64,000 nucleotides of DNA from a bacterium (GTDB taxonomy: Bacteria > UBA10199 > 2-02-FULL-50-16 > JAJFLM01), in assembly GCA_965216315.1 (NCBI GenBank), contig CBDCFN010000016.1, positions 1,664,001-1,728,000 on the forward strand, read 5' to 3'. The first letter of the stretch is position 1. The number at the start of each line of letters is the position of its first letter. The position numbers and the translations under genes were made by a program. Of this stretch, positions 1-64,000 are shown in pieces. The notes beneath the pieces are model-generated. The model saw only the letters and a program-made list of their open reading frames with translations. It searched no databases and was not told where the DNA came from.

Positions 1-2
1 TC

Positions 3-335
3 CTAATGCCACACAACCTTCGGACTTTCATTGACTATCGAATCAATGAGCTGGTCCATCGTTGCAATATTAATTCCCGAACTCAGTTCACTCTCGGTGA
101 TACCGCGTTCGCCCAATGAGTAATCATCAACTAAGACTTTGATCTTCGGATTATTGAGCAAATCCGTAAACCCCTGCGCTTTGGCTCCTGAGCGTGTTGC
201 CAAGGCACCGTTTTGCGTGAGAAAAACCGTAACGTCATTGCCCTCTGTACTTAAGTCATTGGCCAATGCGTACATTTGACTCACATCAGGCGATTCAAAT
301 GGATCTCGCGATTCTATGATGAGATATTGTGACAT
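3..335 (-). CDS. DsrE/DsrF-like family protein
   Basis: 110 aa; 'VTVFLTQNGAL...VLVDDYSLGERGI' pattern typical of DsrE family; AGGAG RBS upstream. Confidence 0.7.
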   Translation of the reverse strand: MSQYLIIESRDPFESPDVSQMYALANDLSTEGNDVTVFLTQNGALATRSGAKAQGFTDLLNNPKIKVLVDDYSLGERGITESELSSGINIATMDQLIDSIVNESPKVVWH

Positions 336-406
336 GTGACTCCTCCTTACCTGGCGGGACGGTACTGCCCGGCCCCTTAGCTGTCAAGGAGAGTCACGTT
401 GCGTAA

Positions 407-1003
407 TTAGTTGGCCGGCGCCGAGGATCGATATTGCTGGCTTCCCCGCTTGTAAGAAAGGTGCACGGCCTGTGCCTTGCGCGAACCCGGCCATTTCTTG
501 CGCGGTGGAAAATAAACAACACCAGCGACCTTGAGTCCCGCTGGAAATACTTGGTTGCGCATAATATTATCGATAATCAAACTACGGCTCTGGCTGTCAG
601 CGACGGCGCCTCCTGCCGTCCCGGCAATCGCGCTCGCCCCAAAGACTCCAAGCGCCGCATAACCGAGGCTTTTCTTCCCACTAATCGCACCGCCCAGACC
701 TAAACCGGCTCCCACAATCGAACCTAGAACGGCGGCTGTCTTAGCCCGATTATGCAACTGCGTCCGCACTTCATGAGGAGTCAGTGATTGAATGGAATAC
801 CCGTCGGCATTTTCCAAAAAAACTTGGCAACACTTAAACTTCAGATCGCGCGTCCCCATGTTTTGGATTGCCATCGTTACTTCGGTCCAGCCGCTCTTAT
901 GTTTGACCTTAACAACATCCACGCCTAATTCAGGGGCACGTGCCCAAGCCGTCTGAGTCATGATCAGTGCCGCCGCCATCAAAAATGTCATCAGTGTTTT
1001 CAT
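407..1003 (-). CDS. hypothetical secreted protein with glycine-zipper segment
   Basis: Signal peptide (MKTLMTFLMAAALIMTQTAWA), central GAGLGLGGA...GAxAIAGxAGGA zipper; GGGAGG RBS. Confidence 0.7.
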   Translation of the reverse strand: MKTLMTFLMAAALIMTQTAWARAPELGVDVVKVKHKSGWTEVTMAIQNMGTRDLKFKCCQVFLENADGYSIQSLTPHEVRTQLHNRAKTAAVLGSIVGAGLGLGGAISGKKSLGYAALGVFGASAIAGTAGGAVADSQSRSLIIDNIMRNQVFPAGLKVAGVVYFPPRKKWPGSRKAQAVHLSYKRGSQQYRSSAPAN

Positions 1004-1165
1004 ACCAACCTCCCTAACCTGTTCATTCTATAAAATAAAGCCCTCAATGAAAACAATTGCCTCAACTGTCTGATATCCCTAATAAAATTAATAGTTTTTC
1101 TATAATTCTCGTTAGCGTTAGAAACCTTATAGTCGCCTTTGCATCCTATTGGGTGGAGCTTGGCA

Positions 1166-1672
1166 ATGAAATGGTATCTTTACATCCTCGCCTGGTTATT
1201 AACCTTTAATAATGAAATGGGTGCGCTCATGGCTGAAGAAAAAGACTGGAAATCACTCCCGGAGTCCTACTGGCGTGAACACTTGTCCCCCCAGGAATAT
1301 CACGTCCTTCGGGAGTCAGGAACGGAAAGGGCTTTCTCAGGGAAATTCGTCAACCACAAAGCCAACGGGGAATATACGTGCGCGGCTTGTGGTGCCGCAC
1401 TCTTTGCTTCGGACACGAAATTCGAGTCAGGCACCGGCTGGCCGAGCTTCACCGACGTCATTGCAAGTTCACGCATTACAACACACGAAGATCGCAAGTT
1501 CTTCATGAAACGAACTGAATTACGTTGCGCCCGCTGCGGGTCCCACTTAGGTCATGTCTTTGATGACGGACCCGCCCCAACGGGACTTCGTTACTGTATC
1601 AATTCAGTCGCACTCGACTTCGTCCCCACAACCAAGGCTTCTGATGATAAAAAATCAAGCCGAAAGAAATAG
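1166..1672 (+). CDS. msrB: peptide-methionine (R)-S-oxide reductase MsrB
   Basis: GTERAFSG, CAAC, KFESGTGWPSF, CARCGSHLGHVFDDGP, RYCINS motifs; start set at ATG 1166 after GGAG (ORF track starts 1139). Confidence 0.95.
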   Translation: MKWYLYILAWLLTFNNEMGALMAEEKDWKSLPESYWREHLSPQEYHVLRESGTERAFSGKFVNHKANGEYTCAACGAALFASDTKFESGTGWPSFTDVIASSRITTHEDRKFFMKRTELRCARCGSHLGHVFDDGPAPTGLRYCINSVALDFVPTTKASDDKKSSRKK

Positions 1673-1680
1673 GAGAAAAC

Positions 1681-2310
1681 ATGAAACTCTACTATCACCC
1701 CATCAGCTCATATGCGCAAAAAGCCCTCATGGCTCTTTATGAAAAAAATATTTCTTTTACACCGGAGCTTGTAAACCTAATGGACGAAGCAGACCGTAAG
1801 AAGTACCGCGAACTGTACCCCTTAGGAAAAGTCCCCCTTCTCACCTTGGACGACGGTTACATGATTCCGGAATCAACCATTATTATTGAATATCTTGAAA
1901 CGCACTATGACAATGAGCCACGATTAATCCCTGAAGATCCCGACGGAGCGCGCCAAGTGCGCTTCAAAGACCGTATGATTGACCTCTATCTGAATGAGTC
2001 GGTTAATGCCTTGATCTTTCAGTCCTGGAAGCCCGAAGAAAAACAAGACCAAGAACTCATTAAAAAAAGTCATTTCCGCATCAACGTGATGTACAAATTT
2101 CTCAATGAAGTTATCGATGAAGAGGGGTGGATCCATGGTAAGGACTTTACTCTGGCCGACTGTGCAGCGGCACCGGTCCTTTTTTATGCTAAAAAGTTCT
2201 CTCCATTTGATGAGCACTCTAAAATCAAGGCTTACGCAGAACGGCTTCATGCTCGAGATTCGTATCAGCGCATACTAAAGGATGCAGGGCCATACCTTGA
2301 AAAAATGTAG
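1681..2310 (+). CDS. glutathione S-transferase family protein
   Basis: MKLYYHPISSY, PLGKVPLL, ESTIIIEYL, FTLADC motifs; AGGAG RBS. Confidence 0.93.
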   Translation: MKLYYHPISSYAQKALMALYEKNISFTPELVNLMDEADRKKYRELYPLGKVPLLTLDDGYMIPESTIIIEYLETHYDNEPRLIPEDPDGARQVRFKDRMIDLYLNESVNALIFQSWKPEEKQDQELIKKSHFRINVMYKFLNEVIDEEGWIHGKDFTLADCAAAPVLFYAKKFSPFDEHSKIKAYAERLHARDSYQRILKDAGPYLEKM

Positions 2311-2359
2311 CCTCGCGATCCTCTTGCGAAAACTTGTAAGCAATTTCAGTTAAAGAACA

Positions 2360-2385
2360 AAACTTTTTAACTGATTGGCAGATAA
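2360..2385 (+). promoter_or_regulatory. sigma28-like promoter motif (AAACTT-N12-GCAGATAA)
   Basis: Matches the motif recurring upstream of about 9 genes; 9 nt to ATG 2395, no SD. Confidence 0.45.
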
Positions 2386-2394
2386 CATAGGCTC

Positions 2395-3603
2395 ATGAGT
2401 GCATTCTACGGCCTGACATCAGCTGCAAATCCTTTGCTCGCTTCAGCAACTACGCAAGTAGTAGTCATGAACCAATACGATCGTAATGTCGTTCTCTCAG
2501 AGGCGAGTCGATCGGGCTGTACGGATGTATTGTTGCTAACGAAACCGCGTACGCGTGTTTCGCTGCTGGACCCCGAGCGTAATGCGCGTGGCTTCCGCAT
2601 CTTTTACCCGGATTGGGGTTCGATGGGTTATACGTCAACCTTGGCTGAGGCGAGAGATATCGATCCGATCAGTACGTCAGACCCTAAAAGAGCGTTTGTC
2701 CAACTCGCTATTTCAGCCCGTCATGGTAAATTGCCCCAAGGCAATCTCATTCCCATACCCTATGGCAGTGTCATGCAGATCGGAGCACTATCCGTGGCCA
2801 CTCTCTTGTCTGACCGACTCCGCTCTTCACGAATCAACTATATTCCACCCTGGATCCGTGACGTGGATATTCTGCTGCTTAGCGGAACTCTGACTCACCC
2901 TGAAGCTTTGAGTGATTTTATCAAAAAACAGCGAGGGCCAGGACCTCTGTTATCATTTTATCCCCGCAATCAAGACTATACGGCCGACCGCAAGGAGTGG
3001 AATACCTGGCCGTCGCACATGATAGGTCTCGGACCAAGCACTCAGTATCACGCCCTCGCCAGCTATCAAACAAAACCGCAGCATCCCGGGAAGCCATTAA
3101 AAGATCGCCTCGACTTTTCCATTCACTCATCACCTATGCGTGATCCGTCAAAGTGGGCTAATACAACCAAGACACACAAAAAAGAACACGAAATCGTCAA
3201 TAAAGAAAAACGCTTTCAACTGACGCTAACGGTTCGCTATAAACGTGAAATAAGTGACCGATTAATGAATTTTTTCTCAATCGACACTGATACATCCGTT
3301 GCACGGGCGCGGGCTGATTATGCCTCCAATCAAACAGGACGCCTGGTTGCAAAATACTTGGCTTTTCTTGAAAGAAATCCCGGCCATAGCCAAACCGAAA
3401 GGAGTGCGTATTTAGAAGGTCTCTACGATGACATGCACTCATCAGCCAGAGCCGTCTGGCAAAGTCCGGCAGCTACGCACGACACAGAAATTCTTCGAAC
3501 TGTTGATCGGAAGCAGTTTCCACGTGACTGGGTCCAGGCTTTTGCACTCTATCTCGAATTATGGTTCTATGAAAATACCAACCACGCCGGTCCCTACCGC
3601 TAA
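2395..3603 (+). CDS. hypothetical protein (402 aa)
   Basis: Long ORF filling the gap between GST and nnrS; no family recognised. Confidence 0.7.
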   Translation: MSAFYGLTSAANPLLASATTQVVVMNQYDRNVVLSEASRSGCTDVLLLTKPRTRVSLLDPERNARGFRIFYPDWGSMGYTSTLAEARDIDPISTSDPKRAFVQLAISARHGKLPQGNLIPIPYGSVMQIGALSVATLLSDRLRSSRINYIPPWIRDVDILLLSGTLTHPEALSDFIKKQRGPGPLLSFYPRNQDYTADRKEWNTWPSHMIGLGPSTQYHALASYQTKPQHPGKPLKDRLDFSIHSSPMRDPSKWANTTKTHKKEHEIVNKEKRFQLTLTVRYKREISDRLMNFFSIDTDTSVARARADYASNQTGRLVAKYLAFLERNPGHSQTERSAYLEGLYDDMHSSARAVWQSPAATHDTEILRTVDRKQFPRDWVQAFALYLELWFYENTNHAGPYR

Positions 3604-3648
3604 TTCTCTCTAGTCTTTTCTAAAGAGACGCGCTACATAGCGCCAAGC

Positions 3649-4848
3649 ATGGCCCCTATCCGACTCGTTATAAAACGCATGACTCACGAACCCTTTCGGC
3701 TCTTTTTTCCTTTAGGCGTTCTAGCTGCTCTCATTGCCGCTCTTTACTGGCCCGGGCTTACCTACCAAATGGGCTTCACACGTTACCCCTCACAATTTCA
3801 TATTCTCATGATGATCTTTGGATTCATGTGGGCCTTTATCATCGGTTTCCTGACAACCGCGGTCCCGCAATTGACTCAAACGAAAGATCTTGCCGCTTAC
3901 GAATTATCCCTTCTGTTGGCTCTCTATCTCAGTGCCATTATCGGGCTTTTTCTTCAGGCCTATCTCTTCACTCAAGCCAGTTTTTTTGTCACGCTACTCT
4001 ATCTGATTATGACTTTAGCTAGACGCTTCGCTACTCGCCAACGCAATGTACCACCGACATTTATTTATCTGCCGTTTGGGCTATTATCCGCGCTGATTGC
4101 AACAGCCATTACTATTGGACAAGGATTGGAGTTGATTCCCTATACTGACGAACTGACACGATTGGCACGCAACTTACTCTATCAAGGTATGATCCTTTTT
4201 CTGCTAATCGGCATCGGCGGTTTTCTGATCCGCTCCATTCTCGGCTGGGCCCCCGCGCTCCCCGAAAAGGAATCCGATCAATTACCCCACATCTCACCAA
4301 CGGCTTTGGCTAAAAATATTCATTTAGGCGCGGCTTTGGCCGTGTTTGCCAGCTTCTTGCTGGAAGGCGTTGATCTCACCTATGCACAAGCCCTGCGCGC
4401 CGTTGTCGTTACGCTCATCCTTATCGCGCAAGTCAAGATCCATCGCATCCCGATCAGTGGTAAATTGACGAGTACAACGCTACTCATCGCCCTCTGGCTA
4501 TTACTCTTAGGACTGTGGGGTCAGGTCTTTGCCTCACCTCAATACTCGATTGCATTTCGTCATTTCTGCTTTATCGGCGGTTTTGCCTTGAGCGTCTTTG
4601 CCGTCGCCACGCGCGTGATTTTCAGCCACTGCGGCTATTCCGAACTATTGCAAAAGCGCTATGCACCATTCTCAATCGCGGTCACGATCATGGGCATCGG
4701 CCTTGTAACACGGTTTTCCGCCACATTGGTACCGAGCACTTTTTTCACTCATCTTTCCTATTCAAGCTTTATCTGGTGTCTGGGGGTTCTTATCTGGAGC
4801 AGTGCTATCCTGACTAAATCAGTTCAATCGACCCTTTCCCGTTCTTAA
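3649..4848 (+). CDS. nnrS: NnrS family membrane protein
   Basis: EPFRLFFPLG, H-x-x-MMIFGF, IIGFLTTAVP, TRVIFSHCG motifs; many TM helices. Confidence 0.85.
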   Translation: MAPIRLVIKRMTHEPFRLFFPLGVLAALIAALYWPGLTYQMGFTRYPSQFHILMMIFGFMWAFIIGFLTTAVPQLTQTKDLAAYELSLLLALYLSAIIGLFLQAYLFTQASFFVTLLYLIMTLARRFATRQRNVPPTFIYLPFGLLSALIATAITIGQGLELIPYTDELTRLARNLLYQGMILFLLIGIGGFLIRSILGWAPALPEKESDQLPHISPTALAKNIHLGAALAVFASFLLEGVDLTYAQALRAVVVTLILIAQVKIHRIPISGKLTSTTLLIALWLLLLGLWGQVFASPQYSIAFRHFCFIGGFALSVFAVATRVIFSHCGYSELLQKRYAPFSIAVTIMGIGLVTRFSATLVPSTFFTHLSYSSFIWCLGVLIWSSAILTKSVQSTLSRS

Positions 4849-4880
4849 GATAGCACTGAGCTCTCTGAAACATCGACTTT

Positions 4881-5336
4881 TTAGAGCACTGAAAATGTTC
4901 GTGCCATGATCGATAAAGGACCCATAAACATGATTTGGGGTATCGCTAGGAGAATAATACCAAGCTTCACATTTTCTTCGACATCAACCACACCGACTAG
5001 CACCCTATTTGAATTCGTACACTGTGGAGGGATTTCATAGGTGACTATCTGAACCGGTCGACCACCCGCTCGATTCTTTTCCCATGAAGTCACCGGAATC
5101 AGTTGATTGCCGCGACCACAAATTTTTTGATAATAGATATGCCCGCTAGTATCGACGGTCACGACATGGGAATTGCCATAAGCATCCTTGCCACGAGCCT
5201 CCAAGCGCCCATCGCTATGCCCCTGTTCAGCGGAGCAAAATTGCAGCGCACTGTTGACCGTATCCTGTAGCTTTGAGCTGATTGTCGTATTGTTGCCCAA
5301 ACGAGCCGCGAGTTGCGGACAAGAATTTGCACCCAT
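4881..5336 (-). CDS. hypothetical protein with C-terminal hydrophobic segment
   Basis: 151 aa; strong AAGGAGGT RBS; preceded by sigma28-like motif. Confidence 0.65.
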   Translation of the reverse strand: MGANSCPQLAARLGNNTTISSKLQDTVNSALQFCSAEQGHSDGRLEARGKDAYGNSHVVTVDTSGHIYYQKICGRGNQLIPVTSWEKNRAGGRPVQIVTYEIPPQCTNSNRVLVGVVDVEENVKLGIILLAIPQIMFMGPLSIMARTFSVL

Positions 5337-5368
5337 GAGAGCACCTCCTTAATCAACGCAACACTGAT

Positions 5369-5394
5369 TTTTCGGCCGGGCCACTGAAAAGTTG
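5369..5394 (-). promoter_or_regulatory. sigma28-like promoter motif (CAACTT-N12-GCCGAAAA)
   Basis: Read on minus strand upstream of ORF starting at 5336. Confidence 0.55.
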
Positions 5395-5459
5395 CGAAAA
5401 TTCGCAAATTTTCGAAAAAATATGACATAAGCTACTGATTTGATTGGATTTTCTACAAG

Positions 5460-5485
5460 CAACCTTTGCGAGCTCACACCGATGA
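5460..5485 (+). promoter_or_regulatory. sigma28-like promoter motif (CAACCT-N12-ACCGATGA)
   Basis: 6 nt upstream of ATG 5492. Confidence 0.55.
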
Positions 5486-5491
5486 ATGGAC

Positions 5492-6421
5492 ATGCTCGCG
5501 ATGCAGGTTTTGAATCTAGGGGTAAGTGGGGTCCTGACGGCCTACAGCGGACAAGCCCCGCACCGGCAAGCCATTCCTCAACCGAATCCGTCTGCAGGGC
5601 GCCCCCTTCACCATTTTCGAGCGATGTGTCGCTTTGAACCCGCACAGCCCTACCTTAACACACTGCGAACACAAAATTTCGCTCCAAAGGTTTTCAGACT
5701 TGAAGGTCGGGAGGAATCCTATGTGCTCCATCAATGGCCCCTGACCGCCATTCGGTCAATAGAACGTTTCGCCAACGATCCGGAGCTTATTGGCGACCGA
5801 GCTGTATTTGTCGGGCATTCAGCCGGGGGCTTTCCCCTCTATATACTTGCCTGCATTGCCAAAGGAGCCCGCCTCGAAGATATTCGCAATGCACTCCCGC
5901 CGATCGACGCGATCAACGCACTCGATGCGATTTCTCCGTCGCAATATGCAACACTTGCGAAGTCACTGAGTACGGCCCTCTTCATCAGCATAGGAACTCC
6001 TTATAATGGCATCCATTTGACCGACTGGTTTCGTCCTCTACATGACCGAGTCGTTGCAGCTTTTGATCCCTTGCTAATAAATAGTTTGCGCAAAGATTTT
6101 GTCGATACCGTATATCGCCGTATCGGCCTCCGCCCGGAGCAAGTTATCCACGGACAGATGATCAGTAATGCGGCGCCCATCAAATTAAGTCGAAATCCGC
6201 GCACTCTTCCAATCGAAATCATCATGCAAGGCGGTATGCGTGCTGTTGCGCTTATTACTGAATACAAAATATATGATGGCATTGCCCCGTGGGCCGCGGT
6301 CTACGTCAGCGGGATTCCCGAACATGAGATCGTCCAGTTCGATCATCTGCGCCTCGTCGAAACAGCAAAACCTGCTGAACATCTGATGGGATTGATCGAC
6401 CGCAGTGACAGCCACCGCTGA
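5492..6421 (+). CDS. alpha/beta-hydrolase (lipase/esterase-like), paralog 1
   Basis: GHSAGG nucleophile elbow, SIGTPYNG, YDGIAPW (Asp), FDHLRL (His); start 5492 chosen by alignment to paralog at 7273. Confidence 0.8.
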   Translation: MLAMQVLNLGVSGVLTAYSGQAPHRQAIPQPNPSAGRPLHHFRAMCRFEPAQPYLNTLRTQNFAPKVFRLEGREESYVLHQWPLTAIRSIERFANDPELIGDRAVFVGHSAGGFPLYILACIAKGARLEDIRNALPPIDAINALDAISPSQYATLAKSLSTALFISIGTPYNGIHLTDWFRPLHDRVVAAFDPLLINSLRKDFVDTVYRRIGLRPEQVIHGQMISNAAPIKLSRNPRTLPIEIIMQGGMRAVALITEYKIYDGIAPWAAVYVSGIPEHEIVQFDHLRLVETAKPAEHLMGLIDRSDSHR

Positions 6422-6467
6422 TTTTTTTCACTTTCCTTCCAGCAAAATAATTCGCTACTTAACCTCC

Positions 6468-7217
6468 ATGAATTCCGGCATAACTTTTGGAATGACTTTC
6501 GGCTATCTCACGACGGTCGCACTGATCGCGGCAGCAGGCCTGACTTCGGCGCTATCCGCCGTGATCGGCATGGGCGGCGGCATGATCCTCCTCGCTATCA
6601 TGCTGCTATTCATGCCGGTTGAGGTCGCGATTCCCATTCACGCCGCCGTTCAACTCATCAGTAATGGCACGCGCACCTTTGTCTATTTAAAGCACGTGCA
6701 GTGGAAGGTCTGGGCGCTTTTTTGCGGACCCGCTGTCATCGGCATCTTGATGGGAAAAGAGATTTTTCTCGCATTAGACCGCGATTGGTTACGGATCGGA
6801 ATGGCCCTGTTCATCCTGATCACGACCTATCTCCCTAAATCGAAGAAAGGAAATCCCTGGCCCTTGTGGCCCTTTGCCATCGCCGGGGCGATCGCTGGGA
6901 CCCTCGGGATGTTGGTTGGCGCGACAGGACCTATAATCGCCCCCTTTTTTCTCCATGCCCAATTATTAAAAGAGAAGCTAATCGCAACCAAGGCCGTGTG
7001 TCAGACGACCATCCACATCCTTAAAATCGTCGCCTTCGGAACGATGGGCTTTGCATTCGGCGAGTTGAGCTGGCTGATCGTAGTACTCGGAGTGGCTGTT
7101 ATAGTCGGTACGTTTCTGGGAAAGAAATTTTTGCAACGTATCTCCGAACAAACCTTTGTCTATCTGGTTAAGGCGGTCCTCACCGTCATAGCCGTCAAGC
7201 TCATCGTCTATCCCTGA
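6468..7217 (+). CDS. sulfite exporter TauE/SafE family protein
   Basis: GMGGGMILL, GMLVGATGPIIAPF motifs; about 8 TM helices; start uncertain (6468 or 6492). Confidence 0.88.
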   Translation: MNSGITFGMTFGYLTTVALIAAAGLTSALSAVIGMGGGMILLAIMLLFMPVEVAIPIHAAVQLISNGTRTFVYLKHVQWKVWALFCGPAVIGILMGKEIFLALDRDWLRIGMALFILITTYLPKSKKGNPWPLWPFAIAGAIAGTLGMLVGATGPIIAPFFLHAQLLKEKLIATKAVCQTTIHILKIVAFGTMGFAFGELSWLIVVLGVAVIVGTFLGKKFLQRISEQTFVYLVKAVLTVIAVKLIVYP

Positions 7218-7239
7218 TCAGCCTCGCCCGCTTAACACA

Positions 7240-7265
7240 CAACCTTCTCGCGGTCTCACCGATAG
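7240..7265 (+). promoter_or_regulatory. sigma28-like promoter motif (CAACCT-N12-ACCGATAG)
   Basis: 7 nt upstream of ATG 7273, no SD. Confidence 0.55.
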
Positions 7266-7272
7266 GAACGGC

Positions 7273-8214
7273 ATGCTGGTGGCGCATATGCTCAATCTGG
7301 GCGTAAGGGGGCTCTTTGGGCTCTATTCCGCTCGCGCGGCCCATCGTCAGGCAGCGCCACTCGCGGATCCGATTGATGGGCGCTCCCTCCATCACTTTCG
7401 GGCCATGTGCCATCTGGAACCGGCTGAACCCTATCTCAATACTCTTCGATCGAATGGCTTCACGCCCCATGTCTTTCGGCTGGAAGGGAAAGAAGAAAAG
7501 TTCGTCCTCGATCAATGGCCCCTGACCAGTGTGCGCGCCATCGAGCGCTTTGCAAAGAACCCTGAATTAATCGGGGAAAATCCCATCTTTGTCGGTCATT
7601 CCGTCGGTGGTTTTACGGCTTATCTCTTGGGATGCATCGCGCAAGGAGTTGCGCTTGCAGATATTCACAGAGCGATTCCGGAGATCAGTGCCCTCTCCGC
7701 CTTGGGCGGAATCAGCGCTGATCAATACCGTGATCTGCAAGCGGCTCTCAGTACAGCCCTCTTTTTCAGTATTGGCACGCCCCACAATGGAATCTACCTC
7801 AGACGCTTCTTTCGCCCCTTTCATGACAAGATTATCGCACGCATTGATCCTCTTTTCATCAATGGCCTGCGCAGAGAACTCGTCCAAAGCGTTTATGAAC
7901 AAACCGGCCTAAAACCTGAGGCGGTAATGCATGGCCAAATGCTCAGCAAGACCTCCAGCTGGAATCTAAGCTGGAAACCGTGGGCATTCCCCTTTGAGTT
8001 CATGATGCAGCTGAATCTGCGCCTCTTTGCGCGTATTGCCGATTGCTCGGTCTACGACGGCGTGGCCCCCTGGTATTCCATCTACGTCGAAGACATTCCC
8101 GAACACGAAATTGTCGAACTCAACCACCTACGCATGGTGGAAACGCCGGAAGGCGGACAGCACCTCGTCAATCTCATTCAGAGAGCTGAAGTCAGTAGGA
8201 GTCCCTCCTCATAA
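7273..8214 (+). CDS. alpha/beta-hydrolase (lipase/esterase-like), paralog 2
   Basis: GHSVGG, SIGTPHNG, YDGVAPW, LNHLRM; colinear with 5492..6421. Confidence 0.8.
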   Translation: MLVAHMLNLGVRGLFGLYSARAAHRQAAPLADPIDGRSLHHFRAMCHLEPAEPYLNTLRSNGFTPHVFRLEGKEEKFVLDQWPLTSVRAIERFAKNPELIGENPIFVGHSVGGFTAYLLGCIAQGVALADIHRAIPEISALSALGGISADQYRDLQAALSTALFFSIGTPHNGIYLRRFFRPFHDKIIARIDPLFINGLRRELVQSVYEQTGLKPEAVMHGQMLSKTSSWNLSWKPWAFPFEFMMQLNLRLFARIADCSVYDGVAPWYSIYVEDIPEHEIVELNHLRMVETPEGGQHLVNLIQRAEVSRSPSS

Positions 8215-8397
8215 ACTCAGTTCGGACGACATGTCCGCAAACTATCGTATTCATATTTATAAATTATATTGAATTTATAAATAGCCGCTGAAATTAATTT
8301 ATAAAATTAATCAATAATTTCAATTATTTATAATTTTTTTATCAATGATAATCTATACTTCTGTATACATATTATTATACATTTTAGAATTTATTCG

Positions 8398-8424
8398 AAA
8401 CTTCCCGCAAGCGACCACCGATAA
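8398..8424 (+). promoter_or_regulatory. sigma28-like promoter motif (AAACTT-N13-ACCGATAA)
   Basis: Follows a very AT-rich tract, upstream of ATG 8474. Confidence 0.5.
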
Positions 8425-8473
8425 CTCCTATCGAACGCAAAAAACATTAACTGCACTTACAAGGAGGCCTATC

Positions 8474-8713
8474 ATGGCAAACCCAATTAATGGAAACAGT
8501 GGAAGCATAGCTGTAAAAATCGACGCGGCAAAAGCCGTTCAAAAAGTCCTTCAATGCAAGGACGGAGAGAGCCAGCTCTCACCCGTGTTTAATCAGACCT
8601 GCAAAGACATGGATAAAGTCCTTGAAAATCTGACGAAACCTCGGCCGAAGTCTCTAACCTTCAATCGCTTAGGCGGCCGATTTAGTCTTCGTTCGCGTTA
8701 CAAAGCACAATAA
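8474..8713 (+). CDS. small hypothetical protein (79 aa, MANPINGNSG...)
   Basis: AAGGAGG RBS before ATG 8474; downstream terminator. Confidence 0.6.
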   Translation: MANPINGNSGSIAVKIDAAKAVQKVLQCKDGESQLSPVFNQTCKDMDKVLENLTKPRPKSLTFNRLGGRFSLRSRYKAQ

Positions 8714-8772
8714 ACATCTTTAATACTTCAAAGATTGATTCCTTGAAGTGCACATAGGATGTACTGCATAGG

Positions 8773-8807
8773 TGGCCCCAGCCTCATGGTTGGGGCCATT
8801 TCTTTTT
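8773..8807 (+). terminator. rho-independent terminator
   Basis: TGGCCCCAGCC-TCAT-GGTTGGGGCCA hairpin followed by TTTCTTTTT, between convergent genes. Confidence 0.7.
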
Positions 8808-9042
8808 ATAAATCAGTGTGCGATCCGTCACAGTAAGGGGGATTATTGGTATGCTTACAACCGCACCAGGCGACTTTCTTTCCCTCTTCGAGCTTGATAA
8901 CGGTTGGTTTAAAGTCCGTCCCTTTATGTGAGCCATCACAAAAAGGTTGTGTCGCCGATCGCCCACAGGAGCACCAGGCATAATTTCCCGGCTCCATTTC
9001 CAGTACGTATGGACACTTTTGTGCGATTTTTGCCTCAGCCAT
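8806..9042 (-). CDS. CDGSH iron-sulfur domain protein (two CDGSH motifs)
   Basis: WCSCGRSATQPFCDGSH and WCGCKHTNNPPYCDGSH. Confidence 0.92.
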   Translation of the reverse strand: MAEAKIAQKCPYVLEMEPGNYAWCSCGRSATQPFCDGSHKGTDFKPTVIKLEEGKKVAWCGCKHTNNPPYCDGSHTDL

Positions 9043-9071
9043 TCGTTCCCTCCTCACTTTATTGATCTAAA

Positions 9072-10604
9072 TTAATCCTGCCGATCTAACCCTGCAAATT
9101 GAATCCCGGTCAGTTCGGCCACAGGTTTTTTCCATGTCGCAATATCATCCTGGTTGAATTGATCGAGATGATTATGGCCACAGGCACGCGCCATGACCTG
9201 CATTAGCTCCACCGAGGCGTTGAGAAAACGAGCCAAGCGTTCCGCCCCTTTATCTACCTTGAGACGCGCCCGTAATTCGGGCTTTTGTGTCGCCACACCA
9301 CTCGGACAATTATTGGTATGACACATGCGCGCGGCGATACATCCAATGGCTTGAATTCCCGAATTTGCTATGGCAATGCCATCGGCCCCGAGACAAAGGG
9401 CTTTAATAAAGTCGGCAGGAACGCGAAGCCCCCCCGTGATAATCAACGTTACATCCGAAATTTTATTCTTCTCTAAATAGCGACGTGCTCGAGCAAGGGC
9501 GGGGATCGTCGGGACAGAGATATGATCACGAAACAACAACGGAGCTGCCCCCGTTCCACCCCCACGTCCATCTAAAATAATATAGTCGGCACTCGCTTCA
9601 AGAGCGAAGGCAATGTCATCCTCAATATGGTTTGCCGAAAGCTTAAAACCGATCGGAATACCGCCGCTGACCTCGCGTACCCGATCTGCAAATTTCTTAA
9701 AATCAGCTGGCGTATGCAGGTCCTTAAACGTCGCCGGAGAGACTGCGGGCTCTCCTTCCGGCAGCTTGCGAACTTGAGCGATTTTACCAACTACCTTATT
9801 GCCCGGCAAATGTCCCCCTGTCCCCGTCTTCGCTCCCTGTCCGCCTTTAAAATGGAAGGCTTGCACCTTAGTAAGTAATTCCTCTTCATATCCAAACTGA
9901 GCCGAGGCCAGTTCATAGAGATAGCGCTGATTCGCTTGTTGCTCTTCCGGCAACATGCCCCCTTCACCGGAGCAGATCCCCGTACCCGCCAGTTCGGCCC
10001 CGCGAGCAAGTGCCGTTTTGGCCTCTTCTGAAAGCGCTCCAAAGCTCATATCCGAAATGAACAGGGGAAGTTTCAGGACCAAAGGCTTCTTAGCCCGCGG
10101 TCCAATGACAAGTTCAGTCCCTACAGTCACATTATCCAGTAGAGGCTGCGTCGCCAGTTGTCCCGGCAACAATTGAATATCATCCCATTGAGGAAGAAAA
10201 GTCCGTGGCACCCCCATTGCTCCGATCTCTCCATGATACCCCGTCTTTTCAAGCCCGTTGCGGGCCAGTTCATGGATAAACTCAACCGTCGGCTCTTCCG
10301 GAGTCGCCCGGGCCGCTAGATGATCGCCTGATGATTCAGGGCTGGGACCCGCATCCGCCTTAAGTGTCGCATGCGTGCCATCGCAGTAAGGCGCATTAGC
10401 GGTGTGCTTGCACTGACAGAGGGCTACTTTATCGGATTTTTCAGCCGTGAACTTTTGCGGTGTAAAGGAGGTCCCCCGATGGGAACCATCACAAAAAGGT
10501 TGCGATTGGGAACGGCCACAACGACACCAATAATAATCTTTGCCCGCTTCTAGCTCAACCATGATCGGCTTACGCGCGGCGACTACCGGTAGATCTTCAT
10601 CCAT
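9072..10604 (-). CDS. FMN-binding glutamate synthase-family protein with N-terminal tandem CDGSH domains
   Basis: Two CDG[S/T]H motifs, then DMSFGALSEEAK, GEGG, GQGAKTGTGGHLP, DGRGGGTGA, CxxxxxCxxxxCPxG. Confidence 0.92.
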   Translation of the reverse strand: MDEDLPVVAARKPIMVELEAGKDYYWCRCGRSQSQPFCDGSHRGTSFTPQKFTAEKSDKVALCQCKHTANAPYCDGTHATLKADAGPSPESSGDHLAARATPEEPTVEFIHELARNGLEKTGYHGEIGAMGVPRTFLPQWDDIQLLPGQLATQPLLDNVTVGTELVIGPRAKKPLVLKLPLFISDMSFGALSEEAKTALARGAELAGTGICSGEGGMLPEEQQANQRYLYELASAQFGYEEELLTKVQAFHFKGGQGAKTGTGGHLPGNKVVGKIAQVRKLPEGEPAVSPATFKDLHTPADFKKFADRVREVSGGIPIGFKLSANHIEDDIAFALEASADYIILDGRGGGTGAAPLLFRDHISVPTIPALARARRYLEKNKISDVTLIITGGLRVPADFIKALCLGADGIAIANSGIQAIGCIAARMCHTNNCPSGVATQKPELRARLKVDKGAERLARFLNASVELMQVMARACGHNHLDQFNQDDIATWKKPVAELTGIQFAGLDRQD

Positions 10605-10633
10605 TGTCTACAGCTCCTCCCCATCAATTTAGT

Positions 10634-11329
10634 TCAGATCAAGTCAAATAGCAGAAATTCGGCCTCTTGTCTCGCTTCAATCGAGATGAATTGCTCCTCT
10701 GACACCGCGAGTCCGTCACCTGCACCCAAAGCCAATCCATTGACCTCAATCGCTCCCGTAATCATCTGCAACCATCCATGGCGACATTCCTCAAGCTCGT
10801 AGGAACAGCTCTGATCGCGTTGCATAACCGATGCAAAAAGTTTTACATCTTGGTGAATTCTAATTGAATCAGCCTCTCCCGACCCTGACACAATAAGTCT
10901 CAGCTGATTTAACTTGTCCTCTCGAGTGAAAGATTTTTGATCATAACGAGGAGCAAGGGCCTTAGCATTCGGTAGGATCCAAATTTGTAATAAATGCGTT
11001 TCTGCTTGCGAATCATTCATCTCACTGTGAACAACGCCAGACCCTGCACTCATGTATTGAACATCACCTGAATGGATCGTCGACCCATTACCCATATTAT
11101 CCCGATGAGACAGTGCCCCGGTAATGACATAGGTAATAATTTCCATATCAAGATGCGGATGCTGTCCAAACCCACGCTGCGGACTTATTCTGTCCTCATT
11201 GATAACTCGCAATGTATGGAAACCCATATTTTGAGGATCATAGTAATCTGCAAAAGAAAAAGAATAGGCTGTCTTCAACCAACCATAATCAAAAATACCC
11301 CTATCCTCCGCCTTTCTAACCGTGAGCAT
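10634..11329 (-). CDS. pirin family protein (YhhW-like)
   Basis: LRVINED, HPHLDMEIITYV, HRDNMGN, MSAGSGVVHSE, LLQIWI. Confidence 0.95.
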   Translation of the reverse strand: MLTVRKAEDRGIFDYGWLKTAYSFSFADYYDPQNMGFHTLRVINEDRISPQRGFGQHPHLDMEIITYVITGALSHRDNMGNGSTIHSGDVQYMSAGSGVVHSEMNDSQAETHLLQIWILPNAKALAPRYDQKSFTREDKLNQLRLIVSGSGEADSIRIHQDVKLFASVMQRDQSCSYELEECRHGWLQMITGAIEVNGLALGAGDGLAVSEEQFISIEARQEAEFLLFDLI

Positions 11330-11460
11330 TCGCTATCCCCCTTCGGCTCCTATGAGTTCGGGATAGTACTCCTTTCTCATACTCATGCAATAGTCTCGTA
11401 GTTTTGGGTCCTGCATTAATTCCCCTTGGACATTTTTAAAAACCTGGGCATATTAAATTA

Positions 11461-11859
11461 ATGAATCATCCAGTCGTTCTCTTTGACGGTGTTTGCAATT
11501 TCTGTAACGCCAGTGTCAATTTCATCATCAAGAGAGATCCTAAGCACCTCTTTCGCTTCGCCGCCTTGCAATCGGACGCAGGCATAAAACTCTTAACCCA
11601 GCTTGGACTCTCAACAACTTCAATAGATACTATCGTCTTAGTTATCGGTGACCAATATTACACCAGATCATCGGCCGCCTTGCGGATCGCTCGACGCCTC
11701 TCCGGGCTGTGGCCCCTTCTCTTTGGATTTATTATCGTACCTGCCTTCATTCGCGATGCCCTCTACAACTTGATCGCGCGCCACAGATACAATTGGTTTG
11801 GCAAACAGGATACTTGTATGGTTCCCACCCCTGAAGTCAGGTCACGGTTTTTAGACTAA
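11461..11859 (+). CDS. thiol-disulfide oxidoreductase DCC family (DUF393/YuxK-like)
   Basis: FDGVCNFC, RFAALQS, RDALYNLIARHRYNWFG. Confidence 0.93.
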   Translation: MNHPVVLFDGVCNFCNASVNFIIKRDPKHLFRFAALQSDAGIKLLTQLGLSTTSIDTIVLVIGDQYYTRSSAALRIARRLSGLWPLLFGFIIVPAFIRDALYNLIARHRYNWFGKQDTCMVPTPEVRSRFLD

Positions 11860-12114
11860 CCCATACTTGAGTCCTAATAAAATAAGGTACCCTATCGTTA
11901 CAACAACAGGAATAATCGTATATCCAATAATATGTATCTTATTGGTTCGAATTTCTTCAGCGGGAATTTTAGAAAATATCTTCTTGCCGAAATTAGGATT
12001 CATCCGTCCATAGATACTCAGCACGGAATATACCAACAAACCGATTCCGACCAAAACCTGACCCCAAAGTGGCATTTGGTCGACGAGACCCTGCAGCTGT
12101 CTTAAGGTTTTCAT
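11851..12114 (-). CDS. small hypothetical membrane protein
   Basis: 87 aa, two hydrophobic helices. Confidence 0.55.
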   Translation of the reverse strand: MKTLRQLQGLVDQMPLWGQVLVGIGLLVYSVLSIYGRMNPNFGKKIFSKIPAEEIRTNKIHIIGYTIIPVVVTIGYLILLGLKYGLV

Positions 12115-12141
12115 CTCACTCGCATTATATAGACGAAACGA

Positions 12142-12354
12142 CTATCCGGTCGCTTCTGGTCGACTCTGCGCAGTGGAACCACCCGACACGGCCCAGATAA
12201 TACCGCCTACAACAATCATAGCCCCACGAATCACCCAACCTACGGTAGGACCCCAGTTTTCAATCCACATTAAGAGTTTAAATTCATAGTTGAAAAAATG
12301 GAGAGCGATCGAACCGACCCCCATGATGACGAGAAAAGAACCAATGCTTCGCAT
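12142..12354 (-). CDS. small hypothetical membrane protein
   Basis: 70 aa, two TM helices around LLMWIENWG; GGGAGG RBS. Confidence 0.75.
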   Translation of the reverse strand: MRSIGSFLVIMGVGSIALHFFNYEFKLLMWIENWGPTVGWVIRGAMIVVGGIIWAVSGGSTAQSRPEATG

Positions 12355-12472
12355 AGTAGCCTCCCTATGCCTATTCCAGACCTTAATCAGTGCAACAAGT
12401 CAAGATGATAGCCTGAACGGAAATTCATCATCTCATTTAACATATTAAGATTATTAAAAAAATTGAGTCGGA

Positions 12473-13450
12473 CTAGGTTGAACCCTCGAGTTTCGGCGCG
12501 GGCCTCCGATGCGGCTCTTCAAGATTAATCTCCGGACCAAGGGGAACAATCCCCGTTGGATTGATTGAGAGGTGACTCCGATAATAGTGAGATTTGATAT
12601 GCTGTAAATTGCACGTCTCTTTGACTCCCGGCACTTGATAAATAGCCTTTAAATAATCATAAAGATTAGGATAGTCGCTGATACGTCTTAGATTGCATTT
12701 AAAGTGACTATAATAGACAGGATCAAAACGAAACAAGGTTGTAAAGAGTCTGATATCCGCTTCGGTCAAGCGGTCACCACATAAATAGTTCTGTTCTTCA
12801 AGAGTCGCCTCAAGCTTATCCAATGTCTCAAATAAACTACGCACACCTTCCTCGTAGGCCTCTTGAGTCGTCGCAAAACCGGCACGATAGACCCCATTGT
12901 TGACGTACTCATAAACGTCATCATTGATGGAATCAATCTGCTCACGAAGCGTCTCCGGATAAAAATCAATCTTTGACCCAGCCGTTTCGTTAAAAGCAGT
13001 ATTGAGGATGCGGATAATCTCAGCCGACTCATTATTAACAATGGTATGACGCTGCTTATCCCAAAGCACAGGTACGGTAACGCGCCCTGTATAATCTGCT
13101 TGCGCCTTCAAATAAATCTCATAGAGAAATTCGCATCCATTAACTGTATCCGGAATGCCGCCGTCTTCCGAATGAAAGCTCCAGCCGTTTTCGCTCATCA
13201 ATGAATTGACAACCGACACCGATATGGTCTCTTCCAGGCCCTTCAACTTGCGCACAATCAAGGTGCGGTGCGCCCACGGGCATGCTAACGAAACATACAA
13301 ATGGTATCGACCTGGCTCTGCTGGAAACTTGGATGAGGGAACGGGGGAAATAGAATCTCTAAATTGGGTGGGTTCGCGAACAAATCGGCCTTTGGTCGAC
13401 TTAGTATCATACCATGCGTTCGTCCACTGCCCGCCGACAAGCATTCCCAC
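12473..13450 (-). CDS. yqjG: glutathionyl-hydroquinone reductase (GST Xi class)
   Basis: GRYHLYVSLACPWAHR, YTGRVTVPVLWD, NNESAEI, NNGVY, INPTGIVPLGP. Confidence 0.95.
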   Translation of the reverse strand: MGMLVGGQWTNAWYDTKSTKGRFVREPTQFRDSISPVPSSKFPAEPGRYHLYVSLACPWAHRTLIVRKLKGLEETISVSVVNSLMSENGWSFHSEDGGIPDTVNGCEFLYEIYLKAQADYTGRVTVPVLWDKQRHTIVNNESAEIIRILNTAFNETAGSKIDFYPETLREQIDSINDDVYEYVNNGVYRAGFATTQEAYEEGVRSLFETLDKLEATLEEQNYLCGDRLTEADIRLFTTLFRFDPVYYSHFKCNLRRISDYPNLYDYLKAIYQVPGVKETCNLQHIKSHYYRSHLSINPTGIVPLGPEINLEEPHRRPAPKLEGST

Positions 13451-13455
13451 GACAA

Positions 13456-15084
13456 CTACGCCGCGATGAGTCCGGCATGAAATTGCTGTTCCAACAATTT
13501 CCCTTCCGCCGTATTCGTAAATTGCTTAAAGTTGTCGATGAATTTCCTTGCCAGTAGATTCAAGGTGCGATCATACTCCTCTTTATCAGCCCACGTGTTC
13601 CGTGGATTAAGCACTTTTGAATCGACACCTTCGATAGCTGTGGGGATTTGCAGATTAAAGGTGGGAAAAACCTCATACTCTGCATTTGCAAGTGAACCGT
13701 CGAGTATACTGTCAATAATTTTGCGGGTGCCCTTTAAGTCGAGACGCTGACCTACACCATATTGACCGCCCGTCCACCCCGTATTCACCAGGTAAGCCTC
13801 CGCTCCATGCTCCTCTAGCTTCTTGCCAAGTATTTCTGCATAACGCGTTGGATGTTGAAGTAAGAACGGATGCCCAAAACAGGCAGAAAAAGTTGCTACC
13901 GGCTCCTTAATCCCCAGCTCGGTTCCGGCGACCTTAGCTGTATACCCGCTAAGAAACTGGTACATCGCCTGCGCTTTGGATAATTTGGAAACAGGAGGCA
14001 AGACGCCATAGGCATCACAGGTCAGAAAAATAACCCGCTTTGGATGAGTTCCCTTTGAAACCGGCTTCACAATATTTTCAATGTGATAGATAGGATAAGA
14101 TACGCGCGTGTTCTGAGTCTTGGCGCTCGATTCAAAGTCCACACGACCAGATTCATCAACCACGACATTCTCTAATAAAGCATTACGCTTGATGGCGTCA
14201 TATATATCGGGTTCTTTATCGCGCGAAAGGTCGATCGTTTTAGCGTAACAACCCCCTTCAAGATTGAAAACCCCCTCGTTATCCCAGCCATGCTCATCAT
14301 CACCAATAAGCTTACGCTTAGGATCCGTCGACAGCGTCGTTTTTCCCGTACCTGACAGGCCGAAAAAGAGCGCCGTATCCCCATCGGCCCCCATATTGGC
14401 CGAACAATGGAACGAACCAATGCCTTTAAGCGGCAGAAAATAGTTCATGATCGAGAAGATGCCTTTTTTGATTTCGCCGCCGTACCATGTCCCACCAATA
14501 ACCGTCGTTCTCTCTTCGAGATTAAAGGCGACATAATTTTCGGAATTGAGACCATAATCTTTAAAATCTTTGCAGGTGGTCTTACAGGCGTTCAAAATAG
14601 TCCAATCAGGCTTAAAGCAAGCCAGTTCTTCATCAGAGGGGCGAATGAACATATTTTTAAAGAAATGGGCCATCCAAGCAACCTCTGTCACCAGCCTCAC
14701 TGACAAACGCGTATCCGGATCAGCGCCACAATATCCGTCCATCACGTACAACTGTTTCCCAGATAATTGCTTAACGGATATCTCTTTGAGATGAGCCCAG
14801 GTTTTGAGATTGATCGGCTTATTATCGGAACCGTCCTTCGCCCACCAAACCTTGTCTTTGTTGGTCTCACTTTTGACTATGTATTTATCACGTGGGGAAC
14901 GTCCCGTGAACTTCCCCGTATCCACCGCAACAGCCCCTAACTCGGTTACAACCCCTCGATCATACCCAGTCAGTGAGGGATCGATCTCTTTTTCAAAAAG
15001 TTCTTCGTAAGAGCAATTATGATCGATATGGGTACAGTCCTGTATCCCCAATTGGGCCAGGTCATTTGTCGAAAAAGTAGTCAT
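13456..15084 (-). CDS. pckA: phosphoenolpyruvate carboxykinase (ATP)
   Basis: [39 protein letters not shown]. Confidence 0.97.
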
Positions 15085-15324
15085 CTCGCCTTCCAACCTC
15101 CCTCACCGTGAGAATTGATATTCAGCCTCTTAAACCCTCGCCTGACATACTGATTTCATCAGGTCAAGAAAGTTTGCGGAAGCGAGCCTCCCCCTAAACA
15201 TTAGCTATGTAACTATCTGTTTTATATAAAGAATATCATGCATCCCCGCGAAAGCAAGATTCAATTTTCCTTCAAAGCCCTGATTTGATATGCAGAGATT
15301 CGCTATTTATGAAAGGAGCGCCCG

Positions 15325-15948
15325 ATGAAACCGATCTATGCTAAAGCCTGGATGCTATTAATCCCCTTACTTCTCGCCTTTTCGCCTTGCGATTCGCTAA
15401 CCGGCAAGGACAGCCCCAAAGAGGAACCAAAAGAAAGTGCCGTCAAAGATACGACACCAAAGCCATCGATCGCGCTAGCTAAAAATAGCTTTACTCCAGG
15501 AGAATCGGTTACCGTTCAGTATGTTGCCTTACCTTCTTATGCTGAAAACGCCTGGATCGGTATTATCCCTTCGAACGTCAGTCACGGCAGTGAGAGCCAG
15601 AACGATCAGCATGATATAAGTTACCAGTATTTAAAAAAGAGCACTTCGGGAAGTATGACCTTCCGCGCTCCTAATCAACCTGGAACTTATGATTTCCGCA
15701 TGCACGATACGGACAACAACGGAATCGAGGTCGCTTCCGTAACTTTTACCGTTGAAGGAGATCCAGCAGCACCTCAGCCTACAGGCTTTGTCGTCGGCGA
15801 CGCGGTCATGGTCGAATGGAAGGGTCGTTGGTGGCCAGCACGAGTCATTAGTCTCCGCAATGGTACTACCCCATACAAGATTCATTATGATGGCTACAGC
15901 AATTCATGGGACGAATGGATTGGCGATGCGCGCATACGCAAACGCTAG
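15325..15948 (+). CDS. secreted protein with SKICH/Ig-like domain and C-terminal Tudor-knot/Agenet-like domain
   Basis: Signal peptide with Cys; AWIGIIP...YQYL...GSMTFRAP..PGTYDFR; C-term VEWKGRWWPARV...YKIHYDGYSNSWDEWI. Confidence 0.7.
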   Translation: MKPIYAKAWMLLIPLLLAFSPCDSLTGKDSPKEEPKESAVKDTTPKPSIALAKNSFTPGESVTVQYVALPSYAENAWIGIIPSNVSHGSESQNDQHDISYQYLKKSTSGSMTFRAPNQPGTYDFRMHDTDNNGIEVASVTFTVEGDPAAPQPTGFVVGDAVMVEWKGRWWPARVISLRNGTTPYKIHYDGYSNSWDEWIGDARIRKR

Positions 15949-16665
15949 CTATTCAATTTGAATACCGATTTCTTTGAGTTCATTTTTTATCAGCGCATCC
16001 CAGCCTCGGTTCGACTTAGGATTTGCGGGGCTGGGATGACTGATATAGGAAATAGTCCCTGAAAAATCAGTCAAGGCCTCTTGAGCACGCTTCTCTGCAT
16101 AGCGCCCTACCCCAATGAGGTATTTCGGCTGGAGGATATCTACGGTTTGAACCAGGGCCTGTCCGCAGATCTCACTGATTTGTCGCTGTTGTACTTTAGG
16201 CAAGACTTCCGGCGTCAGATTGCGCCCGGTGTCGTGCAAAAACAGCAAAGGACAATAGTTGATCACCAAAAACCGCTTAAAAAAGGCATCTGGCGTTTCA
16301 AACTGCTCACGTGCCCATCCCCAAAGCCGCTTTCCACTGACTTCGCTGCGCTTGCAGGCAAAGCCATCCACCGGCTTTTTGGGATGAAGCCGGGACGGCT
16401 GTCCCACCGGAGCTTCTACCTGCAGCCAATCGCGCACGAAACTCACTTCACCAAAAGGAATGCCCGTTTGCGCCATCCCCCAAGGGCCGGGATTCATCCC
16501 GAGCAACAAGGCCTCCTTAGGGCCTTGCGCATACTTATTGAGATAGAGGTTCCAAGGCTCGCGCGCATACTCCAGCGGGTTATACACATAGGCCACGGGA
16601 TCTGAAAATTTCAGGGAATGCAGACGCTCTTGGAGTTGGTCGAAAATGGCTGTAAGCTGTGACAT
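15949..16665 (-). CDS. SMUG1-family uracil-DNA glycosylase
   Basis: YVYNPLEYA, GMNPGPWGMAQTGIPFG, SEVSGKRLW, NYCPL, HPSPANP. Confidence 0.92.
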   Translation of the reverse strand: MSQLTAIFDQLQERLHSLKFSDPVAYVYNPLEYAREPWNLYLNKYAQGPKEALLLGMNPGPWGMAQTGIPFGEVSFVRDWLQVEAPVGQPSRLHPKKPVDGFACKRSEVSGKRLWGWAREQFETPDAFFKRFLVINYCPLLFLHDTGRNLTPEVLPKVQQRQISEICGQALVQTVDILQPKYLIGVGRYAEKRAQEALTDFSGTISYISHPSPANPKSNRGWDALIKNELKEIGIQIE

Positions 16666-16670
16666 AGTGA

Positions 16671-17069
16671 CTATTTCAAAATGATCATCATATTTCCTTC
16701 GCGACGAGAACTCATGGCTGCAAATTTTTTGCGCAGCCATTTTTTAAAAACCGTTCTCGTGGCGGGAATCAACAAAATAAAACCAAACGCATCGGTTAAA
16801 AGTCCCGGCGTAATCAAGACAATGCCAGCAGCGAAAATGAGGAGACCGTCAACCATCTGTTCAGCCGGCATTTCACCCTGTTGTAAGCGCTCTGAAATAT
16901 TCAACCAGACCTTTAATCCCTGCCATCGCGCTAAAGCAGCTCCCGTTATCCCCGTAACGAGGACAATCAACAACGTATCCACTAAACCAATTTCTGTGCC
17001 CAGCTTGATGAGGATGATGATCTCAAGAAATGGTACCGCTACAAACAGGAATGCCAATTTCAAAAACAT
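16671..17069 (-). CDS. fxsA: FxsA family membrane protein
   Basis: VPFLEI...TG..GAALARWQG...LITPGLLTDAFG. Confidence 0.92.
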   Translation of the reverse strand: MFLKLAFLFVAVPFLEIIILIKLGTEIGLVDTLLIVLVTGITGAALARWQGLKVWLNISERLQQGEMPAEQMVDGLLIFAAGIVLITPGLLTDAFGFILLIPATRTVFKKWLRKKFAAMSSRREGNMMIILK

Positions 17070-17116
17070 GAATTCAACTTAAACCCTTTAAAGGAGATGT
17101 CAATGCAGTGAGTCGA

Positions 17117-18394
17117 TTACCGCCCCAGAAATGCAACCAATTCATTCTTGGTCAGCAAAAAATCGCGTCGTATCTCTGAATATCGCCTTTTTTGATCTAA
17201 AATCCGTTGCGAAGCGCTCAGAACGTCGGGAGAATTTTTGGTGCCAAGTTCATATTCTTGCCTCGTCAGCTCAAGATATTTTTTCGTTTGCTGCACATTC
17301 GACTGAACCCCATGGACAAGATCGTGCCGCAAAGTTAGTATATGCTTTAGCTTGCGAAATTGCGCCTCAAGCTCACGTTTCTTTTGCTCTGATTGCAGCT
17401 TAACTCCTTTTGCCCGAAACTTAAGAGATTTAGCTTCTCGACTCGACTGCAGGCCATCAAAGAGGTTCATACTCAGTTGCGCACCTGCAACATATTCATC
17501 GCGCTCTTCAATCGCGGTCCGTTCGCGCTCTCGAAATGGATACAGGTTGTAATTTCCATAGATGTCGACCGATGGGGTCCACCATAGATTCGCCTTCTTC
17601 TTGGCAAGATCCAACGCTTCAGACTGCCGCCTTAAAAGTTGGACTTCATAATGCGCATCCGGGTCAAAATCCGCATTAAATAAATCATCTGTATGCTTGT
17701 GAGCCAAACTTCCCTTCAATTTAATTTCTTGATCTAACGGCATCCCCAAAACAGATTGTAAGAGCTCTAAAGTATGTTCATGATCTTCTTTAACGATCGC
17801 CAACTCCTGCCTCAGACGACCTTGATAAATAGCAAAATCCAATTTATCCGTTTCAGTCGTCAGCCCGGCATCGATACGCTTCTGAACCAACTCAATATTC
17901 TGACGATTATTAGCGAGCGCGTTCCGATAATGCCCTGCTATATCTTTTAGGAATAATGCCTTAACAAATAAATTGCGGGCACGTCGTAATTCGCTCAGAT
18001 AGTATTTTTGGGCCTGTGTATCCTTGACGCTCAGTTCTTTCTTGCGCCTCTTTTCCTCTAAATAATCTCGCCCACCTTCCAACAGGTTAATGTTCCCTTC
18101 AACGCCAGCAACTGGCTGGGTCATACGGTCTCGATCGAGCGTTCGAAAGGTTTCTCCACCACCGTGGGCCTTCACTTTAGGCAAAAAAGACCGTGGCAAA
18201 TGTCCTGTCCTCGCCTTGGCGCCCGCAGCAAATGCGTGCGAACCCTGAACAGCCAGATTCTGCTGTTGTACGAGCCGTGGCAAATCATCGAAAGAAATCG
18301 ACTCCGCCCACGCGATGTTTACAAGAGTCAAATTCAGCACGAAGCCCCAAACTATCAGAGAATAACGCGTTCTCATCACTGTTTCTCCCGTCAA
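17117..18394 (-). CDS. TolC family outer-membrane efflux protein
   Basis: Signal peptide, two OEP repeats (GLTTETD; EYELGTKNSPDVL); last gene of RND operon. Confidence 0.88.
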   Translation of the reverse strand: MTGETVMRTRYSLIVWGFVLNLTLVNIAWAESISFDDLPRLVQQQNLAVQGSHAFAAGAKARTGHLPRSFLPKVKAHGGGETFRTLDRDRMTQPVAGVEGNINLLEGGRDYLEEKRRKKELSVKDTQAQKYYLSELRRARNLFVKALFLKDIAGHYRNALANNRQNIELVQKRIDAGLTTETDKLDFAIYQGRLRQELAIVKEDHEHTLELLQSVLGMPLDQEIKLKGSLAHKHTDDLFNADFDPDAHYEVQLLRRQSEALDLAKKKANLWWTPSVDIYGNYNLYPFRERERTAIEERDEYVAGAQLSMNLFDGLQSSREAKSLKFRAKGVKLQSEQKKRELEAQFRKLKHILTLRHDLVHGVQSNVQQTKKYLELTRQEYELGTKNSPDVLSASQRILDQKRRYSEIRRDFLLTKNELVAFLGR

Positions 18395-18855
18395 TCAAGG
18401 TTTTCAAACAAAACCAAGAGCTCTTTACCTTTTTCTTTAAATGTTATTTCTATATTAAACGGCTTACGTGACGGCTTGGGTGCGACACCACGAAAATTCT
18501 TTTTTTCTGCAGTCAAAGCAAAGGGCATTTTAGTCAGCGCCTCCCCCTTTTTTTTGACAATGAGCTTGGCGGTGGCCTTCGCTTCAAACTTGTTAATCGG
18601 TAGCGGTTTCATATGATTATCGTATAAATAGATCCGAACTGTGCGATCCGTGGCGCGAACCAGTTCCGCTTTATAGACAGGATCCGAGTGATCATGGTGA
18701 TCATGTTTATGAGCTGACTTCTCGCTTACCGCAGCAAGAATACCACCATACTTTCCTATAAGCTTCGACTGTTCACCATGGTGTCCTTCATGACTCAGCG
18801 CCGGCATGCTCACCATAAGACTCAACACGGTACTTAGATAAATAAACCTTTTCAT
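18391..18855 (-). CDS. periplasmic His-rich putative metal-binding protein
   Basis: Signal peptide then SHEGHHGE...HKHDHHDH; 4-nt overlaps with both neighbours. Confidence 0.75.
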   Translation of the reverse strand: MKRFIYLSTVLSLMVSMPALSHEGHHGEQSKLIGKYGGILAAVSEKSAHKHDHHDHSDPVYKAELVRATDRTVRIYLYDNHMKPLPINKFEAKATAKLIVKKKGEALTKMPFALTAEKKNFRGVAPKPSRKPFNIEITFKEKGKELLVLFENLD

Positions 18856-21800
18856 ATCTCCTCCTCCTGCGTGGATTGTGAAATTATTCGTGCGACCGAT
18901 TTACGACCAAAACGATAAAAGAGCGTTGGCGTCACGAGTATATCCAATAAGGTAGACGACAACAGGCCACCGACGATAACAACAGCCACAGGATAAAGGA
19001 TTTCTTTACCCGGTTCTCCTTTAGAAAACAAAATAGGCGTTAACGCCAGGATAGCAGTAAATGCGGTCATGAATACGGGAATAAGGCGTTCAAGTGTCCC
19101 CCGAATGACCATATTCAAATCAAAGGCCTCCCCTTCTTCTTGGACCAAATGAATATAATGACTGATCATCATGATGCCATTGCGGCTGGCAATACCGCAG
19201 AGCGTGATAAAAGCTATCAGGGTCGCCAATGAAAATACGCGTTCGGTGAGAAAAATAGCAATGATGCTCCCAATAAGGGCCAGAGGCACGTTCGCAATGA
19301 TTTGCAAGGTAAGTGGAACCGACCGGAAATGGAAATAGAGCACTAAGATAATCCCTAATAACGACAATGCCCCCAAAAAGAGAATCCGTTTGGAGGCCGC
19401 TCGTTGGCTTGCATATTGCCCCCCGTACTTAATAAAATAACCCGTCGGCAGTATCACTTCTTCCTGAATTTTAGCGCGAATATCCGCTACCAAACGTCCC
19501 AAATCGCGACCTTCCGAATTAGCCGAGATCGCCAAGCGTCGCAGCATATTTTCCCGATTGATCATATTGGGGCCACTGCCTTGATAGACGCTGGCCACAT
19601 CTTCAACATACACAGGAACACCATTGGGCAAAAAGCGGACTATGGCCTGCTGAATTTTAGACGGATCGGCACGCGATTGTTCATCAAAACGCATGAACAA
19701 CTCAAAATATTGTTGGTTTTCCAAGACCTGTCCCACAACACGACCATTCAAGGCCGCCTCTAGCTCTTCCGCTAACTTCCCGGTTGGAATACCACTCTTA
19801 CCGGCCGCTTGACGATCAATAGCGATTTTGAGCTGTGGCACTAAGACAAGCGGTTCCATTTGGATATCTACGAGATCTGGAACTGGCTGAATCGCATCGA
19901 CAATCTCTCCGCCAAGACGTCGCAGCTCACTGAGATCAGGGCCGAATAGCTTAATCGCAATTTGTGCCCGAATCCCGGACAATAAGTGATCGAGACGGTG
20001 AGAAATGGGCTGACCAATGTTAATCGTAATTTCCGAAGAAGTCGCCGCAATTTTTTGGCGTAATTCTTTCAAGACAATCGAGCGGTCTCTCCCCTCTTCA
20101 TGAAAATCAACATCGATTTCGTTCCAATAGACACCCTCAGCATGCTCGTCCATCTCTGCACGCCCGGTACGTCGCGTCGTCGATTTCACTTCAGGGATTT
20201 TCAAAATCGCTTTTTCTGCAAGATTGCCTAGTTCATTCGAGGCATCAAGAGAAATTCCCGGAGTTGCCGCCACACCAATAGTTGCCGTCCCTTCATTAAA
20301 TTTAGGGAGAAAATCCTGCCCCATGAAAGGCACAACACAAAGCACGGCCAAAAGCATGAATCCACACGATGCCATAATCAACTTGGGATGCCGGACCGCA
20401 TAACGGACTAACGTTTCAGCGCGTTTTTTTATAACTTGCACCAACTGAGAGTCCTTCGACTGTTGAATCACCTTGGAATGAGGCAAGAGGTAATAGCAAA
20501 GTACCGGTGATAGCGTCAGTGAGATGACAAGCGATGCGAGCAATGAAACGATATAGGCAATCCCTAACGGCACAAAAAGACGCCCTTCCATCCCACTCAA
20601 TGCAAAAAGCGGAATAAAGACAAGAATGACGATCAGCGTTGCAAAAACGATAGAATTACGCACCTCCGAGGATGCCGCATAGATAACGCGCAGCACTGGT
20701 TTGGGCTGCTGAGACTGGCTGTTTTCACGGAGACGGCGAAACACATTCTCCACGTTGACAATCGCATCGTCGACAACCTCTCCGATTGCAATGGCGAGAC
20801 CTCCGAGGGTCATTGTATTAATACTCAGGCCGAGAAACTTAAAAACAATACCGGTAATGACGAATGAAAGCGGAATAGCGCAAAGAGTAATGAATGTGGT
20901 ACGAGTATTGAACAAGAACAGAAAAAGTACCAATGCCACCATAATGGCACCGTGCAGGAGGGCTTCTTCCACATTCATGATAGCTCGATCAATAAAATGT
21001 GCTTGCTTAAAAAGGTCACTTCGAATAATCAGCCCGTCCGGCAGTGTCTTTTGAATATCTTGCAATTCCTGATCGATATGAAGACTCAGCTTGATCGTAT
21101 CTGTGCCCGGCTGTTTCTTAATCGTCATCACAACGGCTGGCGCTGCATTAATACTTCCGTCACCCCGTTTAATTTTGGCACCGAACTTGACTCGAGCAAT
21201 GTCTTTGACAAACACCGGCTTACCCAAATGCATAGCAACAAAGGAATTTTCGATCTCATCGAGGCTCTCGACGCGCCCGAGTGGACGGATTAAATATTCC
21301 TGAGTCTCAATATCAATAAAACCGCCGGTGGTATTGAGACTAATCTCTGACAAGGCGTGTTCGAGCTCTTCTAATGAGATGCCAAAATATTGTAGTTTTT
21401 GACTGGATACCAAGATTTGGTACTGCTTGACCTCTCCCCCAATCACGACAACTTGACTGATCCCGGAAATGGCCAGCAAGCGGGGACGAATGACCCAGTC
21501 GGCAATCGTGCGCAGCTCCATCGGCGACACATCGGTTTTTGGGCTCGTTAATCCGACAAATTGTATCTCACCCATTAACGACGTAATGGGCGCCATCGTT
21601 GGCTGCATACCTTCTGGCAATTGCCCCTGGAGGAGTTGGAGTCGTTCGGTTAATAATTGGCGGTTGCGATAAATATCAGTAGCCCACTCAAACTCAACAA
21701 CAACGATCGAAATCCCAATCCCGCTGTTAGAACGAACCCGAACAACACCCGGCACACCATTCATCACGGATTCGATCGGTATCGTGACCAAGGTTTCAAC

Positions 21801-21980
21801 CTCTTCCGGAGCGAGACCATGAGACTCGGTCAGAATCGTCACCGTCGGCCGGTTAAGATCGGGAAAAACATCGACCGGCAGCCGTGAAATCGTCCAACTA
21901 CCATAGCTAAAAGTAGCAATGGCCAAGACTAGAATGGCCAAGCGATGCTTGAGCGCATAGCGTATAACCGCATTTATCAT
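18852..21980 (-). CDS. CusA/CzcA family heavy-metal RND permease
   Basis: LPVDVFPDL, GLAPEEVE, AIAIGEVVDDAIVNVEN, RNGIMMI, ERLIPVFMTA; 1042 aa. Confidence 0.95.
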   Translation of the reverse strand: MINAVIRYALKHRLAILVLAIATFSYGSWTISRLPVDVFPDLNRPTVTILTESHGLAPEEVETLVTIPIESVMNGVPGVVRVRSNSGIGISIVVVEFEWATDIYRNRQLLTERLQLLQGQLPEGMQPTMAPITSLMGEIQFVGLTSPKTDVSPMELRTIADWVIRPRLLAISGISQVVVIGGEVKQYQILVSSQKLQYFGISLEELEHALSEISLNTTGGFIDIETQEYLIRPLGRVESLDEIENSFVAMHLGKPVFVKDIARVKFGAKIKRGDGSINAAPAVVMTIKKQPGTDTIKLSLHIDQELQDIQKTLPDGLIIRSDLFKQAHFIDRAIMNVEEALLHGAIMVALVLFLFLFNTRTTFITLCAIPLSFVITGIVFKFLGLSINTMTLGGLAIAIGEVVDDAIVNVENVFRRLRENSQSQQPKPVLRVIYAASSEVRNSIVFATLIVILVFIPLFALSGMEGRLFVPLGIAYIVSLLASLVISLTLSPVLCYYLLPHSKVIQQSKDSQLVQVIKKRAETLVRYAVRHPKLIMASCGFMLLAVLCVVPFMGQDFLPKFNEGTATIGVAATPGISLDASNELGNLAEKAILKIPEVKSTTRRTGRAEMDEHAEGVYWNEIDVDFHEEGRDRSIVLKELRQKIAATSSEITINIGQPISHRLDHLLSGIRAQIAIKLFGPDLSELRRLGGEIVDAIQPVPDLVDIQMEPLVLVPQLKIAIDRQAAGKSGIPTGKLAEELEAALNGRVVGQVLENQQYFELFMRFDEQSRADPSKIQQAIVRFLPNGVPVYVEDVASVYQGSGPNMINRENMLRRLAISANSEGRDLGRLVADIRAKIQEEVILPTGYFIKYGGQYASQRAASKRILFLGALSLLGIILVLYFHFRSVPLTLQIIANVPLALIGSIIAIFLTERVFSLATLIAFITLCGIASRNGIMMISHYIHLVQEEGEAFDLNMVIRGTLERLIPVFMTAFTAILALTPILFSKGEPGKEILYPVAVVIVGGLLSSTLLDILVTPTLFYRFGRKSVARIISQSTQEEEI

Positions 21981-22021
21981 ATATCACCTAAACTGAGATT
22001 TACCGGGAAAACAAAGACTAC

Positions 22022-22306
22022 TTAGGCTGAAAAAATAGGTGGGCGGAAAATGGAAGCAGGAATCATCCTAAGGATGATATTGAGCGAAGCATCTGAAATA
22101 TAGCGGACTTCATCGGAGGTCGTAAGCCCTTGCGCGCTTTCCTTTTGAGGAGCCAAATTATGAGAGGCACAGCATTGGATGCCGCAATGATGCTCCTGCT
22201 GTGGACCCTCAGCATCATGCTCTGCATGGAGCTCTAAAGCGGCGAAAAGAAACCCCAGGACAATCAATATCCCGAAGAACTTGGCCTGTCGGCGAAAACG
22301 CTTCAT
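22022..22306 (-). CDS. small His/Cys-rich protein with C-terminal FRPP (CzcI/DUF2946-like leader)
   Basis: N-terminal hydrophobic helix, HAEH...HHCGIQCCASH, ends SIFRPPIFSA; directly upstream of the RND gene. Confidence 0.6.
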   Translation of the reverse strand: MKRFRRQAKFFGILIVLGFLFAALELHAEHDAEGPQQEHHCGIQCCASHNLAPQKESAQGLTTSDEVRYISDASLNIILRMIPASIFRPPIFSA

Positions 22307-22413
22307 TAAGTAAATATTCAAGGGAGGCGCCTAAAATAGCAAGGGCTTAATCGAATAGTTCAATTATTCATTTATATTTCAATATATTATGCCGCATACC
22401 TCAATAAAAAGGT

Positions 22414-22917
22414 TTAAGGTAAAGCTCGGCCCATATGCAGCAAAAACTGTGCCTTACCCCAGGGATCTTTACGCGCCTCCTGCGCAAAGATTGCAAAACC
22501 TAGCCGTTTATAGAATTGGAGCGCTGCTTCGTTGGACTCAAAGCAGGATAGCTTGATCTCCCCGATCTGATACAGTTCCACGGCCTTTGCGACCATTGCT
22601 TCGACCAGAGCCTTCCCCCGTCCCCGGCCACGATATGAGGGGTGGATAATAAGATTACCAATCCAGGCTTCTTGGCCGGGCACAACATCATAAAGATTGG
22701 CAAAACCGATCACCTGACCGTCAACTTCCATGATCGTATTGCCTTCACGATTACGAAATTCCTCCGCTAAACAGTCTCGGGTTAACGTTGGCGCTAACTT
22801 GGGTGCAAAAAAGAAAATTTCTCGCTCATTTTGAGGGAGCTGACAAATAGACTCTAGGTCACTTTGACTTAATTCACGAATCTTCACGTCGAAATCCAAG
22901 GCATTGTACTTGACCAA
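22414..22917 (-). CDS. GNAT family N-acetyltransferase
   Basis: IIHPSYRGRGRGKAL; NEAALQFYKRLGF. Confidence 0.9.
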   Translation of the reverse strand: MVKYNALDFDVKIRELSQSDLESICQLPQNEREIFFFAPKLAPTLTRDCLAEEFRNREGNTIMEVDGQVIGFANLYDVVPGQEAWIGNLIIHPSYRGRGRGKALVEAMVAKAVELYQIGEIKLSCFESNEAALQFYKRLGFAIFAQEARKDPWGKAQFLLHMGRALP

Positions 22918-22972
22918 TCTGCATCCGTCTCAATATACGCATCTAACATACCCTAAAAAAGGAGATTGATCT

Positions 22973-23389
22973 ATGCTCAAGGAATTTAAGGAATTTGCAA
23001 TGCGAGGCAACGTCGTCGACATGGCCGTCGGCATCGTTGTCGGTGGGGCCTTTGGTAAAATTGTCGCCTCGTTTGTCAAAGATATTATCATGCCGCCGAT
23101 TGGTCAGTTTCTGGGCGGTGCGAGGTTCTCAGCTCTCTTCATTAACTTGTCCGAGACGCCGTACGCCACGTTAAAAGAAGCACAAGCCGCTGGCGCCGCC
23201 ACGATCAATTACGGTGCGTTTATCATGACAATTGTTGATTTCATCATCATCGCCTTTGCGATCTTCATCGTCGTCAAGGGCATGAATAGCCTTAAGAGAA
23301 AGGCTGGAGAGGCCCCGGAGGCACTACCGGAACCTTCCAACGAAGAGAAACTGTTAGGCGAGATTCGTGACTTACTGCAAAAAAAATAG
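22973..23389 (+). CDS. mscL: large-conductance mechanosensitive channel
   Basis: [20 protein letters not shown]...INYGAF...LLGEIRDLL. Confidence 0.98.
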
Positions 23390-23412
23390 AATCATGCAAC
23401 TCGCATTTGGGG

Positions 23413-24192
23413 TCACGATGAAGATTTAATCTTAATTTGCGCTCGCTGGGCTAAGTGCTGAAAGGCTTCCGTGTAGAGCAATGGCTCTTCAATTCCGAAC
23501 GGAAACTGCTTGGTCATCCAAGTGCTTCCATCACTAAACGTCACCTTATAATACGGCCGCTCCATTAACTTGCCCTGACGGTTCAGATAGTATTGATGAA
23601 AGGAGATTTCTTTGACCGTATCTAGCGCATAGATCCTTGGCTCACCTTTCATGAACTTATAGATGCTGACACCTTTAGCATGTAAATGAACCGCATTTTG
23701 GCTGATGTAAGTCAGGAAAAAAACCGCCACAATAATGATAAAAGAATAGAGCCCGATAAAGACTTTTTTAACATTCATCCGACTACGTCGCGATGATTCT
23801 TCTGCAAAAAGCGACGCTTTTTCCTCCCCTAAAAAAGCGTTCATCAGAAAAACACTCAACATTCCCCCTATCCCGAGCGCGGCAAAACCAATCCCCAGGT
23901 ACCAACTCCACGGATCCGGCACAATCAGTGTCTCACCAACCGTCAAAGAGGCCTGCTTCCAGCGGAGCCACCAACTATAACCTTGATAGAGCAGACTCCC
24001 CACCAAGAAGAGACAGGCGACAAATACCAGGCCAAAACCAAGCTGTGCCTTTTGGTACTCAGATTCACTTAAGGGCTGTTGAGTGGGTTTCTGTTGCGTC
24101 GAGCGCCGCGGAAAGTATTTACGCAGCAGCGCAAACGACAGCCACATCAAAAGAGCCCCGAGGGCTGTACTGATCCAACTTATGTAATCCAT
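23413..24192 (-). CDS. hypothetical membrane protein
   Basis: Four TM helices and soluble C-terminus; start at ATG 24192 assumed. Confidence 0.65.
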   Translation of the reverse strand: MDYISWISTALGALLMWLSFALLRKYFPRRSTQQKPTQQPLSESEYQKAQLGFGLVFVACLFLVGSLLYQGYSWWLRWKQASLTVGETLIVPDPWSWYLGIGFAALGIGGMLSVFLMNAFLGEEKASLFAEESSRRSRMNVKKVFIGLYSFIIIVAVFFLTYISQNAVHLHAKGVSIYKFMKGEPRIYALDTVKEISFHQYYLNRQGKLMERPYYKVTFSDGSTWMTKQFPFGIEEPLLYTEAFQHLAQRAQIKIKSSS

Positions 24193-24385
24193 AATAAATC
24201 CTGGTTGCGGCCACCCTACTCCTTCTCCACTGAATTTCAATAACTCTTTGACCCCACAGAATTTCTCTGAATAAGATCGCTTATATCTTAATGTCGAAGG
24301 TAGCACATTAGATTCGTTTACAAAAAAGTCAGAACCTAAATACAATTTGGTAATCCCTTATAGTGTTTGGGAAAAGTAAATCAAG

Positions 24386-25057
24386 CTATGAAGAAACGCA
24401 TCCGCATTGACCCATAATGCAATTACTAAAATAAATAGAATCTAGCTTTCCCTTCTTATTAAAGAAGAACGCAACATTGATGGCCTGAAATTCGCCCTTC
24501 TTAGGGTCCTGATAGCAGTCTTTTTCTTTACGGCGATCTCGCTCAATGACATAAATCATTTTCACCTCGTTTTGAAAGGTCGCATTGCCGAGCATTTTTT
24601 CAATATCGTGCGGTGTCGATTTTCCGAGTTGCAATTCCGGATACCGCGTTGAGAGCGGAGTGAAGTCTGCCTTTGAAAATACTTTTTCATACTTAATCGG
24701 TAATAAGTAGGGGCCTGCACAGGCATCCATTCGTTCGGGATCCCCGGTGAGCTTATAGATAAAGCCTTCCGTCTCCGAATCCTTACGCGTCAACTCGTAG
24801 ATTTTACCGTCCACTTTAAAGCAAAAACTTCTGTAATCAGCAAACTGAATTGTAGCCAGCTTAGGCTCTTTCATACGCTTGCTAAGCGTCTTATCGATAG
24901 CGGGTCCAAACTTACGTAGTTCCAGGCTGAGCAGCTTGGGAGTGATTCCAAAGAGATCAAAGCTCAGGATTTTAGGCGCAGCGAACGCTGGACTGACATG
25001 CCCTAAAAAAACCACGCAGCAAAATAGGCTTAGCAAACTATATCGATTAATCATCAT
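24386..25057 (-). CDS. hypothetical secreted protein
   Basis: Signal peptide ending SPAFA; LQLGKSTPHDIEKMLG resembles SmpA/BamE-like motif. Confidence 0.65.
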   Translation of the reverse strand: MMINRYSLLSLFCCVVFLGHVSPAFAAPKILSFDLFGITPKLLSLELRKFGPAIDKTLSKRMKEPKLATIQFADYRSFCFKVDGKIYELTRKDSETEGFIYKLTGDPERMDACAGPYLLPIKYEKVFSKADFTPLSTRYPELQLGKSTPHDIEKMLGNATFQNEVKMIYVIERDRRKEKDCYQDPKKGEFQAINVAFFFNKKGKLDSIYFSNCIMGQCGCVSS

Positions 25058-25072
25058 GACTCCATAGTTTAT

Positions 25073-26056
25073 TTAGCGACTCCACTCCAAAATTTGCTCA
25101 TAAACCTGCTGATGACGTGCCAGCCCCAAATGTGAGAGACCGTTAAAAGTCTTGTAATGCTCCATCAAAAAAGGAATGGACCGGGATTCTGCAAAACTCT
25201 GACCCGTGACACTTCTCGAAGGCACCACACCGTCGCCAAAATAACGCTTAAAGATATTGTCCGCTTCCTTCGCGAGCTGGGCGGCAATAACATAATAGTC
25301 GACCCCTGCCAGCAAGGGAACATGATGACGATTATCTCTAAGCAGCGCATCGGCATCTTCGTCCTGCCAATCCTCATCCAGAATATAGCCAAAACGCAGG
25401 TCCTTAATCCCGGCACTGCGCTTGTTGGCAATCGCGGCAATACCTTTGGTATAAAGATTGGGGACGGTTTGTAGTATCTTCGACGTTAGATTACCGAGCT
25501 TTTCGTAGTCCGTGCCTAGATGGGGCGATCCCAAGAGAAAGACCTTTTTGACTCGTTTGACCCAAGCAGCCTGTTCTTTTTGACCATAATGACAGGCACT
25601 CCGCACGACGAGTCCACCCATGCTATGCCCGATAAAAATAATTTCTCGAACAGGCGATGAGGGTTCCTCGCAAAGCTCACAGAGCAACTCCGAAAGATTC
25701 TGCCCATTCGTGGAGATATGGAGACCTGAATTATATCTTAAATAGAGCGGACTATAACCCAGCTCTTTTTGGAGCAACGAACCATAGTTTCGGTCCGGAT
25801 CATCCGGAAAGTTCCAGGTATCCTCCGAATCACACAGGCCATGCACCAAGATACAGGCCTTGCCATCCTGAATTTCACCAATGAGACTCATCTCGATCGC
25901 AAGTGGGCTGCCTTTTAAAGCAAGTGAGTCCCCGATCACGCCATTGAGTGCCGAGATATAACGGTGCTTATTCTCGGGTACGGTCTGTAACGTCCCCCAT
26001 GACGCCCGCGCACCCTCCTCAATGATCTTGAATAAACTATTAAGATTTCCGCCCAT
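25073..26056 (-). CDS. alpha/beta hydrolase, PGAP1/lipase-like
   Basis: LVHGLC, LRYNSGLHISTNG, GHSMGGLVVRSA, LGSPHLG, GDGVVP, H. Confidence 0.88.
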   Translation of the reverse strand: MGGNLNSLFKIIEEGARASWGTLQTVPENKHRYISALNGVIGDSLALKGSPLAIEMSLIGEIQDGKACILVHGLCDSEDTWNFPDDPDRNYGSLLQKELGYSPLYLRYNSGLHISTNGQNLSELLCELCEEPSSPVREIIFIGHSMGGLVVRSACHYGQKEQAAWVKRVKKVFLLGSPHLGTDYEKLGNLTSKILQTVPNLYTKGIAAIANKRSAGIKDLRFGYILDEDWQDEDADALLRDNRHHVPLLAGVDYYVIAAQLAKEADNIFKRYFGDGVVPSRSVTGQSFAESRSIPFLMEHYKTFNGLSHLGLARHQQVYEQILEWSR

Positions 26057-26073
26057 AACCCTAGCAGGCCCGC

Positions 26074-26982
26074 CTATCGGGTATTTGTCAAGGCCATCCC
26101 CTCAATCGCGGCTTCCTTGCCCTGCCAGATCTCATTCAACCAACGCTGATACTGCTCGCGAGCACCCGGATCATTGATATAGTCTTGCTGGGCGAGTTCC
26201 ATTGGAAAGGGGAGCGGCTTGATAGAAACCGTAATCTTGCGGATTTTTCCGGCCATCAAATCCCAAAAACTCACCGTTTCAGGATCATAGAAAAGAGTGA
26301 CATCCAAGAGAACTTTGAGATTTTCTTTCATCTCGGTAAGCGCCATTGCAACCCCTCCAACACGCGGCTTTAAGAGATATTGAAACGGAGGCTCTTGCTT
26401 GCGATGTTTTTCTATCGAAAACCGTGTCCCCTCCGGAAAGGCAATGATACACACGGGGTATCGGTTAAACTTCTGACAGGAGCGCCCTATCCTCGCTAGA
26501 TCCTGACCCATTAATTCCGGTTTCTCCACCAATTGCTGACGCGTGTAACGGTCTAAAAATGGGTAGTCCAAAGCCTCCCAGCAATAGCCCATAATCGGAA
26601 CCTTTCTGAGCTGCTGTTTTAAAAAATATTTAATGAAGGGAGATTTACGATGCAGACAATGAAAAAGCACAAAGATATCTACCCAAGAACGATGATTGGA
26701 AAGGACAAAGACCCACTCACTCCTGTCGGGAATAGCCTCGCTCCCACGAACGTCCCATTCAATTTTCTGGGTCATAAAAAGGATAAAATCGTTAACATAG
26801 TGCCAGCAGTTCACGATTTGATCCAGCCATCTCGAATATAGGGCGTGTCGCTTGGGATCTTTGGTCCAGCGCTTCAGGAGAGAAACGACATAAAAGGGAA
26901 AGCACGCGGTTGCAATAATGTTCAGAATAATAAGAAATAGTGACAACGGCCCCAATAGAAATGACGGTAAGAAATGCAGCAT
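26074..26982 (-). CDS. acyltransferase (PlsC/YihG-like)
   Basis: NHRSWVD (HX4D), FLKQQL, FPEGTRF, LLKPR. Confidence 0.92.
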   Translation of the reverse strand: MLHFLPSFLLGPLSLFLIILNIIATACFPFYVVSLLKRWTKDPKRHALYSRWLDQIVNCWHYVNDFILFMTQKIEWDVRGSEAIPDRSEWVFVLSNHRSWVDIFVLFHCLHRKSPFIKYFLKQQLRKVPIMGYCWEALDYPFLDRYTRQQLVEKPELMGQDLARIGRSCQKFNRYPVCIIAFPEGTRFSIEKHRKQEPPFQYLLKPRVGGVAMALTEMKENLKVLLDVTLFYDPETVSFWDLMAGKIRKITVSIKPLPFPMELAQQDYINDPGAREQYQRWLNEIWQGKEAAIEGMALTNTR

Positions 26983-27005
26983 AGATGGATAAATTACTCA
27001 CTTCA

Positions 27006-28136
27006 CTACTTTATAAGTGAGCAACCTCCGCTGGACCCACTATTAGTCGCACAATCAGCCGCACAGGAGGCCTCCGTCTCTCCGACTTCACAAGAACCAT
27101 TGCCACAGACAGTCTCGCTGCCAGCACAATCCTCGACGCAAGATGACACCGTTTCGTCATCATCACAGACATCATCGCCACAAACAGAACCGCTAGACGT
27201 CACGCAATCAGCGGGACAGGTCGCAGAGGTTTCCGGGTCCACACAAATATTGTTACCACATATTTCACCGCTTCCACCGCAGTCTTCTGCGCAGGAAGTT
27301 ACCGTCTCGTCTCCCTCACACACATCATTGCCACAAACCGATCCGACAGAGCAATCTTGGGGGCAATTCGAAGCATTCTCACCGCTGTTGCAAAAGCCAT
27401 TGCCGCACAGCCCGCCTCCTCCGCCGCCACCCCCACCGCAATCATCAGGACAGTTCGAGCTATTCTCGCCCGGCTCACAATCCCCATTGCCGCATACAGC
27501 CGGACAATCGGCAGGGCAGGTCGCATTCGTCTCTCCACAATCGCAGGAAGCATTTCCACAGGCGACCGTTCCAACCAGCGTCGACGTGCCTGCATTATTG
27601 GTGACACTGACTTCATCACAATCCAAGTCGACGAAACTATCATCGTCATTCCGACTCAATGACTGAATGGCTTCATGATTTCCGCCCGTCCAGCCACTGA
27701 CCTGTGAACTCTCAACAGTATCGACTTCACAAGGAGTGCCGCCACCACAATTGGGAGTTCCTGCCGCAATATAAAAAGCAATGTTAACATTGGCATCAAA
27801 ATTAGCGCACTCTGAATTACCAAAACTAAGATCTCCAGCAACGCTGGCAAAAGATTCAAAGCCGGAGCTCGCGGCTAATATCTTGTCGCCATCATTGTGA
27901 TTACCACTATTAAGCGTCGAGGCGAAAGACCCGAAAGCAACCAAAGTAGAGCTATCTTTGCGGATTTCATCTGCAGCGTCGAATTGATCTTGATTGTTAC
28001 TAAATATCTCCATCTCAACCGCACACTCGGTATTACTGAGCTTCACTATGCGACTGATAAAAACGTCGTGATGAACGGCAAACGCAGTCTGAGGGCAAGA
28101 TAAGCACCCTATCAAAACTATTAATAATTTTTTCAT
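27006..28136 (-). CDS. secreted Cys-rich repeat protein ending GGCSLIK
   Basis: Signal peptide; about 7 repeats of CG[ND]xxCxxxExxxxCxxDC; poly-Gly linker; GGAGGGAG RBS. Confidence 0.85.
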   Translation of the reverse strand: MKKLLIVLIGCLSCPQTAFAVHHDVFISRIVKLSNTECAVEMEIFSNNQDQFDAADEIRKDSSTLVAFGSFASTLNSGNHNDGDKILAASSGFESFASVAGDLSFGNSECANFDANVNIAFYIAAGTPNCGGGTPCEVDTVESSQVSGWTGGNHEAIQSLSRNDDDSFVDLDCDEVSVTNNAGTSTLVGTVACGNASCDCGETNATCPADCPAVCGNGDCEPGENSSNCPDDCGGGGGGGGGLCGNGFCNSGENASNCPQDCSVGSVCGNDVCEGDETVTSCAEDCGGSGEICGNNICVDPETSATCPADCVTSSGSVCGDDVCDDDETVSSCVEDCAGSETVCGNGSCEVGETEASCAADCATNSGSSGGCSLIK

Positions 28137-28248
28137 GTGCTCCCTCCTACATGGCTTCACACAATCATAACCTGGACTCTACGTAAAGGATAATGAGTTA
28201 TCACGTAAAAGTTGACTTCACTTGAGTCCTGAGCCTTATGATCCTACA

Positions 28249-28797
28249 ATGTTTCGCACACTCATGGTGATTTTGTGGTGCGTTCTACTCTTCACGTCAA
28301 AAGTCTGGAGCCAAGAGGCGCTCGTTCCTCGCGGAACTCATGTCTTAACTCCAGCCCTTTCCGTCTCTCGCTCCCTCGGGCCGAACGACGGATGGGTCCC
28401 CGGCTTTAACTTTTCTTATGCCTACTTTCTAAAGGATTGGCTCCAAGCCGAAGGCGGAATTCAGTTCGAATACGGTTTCACGGATAATCAATTCTATGCC
28501 GGCAGCGCCTTGGGAGGCATCTCCTTCTTTTACAACCGTGGCTCGTGGGTCCTTCCCTTTGGCGGTTTTCGCATGGGCCTCGGCGCGTTACGCGAAAATG
28601 ACAGTTCGGGAGGAGTACAGAACCGAATGACCGTGACATTAGCACCCAAAGTCGGCGTGCTCTTTCGTGTCTCTAAGCTGATCGGAATTTACACCCATGT
28701 CGAATACCAACGTGTCTTTGTCATCGGCGACGAAAGGCAAGGCTACGAGGACCTCAACCTGCTGCGGATACCCGTCGGCGTTTCTTTTATGTTCTGA
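28249..28797 (+). CDS. outer-membrane beta-barrel protein
   Basis: Signal peptide, alternating aromatic strands, C-terminal VGVSFMF. Confidence 0.8.
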   Translation: MFRTLMVILWCVLLFTSKVWSQEALVPRGTHVLTPALSVSRSLGPNDGWVPGFNFSYAYFLKDWLQAEGGIQFEYGFTDNQFYAGSALGGISFFYNRGSWVLPFGGFRMGLGALRENDSSGGVQNRMTVTLAPKVGVLFRVSKLIGIYTHVEYQRVFVIGDERQGYEDLNLLRIPVGVSFMF

Positions 28798-28858
28798 ATC
28801 AAGTCCCATACCGCAATCAGTTGCTCCATCAGAGAATATATGCTTTCATAACGGTTCA

Positions 28859-29680
28859 ATGAATAACGAACGCCCTCCTTCACTCCGACCCTGGCAGGCC
28901 AAACTGCATACCGTCATCTTCGAGGCCGACACACAAAGTGGCAAGATCTTTGACGTCATCTTGATCGTCAGCATCGTCGGTAGCGTGTTGGCGGTGATGC
29001 TGGACAGTGTAGGGGCCATTCGCTTGCGTTATGGGGACATGTTCTATTGGTTGGAATGGGCCTTCACCATTCTTTTTACCATCGAATATCTGTTTCGCCT
29101 TATCTGTGTCGGTCGACCGACGCGTTATGCCCTGAGCTTCTTTGGGATCATCGACCTGCTGGCAATCCTACCGACCTATTTAAGTCTGATGGTGACTGGG
29201 ACCCACTTTCTCGTCGTGATACGGGTCCTAAGGGTCTTGCGAGTCTTTCGCGTCTTGAAACTCGTGCAATATGTGAGCGAAGCAAGAGTTCTCGCACTTG
29301 CATTACGCCAGAGCCGACGCAAGATCTTTATCTTTGTCTTTACGGTACTGACCCTGGTCGTCGTTCTTGGTTCCTTTATGTACGTCATCGAAGGGCAGGC
29401 CAGCGGCTTTACGAGCATACCTCGAGGAATCTATTGGGCCATTGTTACGATGACCACGGTTGGCTATGGCGACATCTCACCGACGACGGTGCTGGGCCAA
29501 ACCTTGGCTTCCGTTGTCATGCTTATCGGTTATAGCATTATTGCCGTCCCGACGGGTATCGTCACGGCCGCCATGACCCAAGCCTCCAAAGAAATCTCGA
29601 CCCAAGCCTGCCCTCAGTGCAGCGCCGAAGGCCATGATCCGGACGCGGAACATTGCAAATTCTGCGGAGCTGCGCTTTAA
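28859..29680 (+). CDS. voltage-gated potassium channel / ion transporter
   Basis: S4 RVLRVLRVFRVLK; filter TTVGYGD; C-terminal CPQC...CKFC zinc ribbon. Confidence 0.95.
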   Translation: MNNERPPSLRPWQAKLHTVIFEADTQSGKIFDVILIVSIVGSVLAVMLDSVGAIRLRYGDMFYWLEWAFTILFTIEYLFRLICVGRPTRYALSFFGIIDLLAILPTYLSLMVTGTHFLVVIRVLRVLRVFRVLKLVQYVSEARVLALALRQSRRKIFIFVFTVLTLVVVLGSFMYVIEGQASGFTSIPRGIYWAIVTMTTVGYGDISPTTVLGQTLASVVMLIGYSIIAVPTGIVTAAMTQASKEISTQACPQCSAEGHDPDAEHCKFCGAAL

Positions 29681-29705
29681 TTATACAAATTTAGGAGACA
29701 CTATC

Positions 29706-29954
29706 ATGATTCATATTCTATTCCTTGTCGGCTTGTTGATTGGTGGCTCATCGGTAAGCGGTGTAATCCATGCCGCGGATACGGACACGGTCAATCCCCA
29801 GATAACGGATGCCGTCACCCAAACCGATACTAAGACAGAGACCGAAAAAAAGGAGCCGACCATGGTGAACGGACAAGTTACGGACGCAGTTGAAAGCGAG
29901 AAGAAAGGCGATGAAAAGAGATCAGAGACCGCCGATGAAAAAGCCAAGAACTAA
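29706..29954 (+). CDS. small secreted protein with two RebB-like N-terminal motifs
   Basis: AGGAG RBS; hydrophobic N-terminus; TVNPQITDAVTQT and PTMVNGQVTDAV. Confidence 0.7.
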   Translation: MIHILFLVGLLIGGSSVSGVIHAADTDTVNPQITDAVTQTDTKTETEKKEPTMVNGQVTDAVESEKKGDEKRSETADEKAKN

Positions 29955-29957
29955 CTC

Positions 29958-30317
29958 TTATCTGCACCCTCGCCGACGGAACCAACACGCAACAGCGGCT
30001 CCCAAGAGAGTCAAAACTGAATACATCGCCGCCATCAGTATGCCCACGGCATACAGATCCACGCCGGCACTATTTTGAACAAAACGGAGAATCGAAATGG
30101 CAAGAAATTGCCCCAAGAAAACTCCGATTGCACTGAGAAATGGTTGTTGGCCTATCGCCCCACAAATCAAGCCGGCCCCAAACAACCAGCTGAGGTAATA
30201 GAGCATGTCCTCATCCCAGGGCTCTGGATGACCCGTAAGCATCGGCAGCATGACCCAGACAAGGCCCCCGAAGGCCACACTAACAACGAATATCATGATT
30301 CTCTTGGTGTCAGACAT
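29958..30317 (-). CDS. hypothetical membrane protein
   Basis: About 4 TM helices with 'TGHPEPWD' loop. Confidence 0.75.
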   Translation of the reverse strand: MSDTKRIMIFVVSVAFGGLVWVMLPMLTGHPEPWDEDMLYYLSWLFGAGLICGAIGQQPFLSAIGVFLGQFLAISILRFVQNSAGVDLYAVGILMAAMYSVLTLLGAAVACWFRRRGCR

Positions 30318-30359
30318 AGGGACTCTACAGGCACCGCATGATATACTAATAATGTTACT

Positions 30360-30674
30360 ATGTCCCGAATACTCTCATTGTTATCAATGACTCCCCTTCT
30401 GTTTCTGCCGGCGTCGGCAGCTGCGATTGATTTGAGTAACACTTCGAAGCATAATGTCCGCGTCAAGATCACCGGTGAATTCGATCGGACCTGTTACACG
30501 AGCACTCTCGCCCCAGGTCAGACCACTTTCTTTGCCGCCACTCAGCCCGCCTGTCAGAAGGATCTCAAGATTGACTATCAGTATGAAGACGGCGATAAGC
30601 CGCGTCCTTGCACTAAAGCTGCCAAGTCAGGCGATCGTGTGAGTTTTGATGGGAGTGCGTGCGAGGGATGTTGA
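30360..30674 (+). CDS. small secreted Cys-containing protein
   Basis: Signal peptide ending ASAAA; 5 Cys. Confidence 0.65.
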   Translation: MSRILSLLSMTPLLFLPASAAAIDLSNTSKHNVRVKITGEFDRTCYTSTLAPGQTTFFAATQPACQKDLKIDYQYEDGDKPRPCTKAAKSGDRVSFDGSACEGC

Positions 30675-30689
30675 ATTGCTGAGACGCCT

Positions 30690-30998
30690 TTATGGATCCG
30701 TAAGCGCTTCGAGATACGGGAGCAAGCCGGCTAGTGTCGCAAGACTCGGGTCGATCTGATGCCGGCTGTTTCTATCCAACAGCACGGCCGACATGCCCGC
30801 CGCACGCGCGCCATGAAAATCGGAAAAACGACTATCCCCGACCATGAGTATCTCGTCTAATGAGAGACCCAGACGCGTGGCTGCCTCGATAAAAATCTCC
30901 GTCTTCGGCTTGGTAAAACCAGCTTCCCAGGAAAACACTGTAGCATCGAAATACGCATCAAGCCCTAAACGCGTAACGGGCTCCGTATACGGCTCCGA
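30690..30998 (-). pseudogene. 5'-truncated HAD-family hydrolase
   Basis: Reads SEPYTEPVTRLGLDAYFDATVFSWEAGFTKP...MVGDSRFSDFHGA (motifs III/IV); in-frame TGA just upstream and no DxD motif I. Confidence 0.75.
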
Positions 30999-31063
30999 GT
31001 GAAGAGATTGAAATCATTCGGTTTCTAATGATAAACTCGATGTTTTAACTCATGGAGGTATCG

Positions 31064-31600
31064 ATGAATTTATTCAAATCACTTTCTCTGGGCGCGTTCT
31101 TGCTCACCGTGCTCGTTCTCGCAACCCGGCCGGTGCACGCCGGCGAATGCCCATCTGCAACAACAGTCACGAAACTTCCGACGATCGAGAAACACGGGCC
31201 GTTTGACCCTAAATCCGTAACGAACGCTTCCGCGACTTACACTGATAAGGGTTTGGTCGTCTTCTTAAGTAACGCAACGGTTGACGCTAAGAAGTCGGCA
31301 AGCCGGCTGCCCCTGCCCCCGGTCACCGGAAAAGGCAACATCGCCGTCGCCCTCACTTTCCAAAACAAAGAAAAAATCATTGCGGGCACGTACGCCCCCA
31401 ACCGCTTTGGCAAGCCGATGAATTTGCGAAACTCCCTGTTCTTTGGATTTGCCGCAGGCGGCATGATGGGCTCGTTCAGCGCTAACGCGGGACAGGCCCA
31501 AATCACCGAACTCAGCGACGGCAAGGTTTGCGGGACCGTTGATATTCAAGGCACCGACGGCGCGGTGACTGGGAAGTTTACGGCAGGCATTGTTAAATAG
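31064..31600 (+). CDS. hypothetical secreted protein
   Basis: GGAGG RBS; signal peptide ending PVHA; beta-rich. Confidence 0.75.
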   Translation: MNLFKSLSLGAFLLTVLVLATRPVHAGECPSATTVTKLPTIEKHGPFDPKSVTNASATYTDKGLVVFLSNATVDAKKSASRLPLPPVTGKGNIAVALTFQNKEKIIAGTYAPNRFGKPMNLRNSLFFGFAAGGMMGSFSANAGQAQITELSDGKVCGTVDIQGTDGAVTGKFTAGIVK

Positions 31601-31678
31601 TTCTTATTTGCGCCTAGAATAGCTTAGGTGTAATATACGCATTTGGATGATGTGTCAGTGAAGGAGAAAGAGGAAAAA

Positions 31679-31963
31679 ATGAAGAAAATCATTACCATGG
31701 TATTAGTATTGGGTTTTATTGTGAGTAGCGCAGTGACCTATGGTCAAGTTTGTCGGAATATCTTACACGTGATCGGACCCATTTGGCCCGACATTGAAGG
31801 GTGCGAAGCTTTTGCTACCATGCTCGATCCTGTCTGCGAGAAAGGTTGCACGGATCCAAACCCAAGCAGACAGACTGTCGAATGCGAGGCCCAGTCTGAT
31901 GGCACCTATCGAGCTGTCATGACAATTAATGCGGGACCACCAAGCAAGCCCGATCCGCTCTAA
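31679..31963 (+). CDS. small secreted Cys-containing protein
   Basis: MKKIITMVLVLGF signal peptide; GAGG RBS. Confidence 0.65.
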   Translation: MKKIITMVLVLGFIVSSAVTYGQVCRNILHVIGPIWPDIEGCEAFATMLDPVCEKGCTDPNPSRQTVECEAQSDGTYRAVMTINAGPPSKPDPL

Positions 31964-32032
31964 AGGCCTACGGTCACAACAACGCTGTCGCGAAAAATTG
32001 AAGAAAATTTGAGATAGCGCTAAGATAACCGT

Positions 32033-32377
32033 ATGATGAACATCAAAAACTTTGTCATTCTGGTGGCTTTAATGGCCGGCTTGTTGATGGCATCGGTTTC
32101 ACTCGCACAGACGCGCCGCATTTACGTGAATAATATTCGCATGAGCGATCGGCAAGTTTCCCAGTTGGAGTATTTTGCCTGCACGCACATCCCCAACGGT
32201 GCGTATTGGTTGAATGTTCGCAATGGGGCGTGGGGCTATTGGGGCAATCCGCAAGTGCAAGGCTACTTTGGTGATCAGTGCCGGCGACCGGCCAACGCGC
32301 GGGCCTATCAACGCCGCAAGAGCCTCAGTGAACGTGGTATGCTCTACTCCCCCGGCGAGATACTGAGTGGGAGGTAA
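32033..32377 (+). CDS. small secreted protein, copy 1
   Basis: Signal peptide; mature part nearly identical to 34123..34488 (IPNGAYWLN..NGAWGYWGNP). Confidence 0.8.
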   Translation: MMNIKNFVILVALMAGLLMASVSLAQTRRIYVNNIRMSDRQVSQLEYFACTHIPNGAYWLNVRNGAWGYWGNPQVQGYFGDQCRRPANARAYQRRKSLSERGMLYSPGEILSGR

Positions 32378-32418
32378 TTGAGTGATTTCTCGATTTAGCG
32401 AAAGAGGCGCTTCGGAAC

Positions 32419-32910
32419 TTAAATGCGCTTTGCCTTAAACGACAATTCCACCTCCCATTTTTGCCCAAAAAACTCCTTTTCTCCAGCCGTACTCAATTTC
32501 CCTTGTACAAAACTGCCATCTTTTTTGAACTCCGTGAGGGTCATCTTGCCTATGCTCGAAAAGGGCTTTTTGTCATGACTCGTATGGTAGACTTGCGTGC
32601 CAATTAGCTTGCCGTCTTCAGTAATAGTGAGCTCTAGGCCACTGCCTAGTTCACCGGCGGACAGCCTCAGGCTAGCATTCGCTCCAGTGCCTGGATCTTT
32701 CTCGCTTAAGAAAATATGAACGGTTTTTTTACCCTCATAAGGGTCGCCCTTCAGAGTGATGGCATGTGTTAATTTTGCCGCCTGGCCATTACCCTTGAAA
32801 TGGCCTGCAATGACACTTGTTCCGGCTTGGACGGAGAGGGGGAATAAAAGCAGTAGATAGATACCAACAGGGAGAATTTTATCAGACCAAGATTTCATCT
32901 TAGACTCCAT
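32419..32910 (-). CDS. hypothetical secreted protein
   Basis: Signal peptide ending SVQA; beta-rich. Confidence 0.7.
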   Translation of the reverse strand: MESKMKSWSDKILPVGIYLLLLFPLSVQAGTSVIAGHFKGNGQAAKLTHAITLKGDPYEGKKTVHIFLSEKDPGTGANASLRLSAGELGSGLELTITEDGKLIGTQVYHTSHDKKPFSSIGKMTLTEFKKDGSFVQGKLSTAGEKEFFGQKWEVELSFKAKRI

Positions 32911-33028
32911 AACTTGCGTTTATCAGAAGTAGTGAGAGTAGCTGAGCCGGCTGGCTATATCAAGCCCATACTAAGCCTGACAGTGCCTCCCTGTGTACTG
33001 TGTGTACACTGAAATACCGCTGCCACGA

Positions 33029-33055
33029 CAACCCAGTAACACCTTCGACCGAAAA
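33029..33055 (+). promoter_or_regulatory. sigma28-like promoter motif (CAACCC-N13-ACCGAAAA)
   Basis: Upstream of GGAGGT RBS and ATG 33080. Confidence 0.45.
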
Positions 33056-33079
33056 CAATAGAACAACCGGAGGTGTGTA

Positions 33080-33985
33080 ATGGTAGATAATTTACTTTCT
33101 ATAATAACTAATAAAATAAATACTGAAATCCAAACCGAGCCGTTATTTCAGTGGTTCATAGAAGCCAGCAATAAGGCCGAGGCTCCCGAAAGCGATGAGG
33201 CTTCCACAACGACATATGGCCCGACAGAAAAATTTACTGAATTTGAGCAAGGGCAATTCAAAGCTGCCCTGCCGGCCGCCGCAAGGATCATGGGACCACC
33301 TACAGCTGAGACGAGTCTAGCCCCTGACTCTCAATCCAAATCAAGCGAGAACTACGTGCCCATTAACTATCCTACGGGTAACTATTATGCTCCCTGGCAA
33401 CCCGGCGAAACGCCTCCTGATACTGCAGAACGCTCAGCATCCGTCATTACTCAGGCCGAAGGTGCTGGCGAGGGTAGCAATCTCACTCAAGCAGAGATTG
33501 AAGATCAGGCCAAAGCACTCGAAGACCAGGATGTGGAAACCACTGCTACCGAAGAGTCCGATCCGGAAGCTCTGACGCCTGAGGAGCAAGCTTTTTTGGA
33601 CAAACTTCCGGAATTCTTTGCAGCCTACGGAAGCCAGGCCGATCAATTTGATGTCGAAAAAATCAGAGCTACCGCTGCGGAAACAAGTCTAGAGGGATCC
33701 GAAGGACTTGACTTATTAATTGATTTTAAGCGGGGCGATCTCGGCGGTTGGGAGTATATGCAAGCTAGCTATATACTATTTCGATCCTTTGAGAGAGGCG
33801 ACATCTCGGCAAGCCAGTACACCGCGTGGGCCGATCAATCCAGTGGGCTCGATCGCGCAGCCATGATTGGCTTAGCTAAAGTTGCCGAGCAAGAACAGGG
33901 CCTAAGTGATGAAAATTTTGATAGCTACGCTTTCTTCTTAGATGCAATCCATAATGAGGGAGATGGCACGTTTATCTCTTATTAG
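33080..33985 (+). CDS. acidic hypothetical protein
   Basis: 301 aa, E/D/T/A-rich, no signal peptide; GGAGGT RBS. Confidence 0.75.
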   Translation: MVDNLLSIITNKINTEIQTEPLFQWFIEASNKAEAPESDEASTTTYGPTEKFTEFEQGQFKAALPAAARIMGPPTAETSLAPDSQSKSSENYVPINYPTGNYYAPWQPGETPPDTAERSASVITQAEGAGEGSNLTQAEIEDQAKALEDQDVETTATEESDPEALTPEEQAFLDKLPEFFAAYGSQADQFDVEKIRATAAETSLEGSEGLDLLIDFKRGDLGGWEYMQASYILFRSFERGDISASQYTAWADQSSGLDRAAMIGLAKVAEQEQGLSDENFDSYAFFLDAIHNEGDGTFISY

Positions 33986-33998
33986 TTGTCAACAGACA

Positions 33999-34030
33999 AA
34001 ATCCCGGATCAATTGCATGATCCGGGATTT
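33999..34030 (+). terminator. terminator-like hairpin
   Basis: AAATCCCGGATCA-ATTGCA-TGATCCGGGATTT perfect inverted repeat after stop. Confidence 0.7.
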
Positions 34031-34122
34031 CCTCTCCCCCAAAGACTGCCTCCAACAAGGCTTCACCGGCGTCGTCACAAAAAATTGAATAAAGTTCAAG
34101 ATAGCGATAAGATAACGCTATA

Positions 34123-34488
34123 ATGAGAACCAATAATTGTGTCAAAAAAACCCCTCAGAATTTTATCACGGTGGTGACGCTACTGTTTGCTTTGCTGATC
34201 GCGACGGTCTCATTGGCGCAGACGCGACGAGTCTTTGTAAATAACATCCGCATGAGCGATCGACAGGTGTCGCAGCTGGAGTATTTTGCCTGTACCCACA
34301 TCCCCAACGGTGCGTATTGGTTGAATGTCGGCAATGGGGCGTGGGGCTATTGGGGCAATCCGCGAGTGCAAGGCTACTTCGGCGATCAGTGCCGGCGGCC
34401 AAGCAACGCGCGGGCCTATCAACGCCGTAAGAGCCTGAGTGAGCGAGGCATGCTCTACTCCCCCGGCGAGATACTCAGTGGGCGCTAA
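34123..34488 (+). CDS. small secreted protein, copy 2
   Basis: Duplicate of 32033..32377 with a diverged signal peptide. Confidence 0.8.
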   Translation: MRTNNCVKKTPQNFITVVTLLFALLIATVSLAQTRRVFVNNIRMSDRQVSQLEYFACTHIPNGAYWLNVGNGAWGYWGNPRVQGYFGDQCRRPSNARAYQRRKSLSERGMLYSPGEILSGR

Positions 34489-34552
34489 GAGGTTTCCCTC
34501 TTTAACAACACTGTCGCGACTGCAGCGAATTGAATGAGACTAAAGGGCAGTT

Positions 34553-35611
34553 CTAAGGCGTGCATGGTTCCGGTAGCGTTAGCGGCAATACGTTGAGAAT
34601 ATCTTGCTCGTGAATGAAAACTGACTCCAAAGAGAGCTCGTAGCCTTCGCGGATGAAGTCGTCGCAGAAGCGATGACCTCCACCGTAAACAAGCAAGGCT
34701 TCCTCGCCGGGATGATCACGGAAGAATTGAATCATATAGGGAGTGGACCAACTTTCCCGCATGGGATAGATCATATCATCACTCATATCCTGGCAAGTGG
34801 AACTATCGCCCTCCTCGCTCCGGCAGTCCATCACCTGCGATAAAAATTCAAAGATTTGACGCTCCTGCTCCGTGCTCGACGTCCGATGAAACACGACGCC
34901 TTCCGGATGCTGAAGAGCATAGACCCAAGCCGCACCGAAACTCGCCACGAGCTCGTAGTGCGCACTCGAAAACTCTCCCAACGGGAGACCATCTAAGATT
35001 TGCTGATATTCCGTGCGAAAATCATCCAGATCCTCGTAACGGAATTCGATATTCCGTCGGATCTCTTCGCCGTGGAGGTCATATGTCAATCCTTCGATAA
35101 AAAAGTGACGCGGCTGAAAAATCTCCATGAGTATCAGGCTGCTGACCTGATACTGGACGAGCGCCAGCCATTGTTCATCGTCAACGATCCCATGATTGGG
35201 CATATGCAGGTTGCGAAGAAAAATGAGCCGACCTAAACGCGGATCGCCATCGAGCTCATTCACAATGTGAAATGTCTCACTCAGTCGTGGGCGACGGGAG
35301 ATCTCTTCCAAGGCCAAATGCATGCGTCCCTGAGCGGGCTCGACTGTGGGGGCCGATTCAGGTTCCGGATTGGACCCCGAACAATTGCATCCCGCCGTCG
35401 TCACGCAACTACCTATAGCCAAGGCAAGCGGCAAAAAAAGCCGATTTGCCCAAAGAGTGAAACGACTCTGGGAAGGCGAAGTCGCCGTCGCGGTAGGCGC
35501 AACACAGGCATTGTCAGCGCCCAAATTGACAACCGAGTGGTTTTGCAAAGGAACCGCCGCTGTCAAGAGCGGGGCCATCGAGAGCCCATTCAGGGCACAA
35601 GAAAACGTCAT
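34553..35611 (-). CDS. hypothetical protein with internal hydrophobic/lipobox-like segment
   Basis: GAGGAGGAG RBS before ATG 35611; LFLPLALAIGSCVTTAGC about 60 aa in; LVYGGGH near C-terminus. Confidence 0.7.
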   Translation of the reverse strand: MTFSCALNGLSMAPLLTAAVPLQNHSVVNLGADNACVAPTATATSPSQSRFTLWANRLFLPLALAIGSCVTTAGCNCSGSNPEPESAPTVEPAQGRMHLALEEISRRPRLSETFHIVNELDGDPRLGRLIFLRNLHMPNHGIVDDEQWLALVQYQVSSLILMEIFQPRHFFIEGLTYDLHGEEIRRNIEFRYEDLDDFRTEYQQILDGLPLGEFSSAHYELVASFGAAWVYALQHPEGVVFHRTSSTEQERQIFEFLSQVMDCRSEEGDSSTCQDMSDDMIYPMRESWSTPYMIQFFRDHPGEEALLVYGGGHRFCDDFIREGYELSLESVFIHEQDILNVLPLTLPEPCTP

Positions 35612-35668
35612 GGAACTCCTCCTCTTGTCCCCATGACAAGTGAAAGAGCTATTTCGATCTGGCCACAT

Positions 35669-35694
35669 CTATCGGCGGACAGACGATTAAGTTG
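35669..35694 (-). promoter_or_regulatory. sigma28-like promoter motif (CAACTT-N12-GCCGATAG)
   Basis: Near-canonical GCCGATAA -10 element upstream of 35611. Confidence 0.6.
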
Positions 35695-35846
35695 CGAAAG
35701 AAATGACGCAAAGATGTGAGGCGGAGACAACGAATGCCCTGTAATTATTGAGAAATTTTTCACCTCTGTCTTGTGTCTTATTAAGTAAGTAAGCATTATC
35801 AACTTGCAAAGGGCATCTAAGAAGACCATGAAATTCGTGTCCTCAT

Positions 35847-38800
35847 CTACGGGACAAGGAAAAAACCTAGACCCTTACCCTGATACGTACCCACCTGATC
35901 ACAGGTGTTGACGGCTAAGACGTTGACAATATACCCGGTATAATACTTAAGCGGTATCGGAGCCGATTGAGTACCTTGTACCGTTGCGCTGTAAATAATC
36001 TTTGGTAGACCAAAAATGCTGATCTCAATGCGATAGGCTTTCGCCCCTGAGATTGGCTGCCATTGAAAGGCGTAGCTGGGCACAGGAGTCTTGGTCACGC
36101 ATGTCGGACAATATTGTGCCGAGGATTGAGGCGACAAATTCGTGACGACAGTTTCCTTCAAATCAGAGCATGCTTGCAGCCCTTGTCCACCCTTCTCCTC
36201 AGCTTGCTTATCAACTTGCTTTGCCTCAGAACCGGTATGAAAAATACCTAATGTCCCACCTGAGCTGGCCTGGATGTTATTAGGACCGGCTACCGCATGA
36301 ACTTCCCATAGGTATGTCTGATCGGGTTTTAATTTAGACGTAAGGATATATTTCTTATCCTTAAGCGATGTACCAAACGCTGGCTTGTTAAGACTTCCCT
36401 CATACAGTTGGAATACATATTTATCAGGTGGATATTCGTTATCGTTTGGCGATTCCCAATAGAAAACCCCCAGATTGGCATGAAAAGACGTTCCAACATT
36501 ATTAACCGGACTTTTTAAGATAACCGAACTCGGGGCAATCTCATAACAGCCCGTTGCAACCTCACCTGGATAGGGTTTTGTCGCTCTGACTTTCCAACAG
36601 TACCCTGCTTTATCGCCGGAAACAACCGCACTTGGCACGTGCCAAATAACGCGTTGACCCTTGCCTTGAACAACATCCTGTTCATAAACGGCTTGATTGG
36701 GAGCATTTTTTTTATAAATGGACAAATTATAGTTAACGGCACCGGGAACTGTCTGCCACTGAAAAGTGACTGGCGTTGCCTTGTAACCGATCGCCCAGGG
36801 ATAGGGCGGATTTAACGGTGACTTCAGTACGGGCGCGGTCAACTTATAATCGACCTTGAAAGAACGCGTGGCGGAAATTAGGCCAAGTTCATGATAAGGG
36901 CCCGGCCCAATAGGCTGTACTGCCCAATAATAAGGCTGCTGTGAATCGGGAACGCTGACGGCATGACTGTTCTCTTGCACTTCACCAGACAAGAAAGCTT
37001 TGTCCATATTCGGCTCTGTTGATACATAATATTTATACGCTTCTGCTCCCTCAACTGGCAACCACTCCAATGAGATAGCCCATGGCGGCACAGTTGCGGC
37101 GTCTTTAGGTGCTAATAGTGAGGTTTGAGGCTCCGCGGTATTAAATGACGTGACGTCAGACCATTCACCCGCTGCTTCGTCAGGGCCTATCAAACCGACG
37201 CGCCAATAATATTGCGCACCCTTCTTCAACTTAAATTTTTCGCGTGTGGCACTTGTGAATCGAGAAGTCGTGCCTTTCATCGGAAAAGTTGAGTCGTCGG
37301 CAAGTTGCACGATATACTTCAGCACGCCGCTTTCATGAGCCCAGCTGAGTTCCGCGTTCCACGGATGCTGGGTAACACCGCTACCTGGTGATAGGTTCTT
37401 TGACTTTTTAGAGGCCGTTTTAAAGTAAAAGGTCGGGAACCACTCGCTCCATTCCTCAGGTTTAACCCTCACAGACGACTTGGCACTCTCAGCAGTGATG
37501 GTAATCGGAACCACAACGGCCTCATGACCCACCTTAGGTCTTATAGACTGTGTGTTATCGGCACTGATTCCCTTGTCGATGGGAACATTCGCTTGAGGAC
37601 TTGGCATTGAAGCAGACTCACTCAACGACTTAGCTCGTACCCGCCAGTAGTACGTCGTATTGGAATTGAGATTAAAATCCACATGTGTCGTCGTCATGCC
37701 TCCAAGCTTATTCTCATCTACAAATGAGACCTGCTGTGTCTTTACTCCCTTTTCAAACGATGCGCTGGGGGAAACCTGAATTTCCCACATATATTCATTA
37801 GGCTTGGCTTCCCAAGCCAAGCGCGTAGGCCAAGGATCCATGTCCTTCATACCGGTCCGTGGGCTGTGATAGCGAGGAGTTTCCTTATAAGCATCTCCAA
37901 TGCCAACGGCATGCCAAGAATTTATTATCGCCTGATATTCCGGCGAGTCTTTCCCGAAAAAGAACTCTGCAATGGATATTGTTCCGAGGCGCATATCGGC
38001 AAACTGGGCATGTGGGAACAATTTCGTAATAAGAGTAAAGTACATTATCATCGCTGCCTTCTCTAGACCGATCCCCTTTACTTTATAAGACCACTTCAGA
38101 TCATTGACACCCTGCCCTCCATTAACGAGTAAATAAAACCAGTAACTGACAACCGTACTGTTGTCATGCACACCGCAGTAGTCATTTGCTTCCACACAGG
38201 GCTGCTGAACAGGAACATAGTATTTGCCTTGATAGGTGTCAGGCAACTTTGGGAGCTTGGCATCCTCTGGATGCCCTTGGGGATTTGCTATATCTCGCAT
38301 CCAGTGCTTATCCAACGTTACCTTCTCTCCTATTGTCCAGTTGGCCTTTGTCGGATCAACAGCGAAATCAACTAGCACTGCGAAGATATCGGCAAGCGCT
38401 TCATGGATGGCACCTGCTTCCCCCATTACTGGAATGCCATTCACTGCATGAGCAATGACACCGTGAGCAAACTCATGGGCCACAATATCCAACGAAACAG
38501 AAGGAGACGATTCATTCTCTATACCATCTCCTTTAAAAATCATTTTGTAGTTGCCTGGCACGCTCTTATCATAGATATACGCCGCTTCATACCGTTCTGA
38601 ATTGTTGTGGACCTCAACATTTATCGGCAGTTTTCCAACAGCGTCCCAACCCAGCCGCCCAAAATTCTTCTTGAAGTAAGCGGTCGCCTGTTGAAGCGCC
38701 CAATGCACACAAACCCCTACCTCATCTTCCGGGTCCTGGAAATTATTATCTACGTCCGTAAAAAAAACGTCCTTAGATAAAGTATTAAGATTGCCTTGAA

Positions 38801-39629
38801 GATTTGGTTTTCGCACATCGCGCATGAAAATTTTAGGTGGGGTATTGCGATAAAGGCGGTAATTATCACCCGCCCATTTATCGTCCGCTGTAAAAGAAAC
38901 TTTGCCTCGGTAGGTGCAGTTTCCTTGGCTGGGGATATCGGCCTCAAGTATATTATTGAGTTGGTTTACTACCTCGCCGTTATGCGCATCCACATGAACA
39001 TCCCAATTTCTATAAGGCTTCATCGTTTTGATCGTAAAACGATAAACTACATGGAAACTCCCAGGTGCGAATGTCTGATTCTTGGAACTTATAACCAGTT
39101 CGCCCTTGGGCTTTGAATATTTCTCTGGCTCAGCTTCCCACATGTACTGCTCAGCACCAATATGATCGAGCGCCGCCTTCAGGGCTTCCGATTCGGACAA
39201 AGTAGGTGTCGTATCTAGGTCAAGACCGGGAATGACATTGACCACGGCATGCACCACTGCACCTTCCTTTTCCTGCGTAATCATCTCAGCCCCCATTATT
39301 TCGAGATCTTTGTAAGTTTGATTATGGCGCGTGTGCGTATAACCGTAAGGATCAGTGATGGTTTTGTAGGAAACTAATTTGGAATGTAAATCTAACTTTA
39401 ATTCTGCCGCTGCCCGCCTTAGAAAGCTCTGTCGAGATATTTTAAGAACCGCAGGTAGTCGAAGGTCACGGATCTGACCTTTGACGCGTCCTACCCGCAC
39501 ATTTTCTTGTGTGAGTATGGCCTTGTGCTCAATGGGCACTAACAACGATGGCCCTTCTGCTAAACTATAATGTGAATTAGGTGCGAAAAGACTACAGATG
39601 AGAAGAATTGTCGAAATGAGCCATCTCAT
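35847..39629 (-). CDS. M4 family (thermolysin-like) metallopeptidase with C-terminal FN3/Ig-like repeats
   Basis: Signal peptide, FTP and PepSY propeptide (VHVDAHNGEVV), HEFAH, GAIHEALADIF, GVHDNS; repeated SP..W...Y...YYWRVRA modules. Confidence 0.92.
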   Translation of the reverse strand: MRWLISTILLICSLFAPNSHYSLAEGPSLLVPIEHKAILTQENVRVGRVKGQIRDLRLPAVLKISRQSFLRRAAAELKLDLHSKLVSYKTITDPYGYTHTRHNQTYKDLEIMGAEMITQEKEGAVVHAVVNVIPGLDLDTTPTLSESEALKAALDHIGAEQYMWEAEPEKYSKPKGELVISSKNQTFAPGSFHVVYRFTIKTMKPYRNWDVHVDAHNGEVVNQLNNILEADIPSQGNCTYRGKVSFTADDKWAGDNYRLYRNTPPKIFMRDVRKPNLQGNLNTLSKDVFFTDVDNNFQDPEDEVGVCVHWALQQATAYFKKNFGRLGWDAVGKLPINVEVHNNSERYEAAYIYDKSVPGNYKMIFKGDGIENESSPSVSLDIVAHEFAHGVIAHAVNGIPVMGEAGAIHEALADIFAVLVDFAVDPTKANWTIGEKVTLDKHWMRDIANPQGHPEDAKLPKLPDTYQGKYYVPVQQPCVEANDYCGVHDNSTVVSYWFYLLVNGGQGVNDLKWSYKVKGIGLEKAAMIMYFTLITKLFPHAQFADMRLGTISIAEFFFGKDSPEYQAIINSWHAVGIGDAYKETPRYHSPRTGMKDMDPWPTRLAWEAKPNEYMWEIQVSPSASFEKGVKTQQVSFVDENKLGGMTTTHVDFNLNSNTTYYWRVRAKSLSESASMPSPQANVPIDKGISADNTQSIRPKVGHEAVVVPITITAESAKSSVRVKPEEWSEWFPTFYFKTASKKSKNLSPGSGVTQHPWNAELSWAHESGVLKYIVQLADDSTFPMKGTTSRFTSATREKFKLKKGAQYYWRVGLIGPDEAAGEWSDVTSFNTAEPQTSLLAPKDAATVPPWAISLEWLPVEGAEAYKYYVSTEPNMDKAFLSGEVQENSHAVSVPDSQQPYYWAVQPIGPGPYHELGLISATRSFKVDYKLTAPVLKSPLNPPYPWAIGYKATPVTFQWQTVPGAVNYNLSIYKKNAPNQAVYEQDVVQGKGQRVIWHVPSAVVSGDKAGYCWKVRATKPYPGEVATGCYEIAPSSVILKSPVNNVGTSFHANLGVFYWESPNDNEYPPDKYVFQLYEGSLNKPAFGTSLKDKKYILTSKLKPDQTYLWEVHAVAGPNNIQASSGGTLGIFHTGSEAKQVDKQAEEKGGQGLQACSDLKETVVTNLSPQSSAQYCPTCVTKTPVPSYAFQWQPISGAKAYRIEISIFGLPKIIYSATVQGTQSAPIPLKYYTGYIVNVLAVNTCDQVGTYQGKGLGFFLVP

Positions 39630-39700
39630 AAAAGATCCGTCACGATCTAACCATTCTCCGTATTATAGTAGATATAAGGATGCTTCACAAGCTGTGGCGC

Positions 39701-39811
39701 TTAATGACAGAAGCGACGGAGCTTCGAAAACCTATCCAGCATCACCCGCTGGCCACGGATCATCAGAATGGAATCTTCAAGTTGTTCAATTCGTACTAGT
39801 TTTTGCGGCAT
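39701..39811 (-). pseudogene. N-terminal fragment of ORF6N (KilA-N-like) DNA-binding protein
   Basis: Manual translation MPQKLVRIEQLEDSILMIRGQRVMLDR|FSKLRRFCH*; IRGQRVMLD is the ORF6N start and homology breaks before the expected DLAxLYGV. Confidence 0.7.
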
Positions 39812-39960
39812 CGGCACTTACTGGAGCAATATCAATGCCAATGAGTGGTCCTATATTAATCAAGAACTTAGTGAACTAACGGCTAAAGAAGCGTCTCAAT
39901 TTGAAACCCTTAATTAGCGTTTTCGTACCTGCGGCTTGTGTTCTTCTGCTTATAACAGAG

Positions 39961-40497
39961 TTACCACTGCCACCAACGCTTATTTCCAAGTGGATTTGTA
40001 ATGTGAGGAACCTTTACTGGTTTAGCACCGTGCGGAATGCCAAGCCCTGACCAATAGTCACTCGCTTTTGTTATTCGAACACAAGTATGACTCTGGAGAT
40101 TATTTCCGATCTTTGGATCTAGCGTTAAGAGAATTGGGATTTTTGCATCATCGACTTCAGCAAGAATCTGACAATCATTTGGTCCACTATGATACTGTTG
40201 AAATAATTTAACTTTACGTGCAATTGCCTTCACATTCAAAGACCAAGTTACATCGTGAAGCAATACATAATGAACATGACGATGTTTTTGATATCTTGGT
40301 TGTTTTGCAATTTTTTGATATTCTGTGATCACAGTAGGTACTAAATAGAATTCTTGATCTACGTATAAGAAACAACGAAGCATAGCCACACGCTCACTTC
40401 GTAACACACGACTATCCCTTGATGGATCGTAATTCGGATCCATGGCCTCTATTAAATAAGTCATCATGTTTGAATCGATAGCAATTTGTTGAGCCAT
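39961..40497 (-). CDS. PIN-domain protein
   Basis: IAIDSN, VPTVITEY, NDCQILAE, LLTLD acidic PIN pattern; AT-rich. Confidence 0.7.
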   Translation of the reverse strand: MAQQIAIDSNMMTYLIEAMDPNYDPSRDSRVLRSERVAMLRCFLYVDQEFYLVPTVITEYQKIAKQPRYQKHRHVHYVLLHDVTWSLNVKAIARKVKLFQQYHSGPNDCQILAEVDDAKIPILLTLDPKIGNNLQSHTCVRITKASDYWSGLGIPHGAKPVKVPHITNPLGNKRWWQW

Positions 40498-40567
40498 ACA
40501 CCCTCATACCATAAATCAAATGTACGCCAAGAGCCCGAAACGTTCAGATCCAAGACCATTCGAGTAA

Positions 40568-40601
40568 ATCCCCCCTCACCCCCCTTTCCTAAAGGGGGGA
40601 A
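40568..40601. repeat. REP-like palindrome
   Basis: C-run / CCCCCTTT-CCT-AAAGGGGG hairpin resembling widespread CCCCCTT..AAGGGGG extragenic palindromes; single copy here. Confidence 0.4.
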
Positions 40602-40614
40602 TACAGATCTCAGA

Positions 40615-40650
40615 CAAAAAAATGCCCGCCTCTAATGAGACGGGCATTTT
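40615..40650 (-). terminator. rrn operon rho-independent terminator
   Basis: Minus strand AAAATGCCCGTCTC-ATTA-GAGGCGGGCA followed by T-run, just after 5S. Confidence 0.85.
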
Positions 40651-40661
40651 AAGTAATAAAA

Positions 40662-40777
40662 ACCGGCGACGTCCTACTCTCCCAGGGAATAACTCCCAAG
40701 TACCATCGGCTCTGGTGGGCTTAACTGCTGTGTTCGGAATGGGAACAGGTGTTTCCCCACCGACAAAGTCACCGGAA
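40662..40777 (-). rRNA. rrf: 5S rRNA
   Basis: Reverse complement has CACCTGTTCCCATTCCGAACACAGCAGTTAAG...GGGAGAGTAGGACGTCGCCGG. Confidence 0.95.
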
Positions 40778-40819
40778 ACTTTGCACCCTGTTTCACCTTC
40801 GCAAAACAGAGCGACTTAA

Positions 40820-43976
<3,157 letters not shown>

Positions 43977-43998
43977 TGTCAAAGAACTCGGGTCGTTC

Positions 43999-44190
43999 AG
44001 CGAACTGAAAACGCAGTTTCCAGTTCGCTATAGTTAGAGGGAAGAAAACTCTCTCCCCTCTAACAACACCCCATCGTGGGGTAATTTAAAAGACCAACTT
44101 TATCCTCTTCCCATAGATGCCAAAGGCATCGAGAGGGGAAGGCTCCAGGAGCTTTGCTTCTGGAGGGGGCGACGCAAGCCCCTTATAAAT
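43999..44190 (-). repeat. ITS structured element, copy A (3' trailer of tRNA-Ala)
   Basis: Shares GAAAACGCAGTTTCC, TCGCTATAG, AAAACTCTCTCCCC, CCCATCGT, GAGAGGGG, GGAGGGGGCGACGC-AGCCCCT with copy B. Confidence 0.75.
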
Positions 44191-44191
44191 G

Positions 44192-44264
44192 TGGAGCTGA
44201 GGGGGATCGAACCCCTGACCTCCTGGTTGCAAACCAGGCGCTCTCCCAATTGAGCTACAGCCCC
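44192..44264 (-). tRNA. tRNA-Ala(TGC)
   Basis: GGGGCTGTAGCTCAATTGGGAGAGCGCCTGGTTTGCAACCAGG...TTCGATCCCCCTCAGCTCCA; CCA not encoded. Confidence 0.96.
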
Positions 44265-44268
44265 GTCC

Positions 44269-44450
44269 GCAAAAACGAAAACGCAGTTTCCGTTTTCGCT
44301 ATAGATAGGGGTGAGAAAAACTCTCTCCCCCCTAACAACCCCCCATCGTTCACTCGATTGCGACGAAGTCGCTAGCGAGCAACGCGAGCGAGAGGGGCAG
44401 GCTCCGGCGGCTCTGCCGACCGGAGGGGGCGACGCGAGCCCCTAATAAGT
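44269..44450 (-). repeat. ITS structured element, copy B (3' trailer of tRNA-Ile)
   Basis: Colinear with copy A, with compensatory stem changes. Confidence 0.75.
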
Positions 44451-44451
44451 A

Positions 44452-44525
<74 letters not shown>

Positions 44526-44740
44526 GTGCAATACACAACATTAAAAAGAACAAAATACGCTCCCTTAAAACTGAACAGCGTTCGAGAATAAAGATGCACT
44601 TTCCATGGATACCGATCCACGGAAAGCTGACCTAAGGTACCGTGCCGATGTCGCTCATGAATTCCAGACAGGTCACTGTAAACAGCAACCGATCCTTCCA
44701 TCACAAGCATAGTGACATCAGACAACCAGTGACACCTTAG

Positions 44741-46296
<1,556 letters not shown>

Positions 46297-46533
46297 AAAT
46301 TCATTAACTGGTTGCCTTAGATCGCTTCCTTGCAACGCTCCTCTTCGCCCAAAGGCGAATCGACAGCAGGAAGTTTTCTGCAGCGTTTGATCTATCTAAT
46401 TTGCGCAATCTCTATTCTACTCAAAGAACGCTGTTCAGTTTTCAAAGAGCGTAATGGACCCTCGTGGCCCTCGAAAAAGCACTTACCAATTGGCAATAAC
46501 TCGCCGCGCCCTAAGGACTTAGAGCGAACGGGG

Positions 46534-46562
46534 GTCATAACAGGGCCCCTATAGCCTGTCAA
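46534..46562 (-). promoter_or_regulatory. rrn P2-like sigma70 promoter
   Basis: TTGACA-N17-TATGAC with TG extension and GC-rich discriminator. Confidence 0.55.
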
Positions 46563-46602
46563 CTGGCTTTTACTGAAAGAAAAAACTAATGATTTAAAGA
46601 AC

Positions 46603-46611
46603 TTATCCACA
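46603..46611 (+). promoter_or_regulatory. perfect DnaA-box sequence
   Basis: TTATCCACA between the two rrn promoters. Confidence 0.35.
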
Positions 46612-46638
46612 GCCGCTCATTCGCTGCTTCAATATGAA

Positions 46639-46666
46639 ATGATAGACTTTTCCCCTTAAATGTCAA
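46639..46666 (-). promoter_or_regulatory. rrn P1-like sigma70 promoter
   Basis: TTGACA-N16-TATCAT. Confidence 0.65.
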
Positions 46667-46805
46667 GGGCTTAGAGGCCATTCCGATGACTAGAGTATAC
46701 GGATTCTGCTCTGGAGCCGGGTTTTATTTTTACATTCCCGAAAGGCACCGTTACCATTGAAGCCGCAACCACAAGCATCCACTCATCGATTCACGGGGAG
46801 GAATC

Positions 46806-48887
46806 ATGGCTCTGATCAACCTATCTCTTAAACTTTTGATCGTCACAACATTATTGAGCATCGCAGCGCCCGTCCATGCGGCAACATTTACCGTTACCAA
46901 GACAGACGATACAGCCGACGGCACCTGCGACGATGATTGTTCCCTGCGCGAAGCCATCGACGAGGCCAATACGAATCTAGGTAGCGACGTCATTGAACTC
47001 CCGAGCGGAACCATCATGCTAACGCTAGAAGGACCGGGTGATGATACGAACGCCACCGGTGATCTGGACATTACCGAAAGCGTTACAATCAACGGCCACA
47101 GCGATGGAAGCATAATTGATGGAGGTAACGACACTCTCGCCAGTCCGGATCGCATCTTCCAAATCAACGCCGGTAAGTTCACACTCAACAATATTACCGT
47201 ACAAAATGGTAATGCCGGAGGAGAACCCGGCGGGGCTATTCTCAGCGCTTCGCCAAGCAACATAGTCATTAGTGATTCCGCAATTCTTGACAGCGTAACG
47301 ACATCCGCCGGCGGAGGTATCGCGTCGGGCAATGCCGCCGCCCAAATGACAATCACCAATACGACATTTGAACGAAATGAAGCCGGTAACGGCGGTGGTG
47401 CATTCGCCTGCAACTGCAATTCGCTTACTATGACGGGTGGTGCAGTGAATGAAAATAAAGTAACCGGAGGTAACGGGGGCGGAATCGCCTTACAAGGCAC
47501 AGGCAATTTAAGCATCTCCGAAACAAGTTTCGACGCAAACGAGACCGCATCCCTCGGCGGTGCTATTTGGGCACAAGTCCAAGGCTCTATGACTCTCTCG
47601 GGAATCATGCTTACCAATAACAAGGCAACCGCCGATGTCGGAGGAGCTGCCCTACAATCTGCCGGTGATATAGAAATCAGTGATTCCACCTTCGATGGCA
47701 ATGAATCAATGACAGGCAACGCGGGAGGGCTTAGCGCCAGTACCACTTCATTGCTGATTCTCGCTGACGTACACGTGACCAACAATACAGCCAACGTCGC
47801 CGCCGGTGGATTGTTCGCGCAAGCCGCCAATATCGAGATGGCCGGCGGAGAAATTTCAGGAAACGAGGCCACGGTGGGTATGATCGGCGGCGCGGCTTTT
47901 CTCAGTCCCGGTACCGCCGTCATCCGCGATGCGAGCATCGCGAACAACATCGCCGCAGCCGATACCGGAGGGGCCACGCTTCAAGTCACGACGGCTGCTG
48001 TCGTCGAGAATAGTACGATCAGCGGCAATACCTCGGGAAATGATGTCGGCGGCCTACTGATCAATTCAACCCTGTCTTTAGTAACCAATAGCACGATCAG
48101 CAACAACACCGCTACCAATGCGGTCGGGGGCCTGATTGTGACGGGCGGTCCCGGTACGCTGACGAATGTCACGATCGACGGTAATTCAGCGGCTGCAAAC
48201 ATGGGGGGCGGCCTTTACGCCAATTCGGCTGTTGAGCTCATCAATACGATTATCTCCAACAGTCCCAGCGGGGATGACTGCGCGGTAGGTGGTGGTTCCA
48301 TCACCTCACTCGGAAATAACCTCGATACGGATAATACCTGCAACTTGACCGAAGGAACGGATATTCCGAGTGGGAACCCCAATCTCGATACGCTCGCTGA
48401 CAACGGCGGACCCACCCAAACCCATGCCCTTTTAGCTGGCAGTGATGCCATCGACGCGGGTGACAACGCGGCGTGCCCCGACTTCGATCAGAGAGGTTTC
48501 GGAAGACCGACCGACGGTGATGACGATGGTACCGCCAACTGTGACATCGGCGCGTACGAAATCGATCGCTGCGGCGATGGCCTCGTTAACGATCCGGAAA
48601 TCTGCGACGACGGCAACAACGATGATGGCGACGGCTGTTCAGCCGATTGCACATCTGATGAAACGTGTGGCAACGGAATTGTTGATGCCAATGAATCATG
48701 TGATGATGGGAATACCGACGATGGTGATGGTTGCAGTGCAGACTGTTTATCGGATGAAAGCTGCGGCAACGGCGTCGTCGATGCGGTAACGGCAGAAGAA
48801 TGCGACGACGGCAACGCTGACGATGGTGATGGCTGTAGCGCAACGTGTACAAATGAAGGCGGCGGTGGCTGTTCGTTGATACGCTAG
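46806..48887 (+). CDS. CSLREA-domain beta-helix surface protein with choice-of-anchor Q and Myxococcus Cys-rich repeats, ending GGGGCSLIR
   Basis: Signal peptide; [18 protein letters not shown] repeats; [23 protein letters not shown]...DQRG...CDIGAYE; CGDG..CDDGN..DGDGCS x3. Confidence 0.92.
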
Positions 48888-48977
48888 AGTCTTATTTGAT
48901 AGAACTCAGTTGACGTGAACCGTCATATTTAGGACATAAAGGATCCATGCCATATTAACGTCACGAGGGAGGTTATC

Positions 48978-51900
48978 ATGCGAACTCACCGTAATTTTCG
49001 TAATGTCGCGTATATCATAGCTATACTGCTGAGTCTGAGTGACAGTACGGTAGTTCATGCCGCCGACTTTAATGTGACTAATTCCGACGATACGGCTAGC
49101 GATGGCGTCTGCGATAGCGACTGTACGCTGCGTGACGCTGTAGATGAGGCCAACTCGGCTGGAGGCACGGACAATATTTTTCTTCCTCAAGGCAATTATC
49201 TCCTCAATATCGACACGAACGCTGCCGGAGACGACGCCAACGCCAAAGGCGACTTAGACATCACCGAATCAGTCAATATTATCGGGGATGGCCGGGATGT
49301 GACAACGATCGATGGAGGTAATGGGCTTTTAGCCACACCGGACCGCATCTTCCATATCGATCCAGGTGCAGCGGTCACGGGAGTAGATGTCTCCATTTCG
49401 GGAGTGACGCTCCAGTTCGGTAACGCCACTGGCAGCAATGGTGGCGCTATATTTGACGAAGGTGACGGCGCCTTATCGATCAGCAATGCAAAAATTCAAA
49501 TGAACAATGCTCCAGGACTTGGTGGGGGCATTTATAAGGCGACCTCCAATAAATTGATGAAGGTTGAAGGAAGTATCATCTCGATGAATCAGGCCAGCGC
49601 CGGCGCTGGCGGTCTCTTTTCAGCAAGTGAACCACTGGAGATAAGTGAAAGTACAATCAGTGACAACGTCACGTCAGGTTCGGGCGGTGGTCTCTACCAC
49701 GCTGGAGCCGGCTTGGATTCAGTCACGATCACAAACACCACGATAGACGAAAATACCGGTGGCGGTATCTTTGAGACAGGGTCAGTAGATCTTACGATCA
49801 CCGGCGGTTCGATAAGTGGCAACCATAATGGGCCGGGAGGTGGCATATTTGCAACTATTACCGGGGCAATCAATATCACTGATTGTCAGATAAATAACAA
49901 TGCCACGACGGGCCCAGGCGGCGGCGTCTTTCATGCTGGGGGCACCGACTTCACGATCGACGGCGGTTCGGTCAGCGGCAATCAATCGAGCGGCGGGGGC
50001 GGTATCTACGCGGCGGGTTCGGGCTTCTTCAAGGCCAGCAGCTCCGTCGTCGTCGATAACAACGATGCCGGGCCAGGACCCGGTGGCGGTATCCTTCACG
50101 CTGGGGGCACCGACTTCACGATCGACGGCGGTTCGGTCAGCGGCAATCAATCGAGCGGCGGGGGCGGTATCTACGCGGCGGGTTCGGGCTTCTTCAAGGC
50201 CAGCAGCTCCGTCGTCGTCGACAACAACGAGGCCGGACCTGGACCCGGTGGCGGTATCCTTCACGCTGGGGGCACCGACTTCACGATCGACGGCGGTTCG
50301 GTCAGCGGCAATCAATCGAGCGGCGGGGGCGGTATCTACGCGGCGGGTTCGGGCTTCTTCAAGGCCAGCAGCTCCGTCGTCGTCGACAACAACGAGGCCG
50401 GGCCAGGACCCGGCGGCGGGATCTTTCATGCTGGGGGCACCGACTTCACGATCGACGGCGGTTCGGTCAGTGGCAATCAATCGAGCGGCGGGGGCGGTAT
50501 CTACGCGGCGGGTTCGGGTTTCTTTAAAGCCAGCAGTTCCGTCGTCGTCGACAACAACGAGGCCGGACCTGGACCCGGCGGCGGTATCCTTCACGCCGCG
50601 GGCACCGACTTCACGATCGACGGCGGTTCGGTCAGTGGCAATCAATCGAGCGGCGGGGGCGGTATCTACGCGGCGGGTTCGGGTTTCTTTAAAGCCAGCA
50701 GTTCCGTCGTCGTCGACAACAACGAGGCCGGACCTGGACCCGGCGGCGGTATCCTTCACGCCGCGGGCACCGACTTCACGATCGACGGCGGTTCGGTCAG
50801 CGGCAATCAATCTAACGGTGGCGGTGGTATCTATGCGGTAGGTTCCGGTTCTTTCATGGGTTCCAATCTAGCCGTTCATGACAATGAATCGGCAACAGCT
50901 CCCGGCGGTGGCATTGTATACGGTGGCACTGATCTTACCCTCGAACGGTCATCGATCAATAGGAATTTCAGTGCAAATGCCGAGGGAGGTGGGATCTACT
51001 TTGTTGGTACCGGAGCGCTGAATTTAACTAACAGCACAATCAGCGCAAATTTATCGTCACTCCAAGGTGGCGGCATTTATCACGATAGCGGTGCTGTCAG
51101 TACCATCCTGAATACAACCCTTTACAACAATCGTGGGCCGATGGGTGCACAGATAAGTAATGCGGGCGCTTTTGCAATCGAGATCGAAAATAGTATTCTG
51201 GCAAGCGATGAAGACCTCCCCGCCGACAATTGCGGCGGGGGCGGCACCTTTACCTCACTCGGTCACAACATTGACAGCGGCAGTTCATGTGGCTTTGCAG
51301 GTAGTGGCGATTTATCCGACGAAGATCCCCTCTTAGCCACATTGTCCAGCAATGGCAGTACGACGCTCAGCCATGCGCTCCTGGACGGCAGTCCCGCGAT
51401 TGATAGCGGTGAAAACAGCAACTGCCCCAGCGTGGATCAGCGCGGCGTTGGCCGTCCGGTCGACGGTGACGAAGACGGCAATGCCGATTGCGACATCGGC
51501 GCTTTTGAATTGTCCAACTGCGGTGATGGTGCCATCCAATTCCCTGAAGAATGCGATGATGGCAATGATTCTAACAACGACGACTGCCTCAACAGCTGCT
51601 TTGCAGCAACTTGCGGTGATAACGTGGTCCATGCTGGTATCGAAGAATGTGACGACGGCAACACCGATGATGGCGACGGCTGCAGTTCCACTTGTAGTGA
51701 CGAAGTCGCCGATGACCTAGAAGCAGACAATCCCGATATCGACTTCGGTAATCTAGTTCAGGACACGACGTATGACCTGGAACCTGCCGACCCTCGACCT
51801 GCCGCACTTGTCTTGCAGGCCGCTGAACTGCCCGAAACATGTTCGTGCACCTGGGCCCAAGACGAAAGTTTAGATGGCCAAGGTGAATTCAGTGATACGG

Positions 51901-52052
51901 CGACATGTCTGACGCAGTTTACGCCGCGCAGTTTGGGTGATGGCCAGATGACGGTCGACGCTGACTGTGGAACCGACGGGATACAGACATTTCGTCAGGC
52001 CTTCACGGTCGTTCCCAAATCCGGTGGTGGGGGCTGTTCATTGATTCGCTAA
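48978..52052 (+). CDS. CSLREA-like beta-helix surface protein with choice-of-anchor Q and Cys-rich repeats, ending GGGGCSLIR
   Basis: Signal peptide; DGVCDSDCTLRDAV; GGGI repeats; HALLDGSPAIDSG..DQRG..CDIGAFE; CGDG/CDDGN repeats. Confidence 0.92.
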   Translation: MRTHRNFRNVAYIIAILLSLSDSTVVHAADFNVTNSDDTASDGVCDSDCTLRDAVDEANSAGGTDNIFLPQGNYLLNIDTNAAGDDANAKGDLDITESVNIIGDGRDVTTIDGGNGLLATPDRIFHIDPGAAVTGVDVSISGVTLQFGNATGSNGGAIFDEGDGALSISNAKIQMNNAPGLGGGIYKATSNKLMKVEGSIISMNQASAGAGGLFSASEPLEISESTISDNVTSGSGGGLYHAGAGLDSVTITNTTIDENTGGGIFETGSVDLTITGGSISGNHNGPGGGIFATITGAINITDCQINNNATTGPGGGVFHAGGTDFTIDGGSVSGNQSSGGGGIYAAGSGFFKASSSVVVDNNDAGPGPGGGILHAGGTDFTIDGGSVSGNQSSGGGGIYAAGSGFFKASSSVVVDNNEAGPGPGGGILHAGGTDFTIDGGSVSGNQSSGGGGIYAAGSGFFKASSSVVVDNNEAGPGPGGGIFHAGGTDFTIDGGSVSGNQSSGGGGIYAAGSGFFKASSSVVVDNNEAGPGPGGGILHAAGTDFTIDGGSVSGNQSSGGGGIYAAGSGFFKASSSVVVDNNEAGPGPGGGILHAAGTDFTIDGGSVSGNQSNGGGGIYAVGSGSFMGSNLAVHDNESATAPGGGIVYGGTDLTLERSSINRNFSANAEGGGIYFVGTGALNLTNSTISANLSSLQGGGIYHDSGAVSTILNTTLYNNRGPMGAQISNAGAFAIEIENSILASDEDLPADNCGGGGTFTSLGHNIDSGSSCGFAGSGDLSDEDPLLATLSSNGSTTLSHALLDGSPAIDSGENSNCPSVDQRGVGRPVDGDEDGNADCDIGAFELSNCGDGAIQFPEECDDGNDSNNDDCLNSCFAATCGDNVVHAGIEECDDGNTDDGDGCSSTCSDEVADDLEADNPDIDFGNLVQDTTYDLEPADPRPAALVLQAAELPETCSCTWAQDESLDGQGEFSDTATCLTQFTPRSLGDGQMTVDADCGTDGIQTFRQAFTVVPKSGGGGCSLIR
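49911..50850 (+). repeat. intragenic tandem repeat, 165-bp (55-aa) unit, about 5.7 copies
   Basis: GGCACCGACTTCACGATCGAC recurs at 49941, 50106, 50271, 50436, 50601, 50766. Confidence 0.95.
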
Positions 52053-52092
52053 ATCTTGTAAGCTCTTGAGGAAACTGGTAAGGCCTCTGACT

Positions 52093-52887
52093 ATGTCAGA
52101 GGCCTTTCAGTATCTCGTCTACGACATCGAATCGGTTACGAACCGACCCTTACTCAATAAAGTCCTCTATCCCGGTGAGGGCCTGAGCGATAGCGAGGCC
52201 TATGCAAAGCACGTGGCTGAACTTGCCGAAGAAGGCCGCGACTTTATCAATCCGTCGTTTCACAAACCAATTTCCTTAGCCGCCGTCGCGGTGGCCGAAG
52301 ATTTCTCCATCAGTCGCATTGGTCTCTTGGGTGGCGAGGACCGGACGACGGCCAGCATCGTTCATGACTTCTGGGACATCTACAATAAACAACGCCCTAC
52401 CCTCGTTGACTTTAACGGCAAGGGTTTTGACCTGAGACTCTTAGAACTCTGGGCCTTTCAGCTCGGCATCTCCATTCATAAACGTCATTTTGAAAAATTT
52501 GGTACGCGCTATCGCTTCAATGAAGACAATCACATCGATCTTCATGAGTTTTTGAGCAATCACGGCGCTATTCGTTGGCGTGGCGGCCTCGATTTGTTTT
52601 CAAAGCTGCTCGGCAAGCCCGGCAAAATGTCCACCAAGGGTGAGATGGTCCAGGAACTCTATGACGACGGGAAACAGTTTGAGATCGATGATTACTGTCT
52701 CTGTGACGTGATGGATACTTATTTCGTTTTTTTACGGACGCGTGTGATGCTCGGAGCACTAACACTCACACGTGAACAATCTCTCGTCGAGGCCGCTAAA
52801 GAAAAAATCATACAAGAAATGCATAACAAACAATATTTCCGTACCTATTTAGAACACTTTGAAACGTGGCAAGCCGACGACAGCTGA
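52093..52887 (+). CDS. predicted 3'-5' exonuclease (PolB-related DEDD family)
   Basis: YDIES (ExoI), FNGKGFD (ExoII), HIDL, YCLCDV (ExoIII). Confidence 0.88.
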   Translation: MSEAFQYLVYDIESVTNRPLLNKVLYPGEGLSDSEAYAKHVAELAEEGRDFINPSFHKPISLAAVAVAEDFSISRIGLLGGEDRTTASIVHDFWDIYNKQRPTLVDFNGKGFDLRLLELWAFQLGISIHKRHFEKFGTRYRFNEDNHIDLHEFLSNHGAIRWRGGLDLFSKLLGKPGKMSTKGEMVQELYDDGKQFEIDDYCLCDVMDTYFVFLRTRVMLGALTLTREQSLVEAAKEKIIQEMHNKQYFRTYLEHFETWQADDS

Positions 52888-54360
52888 TTAGCTCTCCGGT
52901 GCAGGAGTCGGGTAACAAGTCGGATATTTATCATCGACATCATTATCCGTCAGTTGAACGGCCGGTTGCGTAAAATCGGCTTTGATGATGTAGATTTCAT
53001 AATCACCATCATGGTTGGAATGAAACATGAGGTACTTGCCGTCATAGGTCCAATCCAGTCCGCCGACATCACCCTCGAAACCGCTTTCCGGCGAATTATG
53101 CGTGGCGGAACAGCTCACTTCCGGATACGAGAGGTCACATATTTCGATGACGTGCTTATAGGGACTGCCATCCGTCAGCCGCCCCCGACGTTGAGAGATG
53201 TAGGCCAAGCGACTCCCATCGGGCGACAACGCCAAATCCGTGAGATCATAGCCCAATGCCTTGCGCAACTCTCTAAGGGTGCGACCGCGAGGAAAAACTT
53301 CCGCTTGAGCCAGCACCATTATCACCGATTCATCTCCCGAGGGTCGGCGCGCAAAGAAATAACGACGACCGTCATCGCCCGCCACGCCCGGAACCGGATC
53401 CGTCCGGCCGACGATAAATTCGTTCATGGCCTGAAAATCCGTGATGATCGCACGGACCGTTCGTGAACTATCCATCGAATAGATGCTACCAAGGTAATCG
53501 AGACGATCCTCAACAACATCCAGCTTAACAAAACTAAGCTGGCCATCCGATGTCCAACTCGGGGCATATCCGTAATAATGTCGGTTCTCGAGGTCTTTTA
53601 TTGCGTTATAAGTGAACGTCGGACTAACCGCGTCCGGATCGTACCAGCCCCAATAAATCCGGCTGGCCGCAGATACAGGTCGACCTGAAAACGTGTTTCG
53701 AAAGGCCAAGGTCCCTTCCCCGTTAAAATCAAGATCCCCGTAAGTCATGCGCTCATCCGCATTCGATGTTAGTTGATCCGTTACCACGCCACGATGAATG
53801 CTATCGAGATCCGAGAAATATATATTTTCTTTATCTTCAATTGTCGTCCCGCCATACGTCGCAGCCCGTTTGGAGACGAACGCAAAACGATAGTTAGTGG
53901 GTATCGTGTAACGCACGCTCGCCACCTCACCGATCAGCTCGACCCCAAAACGACGGCCCACGGCGGCTTCGACTTCAGCACGGCGCCGGGCTTCCATCTC
54001 TTCGGGAGTCAATTCCTCTGTCCCGGCCACCTCCCCGCCTTCATCACCCGTACCGTCACCCGTTCCACTAGGTCTTACTTCTTCAATCAATTCAGGTGCT
54101 GCGGGTTCTTCGCTACCGCCGTCGCCTGTAGGGACCGTCGTATCAGGAGACCCATCACCGACGACGGCCACATCACCAGTGCCACTTTCCGGGGCTCCAG
54201 TAATATCAATCGAACCCACGTCCGGCCCGACATCCTCGGTCGCTTGCGTACACGCAAACGTCATCATTAATAGGATCCCGACGCCGCCACCTAGTACGGC
54301 CCGGGTTAATGAATGAAGTGAATTATTGTGAAACATCCTCGTTACCTCCGTCATCCCCAT
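52888..54360 (-). CDS. lipoprotein with TolB-like (PD40) beta-propeller
   Basis: Lipobox TFAC, acidic linker, PSWTSDG, LSPDGSRLAY, WTYDGKYLMFHSNHDGDYEIY; start uncertain. Confidence 0.8.
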   Translation of the reverse strand: MGMTEVTRMFHNNSLHSLTRAVLGGGVGILLMMTFACTQATEDVGPDVGSIDITGAPESGTGDVAVVGDGSPDTTVPTGDGGSEEPAAPELIEEVRPSGTGDGTGDEGGEVAGTEELTPEEMEARRRAEVEAAVGRRFGVELIGEVASVRYTIPTNYRFAFVSKRAATYGGTTIEDKENIYFSDLDSIHRGVVTDQLTSNADERMTYGDLDFNGEGTLAFRNTFSGRPVSAASRIYWGWYDPDAVSPTFTYNAIKDLENRHYYGYAPSWTSDGQLSFVKLDVVEDRLDYLGSIYSMDSSRTVRAIITDFQAMNEFIVGRTDPVPGVAGDDGRRYFFARRPSGDESVIMVLAQAEVFPRGRTLRELRKALGYDLTDLALSPDGSRLAYISQRRGRLTDGSPYKHVIEICDLSYPEVSCSATHNSPESGFEGDVGGLDWTYDGKYLMFHSNHDGDYEIYIIKADFTQPAVQLTDNDVDDKYPTCYPTPAPES

Positions 54361-54396
54361 GACGGCCCAGTCGATTAAGCTATTTCACAATTGAGA

Positions 54397-55050
54397 CTAT
54401 AAACCCTCGATGTCCCAACCATCTCCTGAACCTGGTTCTTCTCCCGAGCCTTCACCGGCACCGTCGCCTGCATTCCCGCTCGGAGCGGCCGCCGGCGCAC
54501 TGCCGCCGGCACTTGAACTGACCGAAAAACCCCAACTGATAACCTGATTTATTGATTCCGGAGTCGTCGCATCTCCCTCCCCAAGTGTCGGTTCCTGACT
54601 GGGAGGCGTGTAAAGCTGAGGGCGGTTTCCGGCGACGCGACCCAGGTACTGACCCGGTTCCAGACCGGACTGCTTCGCGCTATCGATCGCTGCATTGAGT
54701 TCCGGTCCGAATGTCACTGTGCAATCGGTACCGGACACGAGGGGCTGCGTTGGAACAATATTAATCTTGCCCGCCGAGCTGTTATAAACAACATCGATCG
54801 GAACCGGTCCGTCATCGATGCCTTCACCTTGGCAGTCAAAACTGATGTTCTCGGCCGTCACTTTTTGGGCATCGACTTTATAACCCATGGTAATGGCAAT
54901 TTCATCACCAGGATTCAAAACACTGTCTGCAGGTTCCGTCGTCGTCGGCTGGCCCGTATTGAGTCCGCCACTGCCATCGCCTTGGCAGGCGACCACAAAG
55001 AGCACCGCAAATACCGCGACAAAAGGCTTAATGCCGATCTTACTCACCAA
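54397..55050 (-). CDS. lipoprotein with Ig-like (SbsA/Big_5-like) domain, paralog 2
   Basis: Lipobox VVAC; domain highly similar to 55040..56104; start TTG 55050 or GTG 55047 after GAGGAGG. Confidence 0.75.
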   Translation of the reverse strand: MVSKIGIKPFVAVFAVLFVVACQGDGSGGLNTGQPTTTEPADSVLNPGDEIAITMGYKVDAQKVTAENISFDCQGEGIDDGPVPIDVVYNSSAGKINIVPTQPLVSGTDCTVTFGPELNAAIDSAKQSGLEPGQYLGRVAGNRPQLYTPPSQEPTLGEGDATTPESINQVISWGFSVSSSAGGSAPAAAPSGNAGDGAGEGSGEEPGSGDGWDIEGL

Positions 55051-56104
55051 GACCTTCCTCCTCAAGATGCTGTTCCCAACTCTTGTCTTCTAGTTTAAGC
55101 GTCAGGCCGCAGTTCTCGGATTTATCCGCATCATCATTTTCGGTATAGGCCTCAACGATGAGATCTGTCTTGCCATCAAACTCTTTCGGCGCATTGACAT
55201 CAACGGTATACCCGGCTTCCAGTAATGGATTCGTCGTTTTCTTCTCAATTGACTCGTCGATCAAATTTTCGCTCCAATGAAAGGAAAGTTCGCCCTTCGT
55301 ACTGTTTTCCCCTTTCAAGGTAAACTTGAGCGGCTGCTCTTTAAAATAAGACTCTTGGACCGGATCGACCGTCACCGCACAGGTCGGCGTCGGCGTCGCT
55401 TCTGCCGGCGGCTCTTCTGCAGGGGGTTCTTCCGCGGGCGGTGCTTCATCACCGCCCCCCAACACCCCTTCACCGACGCCCGGCAGATCGGAATCGCCGC
55501 CACCCGTCGCTGGTGGCGCGCCGGTTGCTGAAGAACTCACGGTAAAATTCCAGGCATAGGCTTGATCACTGACGGCCGGCACTTGGTCAACTCCCGCGGG
55601 CGCGGTCGAAGGTTCCTGTCCCGGTGGTGTATAGACACCGACATAAGGCGTGGCATTTTGATACTCATAGGCGCCACGCGGCGGGCGATTACCACCAACG
55701 CGGCCAAGATATTCTCCCGTCGCCAAGCCCGACTGCTGCGCCTGATTGATCTCTGCATTGAGTTCCGGTCCGAACGTTACGTTACAAGTCGTCCCGGACA
55801 CCAGTGCCTGTTTCGGCACGATATTAATTTTACGCGCAGAACTGTTATAAATAACATCAATAGGAACCGGACCGTCGTCGATGCCTTCACCTTGGCAACT
55901 AAAGGTAATGTTGTCGGCATTGACCTTCTGCGAATCGATACCAAAACCCATCGTCATGGATATCTCATCACCCGGATTGAGCACCTCATCGGCTGGTTCC
56001 GTCGTGGTGGGCTCACCTGTATTGATCCCTAACCCGTCACCGCCACCACCTTGCTCACACGCAATGACACTTAAGATGGAAAGAATTGCGATCAGTAGTT
56101 TCAT
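55040..56104 (-). CDS. lipoprotein with Ig-like domain and PAEEP linker, paralog 1
   Basis: Lipobox VIAC; GAGG RBS. Confidence 0.8.
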   Translation of the reverse strand: MKLLIAILSILSVIACEQGGGGDGLGINTGEPTTTEPADEVLNPGDEISMTMGFGIDSQKVNADNITFSCQGEGIDDGPVPIDVIYNSSARKINIVPKQALVSGTTCNVTFGPELNAEINQAQQSGLATGEYLGRVGGNRPPRGAYEYQNATPYVGVYTPPGQEPSTAPAGVDQVPAVSDQAYAWNFTVSSSATGAPPATGGGDSDLPGVGEGVLGGGDEAPPAEEPPAEEPPAEATPTPTCAVTVDPVQESYFKEQPLKFTLKGENSTKGELSFHWSENLIDESIEKKTTNPLLEAGYTVDVNAPKEFDGKTDLIVEAYTENDDADKSENCGLTLKLEDKSWEQHLEEEGLGE

Positions 56105-56126
56105 AGCTTCCTCACTTATTGAGTCA

Positions 56127-56609
56127 TTATATCACGGATCCCGGCTTAACAGATATCTTTCCTAAATAGGCCTCAGAAGCCTGAATTGCCTTCTTACAGC
56201 CATTAACGACGTAGTTCTCCGCCGGGGTTTCCTCAGCTATTATCGTCAAATTAAGGTCCCCGAGTTGCGCCGCCGTGGCCAGGGACAAAACACGGTTGGC
56301 AATCTTCTCGCTCTGGGCCGGGACGATTACATAATCGGTTTTCGACGTCGAACTGCAGGTCGTTGAAATAACAAAGCTACTCTTGGTTCCATTGGCCTTA
56401 ATTTTGCCGTTACCATCGCAATAATAATGACCGACATCACTCTCCTTCGCGCTCACGCGAATGTTGTCTACCTTACATACGTAGGTATTACTTTTCACCG
56501 GCGTCGGTTGAAAGATCTCTTTGTCCGGACCCGGTTGGATGGCCATTACACCCTGTGAAATCAGGCCCAGTGTCCCTACCATCAAAAAACCTGTAAATAT
56601 GCGTTTCAT
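56127..56609 (-). CDS. hypothetical secreted protein
   Basis: AGGAGGAG RBS; signal peptide; 4 Cys. Confidence 0.75.
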   Translation of the reverse strand: MKRIFTGFLMVGTLGLISQGVMAIQPGPDKEIFQPTPVKSNTYVCKVDNIRVSAKESDVGHYYCDGNGKIKANGTKSSFVISTTCSSTSKTDYVIVPAQSEKIANRVLSLATAAQLGDLNLTIIAEETPAENYVVNGCKKAIQASEAYLGKISVKPGSVI

Positions 56610-56619
56610 CCACTCCTCC

Positions 56620-56943
56620 TTATATCAATAACAATTTATTCACGACGACCATGATCAGCGCCGCATTGATGCCTGTTTTCTCTTCCGTTCCGGCATCCTC
56701 GCCTTCGCCTTCACCTTCGCCGGGCTCATCGCCTCCTTCTTCAGCAACGTCGCCTTCATCCGGACCTGGACCATCCTCTCCGCCGGATCCCCCATCGCCC
56801 GGCGGAGTGATGCCCTCATCAATCTCTACAGCTTTATCCCCGCTTAGGTCGCCACCGGTTCCACTGCATGAATTCATCGCGACCAGACAGAGACCTAAAG
56901 CCAGGCAAAACGCGTATAAGAAGAGTTGGCGACGTAACCTCAT
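56620..56943 (-). CDS. acidic Gly/Glu-rich lipoprotein-like protein with hydrophobic C-terminal tail
   Basis: MRLRRQLF...VAMNSC signal; tail GINAALIMVVVNKLLLI; upstream ATG 56961 lies inside the sigma54 motif. Confidence 0.65.
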   Translation of the reverse strand: MRLRRQLFLYAFCLALGLCLVAMNSCSGTGGDLSGDKAVEIDEGITPPGDGGSGGEDGPGPDEGDVAEEGGDEPGEGEGEGEDAGTEEKTGINAALIMVVVNKLLLI

Positions 56944-56956
56944 GTAACTAGATTGC

Positions 56957-56972
56957 TGCATATTTCATGCCA
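56957..56972 (-). promoter_or_regulatory. sigma54 (-24/-12) promoter
   Basis: TGGCATGAAATATGCA (GG-N10-GC) with AT-rich tract upstream. Confidence 0.65.
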
Positions 56973-57046
56973 AACAACGCTGTCGAAGTACTCGATATAA
57001 CTATATAATATTACTAATTAATTTAAGAATATTTAAGCTAGGGCAT

Positions 57047-57078
57047 TTATCAAAATGATAATATTATCAAAATGATAA
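57047..57078. promoter_or_regulatory. tandem palindromic operator sites
   Basis: TTATCAAAATGATAA at 57047-57061 and 57064-57078. Confidence 0.55.
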
Positions 57079-57083
57079 TATTT

Positions 57084-58055
57084 CTAGCGATATTGGGCCA
57101 ACAGCCAAGCGCCGACCGGCTTGAAGACCTGATCGTGGGAATAACGGCTGATAAAGAGGTCGGCATGGGCATAATGACGGGAATCATCGCCGACCACCAG
57201 CGTTTCCTTCACTTTAGAGGCTGCAATTTCCAACGGCGACAAGGCCGTCAGTGGTGGCACAATCCCGTCCCGATTCGCCAACACACAGAGCAATGGCTTC
57301 TTTACCTTGCGAAAGGCATCCGTCAAACTCTCCTCATCCAGCCAGAGGTCCTTGGCCTTGATCCACTCGGCAATCTGCCGATTGATATGACGATTGGGAT
57401 TTTCAACCGTATTAAAGAGGATCTTCGGATCACTAAGGTCAACGATCTCGGGATGAAGATACAGTTTCACAAAGGGGGATTTTAGCAGCTTGGGATAAAT
57501 ACCTCGCAAGATCTCACGGACACCAACGATGGGAATTTTTTCCAACATGCGCGGTGACAAGGAAGCGAGCCGCAGGATAGGATGGACCTTGTCCCAACGC
57601 AAAGGTGATCCGATTCCGACGATGGATCCTGCTTTGTGCCGTTGAACGAATGAGGCATAAATATATGCCAACGTTCCACCCAAGCTACAGCCAATAAGGT
57701 CAATCCGTCCGGCCTCACTGCGACTTGTCTTGACGACAAAGTCGACCGCCGCCTTGAGATCTTCAACGGCAAGCTCTTTTAAACCATAGCGTCTCTTTCC
57801 ACCACGCCAGCGACTCTCCCCTTGCCCACGTAAATTAACCGACCACACCTCAAAACCCATACGGGTCAGATACGTTTCCATCGACAAACCACTGGGGTGA
57901 TAGCCAAAAATAAAGCTATTCATTCCATAACCTGGAATAATCATTAGTGGGCGTCGCTTCTTAATAGCGCGTTTAGGCGGATGACATTGCTTGAGTTCAA
58001 GCTCCCAGCCGTTTTTATTGGAAACAAAATGGGTTTTCTGTCGCGCCTGGGACAT
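57084..58055 (-). CDS. alpha/beta hydrolase (PHA synthase/lipase-like fold)
   Basis: NLRGQGES, IGCSLGG (GxSxG), DGIVP, YAHADL. Confidence 0.85.
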   Translation of the reverse strand: MSQARQKTHFVSNKNGWELELKQCHPPKRAIKKRRPLMIIPGYGMNSFIFGYHPSGLSMETYLTRMGFEVWSVNLRGQGESRWRGGKRRYGLKELAVEDLKAAVDFVVKTSRSEAGRIDLIGCSLGGTLAYIYASFVQRHKAGSIVGIGSPLRWDKVHPILRLASLSPRMLEKIPIVGVREILRGIYPKLLKSPFVKLYLHPEIVDLSDPKILFNTVENPNRHINRQIAEWIKAKDLWLDEESLTDAFRKVKKPLLCVLANRDGIVPPLTALSPLEIAASKVKETLVVGDDSRHYAHADLFISRYSHDQVFKPVGAWLLAQYR

Positions 58056-58109
58056 GGATGGACAGAGAGTGACAATTCTTTAACTAATTTGCAAATGAAT
58101 GCCGAAGCA

Positions 58110-59132
58110 CTAAGCACCCCCTGAACTCTCAGAGTGATGCGAATGAGAAATCATTGGCTCGCGCTTAAAGGATCGAACCCAAGCATTGATAGACTGAGCT
58201 TGCACCAGTAAGAACCTCGATTCACGAATCGATCGCGCGTGATAGGTAAATGAATCATCACGCCGAACGGCCATAATAGACGGAGCCGTTCCAAACTCAG
58301 TTGTCATTAAGACACGGCCATGGGGATCAACCGCATCACTCGACAAAAAAGATTCAAAGCCGGGGCTTACAATAGAATTTTTTGAGGTAGTTGCTGCTCT
58401 CTCGGGTGCATTCGACAAGTAAACGGTTCGGATGGGATCCGAAAAGACGGACATCGCCCCCTCAACTAGCTGCGGCAATTCAAGGCTGAAGATGCTGCCA
58501 TAGATAACGGCGACACTCCGCCCTGCAATCAACTGCGCGACGCGCTCATAATAGTTCTTATTGCCGAGAAATGTCTCCGGTCGAACGGAATAACTAGACA
58601 GAAAGCGCTGCAAGCGCATCGCGTTAATCCGGTTAGAACGCAGATTGTCAATGTGACAACTAAAAGCCATTTTGTAGGCTACCGGAATATCCCGCAGATA
58701 ATGTTCCTTCGGCGCCCCCGGAGTAAGGAGATTATGAACTTCAGCCAGGAAATCGGATGCTGTTGCATGCTCGGGAATGCGCGGCAGCAGCATCGTCATC
58801 GTCAAGGCCACGTTAGGGGCCATATCTGTCATGATAAGTCCCGAGGCCAGGGACACGGCGGCAAAATTGAGATTCTGGAATCCACCGACTCCAAAGACAA
58901 CCCCACCGATATCGTCAATGGCCGGATAGAAATCCTGAAAATAACGCTCATTCGAGAGTAGATGCAGACCATAGCTCGTTTGCTCCGTGGCAAAAGGCTC
59001 CAGCGGTGTCGTGATATCCGCCGCCTGAAAGAAGCGCACCGGACCCGCTTCAAAGAGCGGCTGCACCACAGCCGAAGCCGCCAGCATCGGGGTCGTCATT
59101 GCAGCCGATTGGAGGAGTCCTGCTGAGATCAT
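58110..59132 (-). CDS. hypothetical protein, possibly methyltransferase-like fold
   Basis: SNE...GGVVFGVGGFQN...TD...TVYLSNA; family assignment tentative. Confidence 0.6.
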   Translation of the reverse strand: MISAGLLQSAAMTTPMLAASAVVQPLFEAGPVRFFQAADITTPLEPFATEQTSYGLHLLSNERYFQDFYPAIDDIGGVVFGVGGFQNLNFAAVSLASGLIMTDMAPNVALTMTMLLPRIPEHATASDFLAEVHNLLTPGAPKEHYLRDIPVAYKMAFSCHIDNLRSNRINAMRLQRFLSSYSVRPETFLGNKNYYERVAQLIAGRSVAVIYGSIFSLELPQLVEGAMSVFSDPIRTVYLSNAPERAATTSKNSIVSPGFESFLSSDAVDPHGRVLMTTEFGTAPSIMAVRRDDSFTYHARSIRESRFLLVQAQSINAWVRSFKREPMISHSHHSESSGGA

Positions 59133-59138
59133 GGGCCC

Positions 59139-59164
59139 TTATCGACGAATTTTCGCAAGCGTTG
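59139..59164 (-). promoter_or_regulatory. sigma28-like promoter motif (CAACGC-N12-GTCGATAA)
   Basis: 6 nt upstream of ATG 59132, no SD. Confidence 0.55.
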
Positions 59165-59277
59165 TGACCTGAATTTGTTGAAAATTTATGATTGAAATCA
59201 GTACCCGGGCTTTGTTAGGGTCGGCCTGCTTTTTTAGCTAAGCCCATAATATTATAAGATTTTTTAAGGGAGTTGTT

Positions 59278-61284
59278 ATGTATCCGATAGCGGTCAGCGT
59301 CATTCTACTCGTAGGTCTCACGATTTTCGCCCATACGGCCTACCGGTGGATGAAGGTTTTTCTCCAGGCTCGAGGCGATCATGAGCGTCTCCAGGATATT
59401 CCCGGCCGTATCAAATTTGTCCTCCGCCACTTTCTCGGCCAAGAAAAGCTCCTTAAACTCGACCCACGAGCGGGCTTCATGCACGCCTTGATCTTCTGGG
59501 GTTTCCTCGTCATTGCCATCCGCACGATCACCCTCTTCGCGGTCGGCTTTGATGCGGATTTTGTCTTCCCCTTGATGGGTGGCCAGCTTGGCAAGATTTA
59601 TAGCTTTCTGCTGGCGGTCTTCGAACTCCTCGTCTGCTGGGGCGTCGCCTTTATGCTGTATCGCCGCCTCGTTCTCAAACCGGCACGTCTAACCTATGAA
59701 ACCGAAGGTACGGCGATACTCTTCGTTATCTTGGGACTGATGGTCACGGATTTTCTGCTCGAAGGGGCTCAGGTCGCAATGAACGGTGGGCATGAAGAAA
59801 GCTGGAATTTCGCCGCGCATTGGACAGGGCAAGCCATGCTCGCAATGGGATTGGGGCCAACCGCACTCAAATCGATCTTCGTCAGTAATTATTTTATTCA
59901 CATCATTGCAATCATCGCGTTTCTCAACTTTCTGCCCTACGGCAAACACTTTCACGTTATCACCGCGCTCTTTAATGTCTTTTTGCTGAAGCGGACACCC
60001 TATGGCCGTCTTTCCATGATGGATTTAGAAGATGAAAATGCCGAATCATTCGGCACTGGAAAGACCGAAGACCTGACCTGGAAACAGATGCTGGATATCG
60101 TTTCCTGTACGCATTGCGGACGTTGCTCTTCCGTCTGTCCGGCTTGGGCCACTGACAAACCCCTCAATCCCAAGCTGATCAACGAAGACCTCTTTCATCA
60201 TATGAAGAAAAAGTATCATATGTTGCCGGGATTTTTGGCCGACCAAACCCAGCCTAGCGATGATGACCTCGGAACCGATGAAAAACCACTTTCTCCGTTC
60301 GTCATTGAAAATGATGTTCTCTGGTCGTGCACCTCGTGTCGTGCGTGCGAAAACGTCTGCCCGGTTGACATCGAATTCGTCGATAAAATCGTCGATATGC
60401 GACGTCATCAAGTTTTAACTCAAGGAACTTTCCCGGAAGAAGTCCAAGCAACTTTCAAGAACATGGAAAACCAATCTAATCCCTGGGGCATCAGCAGCGA
60501 TGACCGTGCCAACTGGGCTGAGGGGCTGGGCGTCAAAACGATGGCGGAACACCCGGATGCCGAGTATCTTTATTATGTGGGCTGCGCCGGTTCTTTTGAT
60601 GACAGAAACAAAAAGATCGCGACGGCGTTCGTCAAGATATTGCAACTGGCCGATATCGACTTTGCGATCCTTGGCAAGGAAGAATACTGTTGCGGTGATC
60701 CCGCCCGACGCATTGGCAATGAATACCTCTACCAAATGCTCGCCCAGCAAAACGCCGAGGTCATGAAAAACTACAAGGTGCAGAAGATCCTGACGGCCTG
60801 CCCTCACTGTTTCAATACGATCAAAAATGAATATCCTGACTTTGATGCCCACTTTGAAGTCGTCCATCATACGGAGTTCATCGCCAAGCTCATCAAAGAC
60901 GGCAAGGTGAAACCCAACAAATCGCTCGACGAAACCGTTACCTATCACGACTCTTGTTATCTGGGTCGCTATAACGACATCTATAAAGCACCACGAGAAA
61001 TACTGGAGAGCATCCCCAACCTCACGCTCAAAGAGATGGAACTAGCCGAAGACATGGGTCGCTGTTGTGGCGCCGGCGGCGGTCGCATGTGGATGGAAGA
61101 GACACTGGGAACACGGGTCAATCACAAACGCATGGATGACGCCCTGGAAACCGGCGCCTCGACCGTCGCGTCCAATTGTCCTTTCTGTGTCACGATGTTA
61201 AATGATGCTGCCAACGACAAAGAAGTCGCCGACCGTGTCAAGACGCGTGATGTCGCCGAGATACTCGCCGACGCGATTGAGTAA
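59278..61284 (+). CDS. membrane-bound Fe-S oxidoreductase (FadF/heterodisulfide reductase-like)
   Basis: TM domain with PYGKHFH; CTHCGRCSSVCP and CTSCRACENVCP; two CCG domains (YVGC..CCG..CPHC; YHDSC..CCGAGGG..CPFC). Confidence 0.93.
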   Translation: MYPIAVSVILLVGLTIFAHTAYRWMKVFLQARGDHERLQDIPGRIKFVLRHFLGQEKLLKLDPRAGFMHALIFWGFLVIAIRTITLFAVGFDADFVFPLMGGQLGKIYSFLLAVFELLVCWGVAFMLYRRLVLKPARLTYETEGTAILFVILGLMVTDFLLEGAQVAMNGGHEESWNFAAHWTGQAMLAMGLGPTALKSIFVSNYFIHIIAIIAFLNFLPYGKHFHVITALFNVFLLKRTPYGRLSMMDLEDENAESFGTGKTEDLTWKQMLDIVSCTHCGRCSSVCPAWATDKPLNPKLINEDLFHHMKKKYHMLPGFLADQTQPSDDDLGTDEKPLSPFVIENDVLWSCTSCRACENVCPVDIEFVDKIVDMRRHQVLTQGTFPEEVQATFKNMENQSNPWGISSDDRANWAEGLGVKTMAEHPDAEYLYYVGCAGSFDDRNKKIATAFVKILQLADIDFAILGKEEYCCGDPARRIGNEYLYQMLAQQNAEVMKNYKVQKILTACPHCFNTIKNEYPDFDAHFEVVHHTEFIAKLIKDGKVKPNKSLDETVTYHDSCYLGRYNDIYKAPREILESIPNLTLKEMELAEDMGRCCGAGGGRMWMEETLGTRVNHKRMDDALETGASTVASNCPFCVTMLNDAANDKEVADRVKTRDVAEILADAIE

Positions 61285-61339
61285 TCGCAACTCATTGTAG
61301 GCCGCTGTCCGATACTCTATAATAGAGTCACGTAGGCCT

Positions 61340-62014
61340 ATGTCTTATCTTCGTCGCTTACTCATTGCATCTCCCCACCTGATCTTAATCATATGGCTTA
61401 GTGCGTGCCAGCAAGGCGCCTTCATGTCTGCGGAAACCCCGCAGGAGGCTACTGCTGACATTGAAAGTACCGCCGCTGCCGAAAAAGACGGGACGGTCCC
61501 GGCACCCACTGCGCATGAGTGGCTCGAAGAAACCAAGTACAAGGTCCAAGTGATCCATTGGAAAGACGAATGTCCTTGGGACGACTCAACGGAATTCTTC
61601 GATAAGCTCGCGGCCGACTCCATCGCGAGTCCTCTCATCCAAAAGGCGTCCGCCGAACAATACGTCTGTGGCCAATCCCCCTGCTACGATGACCCAATGA
61701 ATGCGATGCCCATGTTTAAAGCCGGCTACTATCTCGTGTTTCGAATCAAAGCCGAATTCAATGACAAGGGATATGACCCAAGCCTTGCGACCTTTAATAG
61801 TTTAGCCGAGCTAAAAGCAGCCGTTCATAACATCCACGGTGAATTTGTCGGCGAGCAATGCACCCTGTCCCTCCGTGAGATGGAACTCTCACCGGCCAAT
61901 AGAATGGGCGGAAGGGTTACCGACATAGAAAGCGCTGATGAGTCGGATAGCGAAGACTCGCCCCTCATTGAGTTCTCGCCGCGCAAGCGTCTCCGCAAGC
62001 CGTTAAGCAAATAG
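61340..62014 (+). CDS. hypothetical lipoprotein
   Basis: Lipobox LSAC; weak sigma28-like motif CAACTC-N14-TCCGATAC at 61288-61315. Confidence 0.7.
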   Translation: MSYLRRLLIASPHLILIIWLSACQQGAFMSAETPQEATADIESTAAAEKDGTVPAPTAHEWLEETKYKVQVIHWKDECPWDDSTEFFDKLAADSIASPLIQKASAEQYVCGQSPCYDDPMNAMPMFKAGYYLVFRIKAEFNDKGYDPSLATFNSLAELKAAVHNIHGEFVGEQCTLSLREMELSPANRMGGRVTDIESADESDSEDSPLIEFSPRKRLRKPLSK

Positions 62015-62186
62015 TTCACGCGCACAACCCGACCGTTTGACTCGATACTAGTTCCCATTTATGTGAATTAATATGCCCTCATTTGAGCACATAAAATATG
62101 TTCTCTCTCTAGAGCCCAACAGCTATATATTAAAATAAGCTATAAATATTAGGTAGTTATATAATAATCTTCGAGGCGCCTCAAGA

Positions 62187-62202
62187 TGGCATAGGCCTTG
62201 CA
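62187..62202 (+). promoter_or_regulatory. sigma54 (-24/-12) promoter
   Basis: TGGCATAGGCCTTGCA, near consensus; AT-rich tract and imperfect palindrome (about 62072-62091) upstream. Confidence 0.75.
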
Positions 62203-62250
62203 ACACTCTGAATTGGGTTCACACTAATTTTGTTTTATTGGAGGTCTGAT

Positions 62251-64000
62251 ATGTTGAAAAAAATCTTATTCGTTAGCTTGGCCACATTGGCCCTTATACA
62301 CGTAGCAAGCGGCACTATCTTAGCAGCGCCGCAAGAGGCCCTCAGGGCAGATTGTGTCGCTCACCTTGCTGACCGCGAGGTTCGCCTCGACAGTCGCTGC
62401 ATTTATGAAGAGTTAATCCATCGGGAAGATACGATAAATCCAGATGAAACTGATGACTTAATGCATCGGGAAGATACGATAAATCCTGATGAAGAGGTCG
62501 GCGGTGAACGCGACCGCGACCCAGTTCGTGAGCCGTATCCGGAAGCGGAACCAGAACTGGATGATCCGTTAGCAGAAAACCCTGAGGAAGAAGTCATCGA
62601 TGACTCTACTTTCGATGAAGTTGAAGAAGCTTTAGAAGACAGCATCGAGCCCGAGGAAGTGGCAGAGATTGAAGACGAACTCGACGAAGAAATTCTGGCA
62701 GGCGAACCCATCTTCATTCAAGGCGGCGGCTCAGGCTGCGCTTTGACTCAAGCGGCGCCCACAAATGATCTGGGCGGAATCGCGGGCCTCTTATTCGGCG
62801 CCATATTCCTGCTCTTCATCGTGCGTCGGAGATCATCGCAGCGTTTCGTCCGCGCATCACTCGTGTTGTTTGCCATTGCCGCATTGGCAATGGGTTGTTC
62901 AAATAGTAGCACGGGACCGTCGGATCCGGGTCCCGTTTCAGGCCCTGAGATTGTCGATCCTGAGATTCCTTCAGTCGACGAAGCGGATCCTGAAGCAGCG
63001 GAAACCGATACCCCCCCTTCCGTAGAAGATGAGATTGAAACCGAAGAAGAAGACGTCGAGCCTGAAGAAGAAGGCAGCGCTGAAATTGATCCAGAAGCGG
63101 GCGAAGAAGCGGAGGAAGAAGAGAGCTATACGGAACTAACGGTTCCAAACTTGCTCGGCACCATGCATGTTATTCTTCCTCAATTGGTTCCCGGTACTGA
63201 GGACGGGGCCGCCTTTGATCGTTTTGGTTATGCCATTGCCTCGAGCGGAAATACCGTTATCGTCGGGGCCCCCCGTGATGACGATAATCACTGGGGAGGA
63301 ATCGGTAACAACTCAGGAGCCGTCTATATTTATGAGCGCCGCACGAACGGTTCTTGGAACCGTCAAAAGATCGATCTCGCGAGTGATTACAATGACCGTT
63401 TTGGCTATTCCGTCGCCATTAGTGGCAATCGCGCCATCGTCGGTGTTCCCGGAGATGATGAGAACGGAACGGATTCCGGGGCCGCTTACATCCTCGAGCG
63501 CGACGCCGCCGGCAACTGGAATTCTCTAAGAATTAAGACAAATAATCCCATCGCCCGGGCGGCCTTCGGTCACGCAGTCGCCATCAGTGGTAATTTTGCG
63601 GTTGTCGGCGCCCCCAATGAAGACTCCGACGCGGCCATTGACACGGGTGCCATCTACACCTTTGAGCGGCAAGCCCCAGGCGCTTGGGAACAAGAACAAA
63701 AACTCACCGCTAGGGACGATGCCGCAGCCGGCGATGTCTTCGGACAAGCCGTTGCCATCAGCGGTGATTATCTTGTTGCCGGGGCTCCCAGCAACCGTGC
63801 GAGCGAGGCCGGCAAGGCCTACCTCTTTCGACGCGGTGACATCGAAATACCTGTAACTTGCCCAGAAGGTGAAGAATACGACGAACACGGTAACCGTAAC
63901 TATTGTTATCCCGGAGCCCTTATCACCGGCTGGATACGCGAGCACAAATTCGATGAGTCGCTATCTAGCATTGCAAGCGAAATATCTACTGGAGATCGAT
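62251..64000 (+). CDS. partial surface protein: signal peptide, acidic region, internal CTERM-like anchor plus lipobox, FG-GAP repeats (runs off window)
   Basis: Not in ORF track (no stop in window). GGAGGT RBS; open frame MLKKILFVSL...; FGYAIASSGNTVIVGAP, FGYSVAISGNRAIVGVP, FGHAVAISGNFAVVGAP, FGQAVAISGDYLVAGAP. Confidence 0.9.
   Translation, partial: MLKKILFVSLATLALIHVASGTILAAPQEALRADCVAHLADREVRLDSRCIYEELIHREDTINPDETDDLMHREDTINPDEEVGGERDRDPVREPYPEAEPELDDPLAENPEEEVIDDSTFDEVEEALEDSIEPEEVAEIEDELDEEILAGEPIFIQGGGSGCALTQAAPTNDLGGIAGLLFGAIFLLFIVRRRSSQRFVRASLVLFAIAALAMGCSNSSTGPSDPGPVSGPEIVDPEIPSVDEADPEAAETDTPPSVEDEIETEEEDVEPEEEGSAEIDPEAGEEAEEEESYTELTVPNLLGTMHVILPQLVPGTEDGAAFDRFGYAIASSGNTVIVGAPRDDDNHWGGIGNNSGAVYIYERRTNGSWNRQKIDLASDYNDRFGYSVAISGNRAIVGVPGDDENGTDSGAAYILERDAAGNWNSLRIKTNNPIARAAFGHAVAISGNFAVVGAPNEDSDAAIDTGAIYTFERQAPGAWEQEQKLTARDDAAAGDVFGQAVAISGDYLVAGAPSNRASEAGKAYLFRRGDIEIPVTCPEGEEYDEHGNRNYCYPGALITGWIREHKFDESLSSIASEISTGDR

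What the first reader, a model, noticed from the sequence alone, without database searches (positions are those of the whole stretch)
46806..52052. Candidate new C-terminal sorting/lipidation signal: G-G-C-S-L-I-[RK]-stop with no transmembrane helix
Seen: both adjacent CSLREA proteins end GGGGCSLIR* (48858-48887, 52023-52052), using different codons and different preceding domains. A third protein with an unrelated N-terminal domain ends SSGGCSLIK* (27006-27038). All three have Sec signal peptides. Established: choice-of-anchor Q domains sit before interchangeable C-terminal anchors. MYXO-CTERM/JDVT-CTERM signals begin with Gly-rich GC but continue with a TM helix and basic cluster, and MYXO-CTERM is processed by a CPBP (CAAX-protease-like) myxosortase. 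Inference: this is a minimal, helix-free, CaaX-like (Cys at -5) tag for surface anchoring by Cys lipidation, implying a dedicated processing enzyme elsewhere in the genome. I cannot confirm it is undescribed.
Basis: partly seen in the sequence, partly recalled or inferred. Interest (0 to 1): 0.85.

Follow-up and report, generated by a model that had tools for sequence, protein, structure and literature searches.

The report
Helix-free cysteine tail sorting signal
Dozens of unrelated exported proteins of an uncultured bacterial group end in the same short cysteine tail, a membrane-helix-free version of a known anchoring signal, which probably lets them be lipid-anchored at the cell surface much as CaaX proteins are anchored in eukaryotes.

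Summary
Confirmed and much larger than reported. 29 of 2210 genes of this genome end in [GSA][GSA]C[STA]L plus 1-9 residues, mostly GGCSLIR (chance 0.5); 27 look exported; they fall into 12 homology clusters. The tail recurs across an uncultured one-class phylum. It is not an independent signal: at least 15 proteins of the same genome carry the same GGCSL followed by linker, membrane helix and basic cluster (MYXO-CTERM-like), and homologues swap the two forms. The short form has its own ending (aliphatic at +3 in 25/29 against 2/15), so it is not random truncation. A myxosortase lies directly behind a second lgt gene in 49 of 51 loci: candidate lipidating and trimming enzymes. That they act on the short tail is inferred: long tags alone explain them, and my test for short-only genomes failed. 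No NCBIfam sorting model matches 43 short tails; no paper found. The scan noted the tail (e1-931214, e1-354315) and the lgt-myxosortase pair (e1-768888) before on other DNA.

The parts
46806..48887 (+). Exported CSLREA / choice-of-anchor Q beta-helix protein (693 aa) with three Cys-rich acidic (DUF4215) repeats, ending in the short tag
48858..48887 (+). Short tag [13 protein letters not shown] (TAG)
48978..52052 (+). Second CSLREA / choice-of-anchor Q beta-helix protein (1024 aa), DUF4215 repeats and a small unnamed domain before the tag
52023..52052 (+). Short tag [13 protein letters not shown] (TAA)
27006..28136 (-). Exported protein of no known family (376 aa from the ATG at 28136), Cys-rich repeats, short tag; relatives also end in short tags (L065, P0002)
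27006..27035 (-). Short tag SSGGCSLIK-stop (TAG)
62722..62898 (+). Long form of the same signal inside a gene that starts at 62251 and runs off the window: Gly/Ser-Cys-Ala-Leu, linker, helix, RRR (62722-62832), followed at once by a lipoprotein-type signal ending in a lipobox Cys (to 62898)
   Evidence: coordinates counted by hand

Best explanation
The tail is the helix-free form of this phylum's MYXO-CTERM-type sorting signal. Shown: same G-G-C-S-L signature as the tripartite form, same place on homologous exported proteins, own conserved ending. Inferred steps: (1) the protein crosses the inner membrane by Sec and the tail emerges last on the periplasmic face; (2) Leu-Ile, usually with an Arg, holds it at the membrane surface in place of the helix, which in the long form lies 8-15 residues behind the Cys and looks like a tether; (3) the second Lgt (Lgt2), encoded directly before the myxosortase, puts a diacylglyceryl group on the Cys thiol; (4) the myxosortase, an Rce1-type protease, trims the 4-9 residues behind the lipidated Cys as Rce1 removes aaX (about two in three, given step 3; otherwise the tail stays); (5) the type II secretion system moves the lipid-anchored protein to the surface.
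For: 29 short and at least 15 long tags share C-[STA]-L in one genome; 9 of 15 long-tag proteins have a short-tag homologue there, and one family (40-47% identity to the short member over about 560-610 columns) has four long members and one short member with the same residues up to the Cys. Of 16 choice-of-anchor Q proteins in the genome 9 end short, 5 long, 2 otherwise. Two polyproteins of relative G010 use long tags between units and GGCSLIR at the end. Aliphatic +3: 25/29 short vs 2/15 long (own genome), 20/25 vs 4/26 (relatives); R/K at +3..+5: 29/29 vs 3/15 and 17/25 vs 3/26. Long tags: best hydrophobic 15-mer starts 8-15 residues after the Cys in 41 of 41. The genome's only CPBP gene passes the myxosortase-core cut-off (118.1 vs 100 bits); 57 of 61 genomes do; Lgt2 lies directly before it in 28 of 30 top-scoring loci and 49 of 51 in all; 58 of 61 genomes give two or more Lgt matches. 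Six Rce1 catalytic residues kept in 50 of 50 myxosortases; R143, G154, R239, E243, R246 equivalents in 47 of 47 Lgt2. Loop charges put the Arg end of the catalytic helix inside, so by the MmRce1 layout the cavity opens to the periplasm. MmRce1 cut a farnesylated helix-free peptide ending GCLVS (Haft preprint); a lipidated tetrapeptide suffices for Rce1, which favours an aliphatic residue two after the Cys (review passages). T2SS operon present.
Against: No lipid, cleavage or localisation was measured. Long tags alone explain the enzymes: a broader profile found long tags in 11 of 12 genomes that first seemed to lack them, so retention of the operon says nothing on the short form. All described Cys sorting signals need a helix in the published model, where it holds the protein while it is lipidated. 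Lgt2 lacks E. coli's H103 (Y 19, W 10, L 9, I 7, F 2 of 47) and N146 (C in 47); the genome's other Lgt deviates alike, which weakens but does not remove the point. lgt2 also follows lspA, so its place may reflect ordinary lipoprotein processing. MrtX cut TraA in E. coli, so a special Lgt is not needed there. The Arg is not universal (tails such as CSLIPEQ, CSLILP). Raw Cys parity does not show a free tag Cys (18 of 29 even, p 0.26).
Confidence: 0.6

Rival explanations
1. The short tail marks proteins for a different fate than the long tag: without a helix they are not lipid-anchored but released or attached to a matrix or partner, the tail serving as a recognition motif for export or attachment.
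For: Both forms are kept side by side in one genome (29 and at least 15) and across the phylum, which could mean different jobs. TraA without its whole MYXO-CTERM is released through the T2SS (Guo 2025 introduction).
Against: Release needs no tail at all, yet the Cys is kept; homologous units take either form, also within one polyprotein.
Confidence: 0.15
2. One reading: the short tag has its own dedicated lipidating or processing enzyme, other than Lgt2 and the myxosortase.
For: Distinct +3/+4 ending; patchy, family-clustered spread (5 changes on the Lgt2+myxosortase tree) could track a gene that I did not look for; two rhomboids are present.
Against: No recurring enzyme among 86 neighbours of short-tag genes; the repeats were OmpA-type proteins, regulators and lipoproteins by inspection. 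One CPBP only, no exosortase, no prenyltransferase match (controls silent). A proteome-wide profile was not possible.
Confidence: 0.12
3. The Cys is not lipidated: it forms a disulfide (within the protein, between copies or to a surface partner), and L-I-R is a terminal docking strand.
For: 11 of 29 proteins have an odd number of Cys before the tag.
Against: In the six odd cases inspected the spare Cys look like lone residues inside beta-helix or choice-of-anchor Q segments (judged after the fact). The tag also ends proteins with 0 or 2 other Cys, and the signature equals that of the helix-bearing tag.
Confidence: 0.08
4. Neutral remnants: long tags lost their helix by nonsense mutation and the stub does nothing.
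For: A few intermediate tails exist (16-21 residues without helix), and the short form is plainly related to the long one.
Against: 24 of 29 stop 4-5 residues after the Cys, R at +4 in 25 of 29 with five different Arg codons and six Leu codons; +3 and +4 differ from the long form; no decayed helix behind the stop; 18 of 46 pooled tails of other genomes are exactly CSLIR.
Confidence: 0.05

Closest known systems
MYXO-CTERM (TIGR03901, TIGR03382) with myxosortase MrtX/MrtC/MrtP (NF040914); Haft preprint 10.1101/2023.06.07.544157; Guo, Haft, Wall mBio 2025, PMC11980579
   Same: Gly-rich linker and invariant Cys at the C-terminus of dozens of unrelated exported proteins; single-copy myxosortase over the family cut-off; T2SS; same client domains (DUF4215 homologues named from myxobacteria end in Cys-helix-Arg tails).
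   Different: No helix, no cytoplasmic basic cluster; single Cys in C-S-L rather than GCGC; other phylum; myxosortase coupled to a second Lgt, a neighbourhood not mentioned in the parts of either paper that I read.
JDVT-CTERM (NF033191) / MrtJ and Synerg-CTERM (TIGR04564) / MrtS
   Same: Single Cys after a Gly/Ser stretch; 9 of 26 long tags of this phylum match JDVT-CTERM weakly (best E 0.0028).
   Different: Tripartite; JDVT usually one client per genome beside its protease and with a DP motif; the protease here scores 56.3 on MrtJ (cut-off 75) and 71.7 on MrtS (cut-off 130).
Eukaryotic CaaX processing (prenyltransferase, Rce1, Icmt); archaeal MmRce1 (PDB 4CAD)
   Same: Short helix-free tail behind a Cys with an aliphatic residue at +2; Rce1-fold protease with the same six catalytic residues (best fold match 4CAD, E 0.009, TM 0.57).
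   Different: 4-9 residues after the Cys, not 3; exported proteins and periplasmic side; no prenyltransferase found; proposed lipid is diacylglyceryl.
N-terminal lipoprotein pathway (lipobox, Lgt, LspA)
   Same: Lgt-family enzyme proposed to lipidate a Cys, followed by a membrane protease; lgt1, lspA, lgt2 and the myxosortase share one operon.
   Different: C-terminal and reversed in chain direction; no h-region; C-S-L-I read backwards fits the lipobox [LV][ASTVI][GAS]C only loosely.

Membership tests
MYXO-CTERM-type tripartite signal (Haft's criteria) | At the C-terminus, many copies per genome | tested here: met
   29 genes, Cys 5-10 residues from the end
MYXO-CTERM-type tripartite signal (Haft's criteria) | Signature motif with invariant Cys | tested here: met
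   G-G-C-S-L, shared with the genome's long tags
MYXO-CTERM-type tripartite signal (Haft's criteria) | Hydrophobic transmembrane helix after the motif | tested here: not met
   4-9 residues follow the Cys; no helix behind the stop
MYXO-CTERM-type tripartite signal (Haft's criteria) | Terminal cluster of 2-5 basic residues | tested here: not met
   Mostly one Arg, sometimes two, none in some relatives
MYXO-CTERM-type tripartite signal (Haft's criteria) | N-terminal signal peptide on most carriers | tested here: met
   27 of 29 by a crude hydrophobicity test; SignalP not available
MYXO-CTERM-type tripartite signal (Haft's criteria) | Carriers otherwise unrelated; homologues with other anchors | tested here: met
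   12 homology clusters; short/long swaps
[quoted passage not shown] | Match to the NCBIfam model | tested here: not met
   0 of 43 short tails match any sorting model at E up to 1; long tails match weakly: JDVT-CTERM 9 of 26, MYXO-CTERM 7 of 26
Myxosortase system | Cognate CPBP protease over the NF040914 cut-off with intact catalytic residues | tested here: met
   118.1 vs 100 bits; 57 of 61 genomes; E, E, R, H, H, N in 50 of 50
Myxosortase system | Cys-dependent cleavage of this tag by that protease | not testable with these tools
   Needs an experiment
CaaX | Cys fourth from the end | tested here: not met
   0 of 29 have only three residues after the Cys (the pattern allowed three)
CaaX | Protein prenyltransferase in the genome | tested here: inconclusive
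   PF00432 no match, but no control genome rang either
Lgt (for the gene before the myxosortase) | PF01790 and E. coli essential residues | tested here: inconclusive
   PF01790 168 bits; R143, R239, E243, R246 kept, H103 and N146 replaced; numbering carried over through the other Lgt because Lgt2 had no direct PDB match

The most novel reading that the evidence does not exclude
A bacterial counterpart of CaaX processing that works outside the cytoplasm: a dedicated Lgt paralogue lipidates a soluble C-terminal Cys-Ser-Leu-Ile-Arg, an Rce1-type protease trims it, and the protein is surface-anchored with no membrane helix at any stage. The signal would be a portable 7-residue anchoring tag, and Lgt2 the missing lipidating enzyme of Cys-containing C-terminal sorting signals.
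Probability: 0.4. Interest if true: 0.88.

Novelty: new variant of a known kind. Interest (0 to 1): 0.72.

Why it matters
The prokaryotic C-terminal sorting signals described in the papers I read all have motif, helix and basic cluster. Here the helix is dropped on dozens of proteins across a phylum, which would show that the Cys motif alone carries the signal. The enzyme that lipidates MYXO-CTERM Cys is stated to be unidentified, with Lgt as leading guess. This lineage offers a specific candidate gene coupled to the protease and a water-soluble peptide substrate, so the question can be tested in E. coli or in vitro. If it works, a seven-residue tail plus two genes would be a simple tool for C-terminal lipid anchoring.

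Tried and rejected
Short-only genomes as proof that the enzymes serve the short tag: a profile of 26 long tails found none at E 0.005 in 13 of 65 genomes, but it had already missed real long tags in two of them, and a broader profile of 55 tails found long tags in 11 of 12 genomes retested, 11 of those 13 plus G028; rejected. Complex prediction of the myxosortase with the last 35 residues of the first window protein: no answer (score 0.02, mark 0.32, controls not folded), no evidence either way. Stop-codon read-through into a helix: rejected. Cys parity as test for a free thiol: not significant, and untagged exported proteins showed no even bias either (66 of 142). Residues of Lgt2 or the myxosortase that follow the tag type: looked at by eye only; a loop motif seemed to follow the tree rather than the tag; not pursued. 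In-frame spacing of tandem tagged genes as trace of split polyproteins: 3 of 6 pairs by hand, chance level. A loose DNA pattern for long tags gave counts equal to its control. Viral contigs: 0 matches of the strict pattern. Homologue search with the repeat region returned mostly DUF4215 proteins of other groups; 1 of 120 ended in a short tag. The tree labels rest on one or two tails for many genomes, and 14 of 47 rows had no label.

Full report
Observation. The three genes and their endings are as described. The two large ones carry CSLREA, choice-of-anchor Q and Cys-rich acidic repeats; the third matches no NCBIfam or Pfam family. No sorting-signal model was hit.

Genome-wide extent. In the own genome (2.96 Mb, 98% complete) a crude non-overlapping gene set gave 29 of 2210 genes of at least 130 aa ending in [GSA][GSA]C[STA]L plus 1-9 residues. 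Random internal pseudo-ends gave 0.49 on average. 27 of 29 were signal-peptide-like against 386 of 2181 (p 3e-18; hydrophobicity test only). The carriers form 12 single-linkage clusters, one of 15 members, with beta-helices, delta-60-type DUF5122 and DUF11, FG-GAP, beta-propeller, Ig-like and metallopeptidase-like domains, and eight without Pfam match. The positions not fixed by the pattern are strongly biased: +3 I14 V5 L4 R4 M2, +4 R25; 24 of 29 stop within five residues; synonymous codons vary freely. Nothing suggests read-through.

Spread. The pattern GC[ST]L[IVM][RK..]-stop matched 24 of 60 relatives; nine had 3-28 matches against at most 2 for the reversed control. The phylum search returned 72 relatives of at least 85% completeness, all in one class, in 24 families. 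A strict scan of 185,579 species genomes gave 32 loci; 17 were ends of real genes, from 7 genomes, and 15 were short chance frames. Five of the seven were tested: each has a myxosortase over the cut-off and an Lgt2 67-100% identical to members of this phylum. Their titles read Deltaproteobacteria, delta proteobacterium, Myxococcota, Pseudomonadota or bacterium. From recall, not from a call, this fits GTDB phylum UBA10199. The strict pattern cannot exclude variant tails elsewhere.

Relation to a long form. The same genome has at least 15 proteins with the same signature followed by a polar linker, a helix and a basic cluster; more turned up later. From 89 loci around choice-of-anchor Q matches in relatives I obtained 60 tails: 27 short, 25 long, 8 other; I dropped 2 short ones as chance frames, moved 1 other to long and left 7 out. 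Families f4, f7, f13, f15, f19 gave long tails, f5, f8, f9, f14, f16, f17, f18, f23 short ones, f1 and f21 both, on one or two tails for many genomes. Homologues swap forms, and two polyproteins of G010 have long tags inside and the short tag at the end. The long tails resemble JDVT-CTERM and MYXO-CTERM weakly; the 43 short tails match no sorting model. The short form is not a plain cut: +3 is aliphatic and an Arg follows, where the long form has N, S, P or A. On a tree of Lgt2 plus myxosortase the label needs 5 changes, at least 4 forced by well-supported branches: either an old trait lost several times or repeated origin; the root is unknown.

Candidate machinery, about 177 kb beyond the window (C16:1904925-1911004, minus strand): lgt1, a lipoprotein gene, ileS, lspA, lgt2, myxosortase. 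The two Lgts are 28% identical. The protease is the only PF02517 match. Lgt2 lies directly upstream in 28 of the 30 best myxosortase loci; with 20 further regions that I sized from known coordinates and the own locus, 49 of 51; one exception ends at a contig end, one has 1.2 kb without lgt. Catalytic residues are as given under Best explanation. The model of the protease is confident (pLDDT 96) and closest to MmRce1. A T2SS operon is present; exosortase was not found, two rhomboids were.

Mechanism. In the long tags the helix starts 8-15 residues behind the Cys after a polar linker, so the enzymes probably read C-S-L at the periplasmic surface and the helix only tethers. The short tag would replace the tether by Leu-Ile-Arg. 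MmRce1 cleaves a lipidated helix-free peptide of like sequence, and Rce1 prefers an aliphatic residue two after the Cys, where this tag has Leu. All of this is inference. The strongest point against: long tags alone account for both enzymes, and my attempt to find genomes with short tags only failed.

Literature. Haft preprint 10.1101/2023.06.07.544157: parts 1-6 of 7 of the text and a term search; all four Cys signals are tripartite; no hit for Lgt, diacylglyceryl or truncated; supplements not seen. Guo et al. PMC11980579: abstract, introduction, first part of the discussion, passages; acyltransferase unidentified, Lgt leading candidate; supplements not opened, and its table of clients could hold short variants. 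PMC8689077, PMC8048626, PMC5874806 and 10.64898/2026.02.05.703148: passages. Searches: GGCSLIR 0 papers; searches listed nothing on a helix-free form. The library lacks most subscription papers.

Earlier notes of this scan. I had the tag count and the operon (note) before the first look-up, and the polyprotein. The notes agree; they are not independent evidence.

Verdict. A real, conserved, apparently undescribed helix-free variant of a myxosortase-type sorting signal with a concrete candidate enzyme pair. New variant of a known kind; interest 0.72.

Noticed in passing
window 62251-64000 (+), runs off the end: One gene holds a signal peptide, an acidic domain, an internal long tag with helix and RRR, then a lipoprotein-type signal with lipobox Cys and FG-GAP-like repeats: a hairpin with a Cys at each periplasmic end.
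   Followed up: partly
L003:2414-11407 (-), own genome C16:2348413-2357406: 2997-aa polyprotein of four CSLREA / choice-of-anchor Q units joined by long tag plus a new signal peptide; like designs in G010 and G051. Noted before by the scan (e1-7801522, e1-931212).
   Followed up: partly
own genome C16:2256001-2258985 (-): Internal long tag followed by a second signal peptide and a further domain; similar joints in G006, G019, G058, recalling MXAN_5598 as described.
   Followed up: no
L257:2-706 (+); L260, L280, L294, L296, L298, L305: A second long-tag type with two Cys (GCGC or GCSC), closer to classical MYXO-CTERM, occurs in many genomes of the phylum.
   Followed up: partly
window 40661-46296 (-): Complete rRNA operon (16S, two tRNAs, 23S, 5S) directly before the two CSLREA genes.
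   Followed up: no
window about 49900-50850 (+), inside the 1024-aa gene: About six near-identical repeats of roughly 57 residues in the beta-helix (seen).
   Followed up: no
L158 (G008:C2:251800-255200): Two Lgt matches in tandem before the myxosortase.
   Followed up: no
own genome C16:2260779-2289711 and 105078-106650: Repeated pairs of a related roughly 285-aa regulator-like protein and a lipoprotein flank clusters of tagged genes.
   Followed up: no
N-termini of the window's CSLREA proteins (46806, 48978): The N-terminal C-S/T-L-R motif resembles the C-terminal C-S-L-I-R; probably chance, since that Cys looks paired with a neighbour.
   Followed up: no
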